A stretch of DNA of 64,000 nucleotides from Candidatus Krumholzibacteriia bacterium (GTDB taxonomy: Bacteria; Krumholzibacteriota; Krumholzibacteriia; G020349025): assembly GCA_035649275.1 (NCBI GenBank), contig DASRJW010000024.1:3759-67758 (forward strand). Direction: 5' to 3'. Position 1 is the first letter of the stretch, and each line of letters begins with the position of its first letter. The position numbers and the translations under genes were made by a program. This document shows positions 1 to 64,000 of this stretch, in pieces. The notes under the pieces were generated by a model that saw nothing but the letters and a program-made list of their open reading frames with translations, searched no databases and had not been told where the DNA came from.

Positions 1-1697
1 AGTCCCACTTCCGAACCGCTGGCGAGGAGCAGTAGCTCCGGGGGGCCGCCGGTGGCATCCGTGAGGACATAGCCGCCGCGCTCCACGCCGCCCTCGCCGG
101 CCGCCGCGGGCAGGGAGGCGAGCTTCTGCCGGGTGAGCACGAGAGCCACCGGGCCGCCGCGACGGCGGATGGCGAAGCTCCACGCGGCTGCCGTTTCCGC
201 CGCGTCGGCCGGCCGCAACACCACCAGGTTCGGGATGCAGCGCAGCGCGGTCAGCGTCTCCACGGGCTGGTGCGTCGGGCCGTCTTCACCGAGACCGATC
301 GAATCGTGGGTGAAGACATAGAGCACGTGCAGTCCCATGAGCGCCGCCAGGCGGATGGAAGGGCGCATGTAATCGGAGAAGATGAGGAAGGTGCCGCCAT
401 AGGGGATCACCCCACCGAAGAGAGCCATGCCGTTCAAGACCGCACCCATGCCGTGCTCGCGCACCCCGAAGCGCAGGTTGCGCTCCGCGGGCGCGCTGCG
501 CGAGAAGTTCCCCGAGAGACGGAGCAGCGTGTTGTTCGACGGCGCCAGATCGGCGGAACCGCCGACGAGCTCGGGCAGACGCGGCGCCAGGGCATTCAGC
601 ACCTTGCCCGAAGCCTCGCGCGTCGCCATGGCGGGCTCGGCAGGACCGAAGCGCGGCAGATCTTCCTCCCAGCCCGGGGGCAGCTGGGCGTGGCGGCGCC
701 GTTCGAGCTCCCGCGCCGCTTCGGGGTGGGCGCGGGCGTAGGCCTGCCAGCGTGCTTCCCATTCCGCCTGGAGCTTGGCGCCCCGTTCCCGGCAATGCAG
801 CCACTCAGCCCGGGCTTCCTCGGGGACGTAGAAGGCCTCCGGCCACGGCCAGCCGAGGGCGGCCTTGGTGAGACGCACCTCCTCGGCGCCGAGCGGGGCG
901 CCGTGGGCTTCCGCCGTGTCCTGTTTGTGCGGGCTGCCGTAGCCGATGTGGGTGCGGACGAGCACCAGGGACGGCCGGCTGGTTTCGGCGATGGCGGCAC
1001 GCGTGGCCCGCTCTAGAGCCTCGAGATCGTTGCCGTCCTCGAGGCGCTGCACCTGCCAGCCGTAGGCCTCGAAGCGTCGGGCGACGTCGTCGCTGTAGGC
1101 GAGGCTGGTGGAGCCGTCGATGGTGATGTGGTTGTCGTCGTAGAAGCCCACCAGCCGGCCGAGCCCGAGGTGTCCGGCGAGGGAAGCGGCCTCGTGCGAG
1201 ATGCCTTCCATGAGATCGCCATCGCTGGCGATGAAGAAGATGCGCTGGTCGCAGACCGTGTGTCCGGGCCGGTCGAAGAGCGCCGCCAGGTGCGTGGAAG
1301 CGAGCGCCATGCCGACGGCGTTGCCCAGTCCCTGACCCAGCGGGCCCGTCGTCGTCTCCACACCGGGGGTGAGGCCGTGTTCTGGATGTCCCGGCGTCCG
1401 GCTCTCCCACTGGCGGAACTGGCGCAGGTCGTCGAGGGAAAGGTCGTAGCCCGACAGGTGCAACAACCCATAGAGAAGCATCGAAGCGTGCCCGCAGGAG
1501 AGGACGAAACGATCTCGCCCGGGCCACGCCGGGTCCGCCGGATTGTGGCGCAGGTGGCGCGACCACAGCAGATAGGCAAGGGGGGCCAAGCCCATGGGGG
1601 TGCCGGGATGGCCTGATTTCGCTTGCTCCACCGCGTCCATGGCGAGCACGCGCAGGCTGTTGATGCAGAGCGCATCGAGAGCAGGGGGTGCGGTCAT
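1..1697 (-). CDS. tkt: Transketolase, C-terminally truncated by the window edge (N-terminus [45 protein letters not shown]...)
   Basis: Manual translation of the minus strand from the ATG at 1697..1695 gives the canonical transketolase N-terminus ([19 protein letters not shown] motifs). It is an uninterrupted frame to position 1 and is absent from the ORF track because it has no stop inside the window. Confidence 0.88.
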
Positions 1698-2716
1698 GGG
1701 GTGGAAGATAGCCCAGGGCGGCGGGCCAGGGCCAGCCCGAAGAGGTGCTCCGGGTCGGTGTACCACTGCATCAGTTCGAAACCAGTCTCAAGCAACAGCT
1801 CCCGCGCCATGTCGGGGTCGTACTTGACGCTGATCTCGGTGCGGATGAACTCCTCGCGCGCCAGAGCCAGGTCGAGTCGCGCCGCCCCGAGGCGCACCTT
1901 CTGCGCCGAGGTGGCCACCAGGCGCATCTCGATCCAGTGGTGCGCGGGATCGTAGAACGCCAGGTGGCGATAGCACTCCGGGCGGAAGTCGCCCTGGGCC
2001 ACGCGGTTCACCACCTGCAGGATGTTGCGGTTGAACGCCGCCGTGATCCCGCTCGCATCGTTGTACGCCGCTTCCAGCCTGCGTGTGTCTTTGATCAAGT
2101 CGACGCCGAGGAGGAAGGCCTCACCCGGGTGGAGCGCGCGTGCCAGGCTGGCGACGAAATCCCGCGCCGCCCGGGGCTCGAGGTTACCGATGGTGCCGCC
2201 GAGGAAGATGACAAGGCGCCGTCCTCCCACCGGCAGGCGGTGGTCGAGGCGGAGGAAGTCGCCGATGACCCCGTGGACGCGGAGACCGGGATAGCTGGCG
2301 ACGAGAGATTCTGCCGCCTGCCGGACGACCTGGCCGTTGACGTCGAAGGGGACGTAGAGATCGCAGCCCTGGTGACGCCGCATGGCTTCGAGGAGAAGGC
2401 GCGTCTTCGCAGAACTGCCCGAGCCCAGCTCCACGAGCACCGAGCCACCGCTCTGCGCGCACACATCGGCGGCGATTTCCGCCAGCAGAGCTCGCTCTGT
2501 GCGTGTCTGGTAATACTCCGGCAGTGCGGTGATCTGCTCGAAGAGCTCGGCGCCGCGGTCGTCGTAGAAGAATCGCGGTGCGATCTCGCGCGGTGTGCGC
2601 AGCAGACCATCGCGGATTCCCTGCACGAGCTGCGACGGGTCTTCGTCGTCGCCCAGGTCGTCGATGACGATCGAGCTCGTGGTCACGCCGCACCTCCGGT
2701 AGGGAAGAGGCAGCAT
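1694..2716 (-). CDS. egtD: L-histidine N-alpha-methyltransferase EgtD (ergothioneine biosynthesis)
   Basis: Matches EgtD along its length ([64 protein letters not shown]). The ATG at 2716 gives MLPLPYRR... about 46 aa before the FYD motif. The stop overlaps the tkt start (ATGA). Confidence 0.85.
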
Positions 2717-2858
2717 ACCAGGGGCGGCGGAGAGACCAGCGGCCGGATGCACGGGATCGCGCCCACGAGGTTCCCGGAAGCCGGCGTGCGGACACTCCAC
2801 ATCGCGCGCAGCCCCGCGCGGAAGCAGGCGCAGCCCGCTTCCCGTCCGTCCCGGAGCT

Positions 2859-2874
2859 TGTGAAAAAAATCACG
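2859..2874. promoter_or_regulatory. CRP/FNR-family-type palindrome TGTGA-aaaaaa-TCACg in the egtD/actA divergent intergenic region
   Basis: Read directly: TGTGA (2859-2863), 6-nt A spacer, TCACG (2870-2874), which is 9 of 10 matches to TGTGA-N6-TCACA. It lies 31 bp upstream of the -10 element of the putative act promoter. Confidence 0.4.
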
Positions 2875-2881
2875 AAGTCCC

Positions 2882-2910
2882 TTGCGGTCTACCCACCCCT
2901 CGGCTATGGT
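2882..2910 (+). promoter_or_regulatory. Sigma70-like promoter TTGCGG-N17-TATGGT upstream of actA
   Basis: -35 TTGCGG (2882-2887), 17-nt spacer, -10 TATGGT (2905-2910), about 36 nt upstream of the actA ATG at 2946. Confidence 0.4.
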
Positions 2911-2945
2911 GAGCCGCGGTTTTCAACGCCAAGGCGCGCGGAAGC

Positions 2946-3596
2946 ATGTCCCAGCTCTTCCACCACAGCACCAACACGCTCGCACGGGTCTCCATTTTCG
3001 GCGCTGTCTTCCTCGTCGCCGGGTTCTTCGGGGTGGTGACGTTGCTCGACCGCTCGACCTATTTCACCCGCCAGACCGAGGTGCTGCGCCAGCCCGTCCC
3101 CTTCAGTCACGATCACCATGTTGGCGCCATCGGCATCGATTGCCGTTATTGCCATACGTCGGTGGAGACCGCCGCCTTCGCCGGCGTACCCCCCACAGCG
3201 ACGTGCATGAACTGCCATTCCCAGATCTGGGCGGACAGCCCGATGCTGCAGCCCGTGCGCGACAGCTTCCGCACCGGCGAGCCGTTGCGCTGGGCCCGGG
3301 TGAACGACTTGCCTGACTTCGTCTACTTCGACCACAGCATCCACATCGCCAAGGGGATCGGCTGCGCCGAGTGCCACGGCCGCATGGATCGCATGCCGCT
3401 CACCCACGCCGCCAGCCCGCTGCAGATGCGCTGGTGTCTCGACTGCCACCGGCATCCTGGCGACCGCGTTCGCCCGCGGGCCGAGGTCTTCAACACCAAG
3501 TGGGAGGCCCCGCCGGGGGCGGCGGCGCTGCGCGCCGATCTGGCCAAGCGATATCAGGTGACCAGTATGACGGATTGCTCCACATGTCATCGCTAG
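2946..3596 (+). CDS. actA: Alternative Complex III subunit ActA, pentaheme cytochrome c
   Basis: Five CxxCH motifs (CRYCH, CMNCH, CAECH, CLDCH, CSTCH), an N-terminal membrane anchor, and first position in an act operon. Confidence 0.85.
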   Translation: MSQLFHHSTNTLARVSIFGAVFLVAGFFGVVTLLDRSTYFTRQTEVLRQPVPFSHDHHVGAIGIDCRYCHTSVETAAFAGVPPTATCMNCHSQIWADSPMLQPVRDSFRTGEPLRWARVNDLPDFVYFDHSIHIAKGIGCAECHGRMDRMPLTHAASPLQMRWCLDCHRHPGDRVRPRAEVFNTKWEAPPGAAALRADLAKRYQVTSMTDCSTCHR

Positions 3597-3606
3597 GGGT
3601 TGCCGC

Positions 3607-6600
3607 GTGAGCGCTGGAGAGACGACGAACATCCTGCGCCACTGGCGCAGTCTCGAAGAGCGGGAGGCCGGCGCCGCCGTCCCGAGCCAACGGCCCGAGT
3701 TCGCGCCGGGGGACGAACTCTTGCCCGACAGTCTCGACCGACGGCGTTTCCTGCAACTCATGGGCGCCTCCTTCGCTCTGGCGGGACTGGGGGCGTGCAC
3801 CCGCCAGCCGGTCGAGTCCATCGTCCCCTACGCGCGTCCGCCCGAGGAGGTCATCCCCGGGAAGCCCCTCTACTTCGCTACCGCTCTCACCCTGGGCGGT
3901 TACGCAACCGGTGTCCTGGTGGAAAGCCACATGGGACGGCCGACCAAGGTCGAGGGCAACCCGGAGCATCCGGCGAGCCTGGGGGCGACGGACCGCTTCT
4001 GCCAGGCGACGCTGCTCGACCTCTACGACCCGGATCGCTCCCGCGCCGCGTTGCACCTGCAACGCATTCGCAGCTGGGAAGCGTGGGTGCAAACTCTGGA
4101 ACCGGCGCTCGAGGCGCAAGTGGCGCTGCAAGGCGCCGGCTTGCGCATCCTGAGCGGCAGCAGCAGCTCGCCGACGCTGGCGGCGCAGATGCAACGCCTC
4201 AAGGCGCGTTTCCCCCAGGCGCGCTGGCACCGCTACGAGCCGGTATCGCGCGACGGCCTGCGCAGCGCCACCCTCGCTGGCTTCGGCAAGTACGTCGAGG
4301 TGCGCTACGACTTCTCCCAAGCCGATGTCGTCGTCGCCCTCGACTCGGACTTCCTGGTGAGCGGCCCGGGCTGCGTGCGCGCCGCCCACGACTTCATGAG
4401 CCGCCGGCGCGTGCGCGACGGCCAGTACGGCATGAACCGCCTCTACGCCGTGGAGAGCACCCCGAGCGCGACGGGAGCCGTCGCCGATCACCGCTTGTCG
4501 CTGGCGCCGGATCTCCTGCTCGGCTTCGCCTTCGGTCTGGGCTTCGAGTGCGGCGTCATCGGCACCGGTCAGGTCGGCCCCTTCGCTTCCGGCGACCTGC
4601 ACCACTGGTTGAACCGGGTCGGCGTGGACCTGCGCGAGCACGCCGGGCGCAGCATCGTGATCGCCGGCGACGAGACCTCGGCGGAGCTGCAGACGCTGGC
4701 GCTCGCCATGAACTACTACCTGGGCAACCTTGGCCGGACGGTGCTTGTGAGCGAGCCGGTCGAGGTGGAGCCGGTGAGCCACGTGGGTTCGCTCCGCGAT
4801 CTGGTGCAAGACATGCGTGCCGGACGCGTGGAGATCCTGCTCATCCTGGGCGGCAACCCGGTGTACGACGCCCCGGCGGACTTCGCCTTCGCCGCCGCGA
4901 TGGAGAAGGTGCCCTTGCGGGCGCACCTGTCCCTGAACGAGGACGAGACCTCGGAGCTGTGTCACTGGCATCTGCCCATGGCCCATGAGCTCGAAACCTG
5001 GGGCGACGCCCGTGCCTTCGATGGCACGGTGACGGTGCAGCAGCCGCTCATCGACCCACTGTACGGCGGCAAATCCGTGCACGAGCTCCTCGCCGTCGTC
5101 ACCGGCGAGAGCGAGCGCAAGGGGATCGACATCGTGCGCCGCACCTGGAAAGAGCGCCTCGGGGCCGTGGACTTCGAACCGGCCTGGAGGCGGATCCTGC
5201 ACGATGGCATCGTCCCCGGCTCGGCATGGCCACCACAGACTTACGTTTTCCAAAGCGATTGGGTGACGCAGTTCTGTCTCGCTCTGGTGCGTGAACTCAT
5301 CCCGCGGTTGGAGCGCAAGGACGCCGGCATCGATCTGGTCTTCCGCGCCGATCCGTCGTTGCACGACGGGCGCTTCGCCAACAACGGCTGGCTGCAGGAG
5401 CTGCCGAAGCCCTGGACACGGCTCACCTGGGACAATGCGGCCATCCTGGGACCCAAGATGGCGGCCGATCTGAGCCTGAAGCCGGAAGACGTGGTGGAGC
5501 TCGAGTTGCGCGACACGATCGTACGCGCCCCGGTCTGGGTGCTGCCCGGGCAGCCGGACGGCGTGGTCACGGTGCACCTGGGTTACGGTCGGCGCCGCGT
5601 GGGCCGGGTGGGCAAAGGCACCGGCTTCGACGCCTACCCGCTGCGCACGAGTGCCGGGCTCGATCGCGCCGGCGGCCTCCGGCTGCGCCGCACCGGCGAG
5701 CGCTGGGAGCTCGCCTCGACGCAGGTGCAGCGCACCATGGAGGGACGGAACCTGGCCCGGCAGGGAACGCTGCTGGAGTTCCGCTCCCACCCGGAGTTCG
5801 CCCGGGAAGCGGCGCACGGGGCGCCGCCGACGGAGTCGCTCTACCCGGGCTACGCCTACACCGGCCACGCCTGGGGCATGGTGGTGGACCTGGGGGCGTG
5901 CATCGGCTGCAACGCCTGCGTCATGGCGTGCAACGCCGAGAACAACATCCCCGTGGTCGGCAAGGCACAGGTGCATAACGGGCGCGAGATGCACTGGATC
6001 CGCATCGACCGCTACTTCGAGGGCGACCCGGAGAACCCCCAGGTGGTGCAGCAACCGGTCCTGTGCATGCATTGCGAGAACGCCCCTTGCGAGCCCGTCT
6101 GCCCGGTGGGCGCGACGATGCACGGCAAGGAAGGCCTGAACGAGATGGTCTACAACCGCTGCGTCGGCACGCGGTACTGCGCCAACAACTGCCCGTACAA
6201 GGTGCGGCGCTTCAACTTCTACCAGTACAACGACCGGGACACCGAAGTCCTGAAGATGCTCCGCAACCCGGACGTCACCGTGCGCACCCGCGGGGTGATG
6301 GAGAAGTGCACCTATTGCGTCCAGCGCATCAACCAGGCGCGGATCCAGGCGAAGAAGGAAGAGCGCTCCCTCAAGGACGGCGAGATCATCACCGCCTGCC
6401 AACAGGTGTGCCCGACGGACGCTCTGATCTTCGGTGACATCAACGACGCTGGCTCCAAGGTGGCGAAGCTGCGGCAGCAGCCGCTGCACTACGGCATCCT
6501 CGAGGAGCTGAACACGCGACCAAGAACCACCTACTTGGCCCGGGTCACGAACCCGAACCCGGAGAGCGGCGCGCCCCCCGAGCCGCGACACGGAGGACCG

Positions 6601-6612
6601 CGTGGCCACTGA
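3607..6612 (+). CDS. actB: Alternative Complex III subunit ActB (fused molybdopterin-oxidoreductase-like B1 plus 4Fe-4S ferredoxin-like B2), with a Tat signal
   Basis: Tat motif RRRFLQLMGASFALAGLGAC. C-terminal FeS cysteine clusters (CIGCNACVMAC, CMHCENAPCEPVCP, CVGTRYCANNCPYKVRRFN, CTYCVQRINQ). 1001 aa. Confidence 0.85.
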   Translation: MSAGETTNILRHWRSLEEREAGAAVPSQRPEFAPGDELLPDSLDRRRFLQLMGASFALAGLGACTRQPVESIVPYARPPEEVIPGKPLYFATALTLGGYATGVLVESHMGRPTKVEGNPEHPASLGATDRFCQATLLDLYDPDRSRAALHLQRIRSWEAWVQTLEPALEAQVALQGAGLRILSGSSSSPTLAAQMQRLKARFPQARWHRYEPVSRDGLRSATLAGFGKYVEVRYDFSQADVVVALDSDFLVSGPGCVRAAHDFMSRRRVRDGQYGMNRLYAVESTPSATGAVADHRLSLAPDLLLGFAFGLGFECGVIGTGQVGPFASGDLHHWLNRVGVDLREHAGRSIVIAGDETSAELQTLALAMNYYLGNLGRTVLVSEPVEVEPVSHVGSLRDLVQDMRAGRVEILLILGGNPVYDAPADFAFAAAMEKVPLRAHLSLNEDETSELCHWHLPMAHELETWGDARAFDGTVTVQQPLIDPLYGGKSVHELLAVVTGESERKGIDIVRRTWKERLGAVDFEPAWRRILHDGIVPGSAWPPQTYVFQSDWVTQFCLALVRELIPRLERKDAGIDLVFRADPSLHDGRFANNGWLQELPKPWTRLTWDNAAILGPKMAADLSLKPEDVVELELRDTIVRAPVWVLPGQPDGVVTVHLGYGRRRVGRVGKGTGFDAYPLRTSAGLDRAGGLRLRRTGERWELASTQVQRTMEGRNLARQGTLLEFRSHPEFAREAAHGAPPTESLYPGYAYTGHAWGMVVDLGACIGCNACVMACNAENNIPVVGKAQVHNGREMHWIRIDRYFEGDPENPQVVQQPVLCMHCENAPCEPVCPVGATMHGKEGLNEMVYNRCVGTRYCANNCPYKVRRFNFYQYNDRDTEVLKMLRNPDVTVRTRGVMEKCTYCVQRINQARIQAKKEERSLKDGEIITACQQVCPTDALIFGDINDAGSKVAKLRQQPLHYGILEELNTRPRTTYLARVTNPNPESGAPPEPRHGGPRGH

Positions 6613-7978
6613 ACCCCTGTCGTCGCGGTCCATGGCGCCGACGGTCATCGCTCCGGGCCACACCGCTGCCACGGTGACCGACAAGATCGCCGCCGTGGTC
6701 CTGCAGCGGACGCCGCTCTGGTTCTATCCGGCGTTCGGAGCGGCCTTCATGCTGCTCATGACCTTGCTCTACGCCATCACCTACCTCTTCGCCAAGGGCG
6801 TCGGCATCTGGGGCGTCAACAACCCGGTGGGCTGGGGCTTCGCCATCATCAACTTCGTCTGGTGGATCGGGATCGGTCACGCCGGCACGCTGATCTCGGC
6901 GATCCTCCTCCTCATGCGCCAGAAGTGGCGCACTTCGATCAATCGCTTCGCCGAGGCCATGACCCTCTTCGCCGTGGCTTGCGCCGGCTTGTTCCCCATC
7001 CTGCACCTGGGGCGCCCTTGGCTCGCCTACTGGCTCTTCCCCTACCCGAACACCATGTGGGTGTGGCCGCAGTTCCGCAGCCCGCTGATCTGGGACGTCT
7101 TCGCCATCTCCACCTACATGCTGGTGTCGCTCATGTTCTGGTACGTCGGGCTGATTCCGGATGTGGCGACGCTGCGCGATCGCACGAAAAACAAGATCGG
7201 CCAGATCGTCTACGGCATGATGGCCATGGGCTGGCGCGGCTCGGCGAAGCACTGGCACCACCACGACACCGCTTGCATCCTGCTGGCGGCGCTGGCCACG
7301 CCGCTGGTGGTGTCGGTGCACTCGGTGGTGAGCTTCGACTTCGCCGCCGGCATCATTCCCGGCTGGCACACCACGCTCTTCCCGCCCTACTTCGTGGCCG
7401 GCGCCATCTTCGCCGGCTTCGCCATGGTGATCACGCTCTGCATTCCGCTGCGCGCCGCTTTCGGCCTGCACGACTTCATCACCGAGTGGCACGTGCGCAA
7501 CATGGCCAAGGTCATGCTGGCCACGGGCCTCATCGTCAACTACGGCTACGGCATCGAGCTCTTCATCGCCTGGTATAGCGGCAGCCCCTACGAGACCTTC
7601 ATGCTCAGCAACAGGATCGGCGGGCCGTACCGCTTCATCTGGTACGCCCTCATCCTCTGCAACGTGGTGGCGACGCAGTTCCTCTGGTCGGCGAAGGTGC
7701 GTTCCTCCGCCGTCGCCCTCTGGGTGGTAGCCATGTTCATCAACGTGGGGATGTGGCTCGAACGTTTCGTCATCGTCGTCACCAGCTTGCACCGGGACTT
7801 CATGCCCTCCGCCTGGGGCATGTATTACCCCACCAAGTTCGACTGGATGACCTTCCTGGGCAGCATCGGTCTGTTCCTCTCCCTCATGTTCCTCTTCGTC
7901 CGGCTCCTGCCGATGATCTCGATCTTCGAGATCCGCGGCATCCTGCCCAAGACACGGGCAGGGGAAAGGAGCGCCTGA
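6602..7978 (+). CDS. actC: Alternative Complex III subunit ActC (NrfD/PsrC-like polytopic membrane quinol-binding subunit)
   Basis: Highly hydrophobic multi-TM protein (WWIGIGHAGTLISAILLLM, LFPYPNTMWVWPQF) in the expected operon position. Confidence 0.8.
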   Translation: MATEPLSSRSMAPTVIAPGHTAATVTDKIAAVVLQRTPLWFYPAFGAAFMLLMTLLYAITYLFAKGVGIWGVNNPVGWGFAIINFVWWIGIGHAGTLISAILLLMRQKWRTSINRFAEAMTLFAVACAGLFPILHLGRPWLAYWLFPYPNTMWVWPQFRSPLIWDVFAISTYMLVSLMFWYVGLIPDVATLRDRTKNKIGQIVYGMMAMGWRGSAKHWHHHDTACILLAALATPLVVSVHSVVSFDFAAGIIPGWHTTLFPPYFVAGAIFAGFAMVITLCIPLRAAFGLHDFITEWHVRNMAKVMLATGLIVNYGYGIELFIAWYSGSPYETFMLSNRIGGPYRFIWYALILCNVVATQFLWSAKVRSSAVALWVVAMFINVGMWLERFVIVVTSLHRDFMPSAWGMYYPTKFDWMTFLGSIGLFLSLMFLFVRLLPMISIFEIRGILPKTRAGERSA

Positions 7979-8523
7979 TGCAAGTGCACCGCCAGCCCCT
8001 GCATGGCGTCATGGCCGAGTTCGATCACTCGGACAGGTTGATCGCCGCGGTGAAGGCGGTGCGGTCCCAGGGCTACACACAGCTGGACGCCTACACCCCC
8101 TATCCCATCGAGGCTCTGCACCATGCCCTCGGCCACCACCATTCGCCGTTGCCGCGCATGGTGCTGGCCGGCGGCATCACCGGCGCTCTCGGTGGCTTCC
8201 TACTGCAGACCTGGACCAGCACCGTGGCCCTGCCGCTCAACGTCGGCGGCAAGCCCTTCTTCAGCTGGCCGGCCTTCATCCCCGTCACCTTCGAGTGCAC
8301 GATTCTCTTGGCGTCGTTAACCGCCGTCTTGGGGATGCTGGCGCTCTCCGGTTTGCCCCGGCCGCACCACCCGGTGTTCAACGTCGAGCGCTTCGCCATG
8401 GCGAGCCGGGACCGCTATTTCCTCTGCATCGAAGCTGGCGATCCTCTCTTCGACGTCGACAAGACGTGCCAGTTCCTCTGGACCCTGGAGCCGACGCATG
8501 TGGCCGAAGTCGCCGAAACCTGA
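7978..8523 (+). CDS. actD: Alternative Complex III subunit ActD
   Basis: The ATG at 7978 overlaps the actC stop (ATGA). About 180-aa protein with two TM helices and operon context. The track ORF 7753..8523 carries a spurious N-terminal extension. Confidence 0.7.
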   Translation: MQVHRQPLHGVMAEFDHSDRLIAAVKAVRSQGYTQLDAYTPYPIEALHHALGHHHSPLPRMVLAGGITGALGGFLLQTWTSTVALPLNVGGKPFFSWPAFIPVTFECTILLASLTAVLGMLALSGLPRPHHPVFNVERFAMASRDRYFLCIEAGDPLFDVDKTCQFLWTLEPTHVAEVAET

Positions 8524-9142
8524 AAGCCGCGCCGCCGCCCTGGTCGTGGCGCTGCTGGCGCTTCCGGGCTGCATCCGGCTCGACATGTACAACCAGCCGC
8601 GCTACGAGCCGCTGGAGGCGAGCCGGTTCTATGCCGACGGGCGCTCCGCCCGGCAGCTTCCTGCCGGCACGGTGGCCCGGGGCACGCTGCTCGAGGATCG
8701 GGCCTACGCCACCGGCACGGTGAACGACTCGACCTTCGCCACCGAGCTGCCGTTCGCGCTGACGCCGGAGCTCCTGCAGCGCGGCCGCGAGCGCTACGGC
8801 ATCTTCTGCTCCGTCTGTCACGACGGCACCGGGTCCGGGCGCGGCATGGTGGTGCGGCGCGGCTACAAGCAGCCGCCGTCCTTCCACATCGAGCGGCTGC
8901 AGCAACAGCCGGCGGGCTATTTCTTCGACGTCATCAGCCGCGGTTTCTCCACCATGCCCAGCTACGCCGCTTCCATCCCCATCGCCGATCGCTGGGCCAT
9001 CGTGGCTTACCTGCGAGCGCTGCAGCTGTCGCAGCAGGTCGCGGTGCGCAACTTGCCGGAGCCGTGGCGGGGCGAGATCGAAGCCGCGGCGAATCAGGCA
9101 GCCGCAGGGAAGAAGGAGCCAGCAGGCCATGAGCATAGGTGA
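8498..9142 (+). CDS. actE: Alternative Complex III subunit ActE, monoheme cytochrome c lipoprotein
   Basis: Lipobox LLALPGC, a single CSVCH heme motif, and operon position. Confidence 0.8.
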   Translation: MWPKSPKPESRAAALVVALLALPGCIRLDMYNQPRYEPLEASRFYADGRSARQLPAGTVARGTLLEDRAYATGTVNDSTFATELPFALTPELLQRGRERYGIFCSVCHDGTGSGRGMVVRRGYKQPPSFHIERLQQQPAGYFFDVISRGFSTMPSYAASIPIADRWAIVAYLRALQLSQQVAVRNLPEPWRGEIEAAANQAAAGKKEPAGHEHR

Positions 9143-10334
9143 CGCGCCTTCGCTGGCGGTGCTGCGCGCCGCGGCCGTGCCGGCCGGCTGGACGCAAGAC
9201 CTGCGCAAGCGGGCCCTGTGGTTCGCCATCCCGGCCGCGGTAGCCTCGGTGGCCGGCGCCATCGTCGCACCCCAGGCCTTCTACCGCGCCTACCTCACCG
9301 GCTTCGTCTTCTGGCTCGGCGTGCCCCTGGGCTGCCTGGGGCTCCTGCTCCTCACCCACATGACCGGCGGCAGCTGGGCTCTGATCATGCGGCGGCTCCT
9401 GGAGGCGGCGACGCGCACCCTGCCCCTTCTGGTGCTCCTCTTCGTCCCCGTGCTGCTCGGCCTGCGAACGCTGTACTCCTGGACCGACGCCGAGAAGGTG
9501 GCGGCGAGCGCCATCCTGCAGCACAAAGCGCCGTACCTGAACTTGCCGTTCTTTCTGCTCCGCACCGCCCTCTACTTCCTGATCTGGGGGCTCTTCGCCT
9601 TCGTGCTCAACCGCTGGTCGCTGGAGCAGGATCGGACCGGGGCCTCGACGCTGCCACGGCGACTGCAGGGTGCCGGCGGTGTCGGCTTGCTCGTCTTCAT
9701 GCTGGCCGGGAGCTTTGCCAGCTTCGACTGGCTCATGTCCCTCGACCCGCTGTGGTTCTCCAGCATCTACGGCATGCACTTCGTCGTCGGCCAAGCGGCC
9801 TCCGGCCTCTGCTTCGCCATCCTGGTGGCTCGCTCGCTCGGGCGCTCGCAGCCCTTGGACCGGGTCTACGCCCCGCGGCACCTGGACGACTACGGCAAGC
9901 TCTTGCTCGCCTTCATCCTCCTCTGGGGCTACATGACCTACTCGCAGTACCTGATCATCTGGTCCGGCAACCTCCCGGAGGAAATCACCTTCTATGTGCG
10001 CCGGCACGCCGGGGGCTACATGGTGCTGAGCTTCGTCATCGCCGCCCTGCACTTCGCCCTCCCTTTCTTCCTGCTCTTGTCCAAGAGCATCCGCAGCAAT
10101 CCCCAGCGCCTGGTGTGGGCGGCGGTTCCCGTCTTCGTCGGCCACTGGCTCGATCTGGTCTGGCAGGTGGCGCCATCGCTGGATCCGGAGGGACCGGCGC
10201 TGCACTGGCTCGATCCGGTGGTGACGCTCGCCATCGGCAGCGTCTGGCTCGTCGCCTTCGCCTGGCAGCTGCCGCGACGCGCACTTCTGCCGCAGAAGGA
10301 CGCACACCTGGAGGAGGCCTTGGCGGATGAGTGA
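9129..10334 (+). CDS. actF: Alternative Complex III subunit ActF (second NrfD-like membrane subunit)
   Basis: Polytopic membrane protein paralogous in character to ActC, in operon position. Confidence 0.75.
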   Translation: MSIGDAPSLAVLRAAAVPAGWTQDLRKRALWFAIPAAVASVAGAIVAPQAFYRAYLTGFVFWLGVPLGCLGLLLLTHMTGGSWALIMRRLLEAATRTLPLLVLLFVPVLLGLRTLYSWTDAEKVAASAILQHKAPYLNLPFFLLRTALYFLIWGLFAFVLNRWSLEQDRTGASTLPRRLQGAGGVGLLVFMLAGSFASFDWLMSLDPLWFSSIYGMHFVVGQAASGLCFAILVARSLGRSQPLDRVYAPRHLDDYGKLLLAFILLWGYMTYSQYLIIWSGNLPEEITFYVRRHAGGYMVLSFVIAALHFALPFFLLLSKSIRSNPQRLVWAAVPVFVGHWLDLVWQVAPSLDPEGPALHWLDPVVTLAIGSVWLVAFAWQLPRRALLPQKDAHLEEALADE

Positions 10335-10806
10335 CCAGCATGCCAAGGGTCCCGGCACCGGGCACGACCACGAGCCGGAAACGTTCGATCGCGAGATCAG
10401 CGTCCGGCCTCTCGTCGCCTTCGCCGTCGGTCTCGTGGTGGTCATCATCGTTTCCGGTGTGGCCATGTGGGGACTCTCGGTGTTGCTCAAGGCGCGCGAG
10501 GAAGCCCAGGACCGGCCGCTCTCGCCGGTGGTGCAGCGCGAGGGCGCGCCCCCGGTGCCGGAGCCGCATCTGCAGACGACGCCGGAGCTGGATCTCAAGG
10601 CGATGCGGGCCCACGAGGATTCGCTCCTGCACTCCTACGCCTGGGTGGACCGGAATGCCGGCGTCGCCCGCATCCCGTTGGAGCGCGCCATGGAGCTTTT
10701 GGTGCAGCAGGGCTTGCCGACGCGAGCCGAGCCTCTGCCCTGGACGCGGCCCGGCACCTGGCGTGATCAGAGCCTGCAACGGCTGGCGCGGGAGGGTGGG
10801 CCGTGA
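10327..10806 (+). CDS. Small single-TM membrane protein in the act operon (possible ActG)
   Basis: 159 aa with one TM helix (LVAFAVGLVVVIIVSGVAMWGLSVLL). It overlaps both actF and sco by 4-8 nt. The name is inferred only from position. Confidence 0.5.
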   Translation: MSDQHAKGPGTGHDHEPETFDREISVRPLVAFAVGLVVVIIVSGVAMWGLSVLLKAREEAQDRPLSPVVQREGAPPVPEPHLQTTPELDLKAMRAHEDSLLHSYAWVDRNAGVARIPLERAMELLVQQGLPTRAEPLPWTRPGTWRDQSLQRLAREGGP

Positions 10807-11696
10807 AGCGCCTCGTTCTCGCTTGCCTCCTCCTTGGTTGGGCCGTCGCGGCGGCGGGCCAGCCCGGCGTCCCGGCGTCCCGGCAACCGGGCGCGGCGGC
10901 ACCGAGCCCGAGCGCCGGCACCTCGGCGTCGAGCCCGAGCGCTGCCGCCGCCAACCAGAGCGGCTTGCCCCGGGCGCTGCGCGAGGTGGGCTTCGACCAG
11001 AAGATAGGGACGATGCTGCCGCTGCAGTTGCGTTTCCGCGATGAAACCGGCGCCACGGTGGAGCTGGGCAGCTTCTTCGGCCAGCGCCCGGTGCTCCTCT
11101 CTCTCGTCTACTACGAGTGCCCCATGCTCTGCTCCATGGCGCTCAACGGCCTGGTCTCGAGCTTGCGGGCCTTGAACATGGAACCCGGGCGTGACTTCGA
11201 GATCGTCACCGTGTCCTTCGATTCCACCGAAGGTCCCGCGCTGGCGGCGGCGAAGAAGGCGAAGTACTTGGAGGAATACCACCGTCCCGGAGCGGCGGCG
11301 TCCTGGCATTTCCTCACCGGCGAGGGGCCGGCGATCCGGGGACTCACCGAGAGCGTGGGCTTCCGCTACACCTGGGACGAGCCGACCAAGCAGTTCGCCC
11401 ATGCGAGCGGCCTCATCGTCACCACGCCGGCGGGTGAGCTGGCGCGCTATTTCTTCGGCATCGAGTACGCACCACGCGACCTGCGGCTGGGTCTGGTGGA
11501 GGCGTCGAAGGGCAAGCTGGGCAACGTCGTCGATCAGGCGCTGCTCTACTGCTTCCGCTATGACCCGGAGTCGGGGACGTACGCCGCGGCGGCGCTCAAC
11601 CTGGTGCGCGCCGGCGGCGTGGTCACGGTGATCTTGATCGCGGTGTTCATCTTGTGGATGCGACGGCAGGAGCGCCGGCGCCTGCTCCCGAGCTGA
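10803..11696 (+). CDS. sco: SCO1/SenC family copper chaperone (thioredoxin-like)
   Basis: CPMLC (CxxxC) copper-binding motif in a thioredoxin-fold context (LVYYECPMLCSMALNGL), a signal/TM N-terminus and a C-terminal TM. It sits between the act and cox genes. Confidence 0.8.
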   Translation: MKRLVLACLLLGWAVAAAGQPGVPASRQPGAAAPSPSAGTSASSPSAAAANQSGLPRALREVGFDQKIGTMLPLQLRFRDETGATVELGSFFGQRPVLLSLVYYECPMLCSMALNGLVSSLRALNMEPGRDFEIVTVSFDSTEGPALAAAKKAKYLEEYHRPGAAASWHFLTGEGPAIRGLTESVGFRYTWDEPTKQFAHASGLIVTTPAGELARYFFGIEYAPRDLRLGLVEASKGKLGNVVDQALLYCFRYDPESGTYAAAALNLVRAGGVVTVILIAVFILWMRRQERRRLLPS

Positions 11697-11716
11697 CGGA
11701 GGACCCGAGCGACACC

Positions 11717-12649
11717 ATGTCGAAAGCACCCTTCATGCCCCCGCAGGGGTCCAGCTTTGCCGGGCAGGTCGATCTCCTCTACCTCTTCCTGGTGGCGATC
11801 AGCCTGTTCTTCTCGCTCCTCATCGCCGGCCTCATCGTCTACCTCGCGGTGCGCTACAAGCGCCGGTCGCCGCGGGACATCGGCGTCCCGATTCATGGCT
11901 CGGGGGTGCTGGAGATCGCCTGGTCGGTGATCCCGCTCGTCATCATGCTGGGTTCCTTCGTCTGGGGCACGATGTTGTTCTTCCACCTCTCCCGGCCGCC
12001 GGCGGACGCGGTGGAGTACTTCGCCGTCGGCAAGCAGTGGATGTGGAAGTTCCAGCATCCCGACGGCACCCGGGAGATCAACACCTTGCACCTGCCCGTG
12101 GGGCAGCCGGTGAAGGTCACATTGACCTCGGAGGACGTGATCCACGACCTCTTCGTCCCGGCCTTCCGGGTCAAGATGGACGTCCTCCCGGCGCGCTACA
12201 GCACCATCTGGTTCCAGCCCGTTCGCGTCGGTACCTACCATCTCTTCTGCGCCGAATACTGCGGCGCCGAGCATTCGCGCATGGGCGGCTGGATCGTGGT
12301 GCAGGAGCCCGAGGACTACGAGCGCTGGCTGGCGGGGGAGCGCGGCCAGGAGAACCGGCTCGCCAGCCCGGAGGACCTCTTCAAGCGCTTCGCCTGCGAG
12401 TCGTGCCACCGCACCGACTCGGTGGCGCGTGCGCCCCAGCTGGCGGGTCTGTTCGGCAAGCAAGTGCGCTTCAAGGACGGCAGTGCCATCGTGGCCGACG
12501 ACAACTACATCCTGGAGTCGATCCTCAAGCCGAACGAGAAGATCGTCGCCGGGTATCAACCGATCATGCCCACGTTCCAGGGCCAGATGAGCCAGGAGGA
12601 AGCGCTCGCTCTCGTGCGCTACGTCCGTGGGCTCGAAGCGGGGAAGTGA
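11717..12649 (+). CDS. coxB: Cytochrome c oxidase subunit II, caa3-type with a fused C-terminal cytochrome c domain
   Basis: CuA motif [15 protein letters not shown] plus the heme c motif CESCH. The start is taken at MSKAPFM; the track ORF starts earlier, at 11654. Confidence 0.85.
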
Positions 12650-14270
12650 GATGCCCTCCACCGAGCGCGCCGTCCTCGAGACCGAGGACTACATCAATGC
12701 CGATTACAACATCAAATCGTGGCTGCTGACCACGGATCACAAGCGCATCGCCGTGCTCTATCTGATCTCGGTGACGCTGTTCTTCCTCATCGGCGGCCTC
12801 TTCGCCGTCCTCATCCGTCTGGAGCTGCTGACGCCGCAGGGCGATCTGATGCAGTCGGACACCTACAACCGCGTCTTCACCATGCACGGCGTGACGATGG
12901 TGTTCTTCTTCCTCATCCCCTCCATCCCCACGGTGCTAGGCAACTTCCTCGTGCCCATGATGGTGGGGGCCCGGGATCTGGCCTTCCCCAAAGTGAACCT
13001 GGCTAGCTGGTACGTGTTCAACCTGGCCGGGGTCTTCACCCTCTACGCTATGTTCGCCGGCGGCGTGGACACGGGCTGGACCTTCTACACGCCCTACAGC
13101 ACCACCTACTCCAACACCCACGTGGTGGCCACCGGGCTCGGCGTCTTCATCGCCGGTTTCTCCTCCATCATGACCGGCCTCAACTTCATCGTCACCATCC
13201 ACCGCATGCGGGCGCCGGGGCTCACCTGGTTCCGCCTGCCCCTCTTCCTCTGGGCGCATTACGCCACCAGCCTAGTGATGATCCTGGGTACACCGGTGAT
13301 CGCGATCACCACCCTGCTGCTGGCAGTGGAGCGGGGTTTCAAGATCGGCATCTTCGACCCCAATCTGGGCGGCGACCCGGTGCTCTTCCAGCACCTGTTC
13401 TGGTTCTACTCGCACCCGGCGGTGTACATCATGGTGCTCCCGGCCATGGGTGTGATCAGCGAGCTCATCGCCGCTTTCGCGCGCAAGCCCGTCTTCGGCT
13501 ACAAGATCGTCGCCGCGTCGAGCATGTCCATCGCCATCCTCGGCTTCCTGGTCTGGGGCCACCACATGTTCGTGAGCGGCCAGTCGGTGTACGCCGCCAC
13601 GGTGTTCTCCGTCCTCAGCATGCTGGTGGCGGTGCCGTCGGCGGTGAAGGTGTTCAACTGGACAGCGACGCTGTACAAGGGCTCGGTCTCTTTCGAAACC
13701 CCCATGCTCTACGCCCTGGGTTTCATCGGCCTCTTCACCGTGGGCGGGTTGACCGGGGTGATGCTGGCGACGCTCGGGCTCGACGTGCACGTGCACGACA
13801 CCTACTTCGTGGTGGCGCATTTCCACTACATCATGGTGGGCGGCACGATCATGGCGTACCTGGGGGGGCTGCACTTCTGGTGGCCGAAGATGTCCGGACG
13901 CCTGTATCCGCAGTTCTGGTCCAGGCTCTCGGCGCTCATCATCTTCGTCGGCTTCAACCTCACCTTCTTCCCCCAATTCCTCCTCGGCTACATGGGGATG
14001 CCACGGCGCTACCACGTCTATCCCGAGGAGTTTCAAGTGCTGCACGTGCTCTCCAGCGCCGGCGCCTCCATCCTGGGGGTGGGCTACATCCTGCCGGTGT
14101 TCTATCTCACCTGGTCGATGCGCTACGGGCCGCGGGCCTCGGCCAATCCCTGGGGGGCCACGGGGCTCGAGTGGCAAACGTCGTCGCCGCCGCCGACGCA
14201 CAACTTCCTGGAGACCCCGGTGGTGACCACGGACGCGTACCACTACAGCGAAGAGGTGACCGTTGGCTAA
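12627..14270 (+). CDS. coxA: Cytochrome c oxidase subunit I
   Basis: Canonical heme-copper oxidase subunit I sequence ([24 protein letters not shown]; [17 protein letters not shown]). 547 aa. Confidence 0.92.
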
Positions 14271-14919
14271 CCCGCAACCCCTGCTGGCAACTCATTTCGA
14301 CACCCTGGATCAGCAGCGGGAATCCGCTTCGCTGGGGATGTGGGTGTTCCTGATCACCGAAGTCATGTTCTTCGGCGGCCTCTTCACCGCCTACATCGTC
14401 TATCGCTCGCGGCTGCACGGTCTCTTCGACTACGGCAGCCACGAGCTGAACGTCACGCTCGGCGCCATCAACACCATCGTGCTCATCTGCAGCAGCCTCA
14501 CCATGGCCATCGCCGTCCGCGCCTCACAGCTGGGCGATCGGCGCACCCTGGTGCGCTTCCTCGTCCTTACCATGCTCCTGGGGTTGACCTTCCTCGGGAT
14601 CAAGGCGGTGGAGTATCAGGAGAAGTTCGTGCACCACCTGGTGCCCGGGCCGCACTTCCAGTGGCACGGCCCGCAGCCCCGGCAGATCGAGATGTTCTTC
14701 TCCTTGTACTTCGCCATGACCGGACTGCACGCGCTGCACATGATCGTGGGGGTAGGGCTCATCCTCTGGCTGCTGCCGCGGTCGGCGAAGGGGTTCTACG
14801 GCCCGGACTACCACCACCCCATCGAGTGCTTCGGCCTCTACTGGCACTTCGTCGACATCGTCTGGATCTTCCTGTTCCCGCTGCTCTATCTGCTCGGGCG
14901 CAGTCACTTCGTGGGCTAA
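14263..14919 (+). CDS. coxC: Cytochrome c oxidase subunit III
   Basis: Subunit III-like polytopic protein ([27 protein letters not shown]). Confidence 0.85.
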
Positions 14920-14931
14920 GGAGACTCGGGA

Positions 14932-15224
14932 TGCACATCAGTCCGTTGCGCGTCTACGCCCTCGTCTTCGCCGCCCTCCTGGTGGGCACGCTCACCACGG
15001 TGGCCGTGGCCTTCCAGCACCTGGGGCCCTTCAACGACATCGTCGCCCTCACCATCGCGGTGACCAAGATGACGTTGGTGGTCCTCTTCTTCATGCACGC
15101 CAAGTACAGCACGCGGCTGACCAAGATCGTCGTCGCCAGCGGCTTCGCCTGGCTCCTCTTCCTGATCGCCTTCACCCTGAGCGATTACTTGACCCGCGGC
15201 TGGCTCGGCGTGCCGGGGAAATAG
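14932..15224 (+). CDS. coxD: Cytochrome c oxidase subunit IV (caa3-type small subunit)
   Basis: 97-aa three-TM protein directly after coxC. The ATG at 14932 is preceded by GGAGAC. The track ORF 14340..15224 is a frame-extension artefact. Confidence 0.65.
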
Positions 15225-15276
15225 CCACGATCGCGGCGGGAAAGTGGAGAGTCCTGCTCCTGTCCGGTGCGCCGTC

Positions 15277-16206
15277 TCACAGCTTCCGGAGGAACTCGAG
15301 GAGCTTCTGCCGCTGATTGGAGTCGAGGGCGAGGAACTTGTCCCGGGCCTGCCGTCCGGCGCCGCCGTGGCGCCGGATGGCGTCCTCGATCGTCTTGCTC
15401 TTGCCGTCGTGCATGAACGTCTGCTGCAGGCGCAAGCCGACGAGGGGCTCCGAACGGAAGTGCACTTCCTTGGCGGAGCCGACGCAGATGTCCTCGACGG
15501 CTTCCAGGTTGTACATGAGCACGTCCGAGTAGATCGGCGGCGGGTGGCACTCGGCGCAACCCACGCTCGCGAAGAGCTTCTTCTCCGTCTCGTACCCTTG
15601 GACCGGCGGGAGGCGGAGATTGCGGACGAACTGCACCGCCGCCTGCAGCTCCTCCCGCGAGAGCTCCTTCGGGACCTCGATGCCTTGCTCTTCGAAGAAG
15701 GCGACCTCCACGAATTCTTCCAGCGACGGCACCTGAGCCTTGCGGCCGAAACGGCCGATGCGGTCGTCCGCCAGGAAGTTGACGAAGCCACCGACGCCGT
15801 TCCCGTCCGGATCCCCCGCCCGGGCGCGGATCTCTTCGTCGGTCAGGGCATCGATCATCCCGGAAGCGAAGAGGTCGTTCGAGCTCCGGCTGGCGGCCGA
15901 GTCGGGCGGCACTTCGGGACGCAAGCCGGGGGCGGCGAAGACCTTGAAGATCCGGAGGCCTGCGCACCCCGCGAGCTCCTCTTGGCGCTCCACTTCGTCG
16001 CCCGGCCCTCCGGCTCCCCCCTCTTCGTGGCACTCGAGGCAGGAAGGGGCATTCCAGCGTGGTCCGAGCCCGGTCTTCAGGTTGAACTTCCGGGAGAAGA
16101 CTTCCTCTCCGTTCGGAGGACCTGGCGGCTTCGGCCCGCCGCAGGCCTGCGGCCCGAGCCCGGCAAGAATGACGAGCGCGAGAAGAGTGGCTCGAGTTCT
16201 CTTCAC
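15277..16206 (-). CDS. Di-heme cytochrome c lipoprotein (cytochrome c peroxidase / MauG-like family)
   Basis: Lipobox LAGLGPQAC; two CxxCH motifs (CLECH, CAECH) spaced about 150 aa apart. Confidence 0.5.
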   Translation of the reverse strand: MKRTRATLLALVILAGLGPQACGGPKPPGPPNGEEVFSRKFNLKTGLGPRWNAPSCLECHEEGGAGGPGDEVERQEELAGCAGLRIFKVFAAPGLRPEVPPDSAASRSSNDLFASGMIDALTDEEIRARAGDPDGNGVGGFVNFLADDRIGRFGRKAQVPSLEEFVEVAFFEEQGIEVPKELSREELQAAVQFVRNLRLPPVQGYETEKKLFASVGCAECHPPPIYSDVLMYNLEAVEDICVGSAKEVHFRSEPLVGLRLQQTFMHDGKSKTIEDAIRRHGGAGRQARDKFLALDSNQRQKLLEFLRKL

Positions 16207-16406
16207 GTCTCGCTCCCGGGTACAGGCACCGCACGCGACACGACGGCGTCACTTCCCGTGTACCTGGGACGAGGGGGAGTTGGCAAGAGTTACTTGGGTT
16301 CGACAGCGTCGTTCGATATGCAGGGTCGGGGATTCTCCGAGGCGTGGCGAGTCGAGGTAGGACGTTCTCTGATCTTGCGTGCAGTCGACGAGCTCGGTGC
16401 TGTGAA

Positions 16407-18145
16407 TCAGCGTCTCGGTGCGTCGGCGCGCCGCGATCCACGGGCTTCGGCTCTTTCATAGAGCCTCGGATCACGAGGTGGCATGCCGCGGAGCAGATGC
16501 AGGCGTAGCTTGCCCGCACCCGCTTCGGGTACGTACCAGAGATCGATGGGACCTTCGCGCAGCGGTAGTAGGTGGAAGGCTGCCTCGGGGGCGCCGCGCT
16601 CGGCCGCCTCGGGGCTCGCCGGTGCCGGAAGCAGCTCCGCGTCGGGGCGCTGGATTTCCCGCAGGGGCCCTTCGTGGAGGAGCCAGTAGACCTCGGGCGA
16701 GACCTCGAAGGTGTCCGCCACCACGGTCGCTTGCTGTTCGCGGTAGTGGAGGAAAGGAGCGGGGCGGTGCGCATCGAATTGCACCACGTCGCGGCCTGGC
16801 GCGAGCACGCATGCGGCGCGGGTCATCGGGCCGCCCAGGACGAGGGTTTCATGCGCCAGGGGCCCGAGACCGTACAGGGCGGCTTGCAGCGGCGCGAAGT
16901 CCGTGTGCCGGGTGCGATCGAAGAAGAAGTCGGTCTTGGCGAAGAGCGCCTCACCGAGCCGTCGCGCTCCCGCCGGCAGACGATCCCACCAGGCATGCAA
17001 GGGGCTCCGGCCAGCCGCAGGTGCGGTGAGGTCCGCCAGTGCCGCGATGCCGAAGGCGGGCTCTGGCCGCGAAGCCGGCGTCGGTAGGAACACGAACAGG
17101 GCCAGGTCGAAGAGGAGCATCGCGACGGCCAGTCGGCGCCGCGCCTGCCACCCATGCTGCCATGCATCGAGAGCGAGCCAGAGACAGAGCGGCGGCCAGA
17201 GCGCGAGTGCATACCCCGTAGCCGGCATGCCGAGCAGCAGAGCGACGAGGCTGGGTGGGAGAATCCAGGTAACGAGAAAGGAAGAAGCGTAGCTCGCAGC
17301 TGCGGGCGCCGGCGGCGGGCTCGGAGCGTGGTGCCGCCGGAGGCGGGTGACGAGGGCCGCGATCCAGCGGGCGCCGCCAAGGCCGAAGAAGAGCGTCGCC
17401 AGGAGGAGGAGCAGTTGCTGCGCGAAGCTCAGCGGACCTTTCCAAAGGGGTGACTTCTCCAGCGCGGCTCGGGCCACCGCCGCGACGATCCGCGCGTAGT
17501 CGTCCAGGCCGCCTGCCAGCTGCGCTTGCGGCACCAGCCAGCACAAGAGACCGAGGAAAGCAGCGAGACCGGCCTCGGCCCAGCTGCGGCGCGAAAGCGC
17601 CAGGCGCCTTCCCGCCCAGACGAGGAGCGGGACGCCGATGACGAGCACCGTCGGCCGTAAGCCGGCGAGCAAGCCGGTCAGGTACGCCGCGGCGCGGAGC
17701 GAGGGCTTGCCGCGCTGGAGCGCGCGCCAAAGCAGCCAGGAGACCGCCACACCGGCCAGCGCCTCGTCGACGTAGGTACCCGTGGTCATGCCGTGGAAGA
17801 TCACGAGGGGGCTGGTGAGGAAGAGCAGCACCGCTGCCCGCGCCGTGGCGCGATCGGCGAGGTGCGCCGCCAGGCGATACAACAAGGCTGCCGTCACCGC
17901 GAGGACGAGGAGAGAGACGCAGCGCAGCGCCAGCAGCGGCCGCCCCGCCAGCACCTGCACGACCTCCGCGAGCCAGACGTGCAGGATGTAGCCCGGCGGT
18001 TGCGGCTGGTGCAGGCGCAGATCCTGGTGTTGCAACGCCAAGAGGAGAGGCACCGAGTCGAGGTGCACGACCTGGCGCGCCCCGGTGGCGGCGCAGACGC
18101 CCACGAAGGCGGCGAGAGCGGCCGGCAGAAAAAGATCCCGGCGCC

Positions 18146-18149
<4 letters not shown>
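16407..18149 (-). CDS. Polytopic membrane protein, putative ArnT/PMT-type (GT39/GT83-like) glycosyltransferase
   Basis: More than 10 predicted TM helices. The GTG start overlaps the upstream cyclase stop (GTGA). The track ORF 16407..18809 is over-extended into the upstream gene in another frame. Confidence 0.4.
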
Positions 18150-22846
<4,697 letters not shown>

Positions 22847-22850
<4 letters not shown>

Positions 22851-23929
22851 GGGTCGCCGCCATCGCCGTATTGCTGCCAGTCGTAGTAATAGCGGTCGCG
22901 GTCCGGGTCCCAGTCATCCCAGGTGGCCACTTGCTGCAACCGGGGCAGGCGCTCTGGCGGGACGACGCCGGGGACGACGAAGGCTTTCTGCCGTCGCAGC
23001 GGATAGGGATTGCGCAGCTCCAGGCCGAGAACACCGAGGACCGCCCGCGCCACGTACCACATGGCTTGCGGGTCCCAGCCGTGGGCCACCTTGATCACGA
23101 TGCCGAGCCCGTGCGGGAACTCCTGGTGCGCGATGGAGAGACCGAGAAGCCCATCGGCACCTTCCTTGGCGATGACGTGTCCTTCGCCCGCTTTCAGGAT
23201 TGTGCTGTCGAGACGATTGAAGCCACCGATCAGGTCGGGATGGCGCACCATCGCTTCCCAGATCCAATCTTCCTCGTGCGTCGAAGCCAGGCCGGCGAAG
23301 AGAATGGCGAGCTCGCTCACGGTGTTGGAGACCGTGGGCAGGCCGCAGCCGTCACGGGCCACCCGGAGGGGCGTCCAGTCGCGGCCGAGGAAACGCCGGA
23401 GTGTCTGCACGTAGGCCTGGAAGAGTGGATGCTGCGGCAGGGTGTAGCCGGCGCGGTTCCAGCCCAAGAGCCGGCAGGCGCGCAGGATGGCGGCGTGCTC
23501 GCCGGAGCAGGTGTTGTACCAGCGGCGCGGCCGCCGCACCTGCCGGCCGAACTGCAACAGCGGCACGTCGAGGGGCGTCTGCATGAGGCCCCACTCGTCC
23601 TCCGGGAGGAGCGACTGTGCAGCGGCCACGTGCTCCGCCGTGCCGTTGTGGCTGCTCACCGCGATCGCCTTCTGCGTCCAGGTGGTGTCCGGCGCCAGCG
23701 CCGCTGCCAGCGCTTTCATGAGCAGCGGTTTCATCATGCTGCGGCCGTAGCAGAGCACGTTGCCGCCGAAGGAATGCACGATCCGCTTGCCGCTCGCCCA
23801 GGCCACGGCGCCATGGATGGTGGTCTCGCTCACCCCGTGGCGCCGGTAGTCGAGGAGCGGCTCCCACTCGACGTCGCGCCCCGTGGGGATCCCGGCATCG
23901 CGCTCGCCGAGAGGCGAGCGCGGGTACAT
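22847..23929 (-). CDS. L-asparaginase II family (PF06089-like) protein
   Basis: Family-like segments (RSMMKPLLMKAL, GFNRLDSTILKAGEGHVIAKEGADGLLG). Start chosen at MYPRSPLG; the track ORF extends to 24097. Confidence 0.55.
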
Positions 23930-24093
23930 GGCCTCCCCCGGCCGGCCGTGACCCGGGAGATGGAGCTGCAGCGAACGGGTCGAGGAATCGCCGTCGATTG
24001 CGGGGCGAGACCGTTTCGTCTTTGCCGCGGACCCACGGTGGGTTCTGCGCTTCCCCGCGGCGCCGCCGCGGGCGCGTCGCTTGCTTGCTGCCT

Positions 24094-25350
24094 TCAATGC
24101 CGTTCTCCCGCGGCTCTGCGGCTCATGGCGTCGCTCACGCGCGGCGCCACGCGTGTCATGAAAGCTTCCATGTTGGCGACGACGCGAGGGCTGTCATGGT
24201 TGAAGAAGTCGAACCACAGCATGAGACGATCCTCGGGGTGGAAGCGGGCGAGGATCTGCTCCACCACGTCGTCGGCATTACCCACCACGGCATTGTCCGC
24301 CGCTACCTCCACCTTCGTCGGATCGAGGGTGCCTTCGAGGGCGGTCCAGTAGGCGGCCAAGGCGGTGCGGGCCTCGGCTCGCGCGGCGGCACGGCGTTCC
24401 TCCGGCGACAGTTGCGGCTGTTCGTTCAAGAAAACCATGAGGGTCCTCGGCATGTACCCGCGCCGCCACGGCCCCCCGTCTGGATGATACGCCTGCCCCA
24501 ACCTCCGGTGGGTGTCCTCGATCACCTCAGGGCGGGTGATGGAGAGGTTGAACACCTGCACCGGCAGGATGCGGTTGACCTCCTCTTGCAGGCGCGGGTC
24601 GTGGGAGCCGATCACCGGAACGCAGAGCTCGCGCCGCCACTCCTGCGGCACGATCTTGAGCGGCTCGAAGACGAAGCGCCGCTGCAGCGGGAGCGATTCC
24701 TTCCGCCCTCCGCCGGGCGCGGCCAGCGACAGCACCTTTTCCCACTCCGCCTCGGAGCGAAAATCGGCGCGGGAGAGCGAGGGCTCGGGCAGGTCGCTGC
24801 TCGAGAGGATGTCCCCGCGCAAGAGGCGCAGGAAGATCGTCGCCGCTTCGGCGAAGATCTTGCCTTTCACCGCGGGCCAGGCTGCGGCCTCGATGGCGTC
24901 ACGCGGCAGGATGCCGTAGGCCCGGTTCATGAAGTCGAAGCGTCCGGCGGCGAAGCCCACGTGGATGCGGCGGCGCTCCGCCGGGTCCAGGCCGTGCAGG
25001 CTGCAGAAGGCGGCGATGCGCTCCGCCGCCGCCACCGGACCGCCGTTGCACAGGATGTTCATCACCGCGCTGCCGGCCTCGATGCGGCGGGTGCGCCGGA
25101 AGATCTGCTGGGCCAGCTGCAGGAAATCGACGTTGAGACCCACCTCGCCGCGCCAGTGCGGGATCACCGGTTCGCGGTGGCGTTTCTGCACTTCGCTGGA
25201 GAGATGCGACTCGGCGATCCAGGCGGTGCCGAAGCCGAGGGCGTCTGCCGCCTCTACCTGGGCGAAGAAATTGCGAAACATCTCCGCCTCGTTGGGGAGG
25301 ACGTCCTCGACCGGGGTCTGGCTGATGGAGAAGAAGATGTCGAAGTCCAT
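24094..25350 (-). CDS. Luciferase-like (flavin-dependent) monooxygenase
   Basis: LLM fold starting at MDFDIFFSISQ. The 689-aa track ORF 24094..26163 fuses this with an upstream out-of-context Arg-rich extension. Confidence 0.65.
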   Translation of the reverse strand: MDFDIFFSISQTPVEDVLPNEAEMFRNFFAQVEAADALGFGTAWIAESHLSSEVQKRHREPVIPHWRGEVGLNVDFLQLAQQIFRRTRRIEAGSAVMNILCNGGPVAAAERIAAFCSLHGLDPAERRRIHVGFAAGRFDFMNRAYGILPRDAIEAAAWPAVKGKIFAEAATIFLRLLRGDILSSSDLPEPSLSRADFRSEAEWEKVLSLAAPGGGRKESLPLQRRFVFEPLKIVPQEWRRELCVPVIGSHDPRLQEEVNRILPVQVFNLSITRPEVIEDTHRRLGQAYHPDGGPWRRGYMPRTLMVFLNEQPQLSPEERRAAARAEARTALAAYWTALEGTLDPTKVEVAADNAVVGNADDVVEQILARFHPEDRLMLWFDFFNHDSPRVVANMEAFMTRVAPRVSDAMSRRAAGERH

Positions 25351-25355
25351 CGGCT

Positions 25356-26156
25356 CTAGATGCTCCGCAGTCGCCCGCCGTCCACGGGCAGGCTCGTACC
25401 GCGTACGAAGGATGCCGCCGGGGAGACGAGGAAGGCAATGGCGGCGGCGATCTCCTCGGGGCGACCCAGACGTTTCTCCGGCGCCATCTCGCGCCACTCC
25501 GCTTCGATCGCCTCGATACTGCGGCCGGTGCGTGCGGCGGTGCTGCGTGCCAGCTCCGCCAGGCGCTCCGTGGCCGTGTATCCCGGCAGCACATTGTTGA
25601 TGGTGACGCCCGGCGGCAGCTCCCGAGAGAGCGACTTGGCCCAGGAAGCCATGGCGGCGCGGATGGTGTTGCTGACGCCGAGGAGATCGATGGGCTCGCG
25701 CACCGAGGTGGAGAGGACGTTGACGATGCGCCCGTAGCCTGCTTCCCGCATCCCTGGCAGCAGGAGCTGCACCAGTCGATGGGCCGAGAGCACGTGGCGC
25801 CGGAAGGCGGCGAGGAGAGCCGCCGTGTCCGCTTCGACGAGCTTGCCCGCCGGCGGTCCGCCCGTGTTGTGCACGAGGATGTGGACGGGAGCGGCTTGCT
25901 GCAGCCAATCGCCGACGACGCGTTCGAAGCCCTCGATGTTTTCCAGATCGGCCACCAGCGAGGTCGCGCTGGCGGCTCCGGCGGCGCGTAGCTCGGGAAG
26001 CAGGGCTTCGAGCTTGGCTCCGTCTCGCGCCAACACGGTAATGCCGGCGCCCAGGCCGGCACATGCCAGTGCCGTGGCCCGGCCGATGCCGGCACTGGCA
26101 CCGCAGACGAGCGCCGAGCGCCCGGCGAGGCTGAAGGCGGGTGCGAGAGAAGGCAT
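25356..26156 (-). CDS. SDR family oxidoreductase
   Basis: Rossmann GxxxGxG (VCGASAGIGRA) and a YxxxK-type motif (NVLPGYTATERL). 266 aa. Confidence 0.8.
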   Translation of the reverse strand: MPSLAPAFSLAGRSALVCGASAGIGRATALACAGLGAGITVLARDGAKLEALLPELRAAGAASATSLVADLENIEGFERVVGDWLQQAAPVHILVHNTGGPPAGKLVEADTAALLAAFRRHVLSAHRLVQLLLPGMREAGYGRIVNVLSTSVREPIDLLGVSNTIRAAMASWAKSLSRELPPGVTINNVLPGYTATERLAELARSTAARTGRSIEAIEAEWREMAPEKRLGRPEEIAAAIAFLVSPAASFVRGTSLPVDGGRLRSI

Positions 26157-26275
26157 TCGACACTTCCTCCGCGGTGATGCTTCCTTCTAAAGGATGGTGC
26201 TGGCCCGGTCAACCGTTTCTAGCGGCTCCGGAGGCGATCTGCAATACTCGGACCTCCACCGTTCCAGGAGAGCCC

Positions 26276-27382
26276 ATGCCCCCTCCCGTGCTACCGACCT
26301 ACTGGGACTATCTCAAGCTCGAGCACTTGCTCTCCTTGCAGAGCGGTTTCGAAAGCGAAGAGGGGCGGCTGGCGCCGGACGAGCTGCACTTCATCATCGT
26401 GCATCAGGTGTACGAGCTCTGGTTCAAGCTCGCATTGCGCGAGCTGCGCCAGGCCCGGGACTGGCTGGCGGCGCCGCGGGTCGCGGAGGAAACCGTCCCG
26501 CAAGTGGTGCACCACCTGCGGCGGGTGAACGAGATCTTGCGCCTGGCGGCGGAGCAATTCCGCCTCATGGAGACGTTGACGCCGCAGGACTTTCTCGGCT
26601 TCCGTGACAAGCTCGTGCCGTCGAGTGGGTTCCAATCCTTCCAGCTGCGCGAGCTGGAGCTGTTGCTCGGACTGGAGGACGAGCAGCGCGTCCGCATCGG
26701 CGGCACCGATCCTCTGGACCACATCCGAACCGCCGCCGCCCACTCGCCCACGGGAACCATGGCGTGGGGACGCTTGGAAGCAGCGCGGGGAGAGAAGACG
26801 CTGCGCGCCGCCTTGCACGACTGGCTGCACCGCACCCCCATCCAGGGCTCCTCCCCCGACGATGCCGGCGATGCCGCGGTGGTGGAAGGATTCCTCCGCG
26901 CCTACCTCGAGGCCTACGCCACTTTGCAGAAAGAGCAGACCGACGCTTTGATGCGAAATGGTGCCGGTGACGCTGCGGCACTGCGCCGGCGTGCCGCGGC
27001 CGATCTACAGCGGGCGGCGGCCTTCGTCCTCGCCGAAGAGGCGAGTCCCGAGGCACGGGCCCGGGTGCAGCGCATCCGCGCCGGCATCCTCTTCATCGAG
27101 TCCTACCGCGACTTGCCTCTCCTCGCCTGGCCGCGCCTGCTGGTGGATACCGTCGTCGAGCTGGAAGAGCTGCTGGTGCTCTGGCGCACGCGGCACGTCC
27201 GCATGGTGGAGCGCATCATCGGCCGCCGGCAGGGGACGGGCGGATCACCGGGGGTCGAATACCTCGACCAGACGCTGCAGTACCGCATCTTCACCGATCT
27301 CTGGTCGGCGCGCACCGTGCTCCTGCCACGGCAAGCGCTGCCGCCTCTGGGCGACCCCAGCTTCTACGGCTTCGCGGTCTAG
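26276..27382 (+). CDS. kynA: Tryptophan 2,3-dioxygenase
   Basis: TDO-like N-terminus (LTYWDYLKLEHLLSLQSG...HFIIVHQVYELWFKL). SD AGGAG 7 nt upstream. The track ORF starts earlier, at 26141. Confidence 0.8.
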   Translation: MPPPVLPTYWDYLKLEHLLSLQSGFESEEGRLAPDELHFIIVHQVYELWFKLALRELRQARDWLAAPRVAEETVPQVVHHLRRVNEILRLAAEQFRLMETLTPQDFLGFRDKLVPSSGFQSFQLRELELLLGLEDEQRVRIGGTDPLDHIRTAAAHSPTGTMAWGRLEAARGEKTLRAALHDWLHRTPIQGSSPDDAGDAAVVEGFLRAYLEAYATLQKEQTDALMRNGAGDAAALRRRAAADLQRAAAFVLAEEASPEARARVQRIRAGILFIESYRDLPLLAWPRLLVDTVVELEELLVLWRTRHVRMVERIIGRRQGTGGSPGVEYLDQTLQYRIFTDLWSARTVLLPRQALPPLGDPSFYGFAV

Positions 27383-27387
27383 ACGGC

Positions 27388-28650
27388 ATGGAGTACGAGC
27401 GCGACGAGAAGCGCATCCTGGGCGTCACCGGCCTGGCGCACTTCCTCACCCATCTGTATGAGCTCTCTTTCCCGGCGCTCGCCCTCACCGTGCGCGACGA
27501 TCTCGGTTTGTCGCTGGCCGAAGTGCTGCGGCTGTCGTTCCTGATGTATCTCTTCTTCGGTCTCGGAGCCTTGCCCATGGGACTCCTCGCCGACCACTGG
27601 AAGGCGAAATCGGTGCTTCTCGTCACGCTCCTCGGCGCTGGCCTGGGTTGCCTGCTCGTCTCCCGCGCCGGCACGCCGGGCCAGTTCGCCGCGGCGCTGG
27701 CACTCGTCGGCGTCTGCATCAGCGGCTATCACCCGGCGGGGATGGCGTTGCTCTCCCGCGGCGTCCGCCAGCGCGGCCGCGCCCTCGGCGTGAACGGCGT
27801 CTACGGCAACTTGGGCAGCGCCATGGCCCCCTTCATCGCCGGCCTCCTCGGCTACGCGGTCGGCTGGCGCGGCGCCTATCTCTGCCTCGGTCTCCTTGGC
27901 CTCGCCGGCGGATTGATCACCCTCGCCATCCCCATCGAGGAGCACCGAGCAGGCGGCGGGCCAGCACGGCGTGCGGTGAACGCCCCGGCACACTCGAGCA
28001 GCGGCGAGAGCCCGCTCGGCTCCTTCGCGGTTCTCTGCGTCGCCATGCTGCTCGCAGGCTTCGCTTACCGCGGTGTCGCCTTGGTGTTGCCGGCCACATT
28101 CCAGGAAGAAACCACCTTCCTCTCCAACTTCCTGCAACGCGTGCACTGGACGCACCTGCAGGGCTCGGCCAACCTGGCGGCGACACTCATCGCCTCCGCG
28201 GTGTACGCCGTCGGCATCGCCGGCCAGCTCCTGGGCGGTCACCTGGCGGACCGGCACGACCTGCGCAAGCTCTATCTCTGTTTCCACGCCGCGAGCCTGC
28301 CCTTCGTCTTCGCCATGGGTTTCCTCTCCGAGTGGGGCCTGGTGCTGGCGGCAGGCACCTACATCTTCTTCGCCCTGGGAATGCAGCCGATCGAGAACAG
28401 TCTGGTGGCGCGCTTCACACCGGAGCGCTGGCGCAGCACCAGCTACGGCATCAAGTTCGCCCTCAACTTCGGCGTCGGCTCGATGGCGGTGTACGGCGTA
28501 GCGGCGCTGCATGGGGAGAAGGGCTTCCTGCCGGTGTATGTCGCAGTGTCCTGCGTCGTCTTCCTCGTCTGCACGACCGCAGCACTGCTCTTGCTCCGCA
28601 CCCGCGGTGCCGCGGTACGCAACGAGGCTGCCGCAGCCTTGCTCTCCTGA
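27388..28650 (+). CDS. MFS transporter
   Basis: 12-TM MFS architecture; immediately downstream of kynA (5-nt gap). Confidence 0.8.
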   Translation: MEYERDEKRILGVTGLAHFLTHLYELSFPALALTVRDDLGLSLAEVLRLSFLMYLFFGLGALPMGLLADHWKAKSVLLVTLLGAGLGCLLVSRAGTPGQFAAALALVGVCISGYHPAGMALLSRGVRQRGRALGVNGVYGNLGSAMAPFIAGLLGYAVGWRGAYLCLGLLGLAGGLITLAIPIEEHRAGGGPARRAVNAPAHSSSGESPLGSFAVLCVAMLLAGFAYRGVALVLPATFQEETTFLSNFLQRVHWTHLQGSANLAATLIASAVYAVGIAGQLLGGHLADRHDLRKLYLCFHAASLPFVFAMGFLSEWGLVLAAGTYIFFALGMQPIENSLVARFTPERWRSTSYGIKFALNFGVGSMAVYGVAALHGEKGFLPVYVAVSCVVFLVCTTAALLLLRTRGAAVRNEAAAALLS

Positions 28651-28696
28651 GCGCCGCACCAGGAGGATCTACGTTCGCGCAGGCGGGAGCGAACCG

Positions 28697-29197
28697 ATGA
28701 CGACGCCGGACGAGGCAAGCGCCAAGGCAGCCTTCGCCTACAACGCCGCGGCGGATTCGTACGACGATGCGGTGAATTCGTTCTGGGATCGTTTTGGCCG
28801 TCGCACGGTGGAGAGGCTCGACCTGCAGCCTGGCGCGCGAGTGCTGGACGTTTGCTGTGGGACGGGAGCCTCGGCGATACCCGCGGCGGAGCAGGTGGGT
28901 CCGGAAGGATTCGTGCTCGGCGTCGCCGCAACCGATGCAGAAAGGCTGGACGTCGTCGCTGAAGAAGGCTCGCATGCTCTCCGCTCCGCGGAGGACTGGT
29001 GGCCCATGGTTCTCGGGACGGGATACCGTGGCACGATCGAGCAGCTGGATGCCGAGGCTCGCGCGAAGGTTCGAGGGGACACGATCGCGTTCATCCGTGC
29101 CGCCGGAAACCAGGCTGTCGAGGCGAATGTCGTCTATGCAGTGGCTACGAAGTCTCAGGAAGTGGCCACGGATCGCGAGTGGAGACGGCGAGCATGA
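28697..29197 (+). pseudogene. Short (166-aa) class I SAM-methyltransferase-like ORF, probably truncated or degenerate
   Basis: Motif I VLDVCCGTGAS is present, but the protein is about 80 aa shorter than typical MTases and lacks clear post-I/II motifs. Local GC is lower. The stop overlaps the next start (ATGA). Confidence 0.4.
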
Positions 29198-29796
29198 GTC
29201 CCCATGGAGGCATCTGCAATGTCATCGTCCTGATGGCGATCCTGGGGTGCGAGCCGGCGGCGAAGCAGCCGTCACCCGCAATCTTGGCCGAGGCTCGCAG
29301 GGAGCTCGAGGCTCGGGGCCGAGCGGATCAGGCCGTGCGCGAGGGTTTCGGCGTGGGAGGGTCGGTGGACACGATCCAGGCGCGGGCGATGATGCATACC
29401 GATTCCATGAATACCGCCTGGCTCAAGAATTACGTGGCCCGCTGGGGGTGGCCGACCTCGGCACAGGTGGGGCGGGAGGCGGTCGAGGCTGCCTTCCTGA
29501 TCGTCCAGCATGCAGTGCAGGACACGGCGTTCATGCGTTCGATGCTTCCGGCCATCGAAGAAGCGTACCGCCGGGGTGATCTCGAAGGCGCCGCTGTGGC
29601 GATGCTCACCGATCGAGTCGCCGTGAAGACCGGGCATCCCCAGATTTACGGTACCCAGCTCTCCCTCAGGGAAGGACGCTGGGTGCTGGACTCGATCGCC
29701 GACTCGGCGCACGTGGACGAGCGGCGTCGCCAGATGGGGTTGCCGCCCTTGGCCGAATACCTACGGTTGGTGGATTCCTTGACCACGGGACATTAG
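29194..29796 (+). CDS. Hypothetical lipoprotein
   Basis: Lipobox MAILGC after a short signal peptide. 200 aa, translationally coupled to the upstream ORF, in a lower-GC islet. Confidence 0.5.
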   Translation: MSPHGGICNVIVLMAILGCEPAAKQPSPAILAEARRELEARGRADQAVREGFGVGGSVDTIQARAMMHTDSMNTAWLKNYVARWGWPTSAQVGREAVEAAFLIVQHAVQDTAFMRSMLPAIEEAYRRGDLEGAAVAMLTDRVAVKTGHPQIYGTQLSLREGRWVLDSIADSAHVDERRRQMGLPPLAEYLRLVDSLTTGH

Positions 29797-29856
29797 GCGG
29801 CATCGGAGCCAGTCTCCCATGGAGACCAGCATGGGAAGGAGCGGTGAGGAGAGCTC

Positions 29857-30270
29857 GTGGCGAAATACGAAGTGAAGGCGATCGGGCGGGTCGAGTCGCC
29901 GCTCACGGACCTCGAATCGGCCCCGCGGCAAGCCGACGAAGGCGCGCCTGCGGCCTGGCTCGTCTTCGAGGCGGAAGTGCTGGCTGGGCTACGCAATCTC
30001 CGGCCCGGCGACGAGGTCCTCGTCTTCACCTGGCTCGATCGCGCGCGTCGTGACGTGTTGAGCGTCCGCCCGCGTGGGGACACGTCGAGGGAGGAGGAGG
30101 GCGTCTTCAGCACCCGGTCGCCGCAGCGGCCGAATCCCATCGGTTTGCACCGAGTGGAGATCACCGCCATCGAGGGGCGGCGAGTGCGGGTGCGCCATCT
30201 CGAGGCGCTCGATGGGACGCCGATCCTCGACCTCAAGCCGATTCTGAGCGAAGACATCGGCCAGCGCTGA
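29857..30270 (+). CDS. TsaA/YaeB-like (TrmO N-terminal domain family) protein
   Basis: Family-like segments (KAIGRVESP, RPNPIGLHRVEI, LDGTPILDLKP). 137 aa, standalone domain. Confidence 0.6.
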   Translation: MAKYEVKAIGRVESPLTDLESAPRQADEGAPAAWLVFEAEVLAGLRNLRPGDEVLVFTWLDRARRDVLSVRPRGDTSREEEGVFSTRSPQRPNPIGLHRVEITAIEGRRVRVRHLEALDGTPILDLKPILSEDIGQR

Positions 30271-30321
30271 GTCGGCGCGGGGTTTCTTGGGAACCCCGCA
30301 CCCTTCGTCGGCAGACCTGCA

Positions 30322-33096
30322 TCACTGTCCGATCACGCAGACCTTGCGGGATTGGCTCCTGGCGCCCTGGCTGAGCTTGACCAGGTAAACGCCAGAAGGA
30401 AGCTTCGCTTCTCGTCCGAGTCGCACGGTGTGCTGTCCGGGGCCGAAGGCGGACAGCGGGCGACTCCACACCCGGCGTCCTGCGGTGTCGAGAATCTCGA
30501 TCGCCCCCTGCACCTGGTCGGGAAGCGAAAACGACAGAGACATCTCGCGCACCACGGGGTTGGGGTGCACGGCGTCGAGCCTGAACGCAAGCGGGTAGGC
30601 GCTCATGTCGGTGGCACCGGGGATGTCCACCCACGTGACCTCGGAGTAGCGCTCCGTGCTGCCCGCCATCACGCTGGCGCGATAGGCGTACCGCAGCCCG
30701 GCCTGCACGTTGTGATCCTCGTACTGTGCCTGGCCGTCGGAACCCAGGGAAGCGCTGCCCGCCCATGCCCACGCGCTGCCATCCAAGGAGCGGTAGACGT
30801 TGGCGTGCAGGAACGCGCCTCCGAACAGGCTCCAGGTCAAGCGCACCTCACCGAGCAAGACTTCTACGTTGGTCAGCGCCGGCACCGCCGTCTCCGGATG
30901 GGACCAGGTGAGCGCCCAGGTCTCGTCCAGGCCGGGGCCGAGCCCGCCGTGCATCACCATTCGATCGCGCTCGCGGTCGTAGACGGCTGCGTGTCCCCAA
31001 CGATAGATCGGCGTCGGACCGTCGGGGGTCAGCTGTCGCCACTGCGGCTGGCCGCGCAGCGTCAACTCCCAGAGGTCCTGACTGCCGTAGAAGTACAGAT
31101 TGTCGTAGCCGCCGAAGATGACCAATCGCTCCCGCACTGGGTCGTAGATCGCCGATTGCTCCTCCCGAGGCGAGGGTGGGGTGCCGAAGGGTGCCAGTTG
31201 GACCCAAGTGAGATCGTCCAGCGACAGTGCCCAGACTTCGTTGAGGAACGTGTACGCGCTTCCGCCGAAGACCAGCATGCGGTGGCGGTCGCTGTCATAG
31301 ACCAACGAATGGCTGCCCCGGGGGCTCGGCGGCGTGCCGACCGGCGCGAGTTGCTCCCATTCGGGAACCGCCGGGTCGAGGTTGAGCGCCCACAGATCAT
31401 TGCGGCGGTAATTCTCCGAAACGCCGTCCCAACCGGCGAACAGGATCATGCGGTGGCCGCGCGGATCGTAGATCACACCGTGCCCCGCTCGGGCGGCGGG
31501 AGGGCCACCGGTGGTGACGAGCACGCTCCAGGTCGGCGGGTTGGTTGCGAAAGAGAGCTGCCAGAGATCGCCAAAGAGCCGATCGTCCCAGCCTCCGAAG
31601 ACGATTATCCGATCGCCCTCGGGATCGTAGATTCCCTCCACCAGGCGCCGGGGGGCCGGCGGGGTGCCGGCGGTCGTGAGCTGGCTCCACACCGGGTGAT
31701 CGTCGAGCGTGATGGTCCAGGAGCTGTTGAGATAGGATGCCACGTTGCTGCCGCCGAACAGCACCATACGGTGCCGGTGTGAATCGTAGGCGGAAGCGAA
31801 GGTGTGACGCACCGGTCCGGGACCGGGACCGACGAGAGGATGGCTCCAGGATGGGGGACCGCTCAAGCTGAGGACGAATGTACCGGTAGGCAGGCGGTAG
31901 TTCGTGCCGCCGCCGAACAGGATGGCTCGAGCCCCATCGTCATCGTAGACGGCGGTGTGTCCCCAGCGCGGACCGGGTCCAAAGCCGGTCGGCTCGAGCT
32001 CGGTCCAAAGCGGCGGGTTGGCCAGCAACAGCGTCCACGTGTCGCCGTACAAGAACGTGGCGTCGTAGCCACCGTAGATGATCAGTCGATCGTTCCCGGC
32101 GTCGTAGATCATCGAGTGCTCTTCGCGCGCTGCCGGCAACAACCCGGCCGCGGCGATCGGGGTCCACTCCGGGATTCCGCCGAGCGAAAGGGCCCAGACG
32201 TCGTTCCGAAAGTCCGTATCGGTACCGCCGAAGACCACCATGGCCTGGCGCAAATCGTCGTAGACCGCCTCATGGCTGGAGCGTGCGGTCGGACCATCCA
32301 CTGCCGGCGTGAGCTCGGTCCACTCGGGATTCCCGCCGAGGGAGAGAGACCAGACGTCCTTGCGGCGCTCCGTCGGGCCGGAAAGGCCGTCGTAGCCAGC
32401 GAAGACGATCATCCGATCTCGATCGGAGTCGTAGATCGCCGTGTGGCCGGCGCGCGCCACCGGAGTCGATCCGGCGGGTTGGAGCTGGCTCCACGTGGGC
32501 GGCGCGGTGGTGAAATCGAGTTCCCACACGTCACTCAGCAAGTCCCAGCTGTAGCCGGCGTACACGACCATGCGATCGCTGTTGGCGTCGTACACGGCGG
32601 TGTGGAACGCGCGGCTCAACGGCGGAGTGCCCTGGGTGGTGAGTGGCTCCCAAGCTGCCTGGGGAACGGTCAGGTCGAGAACCCAGGTGTCGTTGGTGAA
32701 ACCGCCGAAGATCACCATGCGATCCCGATTCGGATCGTAGATCGCGCTGTGTCCGATGCGTGCCGGACCGGCCGCGCCGCCCTGGCCCGAACCGGCGAGC
32801 AGAGACCACTCGCCATCGATCGGGTTGCTGGTGAGCGGAGGGGACGCTAAGGGCCCGGAGGCGATACGGGCACTCCTCAGGTTCGACAACGGGTGAAGCA
32901 TTCCGCCGTGGGGAATGCGAGTGAGCGCCGTGCGCTCGAAGCGGACATTGCCGGCCCAAGGGCGAGCGGCACGTGCCTCGACGTCGGGAAGAAGGGTGGC
33001 GGTCGATCTTTCCGCGGCGGTAGTCAGGGAAGAGTAGTGGAGCGCGAGCAAAATGACGGTCGCGACTCCCAGCCTAGAAACCAGGTTCGCGCGCAT
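30322..33096 (-). CDS. Secreted multi-propeller Kelch-repeat protein with a C-terminal T9SS/FlgD-Ig-like sorting domain
   Basis: N-terminal signal peptide. About 16 tandem Kelch motifs (...YDxxxDRMxxFGG...NDxWxL). The C-terminal segment SGVYLVKLSQG...KVCVIGQ resembles Por/T9SS C-terminal domains. 924 aa. Confidence 0.7.
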   Translation of the reverse strand: MRANLVSRLGVATVILLALHYSSLTTAAERSTATLLPDVEARAARPWAGNVRFERTALTRIPHGGMLHPLSNLRSARIASGPLASPPLTSNPIDGEWSLLAGSGQGGAAGPARIGHSAIYDPNRDRMVIFGGFTNDTWVLDLTVPQAAWEPLTTQGTPPLSRAFHTAVYDANSDRMVVYAGYSWDLLSDVWELDFTTAPPTWSQLQPAGSTPVARAGHTAIYDSDRDRMIVFAGYDGLSGPTERRKDVWSLSLGGNPEWTELTPAVDGPTARSSHEAVYDDLRQAMVVFGGTDTDFRNDVWALSLGGIPEWTPIAAAGLLPAAREEHSMIYDAGNDRLIIYGGYDATFLYGDTWTLLLANPPLWTELEPTGFGPGPRWGHTAVYDDDGARAILFGGGTNYRLPTGTFVLSLSGPPSWSHPLVGPGPGPVRHTFASAYDSHRHRMVLFGGSNVASYLNSSWTITLDDHPVWSQLTTAGTPPAPRRLVEGIYDPEGDRIIVFGGWDDRLFGDLWQLSFATNPPTWSVLVTTGGPPAARAGHGVIYDPRGHRMILFAGWDGVSENYRRNDLWALNLDPAVPEWEQLAPVGTPPSPRGSHSLVYDSDRHRMLVFGGSAYTFLNEVWALSLDDLTWVQLAPFGTPPSPREEQSAIYDPVRERLVIFGGYDNLYFYGSQDLWELTLRGQPQWRQLTPDGPTPIYRWGHAAVYDRERDRMVMHGGLGPGLDETWALTWSHPETAVPALTNVEVLLGEVRLTWSLFGGAFLHANVYRSLDGSAWAWAGSASLGSDGQAQYEDHNVQAGLRYAYRASVMAGSTERYSEVTWVDIPGATDMSAYPLAFRLDAVHPNPVVREMSLSFSLPDQVQGAIEILDTAGRRVWSRPLSAFGPGQHTVRLGREAKLPSGVYLVKLSQGARSQSRKVCVIGQ

Positions 33097-33416
33097 CGAT
33101 GGCCCCTTCCTGCAGGATCAGGGGATTGTGAGCGACAACAATACGTCCAATGCTTCGCATCGTCAAGAATTGCTTCCGACAGCTCGAACGCGGCTCGAGG
33201 CAACGGCCTGCGTCGCATCAGCTCAGACGGCCACCTGGAGCCACCAACCTTTCGCTCCCCAGTCGGTACTTGTGTTGACGGGGAGTCGCTGAGGGCCCTG
33301 GGCAAGCTGGGCCTCAAGGTGCGACATGGGCTCGGGGGCTGGATGGACTGACCCCGACTCCGTGAGTACCAGCCCAAAGGCGTTTAGAGCCCTCCGCGCG
33401 CAATGGGAGGAACGCC

Positions 33417-33947
33417 ATGAAATCTTGCCTACGACTGTCCATTCTCTGCGTCCTGCTTCTCGCTACCGGATGGGCCCATGCAGGGCCAGCGGACGACACT
33501 CGAGCCGTCTTCAAGACGCTGCTCACATCTGTTCCCGTGCCTCCGGAATGGGAGGGAATTTGGGTAACAGTAGACTCGACCGACAACTGCTTTTATCCTG
33601 ACGGCGCCAGCGCTTTGTCATCCGAGTACTGGATCTGCGCGGGCCGGGATTTCTATCCTGACGTAACCTGCACAGGGACAGCGACGGCAACGACTCTCCA
33701 TCTCCACTGCGGCTCCATGGATTGCGGCGACGAATGCTGTAGTGGCTACAGCGTGACGTTCGACGTTACACGAAATGGAGATTCGTTCGACTCCGTGGAG
33801 GTATACGAGGCCTTTTGGGGTTGTGGTTATGAGCTGTGCACGACCTTACGCGCCCATGGCACACGCACCGGGCCCGTCCCCAAGGATTACTGTGTCACTC
33901 CGGTTTTGCCTACGACCTGGGGTGGCGTGAAAGCCATGTATCGTTGA
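33417..33947 (+). CDS. Small secreted cysteine-rich protein (10 Cys in the mature part)
   Basis: Signal peptide MKSCLRLSILCVLLLATGWAHA. No recognisable family. Sits in a low-GC islet. Confidence 0.5.
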   Translation: MKSCLRLSILCVLLLATGWAHAGPADDTRAVFKTLLTSVPVPPEWEGIWVTVDSTDNCFYPDGASALSSEYWICAGRDFYPDVTCTGTATATTLHLHCGSMDCGDECCSGYSVTFDVTRNGDSFDSVEVYEAFWGCGYELCTTLRAHGTRTGPVPKDYCVTPVLPTTWGGVKAMYR

Positions 33948-35591
33948 TCAGTCCGCTTTGGGCAGGTTGCTCTTCTGGTAGGAGAAGCGGCCGAGGAGGA
34001 GACCCACCGTGGTGCGCCGGGCCACTGGCTCGACGGTGCCGCCGCAGCGCTCGGGGAGCGGCACCGGGCCGCCCGGGAAGGTGACGCCGTAGAGCGAGGA
34101 GACGCCCTCGGCGGCCAGGAAGGTCTGCAACGCCGGCATGAGGGTTTCGCGCCGCGGCGATCCTTGCAGATCCGAGGCCAGGCTGGAATCGCTGGTGAAG
34201 GCGGCGCCCTGGGGCAGGGAGACATCGAAACCCTGGGCCGCGAGCTCGTGCTCGGGATCGCGCACCAGCCAGAGAAGCGCGATGGGACGCTCTTGCCAGA
34301 GGGCGACGACGGCGCGCTCCCCGTGGCGCATCCGCGCCAGCGCCGCGATCAGCATGTCCGACTTCACGCCCTCCTGGCGCACCATGGCCTTGATCTGCGA
34401 ATAGCGCGCCCACTGCACGCGGAATTCCGAGGGCACCGGGGGCAAGGGCTGCGCCCGCCAGAGGAACCGGTGCGTGCGTCCCCAGCGCGCGCGGCGCTGG
34501 CGTGCCTTCGCCGCCGCTGTGGTCTCGCCGGGCGGGCCCGGACGCACGACCTCGTGGGCCCGGGGCTGCACGATCTCCAGCGACACGTTCTCGCGCTTGA
34601 CGTTGGCGAAGCGCTCCTTGTGCGCCGTCTGCCCCAGGGCGAAGTCGAACTCCCGCGCGTCGGCGGCGAGGGCGTCCTCGAGCAGCCGCTTCAGCATCAC
34701 CTCGCCCGGCGAATAGCGGGCGTAGTCGACGTTGAAGCTCGGCATGTACCAGGTGAAGACGCGGTCGTAGAGGAAGCCGAAGTGGAAAGCGAGGAGCTCA
34801 TCGCGCCAGCGCAGGGCCGAGAAGCGCAGCCATCCCGATTCGAGGAGTGTCTGGGAGACGCGCTCGAAGAAGCGCCGGTTGCGCATGTCGTCGAAGAGGC
34901 TGCGGTCGCCCGCCATGAAGCGCCGGTCCCGGTGCTGCTCGAAGAAGTGGGGTAGCAGGTCGGCGACCTCGTCGCTGTCGAGCACGTGCGAGAAGGCCAG
35001 GGGGGCCAAGTGCTCGAAGTAGCGGGTGTGGCGTACCAGGCTGCGCTTGCGGGCGCAGGTTTCGGCGAAGGTACGGCTCTTTTCCAAGGACAGCGCCGGG
35101 CAGGCGCCGGCGCTCTGCTTGCGCACCACCCAGCCTTCCGGTTGCGCTTGTTGCTCCAGGAGCGGCATGGTGGCGCTCGCCGACGGGATGTTCTGCAGCC
35201 GCAGGACGTCCCAGCGATCGCGGCGGCGCACGAGCGCCTCGAAGATCGTGGCGATCACCCAGGGTTTGTTTTCGGCGGCGGCGATGACGTCGGCGTAATC
35301 CGACAAGCCGGTGCCGAGGAACTCCACCACCCGGAGGCCGTCGTCACGGCGGAGCTGCAGAGGCGCGATCCCCACCAGTTCATCGTTGCGCAGCACGGCG
35401 AACGTGTACAACTCGGCGTCGGCGCCATAGCACTCCCACCAGGTGGAGAGCCAATCCCAGGTGAGGAAGATGCTGCGCGTCTCGCTCTGCTTGTGCAGAC
35501 GGCTCCACGACGCCCGCCCCAGCGGCAGGTCGTGCAGGTTCTGGCACAAGCGCGTCTGATGTTCCGTCGCCGAAACGAGAAGCTCCGACAT
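33948..35591 (-). CDS. CelD/FemAB-like (BioF2-type GNAT, PF13480-like) acyltransferase with an extra roughly 170-aa C-terminal domain
   Basis: N-terminal 380 aa are CelD-like (WLSTWWECYG, FHFGFLYDRVFTWYMPSFN, GEVMLKRLLEDA). Start taken at MSELLVS (ATG 35591). Abuts the stop of the Cys-rich gene. Confidence 0.55.
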   Translation of the reverse strand: MSELLVSATEHQTRLCQNLHDLPLGRASWSRLHKQSETRSIFLTWDWLSTWWECYGADAELYTFAVLRNDELVGIAPLQLRRDDGLRVVEFLGTGLSDYADVIAAAENKPWVIATIFEALVRRRDRWDVLRLQNIPSASATMPLLEQQAQPEGWVVRKQSAGACPALSLEKSRTFAETCARKRSLVRHTRYFEHLAPLAFSHVLDSDEVADLLPHFFEQHRDRRFMAGDRSLFDDMRNRRFFERVSQTLLESGWLRFSALRWRDELLAFHFGFLYDRVFTWYMPSFNVDYARYSPGEVMLKRLLEDALAADAREFDFALGQTAHKERFANVKRENVSLEIVQPRAHEVVRPGPPGETTAAAKARQRRARWGRTHRFLWRAQPLPPVPSEFRVQWARYSQIKAMVRQEGVKSDMLIAALARMRHGERAVVALWQERPIALLWLVRDPEHELAAQGFDVSLPQGAAFTSDSSLASDLQGSPRRETLMPALQTFLAAEGVSSLYGVTFPGGPVPLPERCGGTVEPVARRTTVGLLLGRFSYQKSNLPKAD

Positions 35592-35770
35592 CAGCCACCT
35601 TCCGTCGCACCCGTTGGTCCGCGCCGAGGGCATCCAGTTCCGTGCCAAGCGCCGGCGTCGGGAGTCCTGACCCGGTACTTGCCCCGGGTGCCGTGGTGCA
35701 CTAGGATTCGGCCTGCAGGTTGGAGCCGCGGCAGGGTGCGTAGCGGCACCACGCGCAGGAGAGGGGAACG

Positions 35771-36325
35771 ATGCTCTTCGATCGGCGTCCGTATTACCTG
35801 GCCGGGCTCGTGGTCGGACTGGCCGTCGCGGCGTTGATTTGGTTCGGACCGAAGACGACTCCAGCAGAACGCGTCGCCAAGGACGTGGCGGTGCTCGCCC
35901 AGGAACCCTGGGATTCCGTGCGCGTCGTCGACCTCGTCTTCGAGGGACCGGCGCAACATCCGACGGATGTCATCGTCAAGGGCGTGCGTCCCAATGGCAC
36001 TCCCGTGGTCGTGCACTTCGCAGCGGACAGTCCGTACACGGCGCGGTCGGCGATGGAACGCCTGCAAGCGCAGGATCCGGATCGCCTGGCGGAGATCCTC
36101 ATGGTGCCCCGCTCCCTCGTGCAGCCCGAGTTCCGCTCGCGCTTCCACCGCGACGCCACCCATGCCGGGATCGCCTATTTCGCCGGCACCCTCCCGGAGG
36201 CGGCGACGTCCCCGGCGCCGGGAGCGCCACCGGGTTCGCAGCAGTCCTCGTCGTTGCCGGCGGATTCTGGCGCGGGATCCGCCGCGCCCGCGGAGACCGC
36301 CCAGCCCGCTGCCAACGCGCACTGA
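35771..36325 (+). CDS. Hypothetical membrane-anchored protein
   Basis: N-terminal TM helix (YYLAGLVVGLAVAALIWF) and a low-complexity Ala/Pro tail. 184 aa. Confidence 0.45.
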   Translation: MLFDRRPYYLAGLVVGLAVAALIWFGPKTTPAERVAKDVAVLAQEPWDSVRVVDLVFEGPAQHPTDVIVKGVRPNGTPVVVHFAADSPYTARSAMERLQAQDPDRLAEILMVPRSLVQPEFRSRFHRDATHAGIAYFAGTLPEAATSPAPGAPPGSQQSSSLPADSGAGSAAPAETAQPAANAH

Positions 36326-36371
36326 GCCGCCTTCCCTCCGCGCTGCTGGGTCCCGTCTGCTCCAGTCGGAG

Positions 36372-37406
36372 GTGTTCCTGGAGGCTCGACTCGAACGGGC
36401 GTTGCGCGACCGTCTCGAACGCCTGCCGGCTGGGCTCCGGCCGCGCTTGCCTCGGGACGAGCGCATCGTCTTCATCGACAACCCGAGGTCCGGTGGCGGC
36501 ACGTACGCGGCGTACGCCGAGTGGGCGCGGCAGCTCTACAACTTCTTGGGTTACGACGTGCGGCTGCTGAGCACCGAACGTCCGGGCCACGCCGCGGAGC
36601 TGGCGCAGCGCGCTGCCGCAGAAGGCGCCACTCTCATCGTCGTCTGCTCCGGGGACGGCGGCGTCCGGGACAGCGTCGCCGGCCTCCTCGCACTCCCCGA
36701 GGAAAAACGGCCCAAGCTTTCGGTGCTGCCGAAGGGCACCGCCAACGTGCTCGCCAAGACCTTCGGTCTGCAAGTAGGACCGTTCCCCGACTTCCTGCAT
36801 GCCTGTTTCCGCCAGCTGTACTGGGCGCGTGAGCGTCCGCTCGATGTGGGTTTCCTCGACGACACGGCCTTCGCCTGCTTCGCCGGCTTCGGCTTCGATG
36901 CCGATCTCATCGAGAACGTTCCCGAACGCGACAAGCGCTTGCTCAAAGAATGGGCTTACGTGTTCTCCGGGTTGCGTACCCTCTTCGGTTGGAACCCGGC
37001 GGAGCGGCGCTTCCGGCCCTACGAATTGCCGCGGATGCGTGTGCGCGGCACCGATCCCGAGGGGCGCCGGTTGGAGTTGTACGGCTACTTCGTCGCCGTG
37101 GGCAACGTGCGCGATTACGGCTCCCGCCTCTTCCCCTTCATGCGGAACGCCCGGCCCGACGACGGCCTCCTGGACGTGGTCGTGGTGGACACGCGGGATC
37201 TGCTCGAGCTGCTGCGCATCGGCCAGCAGGTGCTGGCGCGGACGCACCTGCGCCACCCCCTCGTCCATTCCTTCCAGAGCCGCGAACCCTTGGAAGTGGA
37301 ATCCCTCGAGCATCCCGTGCCGATGCACGTGGACTGCGAGCTGCTGGCGCGAGAGAGCCGCTGCACGCTCCGCCTGGTCCCGTCGGCGCTCCGTATCCTC
37401 GCCTGA
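36372..37406 (+). CDS. Diacylglycerol kinase catalytic-domain (YegS/BmrU-type) lipid kinase
   Basis: DAGK_cat motifs (IVFIDNPRSGGG, VVCSGDGGV). GTG start inferred; the track ORF is over-extended upstream from 35967. Confidence 0.65.
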   Translation: MFLEARLERALRDRLERLPAGLRPRLPRDERIVFIDNPRSGGGTYAAYAEWARQLYNFLGYDVRLLSTERPGHAAELAQRAAAEGATLIVVCSGDGGVRDSVAGLLALPEEKRPKLSVLPKGTANVLAKTFGLQVGPFPDFLHACFRQLYWARERPLDVGFLDDTAFACFAGFGFDADLIENVPERDKRLLKEWAYVFSGLRTLFGWNPAERRFRPYELPRMRVRGTDPEGRRLELYGYFVAVGNVRDYGSRLFPFMRNARPDDGLLDVVVVDTRDLLELLRIGQQVLARTHLRHPLVHSFQSREPLEVESLEHPVPMHVDCELLARESRCTLRLVPSALRILA

Positions 37407-37454
37407 AGACTCCAGGCGCCCGGCGAGTGGACGGAGGCCGCGCGGGCACGGGGC

Positions 37455-38234
37455 ATGCACGGAAGCGCCGGCATGCAGCAACAGACATTCCAAGGAGCGT
37501 GGGGCGCGCTAGGCGCTGCCCTGCGGGGCGTGATCGCCGCGCTCGGCATCAGCCTCGGTACCGCCCCGGTGTGCCACGCCCAGGCGGTGGATCGCGTGGC
37601 GCTCTTCACCGAGTGGGTGAGTGACGCCGACAGTCCGCCAGGCCGCCGGGCCGATTATGTCGACCCGATCGTGTTCGCCGCGCGAGGACCGATGTACACC
37701 GTCCTCGATGTGGGCACCTTCGCGCGCGGTCTCGAAGTGGGGGGTACCTGGCGCGATCGGCGGCGCGCGAGCTACACACCCTTCGTCCGCCGGCGTCAGG
37801 GCGGCGCCGTGGACGACACGGCCTTCGAGTTCGCCACCGCGCAGCCACTGCGACGCGTCGTCGGCACCGCGGCGCTGCGCTTGCAGTGGCCCGACCACCC
37901 CGAGGATGCCAACGTGCTCTTCATCCCCTCGGTCGGCGCCGAGATGTACACGAGCGACTACTCCTTCGCCGCTTTCCGCGCCATCCTCGATCCCCGGCCC
38001 GGGGCAGGGGTCGCCTTCATGCTCTCGCACCGGTTCGCCCGCCGGGACGCCTTCTTCGAAACCATGCTTCTGCCGCGCACCGACGGCGTTCTCAACTGGA
38101 GCGTGCGCGGCCGCTGGCGCTGGTTCCATGCCGGTTACACCCGCGACCAGGATTTCGACTACTCCCGCATCGATCGCTCGGTGTGGGTCTTCGGCCTGCA
38201 GCTCGACCTCCACCAGGACGATTTGGGCTCCTAA
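37455..38234 (+). CDS. Hypothetical secreted protein
   Basis: Signal peptide ending ...APVCHAQA. 259 aa, no family call. Confidence 0.45.
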   Translation: MHGSAGMQQQTFQGAWGALGAALRGVIAALGISLGTAPVCHAQAVDRVALFTEWVSDADSPPGRRADYVDPIVFAARGPMYTVLDVGTFARGLEVGGTWRDRRRASYTPFVRRRQGGAVDDTAFEFATAQPLRRVVGTAALRLQWPDHPEDANVLFIPSVGAEMYTSDYSFAAFRAILDPRPGAGVAFMLSHRFARRDAFFETMLLPRTDGVLNWSVRGRWRWFHAGYTRDQDFDYSRIDRSVWVFGLQLDLHQDDLGS

Positions 38235-38423
38235 AGGCTCCGCACCCATTCCGCTCTCCCGACTCGACCTGCCGCCGGGGTCGTCTTGACGAAGCGTGCC
38301 GGCCGGCGGACACTGCTCTCTCTTTCTGCTTGCCGCGAGGAGCCCGTGCGCGGTGACTCCACGGGGATCTGCACCGAGAAGACCAGGGACGAGGTGCCGG
38401 ATGGCCAGACGTGCGAGGGCCGC

Positions 38424-39449
38424 GTGCCGCGGCTGAAAGTCTACGGGGCGCTGGTCCTGGTCCAGATCATCTTCGGCGTGCACTACTTCGCCTCCAAGCT
38501 CGTGCTCGAGATGATGCCGCCGCGGGCTTGGGCCGCGATCCGCATTCTCGGAGGCGCCGGCCTCCTTGCCCTCTACAATCTGCTCTTCCTGCGCCGTCTG
38601 CCGAACAGCCGGGGCGACGTGGGTCGTCTCGCCCTCTACGCCGTGCTCGGCGTGGTGCTCAATCAGGTACTGTTCGTGGAAGGCCTGTCGCGCACCTCGC
38701 CCTCGCACTCGGCCATCATCAACAGCGTCATCCCGGTCGCCACCCTCGCCTTCGCCATCCTCCTCGGCCGGGAGCGCCGCACCGCTCGGCGGCTGGCCGC
38801 CATCGTCGTGGCCTGTGCCAGCGTTCTACTGCTGCTCCGGATCGAGAACTTCCGCTTCGAAGAGACCTGGGTCCGGGGCGATCTGCTCACCCTGGGCAAC
38901 GCTTGTTCCTTCTCCGTGTTCCTGGTGCTGTCGCGGAACTTGCTGCGGCGCACCCATCCGCTCGCCGCCACTTCCTGGCTCCTCGGCTTCGGGGCGGTGG
39001 GGATCACGATGATCGGGGCGCAGCCGCTCGCGCAGGTGAGTTTCGCGGCGCTGCCCGGGAGCTTCTGGTGGCTCGCGGCTTATATCATCGTCTGCGCCAC
39101 GGCTCTCGCCTACTTCCTCAACTACTACGCGTTGCAGTACGTGGAGTCGTCGATGGTGGCGCTGTTCATCTACCTGCAGGCGCCCATCGCCGCGACGCTG
39201 TCGTTCCTCCACAAGGGTGAGGCGCCGACGCTGCGCTTTCTCCTGGCCGGAGCCGGGATTTTTGCCGGCATCTATCTCGCGGTATCGGGCGGTGGTGAGG
39301 ACAGGCTGGGGAAGAGTGCGGCCCGACGGGTTGCGAGCAGGCGGGCTGACGCTGCCGCGGCAGCTCCGGCCGGAGCGCCGTCAGCGGACCGAACGGCGCC
39401 GAGCGCTGACGGCTCGGCGGCGAAGGCGGCAGGAAGAGAACGGCCATGA
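38424..39449 (+). CDS. EamA/DMT-family transporter
   Basis: Two EamA-like halves and 10 TM helices. Start chosen at the GTG at 38424; the track ORF starts at 38286. Confidence 0.7.
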   Translation: MPRLKVYGALVLVQIIFGVHYFASKLVLEMMPPRAWAAIRILGGAGLLALYNLLFLRRLPNSRGDVGRLALYAVLGVVLNQVLFVEGLSRTSPSHSAIINSVIPVATLAFAILLGRERRTARRLAAIVVACASVLLLLRIENFRFEETWVRGDLLTLGNACSFSVFLVLSRNLLRRTHPLAATSWLLGFGAVGITMIGAQPLAQVSFAALPGSFWWLAAYIIVCATALAYFLNYYALQYVESSMVALFIYLQAPIAATLSFLHKGEAPTLRFLLAGAGIFAGIYLAVSGGGEDRLGKSAARRVASRRADAAAAAPAGAPSADRTAPSADGSAAKAAGRERP

Positions 39450-40828
39450 CGCTTCCGGAGCAGGCAGAGGTCGTCATCTGTGGTGCCGGGATCGCCGGCG
39501 TAGCCGTGGCGCACCAGCTCACTGTCCACGCCGGCGTGCGTGATGTTCTCCTCGTCGACGATAGGCCGCCACTCACCCTCACCAGTGACAAGTCCACCGA
39601 GGCTTATCGCAACTTCTGGCCCGGCCCCGACGGGGCGATGATCGCCCTCATGAATCGCAGCCTCGACTTGATGGAAGAGCTCGCCCGGGGGACCGACAAC
39701 GTCTTCAGGTTGAACCGGCGCGGTTATCTCTACGCCACCGCCGTACCGGCGCGGGCCGCAGCGCTGGAGCGCGCCGCCACGGCTGCCGCCGCCCAGGGTG
39801 CTGGTCCGCTCCGCGTGCACGACCATGCCGATTCCGGCGGCTACGCACCTTCGCCGCCCGAGGTCTTCGAACATCAGCCTCTGGGTGCCGACCTCATCGT
39901 GCAGCGTGCGCTGCTGCGCCGGCACTTCCCGTATCTCACCGAGCGCGCCGTGGCTGCCCTACATGTGCGACGCTGCGGCTGGTTCAGCGGCCAACAGCTC
40001 GGCATGCTGCTCTTGGAACGGGCGCGTACTCGCGGTGCTGTGCTCGCGGCGGCACGTCTCGAAGCCGTGGAGGTCGCCGGCGGACGTGTGCACGGGGTCG
40101 TGCTCCGGGAAGGGGGGCGCACGCAGCACCTGCGCACCAGCTGTTTCGTCGACGCGGCAGGACCGCACTTGGTGTCGGTGGCAGCCCTGCTCGGTATCGA
40201 GTTGCCGGTGTTCTGCGAGCTCCACCTGAAGGCATCGTTCCGGGATACGCGAGGTGCCGTTCCCCGCGCCGCGCCGCTCCTCATCTGGGACGACCCGCAA
40301 GAGTTGGAATGGTCCGACGAAGAGCGAGAGCTGCTCGCAGCCCAGGAAGAGAGTCGCGGTTTCCTGGGTCTTCTCCCCGCCGGTGTCCACGCCCGACCGG
40401 AGGGAACCATGGAAGGCGAACAGGTCCTCGTGCTCTGGCCGTACCATGCGCAGCCGGTGGAGCCGCACTTCCCGCTCCCCGAGGAGCCTCAGTTCGCCGA
40501 GATCGCCTTGCGCGGCATGGCCACCATGCTGCCCGGGCTGCGGGCCTATCTCGATGCCGTGCCACGCACCTTCGTCGATGGCGGTTACTACGTGAAGACG
40601 CGAGAGAACCGTTGTCTCGTCGGGCCTCTACCGGTCGGTGGCGCTTACGTGCTGGGTGCGCTCTCCGGCTACGGCTTGATGGTGGCCTGCGGGGCGGCGG
40701 AGTTGCTCGGAGCCCACATCACCGGCGCACTGCTGCCTGAATACGCCGGCGCCTTCACGCTCTCGCGCTACGACGACCCCGCCTATCGGCGGCTCCTCGA
40801 GGACTGGGGGCCGACGGGGGAACTCTAG
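39446..40828 (+). CDS. FAD-dependent oxidoreductase (DAO / glycine-oxidase-like)
   Basis: N-terminal dinucleotide-binding motif VVICGAGIAGVAVA. 460 aa. Start overlaps the EamA stop (ATGA). Confidence 0.75.
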   Translation: MTLPEQAEVVICGAGIAGVAVAHQLTVHAGVRDVLLVDDRPPLTLTSDKSTEAYRNFWPGPDGAMIALMNRSLDLMEELARGTDNVFRLNRRGYLYATAVPARAAALERAATAAAAQGAGPLRVHDHADSGGYAPSPPEVFEHQPLGADLIVQRALLRRHFPYLTERAVAALHVRRCGWFSGQQLGMLLLERARTRGAVLAAARLEAVEVAGGRVHGVVLREGGRTQHLRTSCFVDAAGPHLVSVAALLGIELPVFCELHLKASFRDTRGAVPRAAPLLIWDDPQELEWSDEERELLAAQEESRGFLGLLPAGVHARPEGTMEGEQVLVLWPYHAQPVEPHFPLPEEPQFAEIALRGMATMLPGLRAYLDAVPRTFVDGGYYVKTRENRCLVGPLPVGGAYVLGALSGYGLMVACGAAELLGAHITGALLPEYAGAFTLSRYDDPAYRRLLEDWGPTGEL

Positions 40829-40834
40829 GTCGCC

Positions 40835-41254
40835 TCAGGGATGGAAGGGCACGTGGCGAACGGAGCGGACGCGGTACACGTCCGCGGCCTGCAGCTTGAA
40901 GATGCCGGACATCCCCGTGGACGAGGCGATGGCCTCGATGTGGATGTCCATGGCCTCGAAGATCGGCCCCGCTTTCTCGGAACGCTCGAACTCGAGAGCC
41001 AGGACCCAGTTCGCGGCGGCGGCGACGTCGGCCAGCATCACCGCGGCGCGCGGATTCTCGCGCACGTTGCGGATGGTCTTGTTGAAGAACTGGAAGGAAA
41101 GTGCGACGTGCGACTCGTCCACGTAGTAGACCTGCGAGATGATGGTCGCGTTCGGGACGCCAGCGGTGGAGCAGGTGACGATCACGGCCGGGATGCCATT
41201 GTCGAGGACGGGCCGGAGCGCAGCGGGCAGCTTCGCGGTTTCCACGTCGGTCAC
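40835..41254 (-). CDS. Pyridoxamine 5'-phosphate oxidase-like (split-barrel FMN-binding) family protein
   Basis: 139-aa split-barrel-like sequence. 4-nt overlap with the upstream gene. Confidence 0.5.
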   Translation of the reverse strand: MTDVETAKLPAALRPVLDNGIPAVIVTCSTAGVPNATIISQVYYVDESHVALSFQFFNKTIRNVRENPRAAVMLADVAAAANWVLALEFERSEKAGPIFEAMDIHIEAIASSTGMSGIFKLQAADVYRVRSVRHVPFHP

Positions 41255-41742
41255 GCCCCTCCTGCCCCTACCGGCGGGACGAGGCGCGTACCGGCGCCGG
41301 GTCCCGGCGTTTGCAGGAAGATTTCCTCCACCTGAATCTCCACTGCCAGCGCGGGCTCCAGCATGTAGTCGCGGAGGAGCTGCTCCGGAAGTTCCGGGAA
41401 CATGGTGCGCACACCCTTCTGAAAACGAGCGACGATGCGCGCGTGAGCGGCGTGGTCCTGCGGCTCGGGATCCCGGTGGCGGAGGTAGCGGCCCTTGAAC
41501 TGATAGGTCTCGTGCGAGGGAAACTCCTCGATGGTGACCGAGTACTGCCCGTTGTCCGTGAGGTTGTCGACGAGCTGATCGGTGAACTGGGCGGGCACCA
41601 GGCAGATCAGCGAATCCCGATCCGCTCCGATCCGCCAGCCGATGACGCGATGCCCGTAGGGGACGAGATCCCGGTCGCGGCTTCCCGAGGTGGCAACGTT
41701 GGCGTATTCCTCGAGGAATCTCTGGATCTTGCCCGGAATCAT
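41251..41742 (-). CDS. Pyridoxamine 5'-phosphate oxidase-like family protein
   Basis: Start at MIPGKIQRFLEEYANVATSG (ATG 41742). The track ORF 41251..42114 carries an Arg/Ser-rich junk extension. Confidence 0.5.
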   Translation of the reverse strand: MIPGKIQRFLEEYANVATSGSRDRDLVPYGHRVIGWRIGADRDSLICLVPAQFTDQLVDNLTDNGQYSVTIEEFPSHETYQFKGRYLRHRDPEPQDHAAHARIVARFQKGVRTMFPELPEQLLRDYMLEPALAVEIQVEEIFLQTPGPGAGTRLVPPVGAGGA

Positions 41743-41764
41743 CGTCCCCCCGTGACTCTCGCGC

Positions 41765-42064
41765 CTAGCTCCACTTCTTCCCGAGTCCGTCGAGACCGGC
41801 TTCCTTGAGGTCTTCGGGACGCATTGCGATTCTGAACTCGCAGTCTGCGTCGAAGCTGAGGAACCACGGTTCGGCGAAGGACGGAACTTGCGAAGGGTTC
41901 TCGATGTGAATGACGAGAATCGCTCCCCGCGTTCCGTTCTGTTCGGTGAAGTAGACAGCTTCGGGCTTGGTGGCCTCGAGAATCTTGTTGATCGTCGCGC
42001 CGGCGCTTCCGTCTCTGACCTTGGAGTTGAACGGTTCGTGCGGAATACGAACCGTGAGCAGCAT
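41765..42064 (-). CDS. Small hypothetical protein (99 aa) in a low-GC segment
   Basis: MLLTVRIPHEPFNSKVRDGSAGATINKILEATKPEAVYFTEQNG...; local GC is clearly lower than the flanks. Confidence 0.45.
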   Translation of the reverse strand: MLLTVRIPHEPFNSKVRDGSAGATINKILEATKPEAVYFTEQNGTRGAILVIHIENPSQVPSFAEPWFLSFDADCEFRIAMRPEDLKEAGLDGLGKKWS

Positions 42065-42155
42065 ACGCACGGTCCACTCCTTCGTTTTCGGGATACTAGT
42101 GAGGGCGACCGCACGCACAGTACAATGTCGGGCCGCGAGAGTCAACGACGGGCGC

Positions 42156-42509
42156 TCAGACGACGCCGAGCTTGCCGAGCGGCCGGCGGCCGGAGAAGCC
42201 GGTGCTGTAGTCGTGGAAGAACTCGATGGTGGCTTCCGGGTGGTGCCAGCAGTAGTAGATGCCGTCGCCGCTGTCGAAATCCACCAGCCACATGCCTTTC
42301 ACCTCGACTCCCAGCTCCATGATCGCCGCCCCCCAGGCGCGCAGGATGCGATCGTATTGCTCTTCGAGCCCGCGTCGGGCGTCGCCTTCCGGCTTGGCTT
42401 CGAGCTGCCGGACCACCGCCTCGGCTTCCTTCACCGCCGCAGCGGTGATGGCCTGCACCCGGGGCAGCGTCTCCCGGGATTCCTTCAAGGTGAAGATGCG
42501 TTTGCTCAT
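42156..42509 (-). CDS. DUF2203-like small protein
   Basis: 117-aa ORF starting MSKRIFTLKESRETLPRVQ. The 588-aa track ORF 42156..43922 is an artefactual extension antisense to pepP. Confidence 0.5.
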   Translation of the reverse strand: MSKRIFTLKESRETLPRVQAITAAAVKEAEAVVRQLEAKPEGDARRGLEEQYDRILRAWGAAIMELGVEVKGMWLVDFDSGDGIYYCWHHPEATIEFFHDYSTGFSGRRPLGKLGVV

Positions 42510-42568
42510 CGTCCCATCACCGTCTTCCACCGGCTTTCTCCAATCATTCGCGCCGCGGGGGGCCCCCG

Positions 42569-43975
42569 TCAAGCGCTCGCCAGAGCACCGGCACGCAGGG
42601 CCTCCAGGGCCTCGATCTCCTTGGGAACCGCTGCGGTCAGCACCTCGTGCCCACCTTGGGTGACGAGCACGTCGTCCTCGATGCGCACGCCGATGCCGCG
42701 GAAACCCGGCGGCACCCCTTCGAGGTCGGCGGCGACGTAGAGACCGGGCTCCACGGTGAGAACCATCCCCGGGGCGAAGCTGCGGGCGCCGCCTTCGACG
42801 GCGTAGAGACCCACATCGTGGACGTCCAGTCCCAGCCAATGGCTGGTGCGGTGCATGTAGAACTTGCGGTAGTCGCTCGATTCCCGCACCCGCTCCGCCG
42901 GGCCCTCGGCGAGGCCCAACTCCACCAGCCCCGCGCAGAGCACCTGAACGGCGCGCTCGTGGGGAGCTTCGAAGGAACCGCCCGGGCGCACCGTATCGAT
43001 GGCCTGCTTCTGCGCTTCCAGGACCACGGCGTAGAGGGCGCGTTGCTCGCTGCTGAACGAGGCTCCCACCGGGAAGGTGCGGGTGATGTCGGCGGCGTAG
43101 AGATCGGCCTCGGCGCCGGCGTCCACCAACAGGAGATCGCCTTCGCGAAGCACGGAGTTGTTGTCGCGGTAGTGCAAGATGTTGGCGTTGTCGCCACCGC
43201 CCACGATGGTGCCGTAGGCGGGACCGCGGGCGCCGCGCCGGCGGAACTCGTACTCGATCAGGGCTTCCACCTCGTACTCCCGCATGCCTGGGCGGGTCTC
43301 GCGCATGGCGCGGAGGTGGCCCGCCGCCGTGGCGGCCACCGCGGCACGCATGCGTTCGAGCTCGTAGGCGTCCTTCACCAAGCGCATCTCGTGCAGCACC
43401 GTGCCCGGGTCCTGCAGCTGCACGATGCCGTGCCCGCGTCGCGCCCGGGTGCGACGGTGGTCGTCGACGAGGCGCTGGACGAGCCGGTCCAGGACGGCGT
43501 CGCGTCCCCAGGCGTAATACAGCGTGTCGACGTCGCTGAGCAGCTCCGGAAGGCGCGCTTCCAGCTCCTCCACGGAGTAGGCGGCGTCGGCGCCATAAAG
43601 ACGTTGGGCGTTGTCCACCCCCACACGGCGGCCGTTCCAGATCTCGGCGTCGCGGTTCTTCGGGCGAACGAAAAGAACGTAGCGCGCGGCCGTTCGCCCG
43701 GGGAGCAGGAGGCAGACGGCGTCGGGCTCCTCGAAACCGGTGAGGTAGTAGAAGTCGCTGTCCTGCCGGAAGGTGTATTCCGAGTCGGCGCTGCGCAGCC
43801 GCAACCGCGCGGCGGGAACGAGGATGGCGCCGCTCTGCAGCGCCTCCATCAGTCGGAGGCGGCGCTCTGCAGTCCGACTGAGGAGGTCCTGGGGTTCCGC
43901 CAACGTTTCCCTCCGCGCGCATGCAGGACGAAGGGAGGCAGTATAACGGAGACGCGCTCCTGGCGGGCGCCGCAC
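42569..43975 (-). CDS. pepP: Xaa-Pro aminopeptidase (aminopeptidase P, M24B)
   Basis: Collinear with E. coli PepP (SADSEYTFRQDSDFYYLTG, HEMRLVKD, DITRTFPV, HRTSHWLGLDVHD, GIGVRIEDD). The true start may be an internal TTG near LAEPQDLL. Confidence 0.85.
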   Translation of the reverse strand: MRRPPGARLRYTASLRPACARRETLAEPQDLLSRTAERRLRLMEALQSGAILVPAARLRLRSADSEYTFRQDSDFYYLTGFEEPDAVCLLLPGRTAARYVLFVRPKNRDAEIWNGRRVGVDNAQRLYGADAAYSVEELEARLPELLSDVDTLYYAWGRDAVLDRLVQRLVDDHRRTRARRGHGIVQLQDPGTVLHEMRLVKDAYELERMRAAVAATAAGHLRAMRETRPGMREYEVEALIEYEFRRRGARGPAYGTIVGGGDNANILHYRDNNSVLREGDLLLVDAGAEADLYAADITRTFPVGASFSSEQRALYAVVLEAQKQAIDTVRPGGSFEAPHERAVQVLCAGLVELGLAEGPAERVRESSDYRKFYMHRTSHWLGLDVHDVGLYAVEGGARSFAPGMVLTVEPGLYVAADLEGVPPGFRGIGVRIEDDVLVTQGGHEVLTAAVPKEIEALEALRAGALASA

Positions 43976-43987
43976 GGGCGCCGCTCT

Positions 43988-46693
43988 CTAAGGTTTGCGT
44001 GTCGTATCCGGCGGGGTGGGTGCCGGTGCGGGCGGAGGCGGCAGGATCCCCTTCACCGCCTCCTGGAGTGAGCGTCCGAGCTTCTTCTTCGCTTCCTCGG
44101 TCGCCACGTTGCCGAGGAGCCGCTGGATCTGCTGCGCCCCCAACGCCTGCAGACCGGTGCGCCGCGCCGTGGCCTGCAGATCCGGTCGCACCTTCGGAGC
44201 GCGGAGCGTGCCATCGATGTCGAAGTCGAGCACGAGGCGGCCGGCGCTATCGGTGAACAGCGAGCCCAGGCCTCGCGTCGCGGGCGCCCGCAACGCCTGC
44301 TGGGTGAGGGCCGAGGAGAGCTGCACGCCGAGGGCGAGATCGAGCCCGCCATCGAGGCCGATCTTCCCCTCGACTGTCGCATCGGCATCGTTGCCCTGCA
44401 GCTTCAGTGAAGGCAGCTTGACCTGTCCCGACTCGACGGCGAAGGAGAAGCCGACCTGGCGGTAACTCAAGTTGGACAGGCTCGGCAAGCCGAGGACGGC
44501 GCCGAGCTGTTTGAGGATCGGAAGTTCCTTGAAGCGGCCGTTCACCGCCAGGCCTTGCCCCTTGCCGGTCAACTGTTGGCGCATCGCTGCCGCACCAGCG
44601 CCAGTGACATTCCAGGACGAAGTGCCGTCCAAGGTTCCTTCCACCAGGCTGCCAGCGCGGAAAAAGTCTTCGAGCAGTCCACCGAGCTGCACCTTGTCCA
44701 TCTCGACGACGAGCTCCTGCCGCGGTGCTGCGGGGGTGGCGAGATCCACCTTCATGCTGCCGCCGAGTTTGCCGTCGTACGTCTGGGCGGTGAGATTCGG
44801 CAGCTCCAGCGTCGTGCCATCGAGGTGCAGATCGCTCTGCAGTGCAGCAGCACGGATCTTGTTGAGCCGGCCGCTCTTCGCCTGCAAGTGGCCGCGGGCC
44901 CGTGCCGGCGTGCCGGCGAGCTCGGCCTGGCAATCTTCGAGGAGGAAATTGTCGCGCTCGAGCCGGGCGGCGCGGAGTGTGAGGTGGAAATCTTGAGCTT
45001 CGCTCTTCCATTGCAGGCGGGCGTCGCGGAGGGCAGTGCGTTGCGCCTGCACCACGCCGGCTTCGAGGTCGAGCTCGAGATCGAGAGGTGGCAGCGGCGG
45101 AAGCAGCGTCTTGGCGCTTCCCGTCCCCTTGCCGCGGGTGGCGGCGGCCGTGTCGGTGCCAGTGGCCGTTGCAGGGAGCAGAGCATCCAAGTCGAGCGCC
45201 GCGGCTCGACCGCGCAAGGCGATCCGCGGCCGCTTGGGCGGCAGCGCCGGCTGTACCGTGCCGGAGCCGGCGAGGCGCGCCTCGCCGCAGGCGAGGTTCA
45301 GTTTTTCCACCTGGATCGTGGCGCCCGCGCCCACGAGCCGCGCTTGGAGCTCGAGCGGCTGCCGAAGCTGGGGCGTTTGGATCCGCACGCCTTCGAGCGC
45401 TAGCGGGCCGTGGAGGGAGGGCAGGGACTTGCCGGCCAGCCTACCTTCGAGGCGCGCGTCGGCTTGCAGCGTCCCCTCGAGGCGGTATGGCGGCGGCTTG
45501 GGCGCGAAGGTCGCGGCCACTGCGGCGAGCGTTGCGAGATCGAGCCGGGTACGCAGTTGTACGGAGTACGCGGCGTTCTCTGGGGCGAAGAGCGAGACGA
45601 TTTCACCCTGAAGACTTAGGGGCGCCTCGCCGATCCGGGCTTCGAGATGTTGGATCTGCAGCGAATCGCCGTGCAGCTTCGCTGTGAGCTCCAGGTCGCT
45701 GATGGAGGCCGGCCACTCTCGCGACTGCAGCCGGCCGCCGGCGAGGGCGAGATCACCCTCGAGGTGTGGCTTGCCCGTTCCCGGAGCATCGAGACGGAGG
45801 TCGATCCGGGCGCGACCTGATGCCTCCACCCCGGCCAGGCGCGGCAGCCGTTCCTTGGGCAAGAGCTCGAGGATCTCGGCCAGCTCGAACTCCTGGGAAC
45901 GCGTGCGCAAGTGCAGCTCTGGTTTGCGATCGTGGAGCGCCGCTTCACCTTCCAGCTGCAAGACGAAGTCCTGGAGGCGAAGGCGCAAGCTGTCGATGTG
46001 GGCGCTCGAAGCCCCGAGGTCGGCGCGCAGCACCGGTTCAAGCCGCACGGTGAGCGCGGGGAACTCACCGAGGGGACCGCGGGCCCGGAGTGCCGGGCTC
46101 TCGATCCAGCCCTGGAGACGGAGGTCGTGAAGGTTGCGGTCCAGGCCCATGGCGAGCTCAGCGGCGAGCGGCCCCTGTAACTCGAAGCCACTTTGCGCGC
46201 TCCGCAGCTCCAGGGCACCGTCTCGCAACAAGAGCTTGCGGATCTGCAACGCCATCGGCGTCCCCGCCTTGGCCGGTGCTGCCGGTGCGCTCGGCGTGCC
46301 GGGGGCACGATCGGTGGCGAAGTTCCACTGCCCCTGCTCATCCTGTTCCAAGAAGAGACGCAGTCCGTCGAGCACGAGGGACCTCACCTCGAGCTGGCGG
46401 CGGAGGAGCGCCAGGAAGCCGAGCTCGAGCTGCATGGCGTCGAGCTCGACCACATGCGGCGAGGCGAAACCGGGTCGCGCCCCGATGCGCACGGCCTCGA
46501 GGCGGGCAGCGAGCGGCATCAGGTCGAGCCGGGCACTGCCGATCTCCACCGGCCGTCCCAGTGCTGCTTCGAGACGAGGCTCGGCGAGGGCGAGCAGGCG
46601 CTCCGGAGGGAAGGCCGCGCGCAACCCGAGGAAGAGGGCGACGAGCGCGAGCACGAGGACGGCAGGGATGATGAGGAGGCGCTTCCTTCTCAT
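43988..46693 (-). CDS. asmA: AsmA-family outer-membrane biogenesis protein
   Basis: N-terminal membrane anchor MRRKRLLIIPAVLVLALVALFL, then a long repetitive beta-rich region. 901 aa. Confidence 0.65.
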   Translation of the reverse strand: MRRKRLLIIPAVLVLALVALFLGLRAAFPPERLLALAEPRLEAALGRPVEIGSARLDLMPLAARLEAVRIGARPGFASPHVVELDAMQLELGFLALLRRQLEVRSLVLDGLRLFLEQDEQGQWNFATDRAPGTPSAPAAPAKAGTPMALQIRKLLLRDGALELRSAQSGFELQGPLAAELAMGLDRNLHDLRLQGWIESPALRARGPLGEFPALTVRLEPVLRADLGASSAHIDSLRLRLQDFVLQLEGEAALHDRKPELHLRTRSQEFELAEILELLPKERLPRLAGVEASGRARIDLRLDAPGTGKPHLEGDLALAGGRLQSREWPASISDLELTAKLHGDSLQIQHLEARIGEAPLSLQGEIVSLFAPENAAYSVQLRTRLDLATLAAVAATFAPKPPPYRLEGTLQADARLEGRLAGKSLPSLHGPLALEGVRIQTPQLRQPLELQARLVGAGATIQVEKLNLACGEARLAGSGTVQPALPPKRPRIALRGRAAALDLDALLPATATGTDTAAATRGKGTGSAKTLLPPLPPLDLELDLEAGVVQAQRTALRDARLQWKSEAQDFHLTLRAARLERDNFLLEDCQAELAGTPARARGHLQAKSGRLNKIRAAALQSDLHLDGTTLELPNLTAQTYDGKLGGSMKVDLATPAAPRQELVVEMDKVQLGGLLEDFFRAGSLVEGTLDGTSSWNVTGAGAAAMRQQLTGKGQGLAVNGRFKELPILKQLGAVLGLPSLSNLSYRQVGFSFAVESGQVKLPSLKLQGNDADATVEGKIGLDGGLDLALGVQLSSALTQQALRAPATRGLGSLFTDSAGRLVLDFDIDGTLRAPKVRPDLQATARRTGLQALGAQQIQRLLGNVATEEAKKKLGRSLQEAVKGILPPPPAPAPTPPDTTRKP

Positions 46694-47184
46694 GGTGTGG
46701 GCCTCACCTGCGCCAGAGCCAGTCGCACCGCAGCCGCGGGCTCGCTGGCTTCGAGGATCGTGGCGGCCTCGCCGTCGGCCCGTCCGGCCTTCCAGGTCCC
46801 GAGGCCGACGACCGGGCGTCCGAGCTTCAAGGCCATACCGATCTCCGAGAGTGTTCCGGCGCCGCCGCCGATGGCGATGACGGCTTCGGCCCCGGCCACG
46901 ACGAGAACATTGCGGGCTTGGCCGAGCCCGGTCGGCAGCGGAATGGCGATCCAGGCGTTGGCGCTCTCGGGGTCATAGTCGGGAAGGAAGCCGAGGGTGA
47001 GGCCGCCGGCCGCGCTGGCGCCGTGGGCCGCCGCTTCCATCACGCCTCCGAGGCCGCCGCAAAGCAGGATGGCGTCGGAGCGCGCGATCTCCGCCCCCAC
47101 ACGGCGGGCTAGATCGAGCTCGGTCTCCGTGGCGAGCGCGGCGCCGATGACGGCGAGGCGCCGCCGGCGGAGCGTCGTGCCCAT
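46690..47184 (-). CDS. TIGR00725/LOG-like Rossmann-fold family protein
   Basis: Family-like segments (AVIGAA, LLCGGLGGVMEAAAHGA, AIGGGAGTLSEIGMALKLGRPVV). 164 aa. Confidence 0.55.
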   Translation of the reverse strand: MGTTLRRRRLAVIGAALATETELDLARRVGAEIARSDAILLCGGLGGVMEAAAHGASAAGGLTLGFLPDYDPESANAWIAIPLPTGLGQARNVLVVAGAEAVIAIGGGAGTLSEIGMALKLGRPVVGLGTWKAGRADGEAATILEASEPAAAVRLALAQVRPTP

Positions 47185-47253
47185 CGCATCACCTCCCGAG
47201 GCAGACGAGTCATCGCGTCCTCATCCACCTCTCGCCTTGCCGGCGGGAGAGTG

Positions 47254-47259
47254 TACAAT
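47254..47259 (+). promoter_or_regulatory. Candidate -10 element (TACAAT) with a downstream AGGAGG RBS for the CBS gene
   Basis: TACAAT at 47254-47259. The AGGAGG SD lies 5 nt before the ATG at 47303. The -35 match is poor. Confidence 0.2.
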
Positions 47260-47302
47260 GACGGGTATGGGGTAGCCTCCACAATCCTCGCCAGGAGGAA
47301 CC

Positions 47303-47767
47303 ATGAAGACCGTGGGTGAAATCATTCGTGATCGGGGAATGCTGTACGTGCGCTCGCAGAGCAGCGTGGCCGAAGCGGCGGAGTTCATGGCCAAGCACCG
47401 CATCGGCGCCGCTCCCGTGCTCGAGGGGGAACGCCTGGTCGGCGTCTTCTCCGAGCGCGACCTGATGACGCGCGTGGTGGTGCCGGGACTCGAGCCGCGG
47501 CAGACGCGCATCGGCGACGTCATGACCCGCGACCTGGTCGTGGCCGCACCGGACGATACCTACGAGCAGGCCGTCGCCAAGATGCTGCAGCGGGGTTGCC
47601 GGCATCTCCCCGTCGTCGCCAGCGAACGCCTGCTCGGCTTCCTGTCGCTGCGCGATCTCTTGCAGGCGGAAATCCAGGAGCAGGCCGACAGCCTGGCCAT
47701 GATGACCCATTACGTGCAGTACTTTCCGCCAGAGGTCGAAGAGCGCTTCCGTAATTCCGTCGCATGA
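47303..47767 (+). CDS. CBS-domain protein
   Basis: Tandem CBS-like repeats (GVFSERDLMTRVV, GFLSLRDLLQAEI). 154 aa. Confidence 0.75.
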   Translation: MKTVGEIIRDRGMLYVRSQSSVAEAAEFMAKHRIGAAPVLEGERLVGVFSERDLMTRVVVPGLEPRQTRIGDVMTRDLVVAAPDDTYEQAVAKMLQRGCRHLPVVASERLLGFLSLRDLLQAEIQEQADSLAMMTHYVQYFPPEVEERFRNSVA

Positions 47768-48981
47768 GGGAGCCGTCGGCCTGGCGCAGCTTTGCCGTCG
47801 ACCTCGGCTGCACGCGCTGCGACCGCTCGTGGCCGCTGTCCCGACCACACAACCTCTGCGAGTGTGGGGCCCCGCTTTCCACCCGCTACGATCTGGCCGC
47901 CGCCGGAGCCTCGCTCGACCGCGAGACTCTCGCCGCTCGTCCCGCCGATCTCTGGCGTTATCGCGAGTTCTTGCCGGTGCAGAGCGTGGCGCATCAGGTG
48001 ACGCTCGGAGAAGGTGGCACGCCGCTCCTCGAGCTGCCGCGTCTGGCGGCGCGGCTCGAGACCGGGGCTCCGAGCCCGCCGCAACTCTTGCTCAAGGACG
48101 AGAGTTTCAATCCCACCAACAGCTTCAAGGCGCGCGGCATGGCGGTGGCGGTGTCCCGGGCCCGCGAGCTCGGCCTCGAGCACCTGGCCGTGCCTTCGGC
48201 GGGGAACGCCGGATCGGCGCTGGCGGCGTACGCAGCCCGGGCGGGACTGCGAGCCACGATCTTCATGCCCCGCGACACCGAACTCCTGTTCGTGGAGGAG
48301 TGTCGCGCCCACGGCGCGCAGGTAGAGCTGGTGGATGGACTCATCCACGATTGCGGCGCCAAGGTCGCGGCGGGGAAGAAGAGCGCGGGTTGGTTCGACG
48401 TCTCCACGCTCAAGGAGCCCTATCGGTTGGAAGGCAAGAAGACGCTGGGCTACGAGCTCGCCGAGCAACTCGACTGGCAGCTGCCGGATCTCATCGTGTA
48501 TCCCACTGGTGGCGGCACCGGTCTCATCGGGATGTGGAAGGCCTTCGCAGAGCTGCGCGAGCTGGGTTGGATCGAGCCACCCCTGCCGCGCCTCTGCAGC
48601 GTGCAAGCTGCCGGCTGCGCCCCCATCGTGCGCGCCTTCCACGCCGGCGCTTTGCGTGCCGAGCCGTGGGAGAATGCACACACCTTCGCTCTCGGCTTGC
48701 GTGTACCCGTGGCGGTGGCGGATTTCCTCATGCTGCGCGCGCTGCGTGAGAGCGCGGGCACGGCGGTGGCGGTGAGCGAGGCCGAAATCGCCGCCGCTGG
48801 ACGCGAGCTCGCCCTGACCGAAGGTGTCTTCGCCTCTCCCGAGGGCGCCGCCACTTGGGCGGCCCTGCGGCAGCTGGCGGCGGCCGGGGCGCTCCGCGAG
48901 CGGCGCCGCATCGTTCTCTTCAACACCGGCGGCTGGACGCGCTACGCCGAAGGCTGGCGTCGCGCCCTGGGTCTCGCCTGA
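47764..48981 (+). CDS. thrC: Threonine synthase
   Basis: PLP-lysine motif KDESFNPTNSFKARG and a Gly-rich loop YPTGGGTGLIGMWKAF. 405 aa. Confidence 0.85.
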   Translation: MREPSAWRSFAVDLGCTRCDRSWPLSRPHNLCECGAPLSTRYDLAAAGASLDRETLAARPADLWRYREFLPVQSVAHQVTLGEGGTPLLELPRLAARLETGAPSPPQLLLKDESFNPTNSFKARGMAVAVSRARELGLEHLAVPSAGNAGSALAAYAARAGLRATIFMPRDTELLFVEECRAHGAQVELVDGLIHDCGAKVAAGKKSAGWFDVSTLKEPYRLEGKKTLGYELAEQLDWQLPDLIVYPTGGGTGLIGMWKAFAELRELGWIEPPLPRLCSVQAAGCAPIVRAFHAGALRAEPWENAHTFALGLRVPVAVADFLMLRALRESAGTAVAVSEAEIAAAGRELALTEGVFASPEGAATWAALRQLAAAGALRERRRIVLFNTGGWTRYAEGWRRALGLA

Positions 48982-48999
48982 GGCGGCCCGGCGGCGTGA

Positions 49000-49983
49000 T
49001 CAGGTGCGGGTGGGGGCACCGGCCAGGGAGGCGCTCAAGACTTGCGCCAGCGCCGGCTCGGTGTGCCCTTTGGCATGCAGATGACGCAGCGTGTCGTGCA
49101 CCAGGGACTCGTCGCACCAGAAGCCCTGGTCCAGCATCCACAAGCTCGCCACCAAGGCTTCGTCCAGGTCGTGCTCGTACTCCGCATGCACCAGGAGACC
49201 GGCATACCAAACGCCGAGCAGCGCCATGGAGAGCAACAAGTGCCAGCCGGCGATCATCCCGGTCGGCGACGCCAGCGCCACGTTGCCCAGCGTACGATGC
49301 TGCAGATAGCTCTCGAGCAGCTGCCGTTCGGCGCGGGAGAGCTGCGGGAAGCTCCAGGCGCGATTCGACCCCGCAGTCCGCGCCAGATCGGCCATCCACT
49401 CGGCGAAGGCAGGCGAACCGGTGCGGGTCACCAAGTGGTTGGTGAGCTGCAAGGCATAGTCCGGTGCCGACGGCAGGTGCTCGCCCTCCAAACCGAGATC
49501 GTCGATCGCCTTCTTGCTCTCCCAGGCTTCGCAGAGAACCTGGAGCTCGCAGGGCGAGCGGCCGCGCCAGCTGCGCAGCGTCTCCTCCACCACGGCCAGG
49601 CGATGCCGGCCCTGGGCGAGGCCGGCGCCGGGATTGTCCCCCGCGGCCGCGAGATCATCCTGCAGGCCGTCGGCGATCCAGTAGAAGTGCCCCCAGGGCA
49701 GTGCCAGATCCGGTGCCAGGCGCACCTCGTGCACATCTTGCAGCGGCACGTGGCGGAGCGGTGCGGTGTCGCCATCCACTTCGACGCTGATCTCGAAGGG
49801 CTGCGTCTGCAACAGTGCTCGCAAGGCTTCACGGCTCGACGGCATGGCTTGCAGGTAAATGCGACGCGGCGTGCGCAGCGCGAACACCGGTTCCAGAGGC
49901 GACAGATCCAGCAGACTGCTGGGGATCCAGCGCACGTGCTGCGCTTCCATCGGCCCGTCGTCCAGGCGCTCGTCCTCTAGCAT
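49000..49983 (-). CDS. Hypothetical protein (327 aa)
   Basis: Clean ORF convergent with thrC (18-nt gap). No family recognised. Confidence 0.45.
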   Translation of the reverse strand: MLEDERLDDGPMEAQHVRWIPSSLLDLSPLEPVFALRTPRRIYLQAMPSSREALRALLQTQPFEISVEVDGDTAPLRHVPLQDVHEVRLAPDLALPWGHFYWIADGLQDDLAAAGDNPGAGLAQGRHRLAVVEETLRSWRGRSPCELQVLCEAWESKKAIDDLGLEGEHLPSAPDYALQLTNHLVTRTGSPAFAEWMADLARTAGSNRAWSFPQLSRAERQLLESYLQHRTLGNVALASPTGMIAGWHLLLSMALLGVWYAGLLVHAEYEHDLDEALVASLWMLDQGFWCDESLVHDTLRHLHAKGHTEPALAQVLSASLAGAPTRT

Positions 49984-50249
49984 CGTTCCGCCTCCGTGGC
50001 TCGAGTCTCGGGCGCGCAGAGCCGCCGCGAAGAGTTCGACTCATGCAAGGCTGGTTCCAGGACGAGGGGTTTCGAGGCCGGGTGAGGCCAGCGAGTCGGT
50101 TCCACCAGCGGGCGCGCTGCGCTAGCCTGGTCCGGACGGCGCGCCGCGAGCGAGCCCGGTCCGGACGCCGCCAGGTCGCGCTGTTGCAGCCGCCACGATC
50201 GCGCGCCGCGGCGTGGCCCCGGGGCGTGGATACCTCGAAACGGAGCGAA

Positions 50250-51578
50250 GTGCCAGAGCCTTCCTCGCGCCTTCGAATTGAGGGCGACGCCTGGATCATC
50301 CGCGGCGCCGCCGGCGTGCGTGGATTCCTGGCGCCGCCGGCGGACAAGTCGCTGGCGCATCGCGCCCTGCTGCTCGCAGCGCTGGCGGATTCGCCGAGCA
50401 CGGTGCGCCACCTCTCCGGTGCGGAAGACGTCGTGCGCACTTTGGAAGCGCTGCACCAGCTCGGAGTCCGCAGCGAGGCCGGGCCGGACGGACTGCGCCT
50501 GCGCGGCGTGGGACTGCGCGGGCTGCGTGCACCGCAAGCGCCGATCGACTGCGGCAACTCGGGGACGACGATGCGACTCCTGTGCGGCCTCCTCGCGGCC
50601 CAGCCGTTTGCCTCGCAACTCTTCGGCGATGCTTCGCTTTCCCGGCGTCCCATGCAGCGTCTGGCCGCGCCGCTCCGCGCCATGGGGGCGAGGGTCCATT
50701 GCCTGGGCGAAGAGGGGCGCCCGCCGCTCCAGATCGAAGCGGCGCCAGAGCTCCGCGGTGGTGTCCACACCATCGCGGTGGACAGCGCCCAGGTGCGGAG
50801 CGCCCTGCTCCTCGCCGGCCTTTACGCCCGTGGTCCGACGCGGCTGCGTCCCGCGGGGCAGGCGCGGGATCACCTGGAACGCATGCTTCGGGCCCTGGGG
50901 GTTCGCCTCGAGGCCGAAGCCGATGGCCTCGTCCTCGAACCAGGGGGCGCATCGTGGTCGGGCTTCGTTTTCGAAGTGCCCGGGGATCTCTCGGCGGCGG
51001 CGTTCTTCGTCGCTGGGGCCATGTCGCCCCGGAGCGGCGAACTGCAGGTCGAGCCTGTAGGGCTCAATCCGGGACGACAGCGCTATCTCGAACTCTTGCA
51101 GGGCGCCGGCGCCCGCCTCGAAACTCGCCCCGGGCCTTCGCGCCTGGGGGAGCCGACCGGAGCCTTCACGGTGCGCGGCCCCTTGCGTTCCGGCATGGAA
51201 TTGGGCGGCGCCGACGTGGTGCGCTGCATCGACGAGATCCCGGCCCTCGTCGCTGCTTGCGCCGCCGCCGGCGTGAGCGCCACCGTGCACGACGCCGGCG
51301 AGCTGCGCCGCAAAGAAAGCGACCGCATCGCCGGCCTGGTGCAGCTGCTGCGCGCCTTCGGTGTCGCCGCCGTCGAACGCCCCGACGGCTTCCACCTCGA
51401 GGCCGGTGCTCGTCTACGCCCGGCGCGGGTTTCTTCCCAGAACGACCATCGCCTCGCCATGGCGGCCGCCATCCTGGCGCTCTCCGCCGACGGCGAGAGT
51501 CGCATCGACACCGTCGACTGCGTGCGCACCTCCTACCCAGATTTCGCCACCGATTTCGCCCGTCTCGCCGACGCCTGA
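50250..51578 (+). CDS. aroA: 3-phosphoshikimate 1-carboxyvinyltransferase (EPSP synthase)
   Basis: EPSP synthase motifs (KSLAHRALLLAALA, CGNSGTTMRLL, SSQNDHRLAMAAAILAL). GTG start chosen near VPEPSSRLRIEG; the upstream 145 in-frame codons of the track ORF are Arg-rich and judged non-coding. Confidence 0.8.
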   Translation: MPEPSSRLRIEGDAWIIRGAAGVRGFLAPPADKSLAHRALLLAALADSPSTVRHLSGAEDVVRTLEALHQLGVRSEAGPDGLRLRGVGLRGLRAPQAPIDCGNSGTTMRLLCGLLAAQPFASQLFGDASLSRRPMQRLAAPLRAMGARVHCLGEEGRPPLQIEAAPELRGGVHTIAVDSAQVRSALLLAGLYARGPTRLRPAGQARDHLERMLRALGVRLEAEADGLVLEPGGASWSGFVFEVPGDLSAAAFFVAGAMSPRSGELQVEPVGLNPGRQRYLELLQGAGARLETRPGPSRLGEPTGAFTVRGPLRSGMELGGADVVRCIDEIPALVAACAAAGVSATVHDAGELRRKESDRIAGLVQLLRAFGVAAVERPDGFHLEAGARLRPARVSSQNDHRLAMAAAILALSADGESRIDTVDCVRTSYPDFATDFARLADA

Positions 51579-51664
51579 CCCCGCCTGTGCGGAAGCCTCC
51601 CCTCCGGGCATGTGCGTTGCTTCCTCATGTCGGCGAATCCTTGCGCGAGAGGTGGAAGGCAGAG

Positions 51665-52576
51665 ATGGAGCGCCGGCACGGCCAGGATGAGCCTCGGGTC
51701 TTCGAGGATCACCGTGACAATCTCACCGTGGACGTGCAGAACGTGCTCATGCAGGAACGCGCTTCGCAGTTGCGCAGCGAAGACAGCCAGGTGGCACTGC
51801 TCTGGAACGTCTTCCGCTCGCTGCAGAACCTCGATCCGCGCCTTTGGCTGCCCCGTCTCGTTCTCCAGGCGCTGGGAGCCAAGAAAAGCAACCCACGCCT
51901 GCGCGGACTGCTGGCACCGAGTCAGCTCGTCGAACCTGTCTTCCATTGGTGGCAGCGGTACGACCTGCCCCCGAGCCGGCACGAGTGGCTCCGCGACCAG
52001 ACGACCCACGGCAACCTCGACCTCGGCCACTATCCCGCCTGCTACGTGCCGGAAAAGAAGGCCGAGGCGTCGCGGCTGCTGCAGGAAGGTCTGTTCCTGG
52101 AAGAACGGGTCGAGGTCCCCCTGGTCATCGAAACTTCGTCTTTCTGGCTCGGGATCCTGGCCGTCTACAAAGGCAACCTGCGCCAGCACAGCCGCTTCGA
52201 TGCCAAGCGCGACGATCTCCTGCGCTTGCTGGACGCTGGGACTCATCAGGCCACGTTGGCAGGGAAGAGATTCCTCGGGCTCGTCCTCTACACCGATGCC
52301 CGCACCTACAACACCGAGACCAAGCGTCTCTTGGATCTCTACCGCAGCCACGGCGACATGCTGGTGTCGCGCTTGCCGCACCGCCAGGACTCCGCGGTGA
52401 TCACCGAAGCGGCCCGGCTCCTCGGCGAATTGCGCTGGCGCGACCTGGGCGGTGTCCTCCTGGACACGAAGGAAGAAGAGCGCATCGGCCTCTTCGATCT
52501 CGCGGTCCTGGACGAGCTGATCAAGTACCTGGCGCGCAAGGACGTCGGCTTCAATCTGCTGCGCCGTCTCAAGTGA
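51665..52576 (+). CDS. Hypothetical protein (304 aa), possibly PD-(D/E)xK-like
   Basis: ATG at 51665 (MERRHGQDEPRVFEDH). Segment VEVPLVIETSSFWLGILAVYKG is a weak nuclease-core resemblance. Confidence 0.45.
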   Translation: MERRHGQDEPRVFEDHRDNLTVDVQNVLMQERASQLRSEDSQVALLWNVFRSLQNLDPRLWLPRLVLQALGAKKSNPRLRGLLAPSQLVEPVFHWWQRYDLPPSRHEWLRDQTTHGNLDLGHYPACYVPEKKAEASRLLQEGLFLEERVEVPLVIETSSFWLGILAVYKGNLRQHSRFDAKRDDLLRLLDAGTHQATLAGKRFLGLVLYTDARTYNTETKRLLDLYRSHGDMLVSRLPHRQDSAVITEAARLLGELRWRDLGGVLLDTKEEERIGLFDLAVLDELIKYLARKDVGFNLLRRLK

Positions 52577-52593
52577 AAACCGCCCCGACTGTC

Positions 52594-52663
52594 GCTGCCG
52601 TTGAGTTCAGCTGCCGTGGATCCTTCCCCGTCGACCGCTGCCGTGGACCCCTGCTGCCGTTGA
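52594..52663. repeat. Four direct copies of GCTGCCGT(T/G)GA at 52594, 52610, 52637 and 52653, flanked by a 9-10 bp inverted repeat (52576-52586 / 52713-52721)
   Basis: Read directly from the 143-bp intergenic region upstream of the FG-GAP gene. The pattern is TTGA/TGGA/TGGA/TTGA with spacings 16/27/16. Confidence 0.6.
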
Positions 52664-52719
52664 CCCCTGGGCGCATCCCTGACTAGACTCGAAAGTCTGC
52701 CTTTCCCGGGGAGGGCGGT

Positions 52720-53469
52720 TTGTTCTGGCGTCGACTGGTTTGGCTCGTCCTGCTGGGGTGCCTCACGCCCACGGCGCTCTATGGCGATTTCCTGACGCCC
52801 CGCGCCGCGGACTTCGCGTCCAAGTACCCGCCGTTGACGATGGTGAACGGCCCGCAACGGCGGCTCCTGTTCGGCAGCTACCGCGGTACGTTGCAACTGT
52901 TCGAGAGCCGCAACGGCAAGCTCGTCGAGGTGAAAACCCGGGAGCTGTGGTCGCCGGTGGTGCGCATCTACGCCGCCGACCTGGACGGCGACGGCCAAGA
53001 TGAAGTGGTGGGATACACGCAGAACGCCCGACTCTTCGTCCTGCGTGGTTCCGATCTGCAGGACATCTGGAACACACCGGAAAAGCGGTTCAACAGCATC
53101 TCTGCCCTCACTCTGGGTGACGTCGACGACGACGGCCAGCTGGAGATCGTCTTCATCGCCGACAACCTCCTGCGCTTCTACACGGCGCTGCAGGACGTGG
53201 AGGAATGGAAGAGCACGATCACCTTCACCAACGCCACCGAGATCGCCATCGGCGATGTGGACGGCGACGGTGGCCTGGACATTGTGCTCAACTCCGGCAT
53301 CGTGCTCGGCGCCGTCTTCCGCGACGTGAAGTGGACGTACACCACCGGGTTCGGCTCTCGCATCGACCTCTACGACATCGATTCCGACGGCAAGCTGGAG
53401 ATCGTGGGCTACGGTGGTGACGGGTTGATGCGAGTCTTCGACGTCGACGAGCGTCGGTTGAAATGGTGA
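52720..53469 (+). CDS. FG-GAP/VCBS-type repeat protein (secreted or membrane-anchored)
   Basis: Four DxDxDG-type repeats (DLDGDGQDEVV, DVDDDGQLEIV, DVDGDGGLDIV, DIDSDGKLEIV). N-terminal hydrophobic segment. TTG start with GGAGGG SD. Confidence 0.65.
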   Translation: MFWRRLVWLVLLGCLTPTALYGDFLTPRAADFASKYPPLTMVNGPQRRLLFGSYRGTLQLFESRNGKLVEVKTRELWSPVVRIYAADLDGDGQDEVVGYTQNARLFVLRGSDLQDIWNTPEKRFNSISALTLGDVDDDGQLEIVFIADNLLRFYTALQDVEEWKSTITFTNATEIAIGDVDGDGGLDIVLNSGIVLGAVFRDVKWTYTTGFGSRIDLYDIDSDGKLEIVGYGGDGLMRVFDVDERRLKW

Positions 53470-53792
53470 GTACGCCCTCCCCTGGGTGAGGGGGGTGCCA
53501 CGGGACGGGATTCGCCGCCGCAAGAGACTTCCGCCGGGACCGTCAGCGCCACCCGCCGCCCCCGCACCCGCTTGTCGGCGCCCCCACCTACCACGCCGTC
53601 GGCGCCTCCCCCGACGCACCACCTGTCGGCGTCGGCCCCCAACCCACCACCGACCGAGCGCTCGTGACGACCGGGGAAATTCCAGCAATTGGTTCCGCTG
53701 CTTGCACCGGTCTTGCGGAGAAGGTGCCATGGTATCCCGCAGCGGAGCCGGGGCTGGTCCGCAACCGGTTGTAGAAACGCGCGTTGCGTTGA

Positions 53793-53801
53793 TGGTATAC
53801 T
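53793..53801 (+). promoter_or_regulatory. Extended -10 promoter element TGgTATACT upstream of the large outer-membrane protein gene
   Basis: TGGTATACT at 53793-53801, about 58 nt upstream of the TTG start at 53860 (SD GGAGGA at 53850). Confidence 0.3.
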
Positions 53802-53859
53802 GAACCGGGTGTCCTTCGTGTCGTGACGCGCCCACCCGGGCGCCTCCACGGAGGACCGC

Positions 53860-56800
53860 TTGCGTTTCCCTCGACACCTCGGGTTCTTGCTCCTCGGCCT
53901 CGTCGCGGTACCGGCGCAGGCGCAGCTGCAGTACTTCGGCAAGAACAAGGTCGAGTACGAGGAGCAGGACTGGCGTGTCCTGCAGACCCGGCACTTCGAC
54001 GTGCACTTCTACGCCGGTGAAGCGGCCATGGTGCACGACGCGGCGCGCTTGGCGGAACGGGCCTACACCGAGCTCGCCGCCGTCCTCGGTCACGAGTTGC
54101 CGCGGCGCATTCCCCTCGTCCTCTACGCCTCGCACTCCGACTTCCAGCAGACTCACATCACGCCGTCCATGATCGACGTCGGCACCGGGGGCATCACCGA
54201 TCTGGCGCGGCGGCGCGTCTTCCTGCCCTTCAACGGTTCCTGGGGCGACTTCCAGCACGTGCTCACCCACGAGCTCGTGCATGCCTTCGAGATCGACATT
54301 CTTTTCGATTCCACCCAGGGCGATCCGCTGAATCCCTTCGCCTTCGCGCCGCCGCTCTGGGTGATGGAGGGCCTGGCCGAGTACCTGTCGCGGCCCCAGC
54401 AGGACAGCTACACCGCCATGTGGCTGCGCGATGCGGCCCTCTCGGGACGGCTCCTGTCGCTGCCGCAGCTGGAGCAAGTCCAGGACATCCGTATTTACCG
54501 CTTCGGCCAGAGCGTCTTCTCCTACTTCGCCGAGCGTTACGGCAGCCGCCGCATCGGCGACCTGCTGCGTGCGCTCGCCACCAGTCGCAGCCTGGAGCGG
54601 GCGTTCGAGGATGTCGCCGGCGTCTCGTTGCAGCAGTTCTCCGAGGCGTGGACCACGGCCGTGCGCCGGCGGCACCTGCCCGAGCTCGGGCAGCACCAGC
54701 TGAACCGCGAGTACGCCACCCCGGTGGTCACCCGAGAGAGCGAGAACGCCGGCATGCTCCTCGTGCCGAGCATCTCGCCGGACGGCCGCTACCTGGCCTA
54801 CGTGAGCGACGCCGGGCTCACCCGCGACCTCTATGTCCGCGATATGGAGGAAGGGCGCTCGCGCCGGGTCGTGCACGGCGAGCAGAGCGGAGACTTCGAA
54901 TCGCTGCGTTTCTTCAACGCCAGCGCCGCCTGGGCGCCCGACGGCAAGACCCTCGCCTTCGTCTCGCAGTCGCGCGGCGAGGACGCCCTCAATCTCCTCG
55001 ACGTGCAGCGCCGACGTGTCGTCGCCAAATATCGCTTTGGTCTCGACGAGCTGCAGACTCCGACCTTCTCGCCGGACGGCGGCGAGCTGGTTTTCGTCGG
55101 TCTCGAGGGTGGGCAGAGCGATCTCTATCGCGTCCGCAGGGATGGCACCGATCTGCGCCGGCTCACCGCCGACCGCGCCGGCGAGCGGGATCCGCAGTGG
55201 TCACCGGACGGCCGGAAACTGGTCTACGTCACCGATGACGGTGAGGACGCGGACTTCGAGGCACTGCGCTTCGGCACTTGGAAGATCGCTCTTCTGGAGC
55301 TGGAGAGCGGCAGACGCGAATTGCTACGCCCCTTCAGAACAGGTGCCGCTGCCAGCCCTGTCTGGTCCGGAGACGGCGGCTCGATCGCCTTCATCGCCGA
55401 CCCGGACGGCATCCCGAACATCTATGTGCTGCACCTCGCGACGTCGAACGTCTTCCGCCTCACCGACACGGTGACCGGTGTGGGTGGCGTCTTGCCGGAG
55501 AGTCCGGCCCTGTCCTGGGCCCGGGGGAGCGATCGCCTGGTGTTCTCGGCCTTCGGTAACAGCGGCTGGGACATCTTCCGTATCGACCGCCCGGCCAGCG
55601 TCATGCGTCCCCTGGAAGGCGCCATCGCCAACCTCGTCACGAAACACGGTGCGACGGAGGCGGCAGGCCTTGTCGCTCCCGACTCCATGAGCGCGGTCAG
55701 CACAGTGGCGGACTCCGTCGCTCGCGACTCCCTCGCGATGAAGACCGTGTCGGTCGACTCCATCGCGCCGTCCTCGGTTGCTCGAGACACCATGGCGCCG
55801 TCCTCGCTTGCGTGGGACGGTATCGCGCCAGCCTCGGCTGCTCGCGACTCCAGCGCGGCCGCTGGCGCAGCATCGGCGGCCCTTCACCCCGGCGCCGGCA
55901 TGACCTCGCCGGCGGCGGCCACGACGCCGCCAGGCGTGCTGCTGCCGGCGCCCGAAGCGATGGATTTCGTCGAGCGCCCGTACCATGCGCACCTCGCCCC
56001 CGATGTCTCGCAGGTAGCAGGGGTCGTGGGAAGCCAGGGCGGTTTCGGCGGTGCCTCGCTCATCCACTTCAGTGACCTCCTCGGCGATCATTTGCTCAGT
56101 GTGGGCTTCGGCATCTATGGCTCGCTCAAGGATTCCGATCTTTCCCTCGAGTATCTGAACCGTTCGGGACGAACGAACTACCAGTTCGGCGTTTTCCAGC
56201 ACCAGCGGCGTTACGGGTTCCTGGCCTCCGCGGTAGCCGGAGTCGAGAAGCAGACGTATCTCGGCGTGCGCGCCGCCGCGATCCGTCCCTTCGACAAGTT
56301 CTCTCGTGTCGAAATGTCGATGCAGCTCGCCGCTGTTCGCGGCCGCTTCTTCTTGGGTGAGACCTTGGGGGATGGGAGCGTGCAGGAGCTACGCAGCTTC
56401 GCGGGCCCCGGGCTCGCCTACGTGGTGGACACGGCGCTCTTCGGTTCCACCGGCCCGATCATGGGGCGTCGCCTGCGCCTCGGCCTCGAGTCCGGTTTCG
56501 GCGAGCTCGACTTCCGCACCCTCGAACTCGACTGGCGGCAGTACTGGAGCTTCGGGGCCAGTTTCACGCTGGCCGCCCGTGGCTACCTCGCCGGGAGCTG
56601 GGGGGCGACGCCGCAGAGTTTCTTCCTGGGTGGAGCGAACACGCTGCGCGGTTACGCCTACGGCGCGCTCGCGGGAACTCACGCTGGTCTCGCAGGACTG
56701 GAGTTCCGCTTCCCACTCCTGCGCTACCTCGCCCTCGGCTGGCCCTTGCCGCTCGAGCTCGGCAACGTGCGCGGCGTTCTCTTCGCCGAATCCGGCTCGG

Positions 56801-57000
56801 CTTGGGACAGCGTGTGGCTTCGCACCAGCCGCGCGGCCGCGGGGATGGACGTGGATCTGGGGCCGCAGGTGGCCTACGGCTTCGGCACGCGCATCGATTT
56901 CGGCGCCTACATTCTTCGCCTCGATTGGGCGCAACTCTACGATCCGCGCACGGGCCACACGCGGCGCGGCTCGAGTGTCGCTGTCGGCGCGGACTTCTAG
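53860..57000 (+). CDS. Multidomain outer-membrane protein: N-terminal HEXXH zinc-peptidase-like domain, PD40/TolB-like beta-propeller, and C-terminal Omp85/surface-antigen-like beta-barrel
   Basis: Signal peptide LLLGLVAVPAQA. HEXXH motif as HELVH within VLTHELVHAFE. PD40 repeats (SPDGRYLAYVSD, WAPDGKTLAFVSQ, FSPDGGELVFV, WSPDGRKLVYVTDDG, WSGDGGSIAFIADPDG). C-terminal alternating hydrophobic beta-strands ending in an aromatic residue (AVGADF). Confidence 0.6.
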   Translation: MRFPRHLGFLLLGLVAVPAQAQLQYFGKNKVEYEEQDWRVLQTRHFDVHFYAGEAAMVHDAARLAERAYTELAAVLGHELPRRIPLVLYASHSDFQQTHITPSMIDVGTGGITDLARRRVFLPFNGSWGDFQHVLTHELVHAFEIDILFDSTQGDPLNPFAFAPPLWVMEGLAEYLSRPQQDSYTAMWLRDAALSGRLLSLPQLEQVQDIRIYRFGQSVFSYFAERYGSRRIGDLLRALATSRSLERAFEDVAGVSLQQFSEAWTTAVRRRHLPELGQHQLNREYATPVVTRESENAGMLLVPSISPDGRYLAYVSDAGLTRDLYVRDMEEGRSRRVVHGEQSGDFESLRFFNASAAWAPDGKTLAFVSQSRGEDALNLLDVQRRRVVAKYRFGLDELQTPTFSPDGGELVFVGLEGGQSDLYRVRRDGTDLRRLTADRAGERDPQWSPDGRKLVYVTDDGEDADFEALRFGTWKIALLELESGRRELLRPFRTGAAASPVWSGDGGSIAFIADPDGIPNIYVLHLATSNVFRLTDTVTGVGGVLPESPALSWARGSDRLVFSAFGNSGWDIFRIDRPASVMRPLEGAIANLVTKHGATEAAGLVAPDSMSAVSTVADSVARDSLAMKTVSVDSIAPSSVARDTMAPSSLAWDGIAPASAARDSSAAAGAASAALHPGAGMTSPAAATTPPGVLLPAPEAMDFVERPYHAHLAPDVSQVAGVVGSQGGFGGASLIHFSDLLGDHLLSVGFGIYGSLKDSDLSLEYLNRSGRTNYQFGVFQHQRRYGFLASAVAGVEKQTYLGVRAAAIRPFDKFSRVEMSMQLAAVRGRFFLGETLGDGSVQELRSFAGPGLAYVVDTALFGSTGPIMGRRLRLGLESGFGELDFRTLELDWRQYWSFGASFTLAARGYLAGSWGATPQSFFLGGANTLRGYAYGALAGTHAGLAGLEFRFPLLRYLALGWPLPLELGNVRGVLFAESGSAWDSVWLRTSRAAAGMDVDLGPQVAYGFGTRIDFGAYILRLDWAQLYDPRTGHTRRGSSVAVGADF

Positions 57001-57037
57001 CTCTCCCCGAGATCCACGCCAGGCATCCGCACTTCGC

Positions 57038-57679
57038 CTACTCCCGGTACAGTCGCTTCACCACGTCCCAGTGCGTCGACTGGACGGCGACCGTCGTCGT
57101 ACCCGTCGTGAAACGCCAGACCGGACCCGAGACCTTGCCACAATCCTGGTCGGGGCTCGCTACGACTCGCCAGTAATAGGTGGTTTCCGGCTCCAGGAGT
57201 CCGGGAGTGAAAGGCTGGCAATCCTCCAGCGCGAGGCACACCAGCGGCGGGTCCGGGGTGGTCCCGAAGTACACATTGACGTACGCCGTGCCGATACCGC
57301 AGCAGTAAGATGGCCCCGTCGATCCCCAGGTCAACTGCGGTTCACGGGTTACGTTGACCGCCGCATCCAGCGGAAGTGGATCCGAAGGCACCGGGAGCAG
57401 CGGACCCGGTGAGGTCGAGCCACCCTGGACCGAGACCGCGGTGAACAACGGCGAGTTGCAGCGGTGGACGACAGGACCATCGATCGCCGGATTGCTCGGC
57501 GTGTGGTGGCCGGTGACCTGCAAGGCATAGACCGGCGACTGCCCCGGGGGAGCGAGAATCGTCACCGTGTAAAGCAGGACGGCGCCGTAGGCGGTGCCCG
57601 GGCAATCGCTGAAGCTCATGGCGCACCAATCTCCGAACGGGTCACCGATGGCGATCGCCGCAGGGTTAGGCGTCACCAC
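57038..57679 (-). CDS. Hypothetical protein with an FN3-like segment; possible N-terminal truncation or frameshift
   Basis: GTG start; ETTYYWRVVA...GPVWRFTT is FN3-like. A roughly 45-codon ORF with an AAGGAG SD lies just upstream in another frame. Confidence 0.4.
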   Translation of the reverse strand: MVTPNPAAIAIGDPFGDWCAMSFSDCPGTAYGAVLLYTVTILAPPGQSPVYALQVTGHHTPSNPAIDGPVVHRCNSPLFTAVSVQGGSTSPGPLLPVPSDPLPLDAAVNVTREPQLTWGSTGPSYCCGIGTAYVNVYFGTTPDPPLVCLALEDCQPFTPGLLEPETTYYWRVVASPDQDCGKVSGPVWRFTTGTTTVAVQSTHWDVVKRLYRE

Positions 57680-58242
57680 CGGCCGTGGCTCCGGGTGGCA
57701 AGCCGGTCACGGAGAATTCCGCCCCCGCGATCGACGGTAGGGTACCCAGTTCGGCAACGATGTAGTTCGTACCCGGGTTGCTGGTATCCAGATAGCAAGT
57801 CCCAGTAGAGATCTCCTTTACTACGCTAATGCGTCGAGGGCTGGCTGGTGGCGCGTACAGGAGCTACACCCGCCTCAGGGGCGGCCCCATCAGGGTTGCC
57901 CCGACAGGCGGCGGAACCCCGCTCGAATTGCACCCCCGAACCCGCCTCGAATTCGAAACCCCCGATGACTTCGGCAAGCGCTCGTTCACTTGCTCACGAG
58001 CAGCTGGGCATGGCTCCTCGTTCCCAAGCCAACATCCACTCGTCTCATTTCATTGACCGGCACGGATCTTTCTAGTCGAAACCGCGACAGCACTCGAGGA
58101 GCGCGGTGGCGGCGTGTCGGGGAGCCCCTGGCGCATAGGTGCACTGATTGAGTGCAGGCTCCCGAGACAGTGCCCGAAACGAGTGCAGGAATTGTCGGCT
58201 ACTCGGGCCGGCAACCTCTCACTGTTTTCCATCTGCGGAGGC

Positions 58243-58358
58243 GCGTGCCAGAGTTCTCGGCGTTTTCCGCTGGCTGGTGTCGAGGAGGGAAGGAGACCGC
58301 TCACCATTCTCCATGCCCGAGGGTGAGGGCGTGCCTGAGTTCTCGGCGTTTTCCGCTG
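58243..58358. repeat. Two 30-bp near-identical direct repeats (GCGTGCC[A/T]GAGTTCTCGGCGTTTTCCGCTG) 86 bp apart in a low-GC 770-bp intergenic region
   Basis: Copies at 58243-58272 and 58329-58358 (1 mismatch), each preceded by a similar G-rich stretch. Confidence 0.6.
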
Positions 58359-58453
58359 CCGGGGGACTCCGAGATAAGCCCATCGTGGCGAGGGGAATTG
58401 AACTTGCGGCCGTGACGTGAGGAGCGCTGCTTCGAGAGCAGCCGTCCCGACGC

Positions 58454-60052
58454 TCAGCGCTGCTCCTGCAGCCATTTCCTGGGTGGCACGCTGCTGCGCG
58501 CGCTCTCCGGCACCAGCGCCTGCCACCAGGAGCGCCCCTGGGCCTCGGTCCACGGCTCCACGCCGCAACGGCGGAGCGAGTCGAGGAGGTCGTCGGCGCT
58601 CTGAGGTCGGCGCGCCGGTTCCTTCTCCAGGCAGGAGAGGATCAAGCTGTCGAGGGCCGAGGGGATGGGGAGCTCGGTGCGCTGCGAGGGCGGAGTGGGT
58701 GGTGTGCGCGCGTGCTGGGCGATCACGTCGACTGCGCTCGCGCCGTCGAACACGAGCTGACCGGTGAGGAGCCAGTAGGCGAGGCAGCCGACTGCGTAGA
58801 GATCGGTGCGGGCGTCCACGGGCTGCATCCCGAGCACTTGCTCGGGGGCCATGAAGCCCGGCGTACCGCCGATGGCATCGGTAGCGCTCGTGATGCCGTC
58901 GGCGGGGCGAGCCGGCTTGACCAGACCGAAATCGAGCACCTTCACCACGTCGAAGGTCCGGCCGTAATGGCAGGCGAAGACGTTGGCAGGCTTGATGTCG
59001 CGATGGATGAGCTCGTTCTCGTGCGCTTCGGCCAGGGAGTCGCACACCTGGGTGAGGAAGTGCACGGCCCGGGCCGCGGGCACCGGACCGAATCGCCGCA
59101 CGAAGGTATCCAGGTCGAACCCATCCAAGAGTTCCATGACATAGTAGAAGGTGCCGTCGTCGGCGATGCCGTAGTCGTAGACGGCGATGGTGTGCGCCGA
59201 GCGCAGGCGTGCCGTAGCCTGCGCCTCCCGCTCGAAGCGCCGCAGCACCTGCTGGCGCTCTGCGAGCGGCACGCCGAGGAGCTCGGGCCGGACGAGCTTG
59301 ATGGCCGCGGGACGCGCGAGCAGGCGGTGTTCCGCGCGGTACACCTCCCCCATACCGCCCTTGCGCAGGAGCTCGCCGAGCTTGTAGCTGCCCAGCTCGC
59401 GAGCCGCCGTGACCTCTCGACTGAGCCGCGCCACGACCTTGGCGGGAAGCATGGCCAGGAAGGCGCAAATGAAGTTGGGCAAGTACGTCCACAGGATCAC
59501 CTCCCCCGGTGGGAGGGGTACGCCTCGGGCGCCGGTGATTGCCAGGCCGACGAGGTCCATGGCGGCTGCCAAAAGAGATGCGACCACGGTGCGGAGCACG
59601 GTGTTCGGGACGAGCAGCGGATGCACGAGAAGAAGGGCGCAGATCCAGGAGAGCCCTGCGGTGTTCGGTGTCCATTGGTTCACCAGACCGATGGCGAAGG
59701 CGAGCACCACCTCGTAAACGAGAGCGAGATCGAGGAGGCGAGCCAGCGACAGCGACGCCCGCCGGGTCGCGAAAATCACCGCCACCGAGACGAGGATGCA
59801 ACCCAGGGCGGCCGGATTGCCCGGCCAGGGCCAGGCATCGTCCAGGGGGCGTTCCGGCGACAGCCACGGCCCGACGATGTTGTTCATCACCAGCCCCAGA
59901 CTCCAGAGACCGATCCACACCCACGCCGCCGTGGCCAGGCGCCGGCCGGCGTCGCGTTGGATCTCGCTCGGCAGACTGGCGAGACCGGAACGGCGGTTCA
60001 GGGTGTTGACGTCGGCGAGTGAGCCTTGGCGGAGACGCAACTTCCCTCGCAT
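58454..60052 (-). CDS. Serine/threonine protein kinase with an N-terminal polytopic membrane domain
   Basis: C-terminal Hanks kinase motifs (GGMGEVYRA, AIKLV, HRDIKPANV, DFGLVK, GTPGFMAPE); about 6 TM helices precede it. The track ORF 58050..60071 is an overlapping artefact. Confidence 0.75.
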   Translation of the reverse strand: MRGKLRLRQGSLADVNTLNRRSGLASLPSEIQRDAGRRLATAAWVWIGLWSLGLVMNNIVGPWLSPERPLDDAWPWPGNPAALGCILVSVAVIFATRRASLSLARLLDLALVYEVVLAFAIGLVNQWTPNTAGLSWICALLLVHPLLVPNTVLRTVVASLLAAAMDLVGLAITGARGVPLPPGEVILWTYLPNFICAFLAMLPAKVVARLSREVTAARELGSYKLGELLRKGGMGEVYRAEHRLLARPAAIKLVRPELLGVPLAERQQVLRRFEREAQATARLRSAHTIAVYDYGIADDGTFYYVMELLDGFDLDTFVRRFGPVPAARAVHFLTQVCDSLAEAHENELIHRDIKPANVFACHYGRTFDVVKVLDFGLVKPARPADGITSATDAIGGTPGFMAPEQVLGMQPVDARTDLYAVGCLAYWLLTGQLVFDGASAVDVIAQHARTPPTPPSQRTELPIPSALDSLILSCLEKEPARRPQSADDLLDSLRRCGVEPWTEAQGRSWWQALVPESARSSVPPRKWLQEQR

Positions 60053-60182
60053 TTCGGTGTTGCAACTTCACCCCGAGGACAAGGCGGTGAAAGCCAGTGT
60101 GATCATAGCGGCCTGGGCGTGGCTCTTCCAGGCTGGGGGGCGCGATGACCCCGCGAGTCGATGGCAGCCACAGCGTCGACCT

Positions 60183-60779
60183 TCATCCCTTCAGGTGATC
60201 ACGCAGCGCGAAGAACGTGTGCACGCAGAGATCCGCCTGCGCCGCATACTCGCCTTCGCCGCCGATGTCGAAATACACCGTGAAGGTTCCGGCCTCGCGT
60301 CCGGCCTGCAGGTCGTAGAGGAAGTCGCCCACCATCACCGCCTGCTCGGGACGGGCGTCCCAGGCTTGCAGGAGCTTGCGAATGCCGTCGCCGCTCGGTT
60401 TCGGAGCGCAAGCTTCGCGGCCGAGTACGAAGGGCGCGGGGAAGAAGGAAGACAGCCCGCATTGCGCCAGGGTCTCCATGGCGTTGGCGTGGCTGTTGCG
60501 CGTCAGGATGCCGAGCCGGGCGCCGCTTGCATGCAGGAGGCTCAAGAGCTCCAGCGCCCCTGGCTGTGTCCTCGAGCTGCGGGCGATGGCGAGCTCGATC
60601 GCGTCGAGTCGCTGGAACCGCGCCTCCCGTTCTCGCTCAGGGAGAGCGGCCATCTGCTCCAGGATCGGCCGTTGTGGGTCGAGCCCCAGGCTGCGCTTGA
60701 TGGCGGGAAAGTCGTGGGCCGCGACCGTCAGGGTTCCGTCCATGTCGAAGATCCAATACCTGCGTGCCGAGAGGCTCAT
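60183..60779 (-). CDS. HAD-superfamily hydrolase
   Basis: Motif I FDMDGTLT directly after the start MSLSARRYWIFDMDGTLT. The track ORF 60183..61127 is over-extended. Confidence 0.7.
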   Translation of the reverse strand: MSLSARRYWIFDMDGTLTVAAHDFPAIKRSLGLDPQRPILEQMAALPEREREARFQRLDAIELAIARSSRTQPGALELLSLLHASGARLGILTRNSHANAMETLAQCGLSSFFPAPFVLGREACAPKPSGDGIRKLLQAWDARPEQAVMVGDFLYDLQAGREAGTFTVYFDIGGEGEYAAQADLCVHTFFALRDHLKG

Positions 60780-62011
60780 GGGTATGGCGCAGCCTCGCGC
60801 TGTTGCCGCAGCGCCTGCAGTCTGAGTTCGCTCTCGGCGCTCCGCCCGGCGGCCGCGGCCTGCGCCTGATAACGCCGCACCACCGCGAGGTCGCCGTAGA
60901 GGATGCCTACCAGAACGAGCGCCAGCAGGACCCGGCCCGCGGTGCCCACCCGGTGCCAGAGCCGGTGGAAGCCGAGAGCGACGGCGCCGCAGAGGAACGC
61001 GGCGGGCAAGCAGGTCTCGCCGAGGTCGAGTCGCGCCTGCGTGAGCGGATGCAAGCTCAGCGGTACGAGGAAGGCGAGATACGACGACAAGAGCCAGCGC
61101 ACTGCACCGCCGCCCTTGACGAACCACAGCGCCCCGGCCCCGAGGAAGAGCAGTCCCGAAATCGGCCGGGTCTGCTCGACGAGGGTGAGCACTCGCGGCA
61201 GCAGTGCCTCCGAAGCTGATTCGACGGGTTGCACCGCGAGGGGCAGCAACATCTGGGAGAGGAGTCGCAGCACCCGCACCGGAAGCGACAACCAGGTCGA
61301 GGCGCTCAACAGGAGTTCATCGGCGCCCTGGCCGCGCAGCAGCTGCAGGATCACGGCGCCGCTGCCGAGGATGACGAGGAACGCCATCTTGCGCAGCACC
61401 GAGGATAGACTGCGGCGGTGGGGCCACATGAGGCCCCCCAGCATCACCAGCGCCATGGCGCCGGCCTCGTGGCAGAAAAGCGCCAAAAGGAAAAGCTCGG
61501 CGGTGAGGAGTGTCGCCAGCAAACGGCGACGCGGGGTGCGCTCGAGCTGGGCCCGGAGCGCCACGATGCCCGTGCCGAGGACGAAGGTGGTGGCGAGGAG
61601 GATCGACAGGTGCGCCGGCCGCCAGACGCTCTCACCATAGAAACCGAGGGCCAGGGCGAAGAGGATCGCGGCGCCTGCCGCCACGGCCGATCCGAGGGGG
61701 CCCCGGAAGAGCGCGAAGAGCAGCGTGGCGTTCGCGGCATGCAGCACCATGTGGGTGACCACATAGCGCGGTGCGCGCAATCCCCAGAGCGAGACCTCGC
61801 CGGCGAAGGCGAGCTGGGAAAGGGGGCGCTCGAACGGCGGGATCCAGGGCGGCGTGATGGCATCGGCCGCGCTGCGCACCCGCAGAGCGGGCTCGAGGAC
61901 GGCGAAGTCCGCGCCAGAGAAACCGGTGTCGAGGCTGGAGGAGAAGGCGAAGAAGGCGCAGAAGAGCGAAGCCAGCGCCACCCCTATGTGGGCCACGAGA
62001 CGCAGGTTCAT
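60776..62011 (-). CDS. Polytopic integral membrane protein (hypothetical)
   Basis: 411 aa with 10 or more TM helices. Stop overlaps the HAD start. Confidence 0.5.
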   Translation of the reverse strand: MNLRLVAHIGVALASLFCAFFAFSSSLDTGFSGADFAVLEPALRVRSAADAITPPWIPPFERPLSQLAFAGEVSLWGLRAPRYVVTHMVLHAANATLLFALFRGPLGSAVAAGAAILFALALGFYGESVWRPAHLSILLATTFVLGTGIVALRAQLERTPRRRLLATLLTAELFLLALFCHEAGAMALVMLGGLMWPHRRSLSSVLRKMAFLVILGSGAVILQLLRGQGADELLLSASTWLSLPVRVLRLLSQMLLPLAVQPVESASEALLPRVLTLVEQTRPISGLLFLGAGALWFVKGGGAVRWLLSSYLAFLVPLSLHPLTQARLDLGETCLPAAFLCGAVALGFHRLWHRVGTAGRVLLALVLVGILYGDLAVVRRYQAQAAAAGRSAESELRLQALRQQREAAPYP

Positions 62012-62091
62012 GAAGGCTCGACCCGGGGCGACACGATGACCTCCCGGGCCACGGTAGAGACGGCTCGTTGCGGCTGCAAGGGGATTCCGCC

Positions 62092-63792
62092 TCAGGAGGC
62101 GCGGCCGACGCGCTCCGAGCGCGGCTGCGCGCCGCGGGGCCGGCGGCGCTTCTCCACCGGGATGCAGAAGGAAAAGGTGGCGCCCTTCCCGAGGCTGCTC
62201 TCCACCTGCACCTGACCGCCGTGCAGCTCCACCAGGTGCCGCACCAGGTCGAGGCCCAGGCCGACGCCCCCATGGCGCCGCGTGGTCGAGCCGTCGAGCT
62301 GCACGAACTTCTCGAAGATGAGCCCGTGGTGTTCCGGGGCGATGCCGATGCCGGCGTCGGTGATCGCCGCCCAGACCACGCCCTCTTCGCTCCAGGTGCG
62401 GACCCGCACTTCCGCTTCGGGGGGCGAGAACTTGATCGCGTTGGTGAGCAGGTTCCAGACGATCTGTTGCGAGCGCAGTTCATCCAGGTAGACGAGGGGC
62501 AGCTCCGGGTCGAGATCGAGGTGGATGGAGATGCGGTTCTTGTCGGCTGTGGGCCGCACCGTGACCACGGCAGCCTGAATCACCTGATTCAACGAGCCGA
62601 GCTGTAGCTTGAGCTCCGTGGCCAGGGAGTCGAGCTTGGCGATGTCCAGGAGACCGGCGATGAGCTTCTGCAGCTTCTGCCCTTGTTCGGCGATGACGCG
62701 CAGGAACTGCTCGCGCTTCTCCTCTTCGGGCCGTGTGAGCAGCAACGCCTCGGTGTAGGCGATGATGGCGGTGAGCGGGGTGCGCAACTCGTGGGAGACG
62801 TTGCTCAAGAATTCGTTCTTGAGCATGTCCACTTCCTTCAAACGCTCCGCCGCCTCGGAGAGCTCTTGGTTGCGGCGCAGCAGCGCCTTTTCCATCGCGC
62901 GCATGGTCGACAGGTCGCGCAGCACGCAGAGCAGTTCGCCCTCGCTCCCGAGGGAGACGAGCGTGAGGTGCACGTCGGTGGCGCCGTTGCGTCCCTGCAC
63001 CTGCGCCTCCAGCTCCGCCCGGCCGGAGCGGCGGGCGCTGGCGAGGATCTGGCGCACTCGGGGGCGAGGCAGCGCCAGAACGCCCGGTTCTCCTGGGCGA
63101 CTTTCCAGCGGCCGGCCGATCCAATGGTCGGCCCCGGACAGCAGCGTGCTACCACCGCGGCTCTCGCGCACCACGCCATCCCGTGACAGCACGAGGACGC
63201 ACCAGTCCGGCAAGTGCTGCAAGAGCGCTTCATAACGCTCGGCCTCCTGCAGCGCTTGCCAGCGGCGGAGCGTGTGTCCGAGCACCGGCCCCGCCTGGGC
63301 GAGGAAGAAGTGCAGCGCCTCCAAGCGCGTGCTGCGCGGCGCCAGCAAGCGCAGCGTCGCCAGACGCTCGTCGCCATCGCGCAGCGGCAAGACCAGGCGT
63401 TGCGGCGGCGCGCTGCCGCTGCTTCGACCGCTGCCAGGCGCAGCGACGCGCCGCACGGCGTGGGTCGCCGGTAGCGCGTGCAGGTGCAGTTCCACTTCGC
63501 GGGCCCGGGTGTGGCGTGCGGCGCCGGCCACGATGGCATCGAGCAGCGCCGGGAGGTCCTTCGCATGCAGCAGGAAAGCGAGAGCCGCCAGGGCGTCCGC
63601 CGTTTCGTCGCGTCGGCGCCGGCGCTCCAGGCGCCGCGTGGCGTTGCCGTCCAGGCGCGTCGGCGCCCGACGCCGCCGCGCGCCGCGAGGCGTGCCGGTG
63701 GGCGTAACACCCAGAAGGTGGCGAGTGGAGCGGTCCTGACTTCGCGGCATGGAAATTCTCCGGTGCACTCCCGTCAGCACGAGACATGCCAC
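62092..63792 (-). CDS. Cytoplasmic sensor histidine kinase (GAF/PAS - HisKA - HATPase_c)
   Basis: H-box HELRTPLTAI, N/G boxes (NLLTNAIKFS, GLGLDLVRHLVELHGG), and no TM segments. The exact start is uncertain (internal Met at about 63750 is possible). Confidence 0.75.
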   Translation of the reverse strand: MACLVLTGVHRRISMPRSQDRSTRHLLGVTPTGTPRGARRRRAPTRLDGNATRRLERRRRRDETADALAALAFLLHAKDLPALLDAIVAGAARHTRAREVELHLHALPATHAVRRVAAPGSGRSSGSAPPQRLVLPLRDGDERLATLRLLAPRSTRLEALHFFLAQAGPVLGHTLRRWQALQEAERYEALLQHLPDWCVLVLSRDGVVRESRGGSTLLSGADHWIGRPLESRPGEPGVLALPRPRVRQILASARRSGRAELEAQVQGRNGATDVHLTLVSLGSEGELLCVLRDLSTMRAMEKALLRRNQELSEAAERLKEVDMLKNEFLSNVSHELRTPLTAIIAYTEALLLTRPEEEKREQFLRVIAEQGQKLQKLIAGLLDIAKLDSLATELKLQLGSLNQVIQAAVVTVRPTADKNRISIHLDLDPELPLVYLDELRSQQIVWNLLTNAIKFSPPEAEVRVRTWSEEGVVWAAITDAGIGIAPEHHGLIFEKFVQLDGSTTRRHGGVGLGLDLVRHLVELHGGQVQVESSLGKGATFSFCIPVEKRRRPRGAQPRSERVGRAS

Positions 63793-64000
63793 GGAATCTG
63801 TTGACCTGGACGCGCTTGGCCGCCTTTACTCGCTGTGTTCCATCGTTGCGGAAAGTCGGCGGGGGTGCGGATGGTGCGGCGGCGCGGTCGAGAGCTCGAA
63901 CTCTTGCCTCGAGCCATACAAGCGCTGGTGCAACGTCACGCCGACTCGCCGGCGGCGCTCTGGGGTTGGATCGAGCGGCTCCAAGACGCGCGTGAGCTGC

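Follow-up and report, generated by a model that had tools for sequence, protein, structure and literature searches.

Positions 57680-58453 of the window, as we call the whole 64-kb stretch of DNA that was analyzed, raise the question of what two nearly identical 30-bp direct repeats represent in a long and apparently noncoding region between two genes. The region (774 bp) is flanked on both sides by minus-strand ORFs. On one side it is bordered by a Ser/Thr protein kinase gene (58454..60052, minus strand) with Pkinase Pfam domains, and on the other by a 213-aa ORF (57038..57679, minus strand) that constitutes the 3' two-thirds of a disrupted gene for a secreted protein of about 294 aa and unknown function. 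Convergent with the 213-aa ORF is a plus-strand gene of 1046 aa, the orthologue of which in the related contig L032 matched Peptidase_MA_2, Tricorn/PD40 and Omp85. The neighbors of the region are a HAD hydrolase, the kinase and a peptidase/Omp85 protein. Among kinase homologues carrying a source name, some are labeled Gemmatimonadales, Gemmatimonadetes or Gemmatimonadota. The locus is present at near identity (99.2-99.9%) in independent ENA, Logan and JGI assemblies, designated here L001, L002, L034/L042 (L042 being the same contig as L034), L040 and L043-L045. Among the samples in which the strain occurs are SRR5582436, SRR5585388 and the JGI samples 3300006844 and 3300006847. The GC content of the region is 0.632 compared with 0.679 for the window, which places it at the 4th percentile of 774-bp windows, and the lowest-GC 774-bp stretch elsewhere in the window reaches 0.592. 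A preliminary description of this DNA had called the composition very different from that of the neighboring genes; at 63.2% versus 67.9% the region is only modestly GC-poor, below average and not exceptional.

The same description had treated the region as about 770 bp of intergenic DNA with no convincing ORF. The second part of this statement holds for positions 57865-58453, where no codon-position GC (GC3) periodicity was detected and no protein homologues were found. The seven ORFs of the region gave no match to Pfam, and the 90-aa ORF at 58148-58417 had no match at E<=1e-3 among 1.84 billion representative proteins. Conserved proteins encoded by the ORFs at 58148-58420, which had been named among the findings that would together refute the description, are accordingly not seen, and other copies of the 30-mer are present elsewhere, as described below. 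The first part of the statement stands for about 57865-58453 and fails for 57680-57864, where the downstream gene has left a relic of its coding sequence. This 5' segment (57680..57864, minus strand) was recognized from its translation and from homologue alignment; it lies in another frame than the 213-aa ORF, reads ...LLYAPPASPRRISVVKEISTGTCYLDTSNPGTNYIVAELGTLPSIAGAEFSVTGLPPGATAGG, and shows weak minus-strand GC3 periodicity over 57680-57800. Its upstream minus frame (...CYLDTSNPGTNYIVAELGTLPSIAGAEFSVTGLPPGATAGG) has no start codon, and when this frame is fused to the 213-aa ORF the product aligns over its full length with proteins of 294-301 aa. The conceptual fusion is 76-77% identical to the 294-aa homologue P0121 at 100% coverage and about 48% identical to P0123 and P0124; a Pfam search of the 213-aa ORF returned no family. 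The region is therefore a composite spacer and not wholly intergenic, and the relic coding sequence confines the true spacer to about 57865-58453.

Comparison of the assemblies showed how the downstream gene came to lack its start. A deletion junction at 57864..57865 marks the loss of 113 bp that carried a TACAAT box, a ribosome-binding site (RBS, GGAGG), the ATG and the signal peptide. The L034/L042 contig, which is 99.6% identical, has 113 extra bp exactly between window positions 57865 and 57864, with TACAATC..., GGAGG, an ATG and a signal peptide. The deletion is common to the window, L001, L040 and L043. A further lesion, an extra C near 57680 that causes a 1-nt frameshift, occurs in the window alone and is absent from L001, L034 and L040. 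The segment 57367-57438, which corresponds to residues found in more distant homologues, is present in the window and missing from the L001, L043 and L034/L042 alleles, and in the variants without it one extra base at the junction shifts the frame there. The allele of the window thus combines an absent start segment with the extra C and an intact 57367-57438. L001 and L043 lack both the start segment and 57367-57438; L040 lacks the start segment, with 57367-57438 lying outside its contig coverage; and L034/L042 retains the start segment and lacks 57367-57438. Since every variant seen is disrupted at one point at least, the gene of about 294 aa looks to be decaying in this population.

In order to reach an orthologous locus outside this strain, the closest homologues of the kinase (66% identity) were considered as anchors and rejected, as they are not syntenic and are probably paralogues. 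The syntenic locus was reached instead through P0121, the homologue of the disrupted downstream gene. On the contigs L032/L033 the gene order is the same, with HisKA, a 411-aa protein, HAD, kinase, the 294-aa gene and the convergent peptidase/Omp85 gene, and the coding regions of L032 are 80-86% identical to the window in nucleotides. The kinase orthologue can be aligned up to window position 58452. The spacer of L032 measures 391 bp, and no 30-bp core was found in L032/L033.

Similarity between the two spacers is confined to the kinase-distal half, where several blocks persist. The block CCCTGATGGGGCCGCCCCTGAGGCGGGTGTA (57865..57895, minus strand) is kept in L032, where it continues ...GTGTACAATC... 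to an RBS and ATG, and it is a probable promoter remnant of the disrupted gene. A tandem duplication of 24 bp (57914..57953, plus strand) accounts for the smaller CTCGAATT repeats that had been pointed out previously; they were recovered as GAACCCCGCTCGAATT (57914-57929) and GAACCCGCCTCGAATT (57938-57953) at a spacing of 24, and two such matches were seen in 0 of 100 shuffles. At the aligned place L032 has one related copy (TCGAGGCGG...). The longest near-identical spacer stretch common to both is the block GCTAGAAAGATCCGTGCCGGTCAATGA (58050..58077, minus strand; 25/26 by blastn), and further shared segments were noted around GTGCAC at about 58140 and, just before the deletion junction, as CCCTGATG.GGCCG...GCGGGTGTA. 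As judged from this alignment, the likeliest origin of the shared blocks is the region upstream of the 294-aa gene, of which they would be remnants. Beside the kinase, the window contains roughly 195 extra nt compared with L032, about the size of the repeat stretch. The L032 spacer is too diverged for placing the boundaries of an insert; since it is without the repeats, the repeat-bearing 200 bp or so beside the kinase stop is, on sequence comparison, lineage-specific.

The two near-identical 30-mers previously described at a distance of 86 bp were found at 58243-58272 and 58329-58358. They share the sequence GCGTGCC(A/T)GAGTTCTCGGCGTTTTCCGCTG, are identical at 29 of 30 positions, and have starts 86 bp apart. 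No 30-mer match with up to 3 mismatches arose in any of 100 dinucleotide shuffles of the window, and a third copy of the 30-mer was sought across the 64-kb window and, apart from the second locus described below, the other compared loci without success. Each 30-mer is preceded by the G-rich leader noted earlier (...gcggaggc and ...gagggtgaggg). For convenience we refer to the 30-mers as cores of two 86-bp units with arbitrary boundaries: unit 1 (58213..58298, plus strand) comprises a leader, core 1 (58243-58272) and a spacer, and unit 2 (58299..58384, plus strand) comprises a leader, core 2 (58329-58358) and a trailer. Identity falls fast beyond the cores, to 80% over 50 nt and about 56% in the leaders, so that the units are only about 56% alike outside their 30-bp cores, and Tandem Repeats Finder called no array. 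A weaker motif of 14 nt, TCTC....TTTTCC, is found in four copies at intervals of 38-44 nt, an arrangement indicative of a diverged half-repeat in each unit. Separately, a pair of 20-nt direct repeats lies at 58139..58189 (plus strand) with a spacing of 31 bp, and both copies contain an inverted repeat, TGCACT...AGTGCA.

The number of units differs between assemblies of the strain. Two units are present in the window, L001, L002/L045, L043 and L044. In L040, where the locus is 99.8% identical, one 86-bp unit is missing, and what remains runs from the unit 1 leader through one core into the unit 2 trailer; this single unit is a recombinant between the two cores, although the allele is seen on one short contig (2.6 kb) and may reflect a collapse during assembly. 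Such loss or gain of a unit would be explained by recombination or replication slippage between the cores. Contigs also end at or beside the cores (L002 and L045 at 58244, L034 at 58323), and L043 carries a strain SNP inside core 1. Loss or gain of a unit at this site is the only activity observed for the direct repeats.

Other copies of the 30-mer, proposed earlier as a point to check, were searched for in several collections. A 20-mer from the core matched eight contigs in JGI metagenomes. Five of the eight were dismissed as chance coding matches reading G-EFSAFSA, and the 20-mer is exact at only two loci in this collection. Against 185,579 species-representative genomes, an 18-mer from the core gave 26 single matches in unrelated phyla, and none of these loci resembles the window beyond the core itself; the two longest extensions, at an apparent hisS start in a Mycobacterium and in an RNase R-like gene, were rejected as chance coding matches. 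Plasmid, phage and viral-contig searches gave no match. The second metagenomic locus, on contig L038, is a different one and carries a second pair of cores, 81 nt apart. L038 and L034 derive from one sample, which also contains this strain. In tetranucleotide composition L038 correlates with the window at 0.981, compared with 0.98-0.99 among chunks of the window and at most 0.94 for unrelated high-GC loci. On the basis of composition and sample, L038 probably derives from the same genome. Its genes are chromosomal in character and include an ankyrin-repeat protein, PEPCK, DUF885 and Wzy_C.

Both L038 cores lie in frame within an ORF of 853 aa that carries the Pfam domains DUF222 and HNH, and there they encode the peptides GACQSSRRFPL and PCQTSRRFPL, 27 codons apart. 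Core 1 of the window matches L038 copy A at 30 of 30 positions, or 34 of 34 when two flanking nucleotides on each side are included, and core 2 matches copy B at 26 of 30. Outside the cores the similarity ends: leader, spacer and trailer show 0.47-0.53 identity between the window and L038, which is the value of shuffled sequences (0.49-0.50, SD 0.03-0.04). The spacers between the cores measure 56 nt in the window and 51 nt in L038. Within each locus, leader, spacer and trailer are weakly alike (0.55-0.59), as in a decayed tandem repeat, and L038 has a possible degenerate third unit. Short islands (GAAGGAGAC, ATGCCC and CTTGCGG) considered as window-L038 homology over about 200 bp were dropped as no better than shuffles, and a noncoding reading of the L038 repeat segment based on GC3 was likewise dropped (0.69 versus 0.76, p = 0.15).

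Several features bear on whether the conserved object is DNA or peptide. The L038 cores differ from each other by two nonsynonymous changes and one synonymous change; T-ending codons make up 4 of 10 in the core in a genome with high GC3; a 164-aa linker segment of the L038 protein had no homologue among 5.8 billion proteins; and the corresponding window peptides (GACQSSRRFPL in core 1 and ACLSSRRFPL in core 2) lie in two different frames. Together these argue for conservation at the DNA level and not at the protein level. A search of the window in all frames for similarity to the L038 protein beyond the cores found none, and no DUF222 or HNH sequence was present.

The region was also examined for features of RNA and of transcription. 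Rfam cmscan of 56500-59500 on both strands gave no match at E<=1, and ARAGORN found no tRNA or tmRNA over the window; tRNA or tmRNA fragments serving as att sites were likewise not found. Scanning 57400-58700 revealed no sigma-70-like promoter and no intrinsic terminator. A sigma-54 -24-like TGGCACG read on the minus strand of core 1 was rejected, as the -12 GC lies one base away from its expected place and both core 2 and L038 are without TGGCACG. The repeat stretch folds with z = +0.82 and +0.51 on the two strands, indicating no excess stability relative to shuffles; among single-unit folds, seven of the eight have z above -1 (the eighth, -2.3), and the predicted pairings and hairpins differ among the four core copies, which have no common fold. 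A CsrA-type GGA-motif sponge, considered from the motif spacing, had no structural support. One stem-loop stood out at 58409..58458 (minus strand), overlapping and following the kinase stop (TGA, 58456-58454), with a predicted energy of -25.3 kcal/mol (z = -2.0), a stability equalled by 8 of 200 shuffles. It is also found in the centroid structure of one of the whole-stretch folds and is plausibly a terminator-like hairpin without a U-tract. Read on the minus strand from the kinase, the spacer would then consist of this terminator-like hairpin, a repeat stretch of about 200 bp, the old upstream region and the 5' end of the relic gene.

We consider the 30-mers to be most likely, with a probability of roughly 0.55, a low-copy, lineage-specific interspersed direct repeat resembling a minisatellite or VNTR, and most likely neutral or selfish DNA; the term interspersed repeat family is drawn here from two loci. 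We do not think that the repeat is an sRNA gene, a small-protein gene or a regulator of the flanking genes. Of three earlier guesses for the region, a remnant of a mobile insertion comes nearest, as the repeat stretch is lineage-specific, has a second locus and varies in unit number. No transposase was seen, no inverted repeats bracket the repeat stretch in the window or L038, and no target-site duplication is recognizable, the boundaries relative to L032 being undefinable; mobility of the repeat is therefore putative.

Several other explanations were weighed against this reading. The cores might be sequence-specific protein-binding sites, such as paired operators, recombinase or resolvase sites, or sites of a nuclease of the DUF222-HNH kind, about eight turns apart and bridged by one complex. 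The contrast between core identity (30/30 and 26/30 between loci) and flanks and spacers at the level of shuffled controls agrees with such sites, as do the alike spacing of the pairs (86 and 81 bp), an imperfect dyad CCAGAG-TT-CTCGG read in the core, the position of one pair within an HNH endonuclease gene, and the single unit of L040, which is the product expected from deletion between direct sites. However, deletion between 30-bp direct repeats requires no dedicated enzyme, operators are usually shorter and less uniform than a 30-bp site at 100% identity, a strain SNP falls within core 1 in L043, and no regulator or recombinase gene adjoins. The orthologous L032 spacer is without the core, so the flanking genes do not need it, and one pair sits in coding sequence. 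On the earlier suggestion of a repeated operator the evidence is divided: a second, unlinked locus has the cores perfectly conserved within unalignable surroundings, but that pair is intragenic and the L032 spacer is without the motif. We regard protein-binding sites as an unlikely explanation, though one to be kept in mind. More doubtful is a dead coding fragment, in which the linker of a DUF222-HNH paralogue (motif A-C-Q-S-S-R-R-F-P-L) was copied to the spacer and then frameshifted. Both L038 cores being in frame in the DUF222 and HNH ORF would fit this origin, and so would the window cores encoding GACQSSRRFPL and ACLSSRRFPL, albeit in different frames. Yet the window has no similarity to the L038 protein beyond the cores in any frame, and the L038 linker is without a homologue among the 5.8 billion proteins. 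Moreover, core 1 and copy A are undiverged in nucleotides next to sequence that cannot be aligned, and the pattern of changes between the L038 cores, with the 4 of 10 T-ending codons, points to conservation of DNA.

A small regulatory or cis-acting RNA, either a 3'UTR element of the kinase with GGA motifs on the minus strand or an antisense RNA on the plus strand, appears improbable. Four 14-mers containing GGA(A/G)AA do occur on the minus strand at 38-44-nt intervals, a long plus-strand hairpin is possible in unit 2, and the stretch lies directly 3' of a gene on the same strand. Against these stand the lack of an Rfam match at E<=1 and of a promoter or terminator consensus in the scanned intervals, the positive z of the whole-stretch fold, the seven of eight unit folds above -1 and the differing hairpins of the four cores. 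The stretch is also missing from L032, and the element at the second locus would lie inside a coding region, in antisense or sense. On the same grounds, namely no Rfam match, no fold stability, no promoter or terminator and absence of the repeats from L032, the small-RNA locus suggested in the preliminary description was set aside. An artefact of assembly is highly improbable: several contigs do terminate at or beside the cores, but two cores with an identical spacer recur in independent ENA, Logan and JGI assemblies (the window, L001, L002, L043, L044 and L045). A minimal CRISPR array of two 30-nt repeats and one spacer is close to refuted. Its repeats would be 30 nt long and near-identical and its spacers (56 and 51 nt) unrelated between loci, as expected of CRISPR; however, there are only two repeats per locus and no AT-rich leader, the L038 "array" is in frame in a DUF222-HNH gene, and neither locus has a cas gene or domain among its annotated neighbors. 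In addition, leader, spacer and trailer are weakly alike within a locus (0.55-0.59). CRISPR spacers are usually shorter than 51-56 nt.

The interspersed, VNTR-like repeat remains our preferred reading. One observation sits uneasily with its neutral form: neutral decay would not be expected to leave a core of 30-34 nt unchanged at two unlinked loci between random flanks. An identical core within random flanks implies either very recent copying of the core alone or selection on the core, and the similar spacing of the pairs at both loci (86 and 81 bp) suggests a constraint. A more daring proposal makes the core a DNA site with a sequence-specific function, invariably found as two direct copies spaced by about eight helical turns, and the mark of a previously undescribed low-copy element able to sit in frame in genes. 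We hold this to be rather unlikely; one example could be a DUF222-HNH-associated system that transfers nothing but the core to new positions and for which the core serves as the target of recognition or recombination.

Among known systems, VNTRs of the type of mycobacterial interspersed repetitive units (MIRUs) appear to be the closest in behavior. MIRUs are composed of tens-of-bp units arranged head to tail at multiple loci, which are mostly intergenic and sometimes intragenic, and their unit number varies between strains (PMC3635867); a coding example of a VNTR is the 57-bp repeat in leuA (PMC2704214). The units at the window and L038 similarly measure 81-86 bp, occupy two loci of which one is intragenic, and, at the window locus, vary in number between strains. 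They differ in that only the 30-bp core is conserved, the remainder of the unit showing about 56% identity within a locus and none beyond chance between loci, and in that no array was called by Tandem Repeats Finder and the two loci have two clear copies each. In addition, the host is no mycobacterium, nor does the repeat resemble MIRU in sequence. The Rickettsia palindromic element (RPE), a repeat of about 150 bp, is present in many copies both in noncoding DNA and in frame within unrelated genes without breaking them (PMC10969869). The core resembles it in being found in a spacer and in frame inside the L038 DUF222-HNH ORF; it differs in having no terminal inverted repeats and no identifiable target duplication, and in forming direct pairs of a 30-bp core at two loci. 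Whereas MITEs and RPEs have many copies per genome, only two loci were found here among the searched collections.

Paired operators, iterons and recombinase sites are similar in consisting of direct conserved sequences of about 30 bp at near-whole-turn spacing, and deletion between copies was seen here. However, the core could not be linked to a cognate protein, a replicon or a regulated gene; it is absent from the L032 spacer and has one of its pairs within a gene. The L038 gene, with its DUF222 and HNH domains, also recalls the REP13E12-type (DUF222-HNH) genes of actinobacteria, a repeated and possibly selfish gene family in mycobacteria. The likeness is limited to the second locus, as the window is without DUF222 or HNH sequence and only the 30-bp cores are common to both.

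These results bear on how the locus should be annotated and used. What appeared as an intergenic region of 770 bp is better split into the 5' end of a pseudogene, a remnant of conserved upstream sequence and a repeat insert that varies between strains, and the 213-aa ORF downstream of it deserves a flag as a disrupted gene. The repeat accounts for contig breaks in several assemblies and, with its one or two units, is usable as a strain marker for an uncultured lineage. As it stands, the repeat is a minor addition to the broad class of bacterial interspersed repeats. If, however, a dedicated copying or binding mechanism lies behind the identical cores, they would represent a small new class of repeat in a poorly studied phylum.

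The spacers of the window and of L032, the syntenic relative that carries no 30-bp cores, have in common a block, GCTAGAAAGATCCGTGCCGGTCAnTGA (window 58050-58077; L032 9788-9813), which at 25/26 identity is the longest near-identical stretch between them, against a gene identity of only 80-86%. Its GAAAGATCCG portion forms a tandem duplication in L032, and the block is a possible regulatory site. Two 20-nt direct repeats, GTGCACTGATTGAGTGCAGG and GTGCCCGAAACGAGTGCAGG, follow at window 58139-58189 with a spacing of 31 bp, and their GTGCAC portion is kept in L032. Because each repeat contains the inverted repeat TGCACT...AGTGCA, the pair looks like a candidate operator.

The two 30-bp cores of L038, a second locus probably from the same genome, lie in frame within an 853-aa ORF (7251-9812, minus strand) with DUF222 and HNH domains, and a possible degenerate third unit is located 84 nt beyond them. 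This ORF is roughly double the expected length of a DUF222-HNH protein. A search among 5.8 billion proteins identified no homologue of its repeat-linker segment. Matches to an 18-20-mer taken from the core were also found in L019 (5319-5358), L004 (6159-6198), L035, L036 and L037. These were attributed to chance recurrence; they fall in unrelated genomes and all lie within coding sequence, reading EFSAFSA in most cases (L019, L035, L036 and L037) and VLGVFR in L004. The L019 match looks like the start of hisS from Mycobacterium. In high-GC genomes, exact matches of such short length fall preferentially in one reading frame.

Near-identical copies of the locus end their contigs at window positions 58244 (L002/L045), 58323 (L034/L042), 58142 (L044) and 57439 (L040). 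These breaks, in independent assemblies, either coincide with or adjoin the cores, or else mark the edge of an indel, consistent with assembly-graph branching induced by repeats or by heterogeneity.

Further along the left flank, a gene for a 1041-1046-aa protein (window 53860-57000, plus strand; L032 10922-14047) showed Peptidase_MA_2, Tricorn/PD40 beta-propeller and C-terminal Omp85 matches together, an architecture that seemed unusual. Just past the right end of the window, a gene encoding N6_Mtase and Eco57I domains (L001 4563-6182; L032 2523-4097), read as a predicted type IIG restriction-modification enzyme, has the same placement in this strain and in L032; it is flanked by an lptC-lptB-rpoN-hpf-hprK cluster and a histidine kinase gene.

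The downstream neighbour of the region at 57680-58453 is a disrupted gene for a secreted protein of ~294 aa that matched no Pfam family (window 57038-57864, minus strand; related coordinates L034 459-571 and L001 12613-12615). It is broken in all strain variants seen, whether by a 113-bp deletion that removed its start, by insertion of a single nucleotide, or by loss of 57367-57438 with one extra base at that junction, and its decay looks to be under way within the population.
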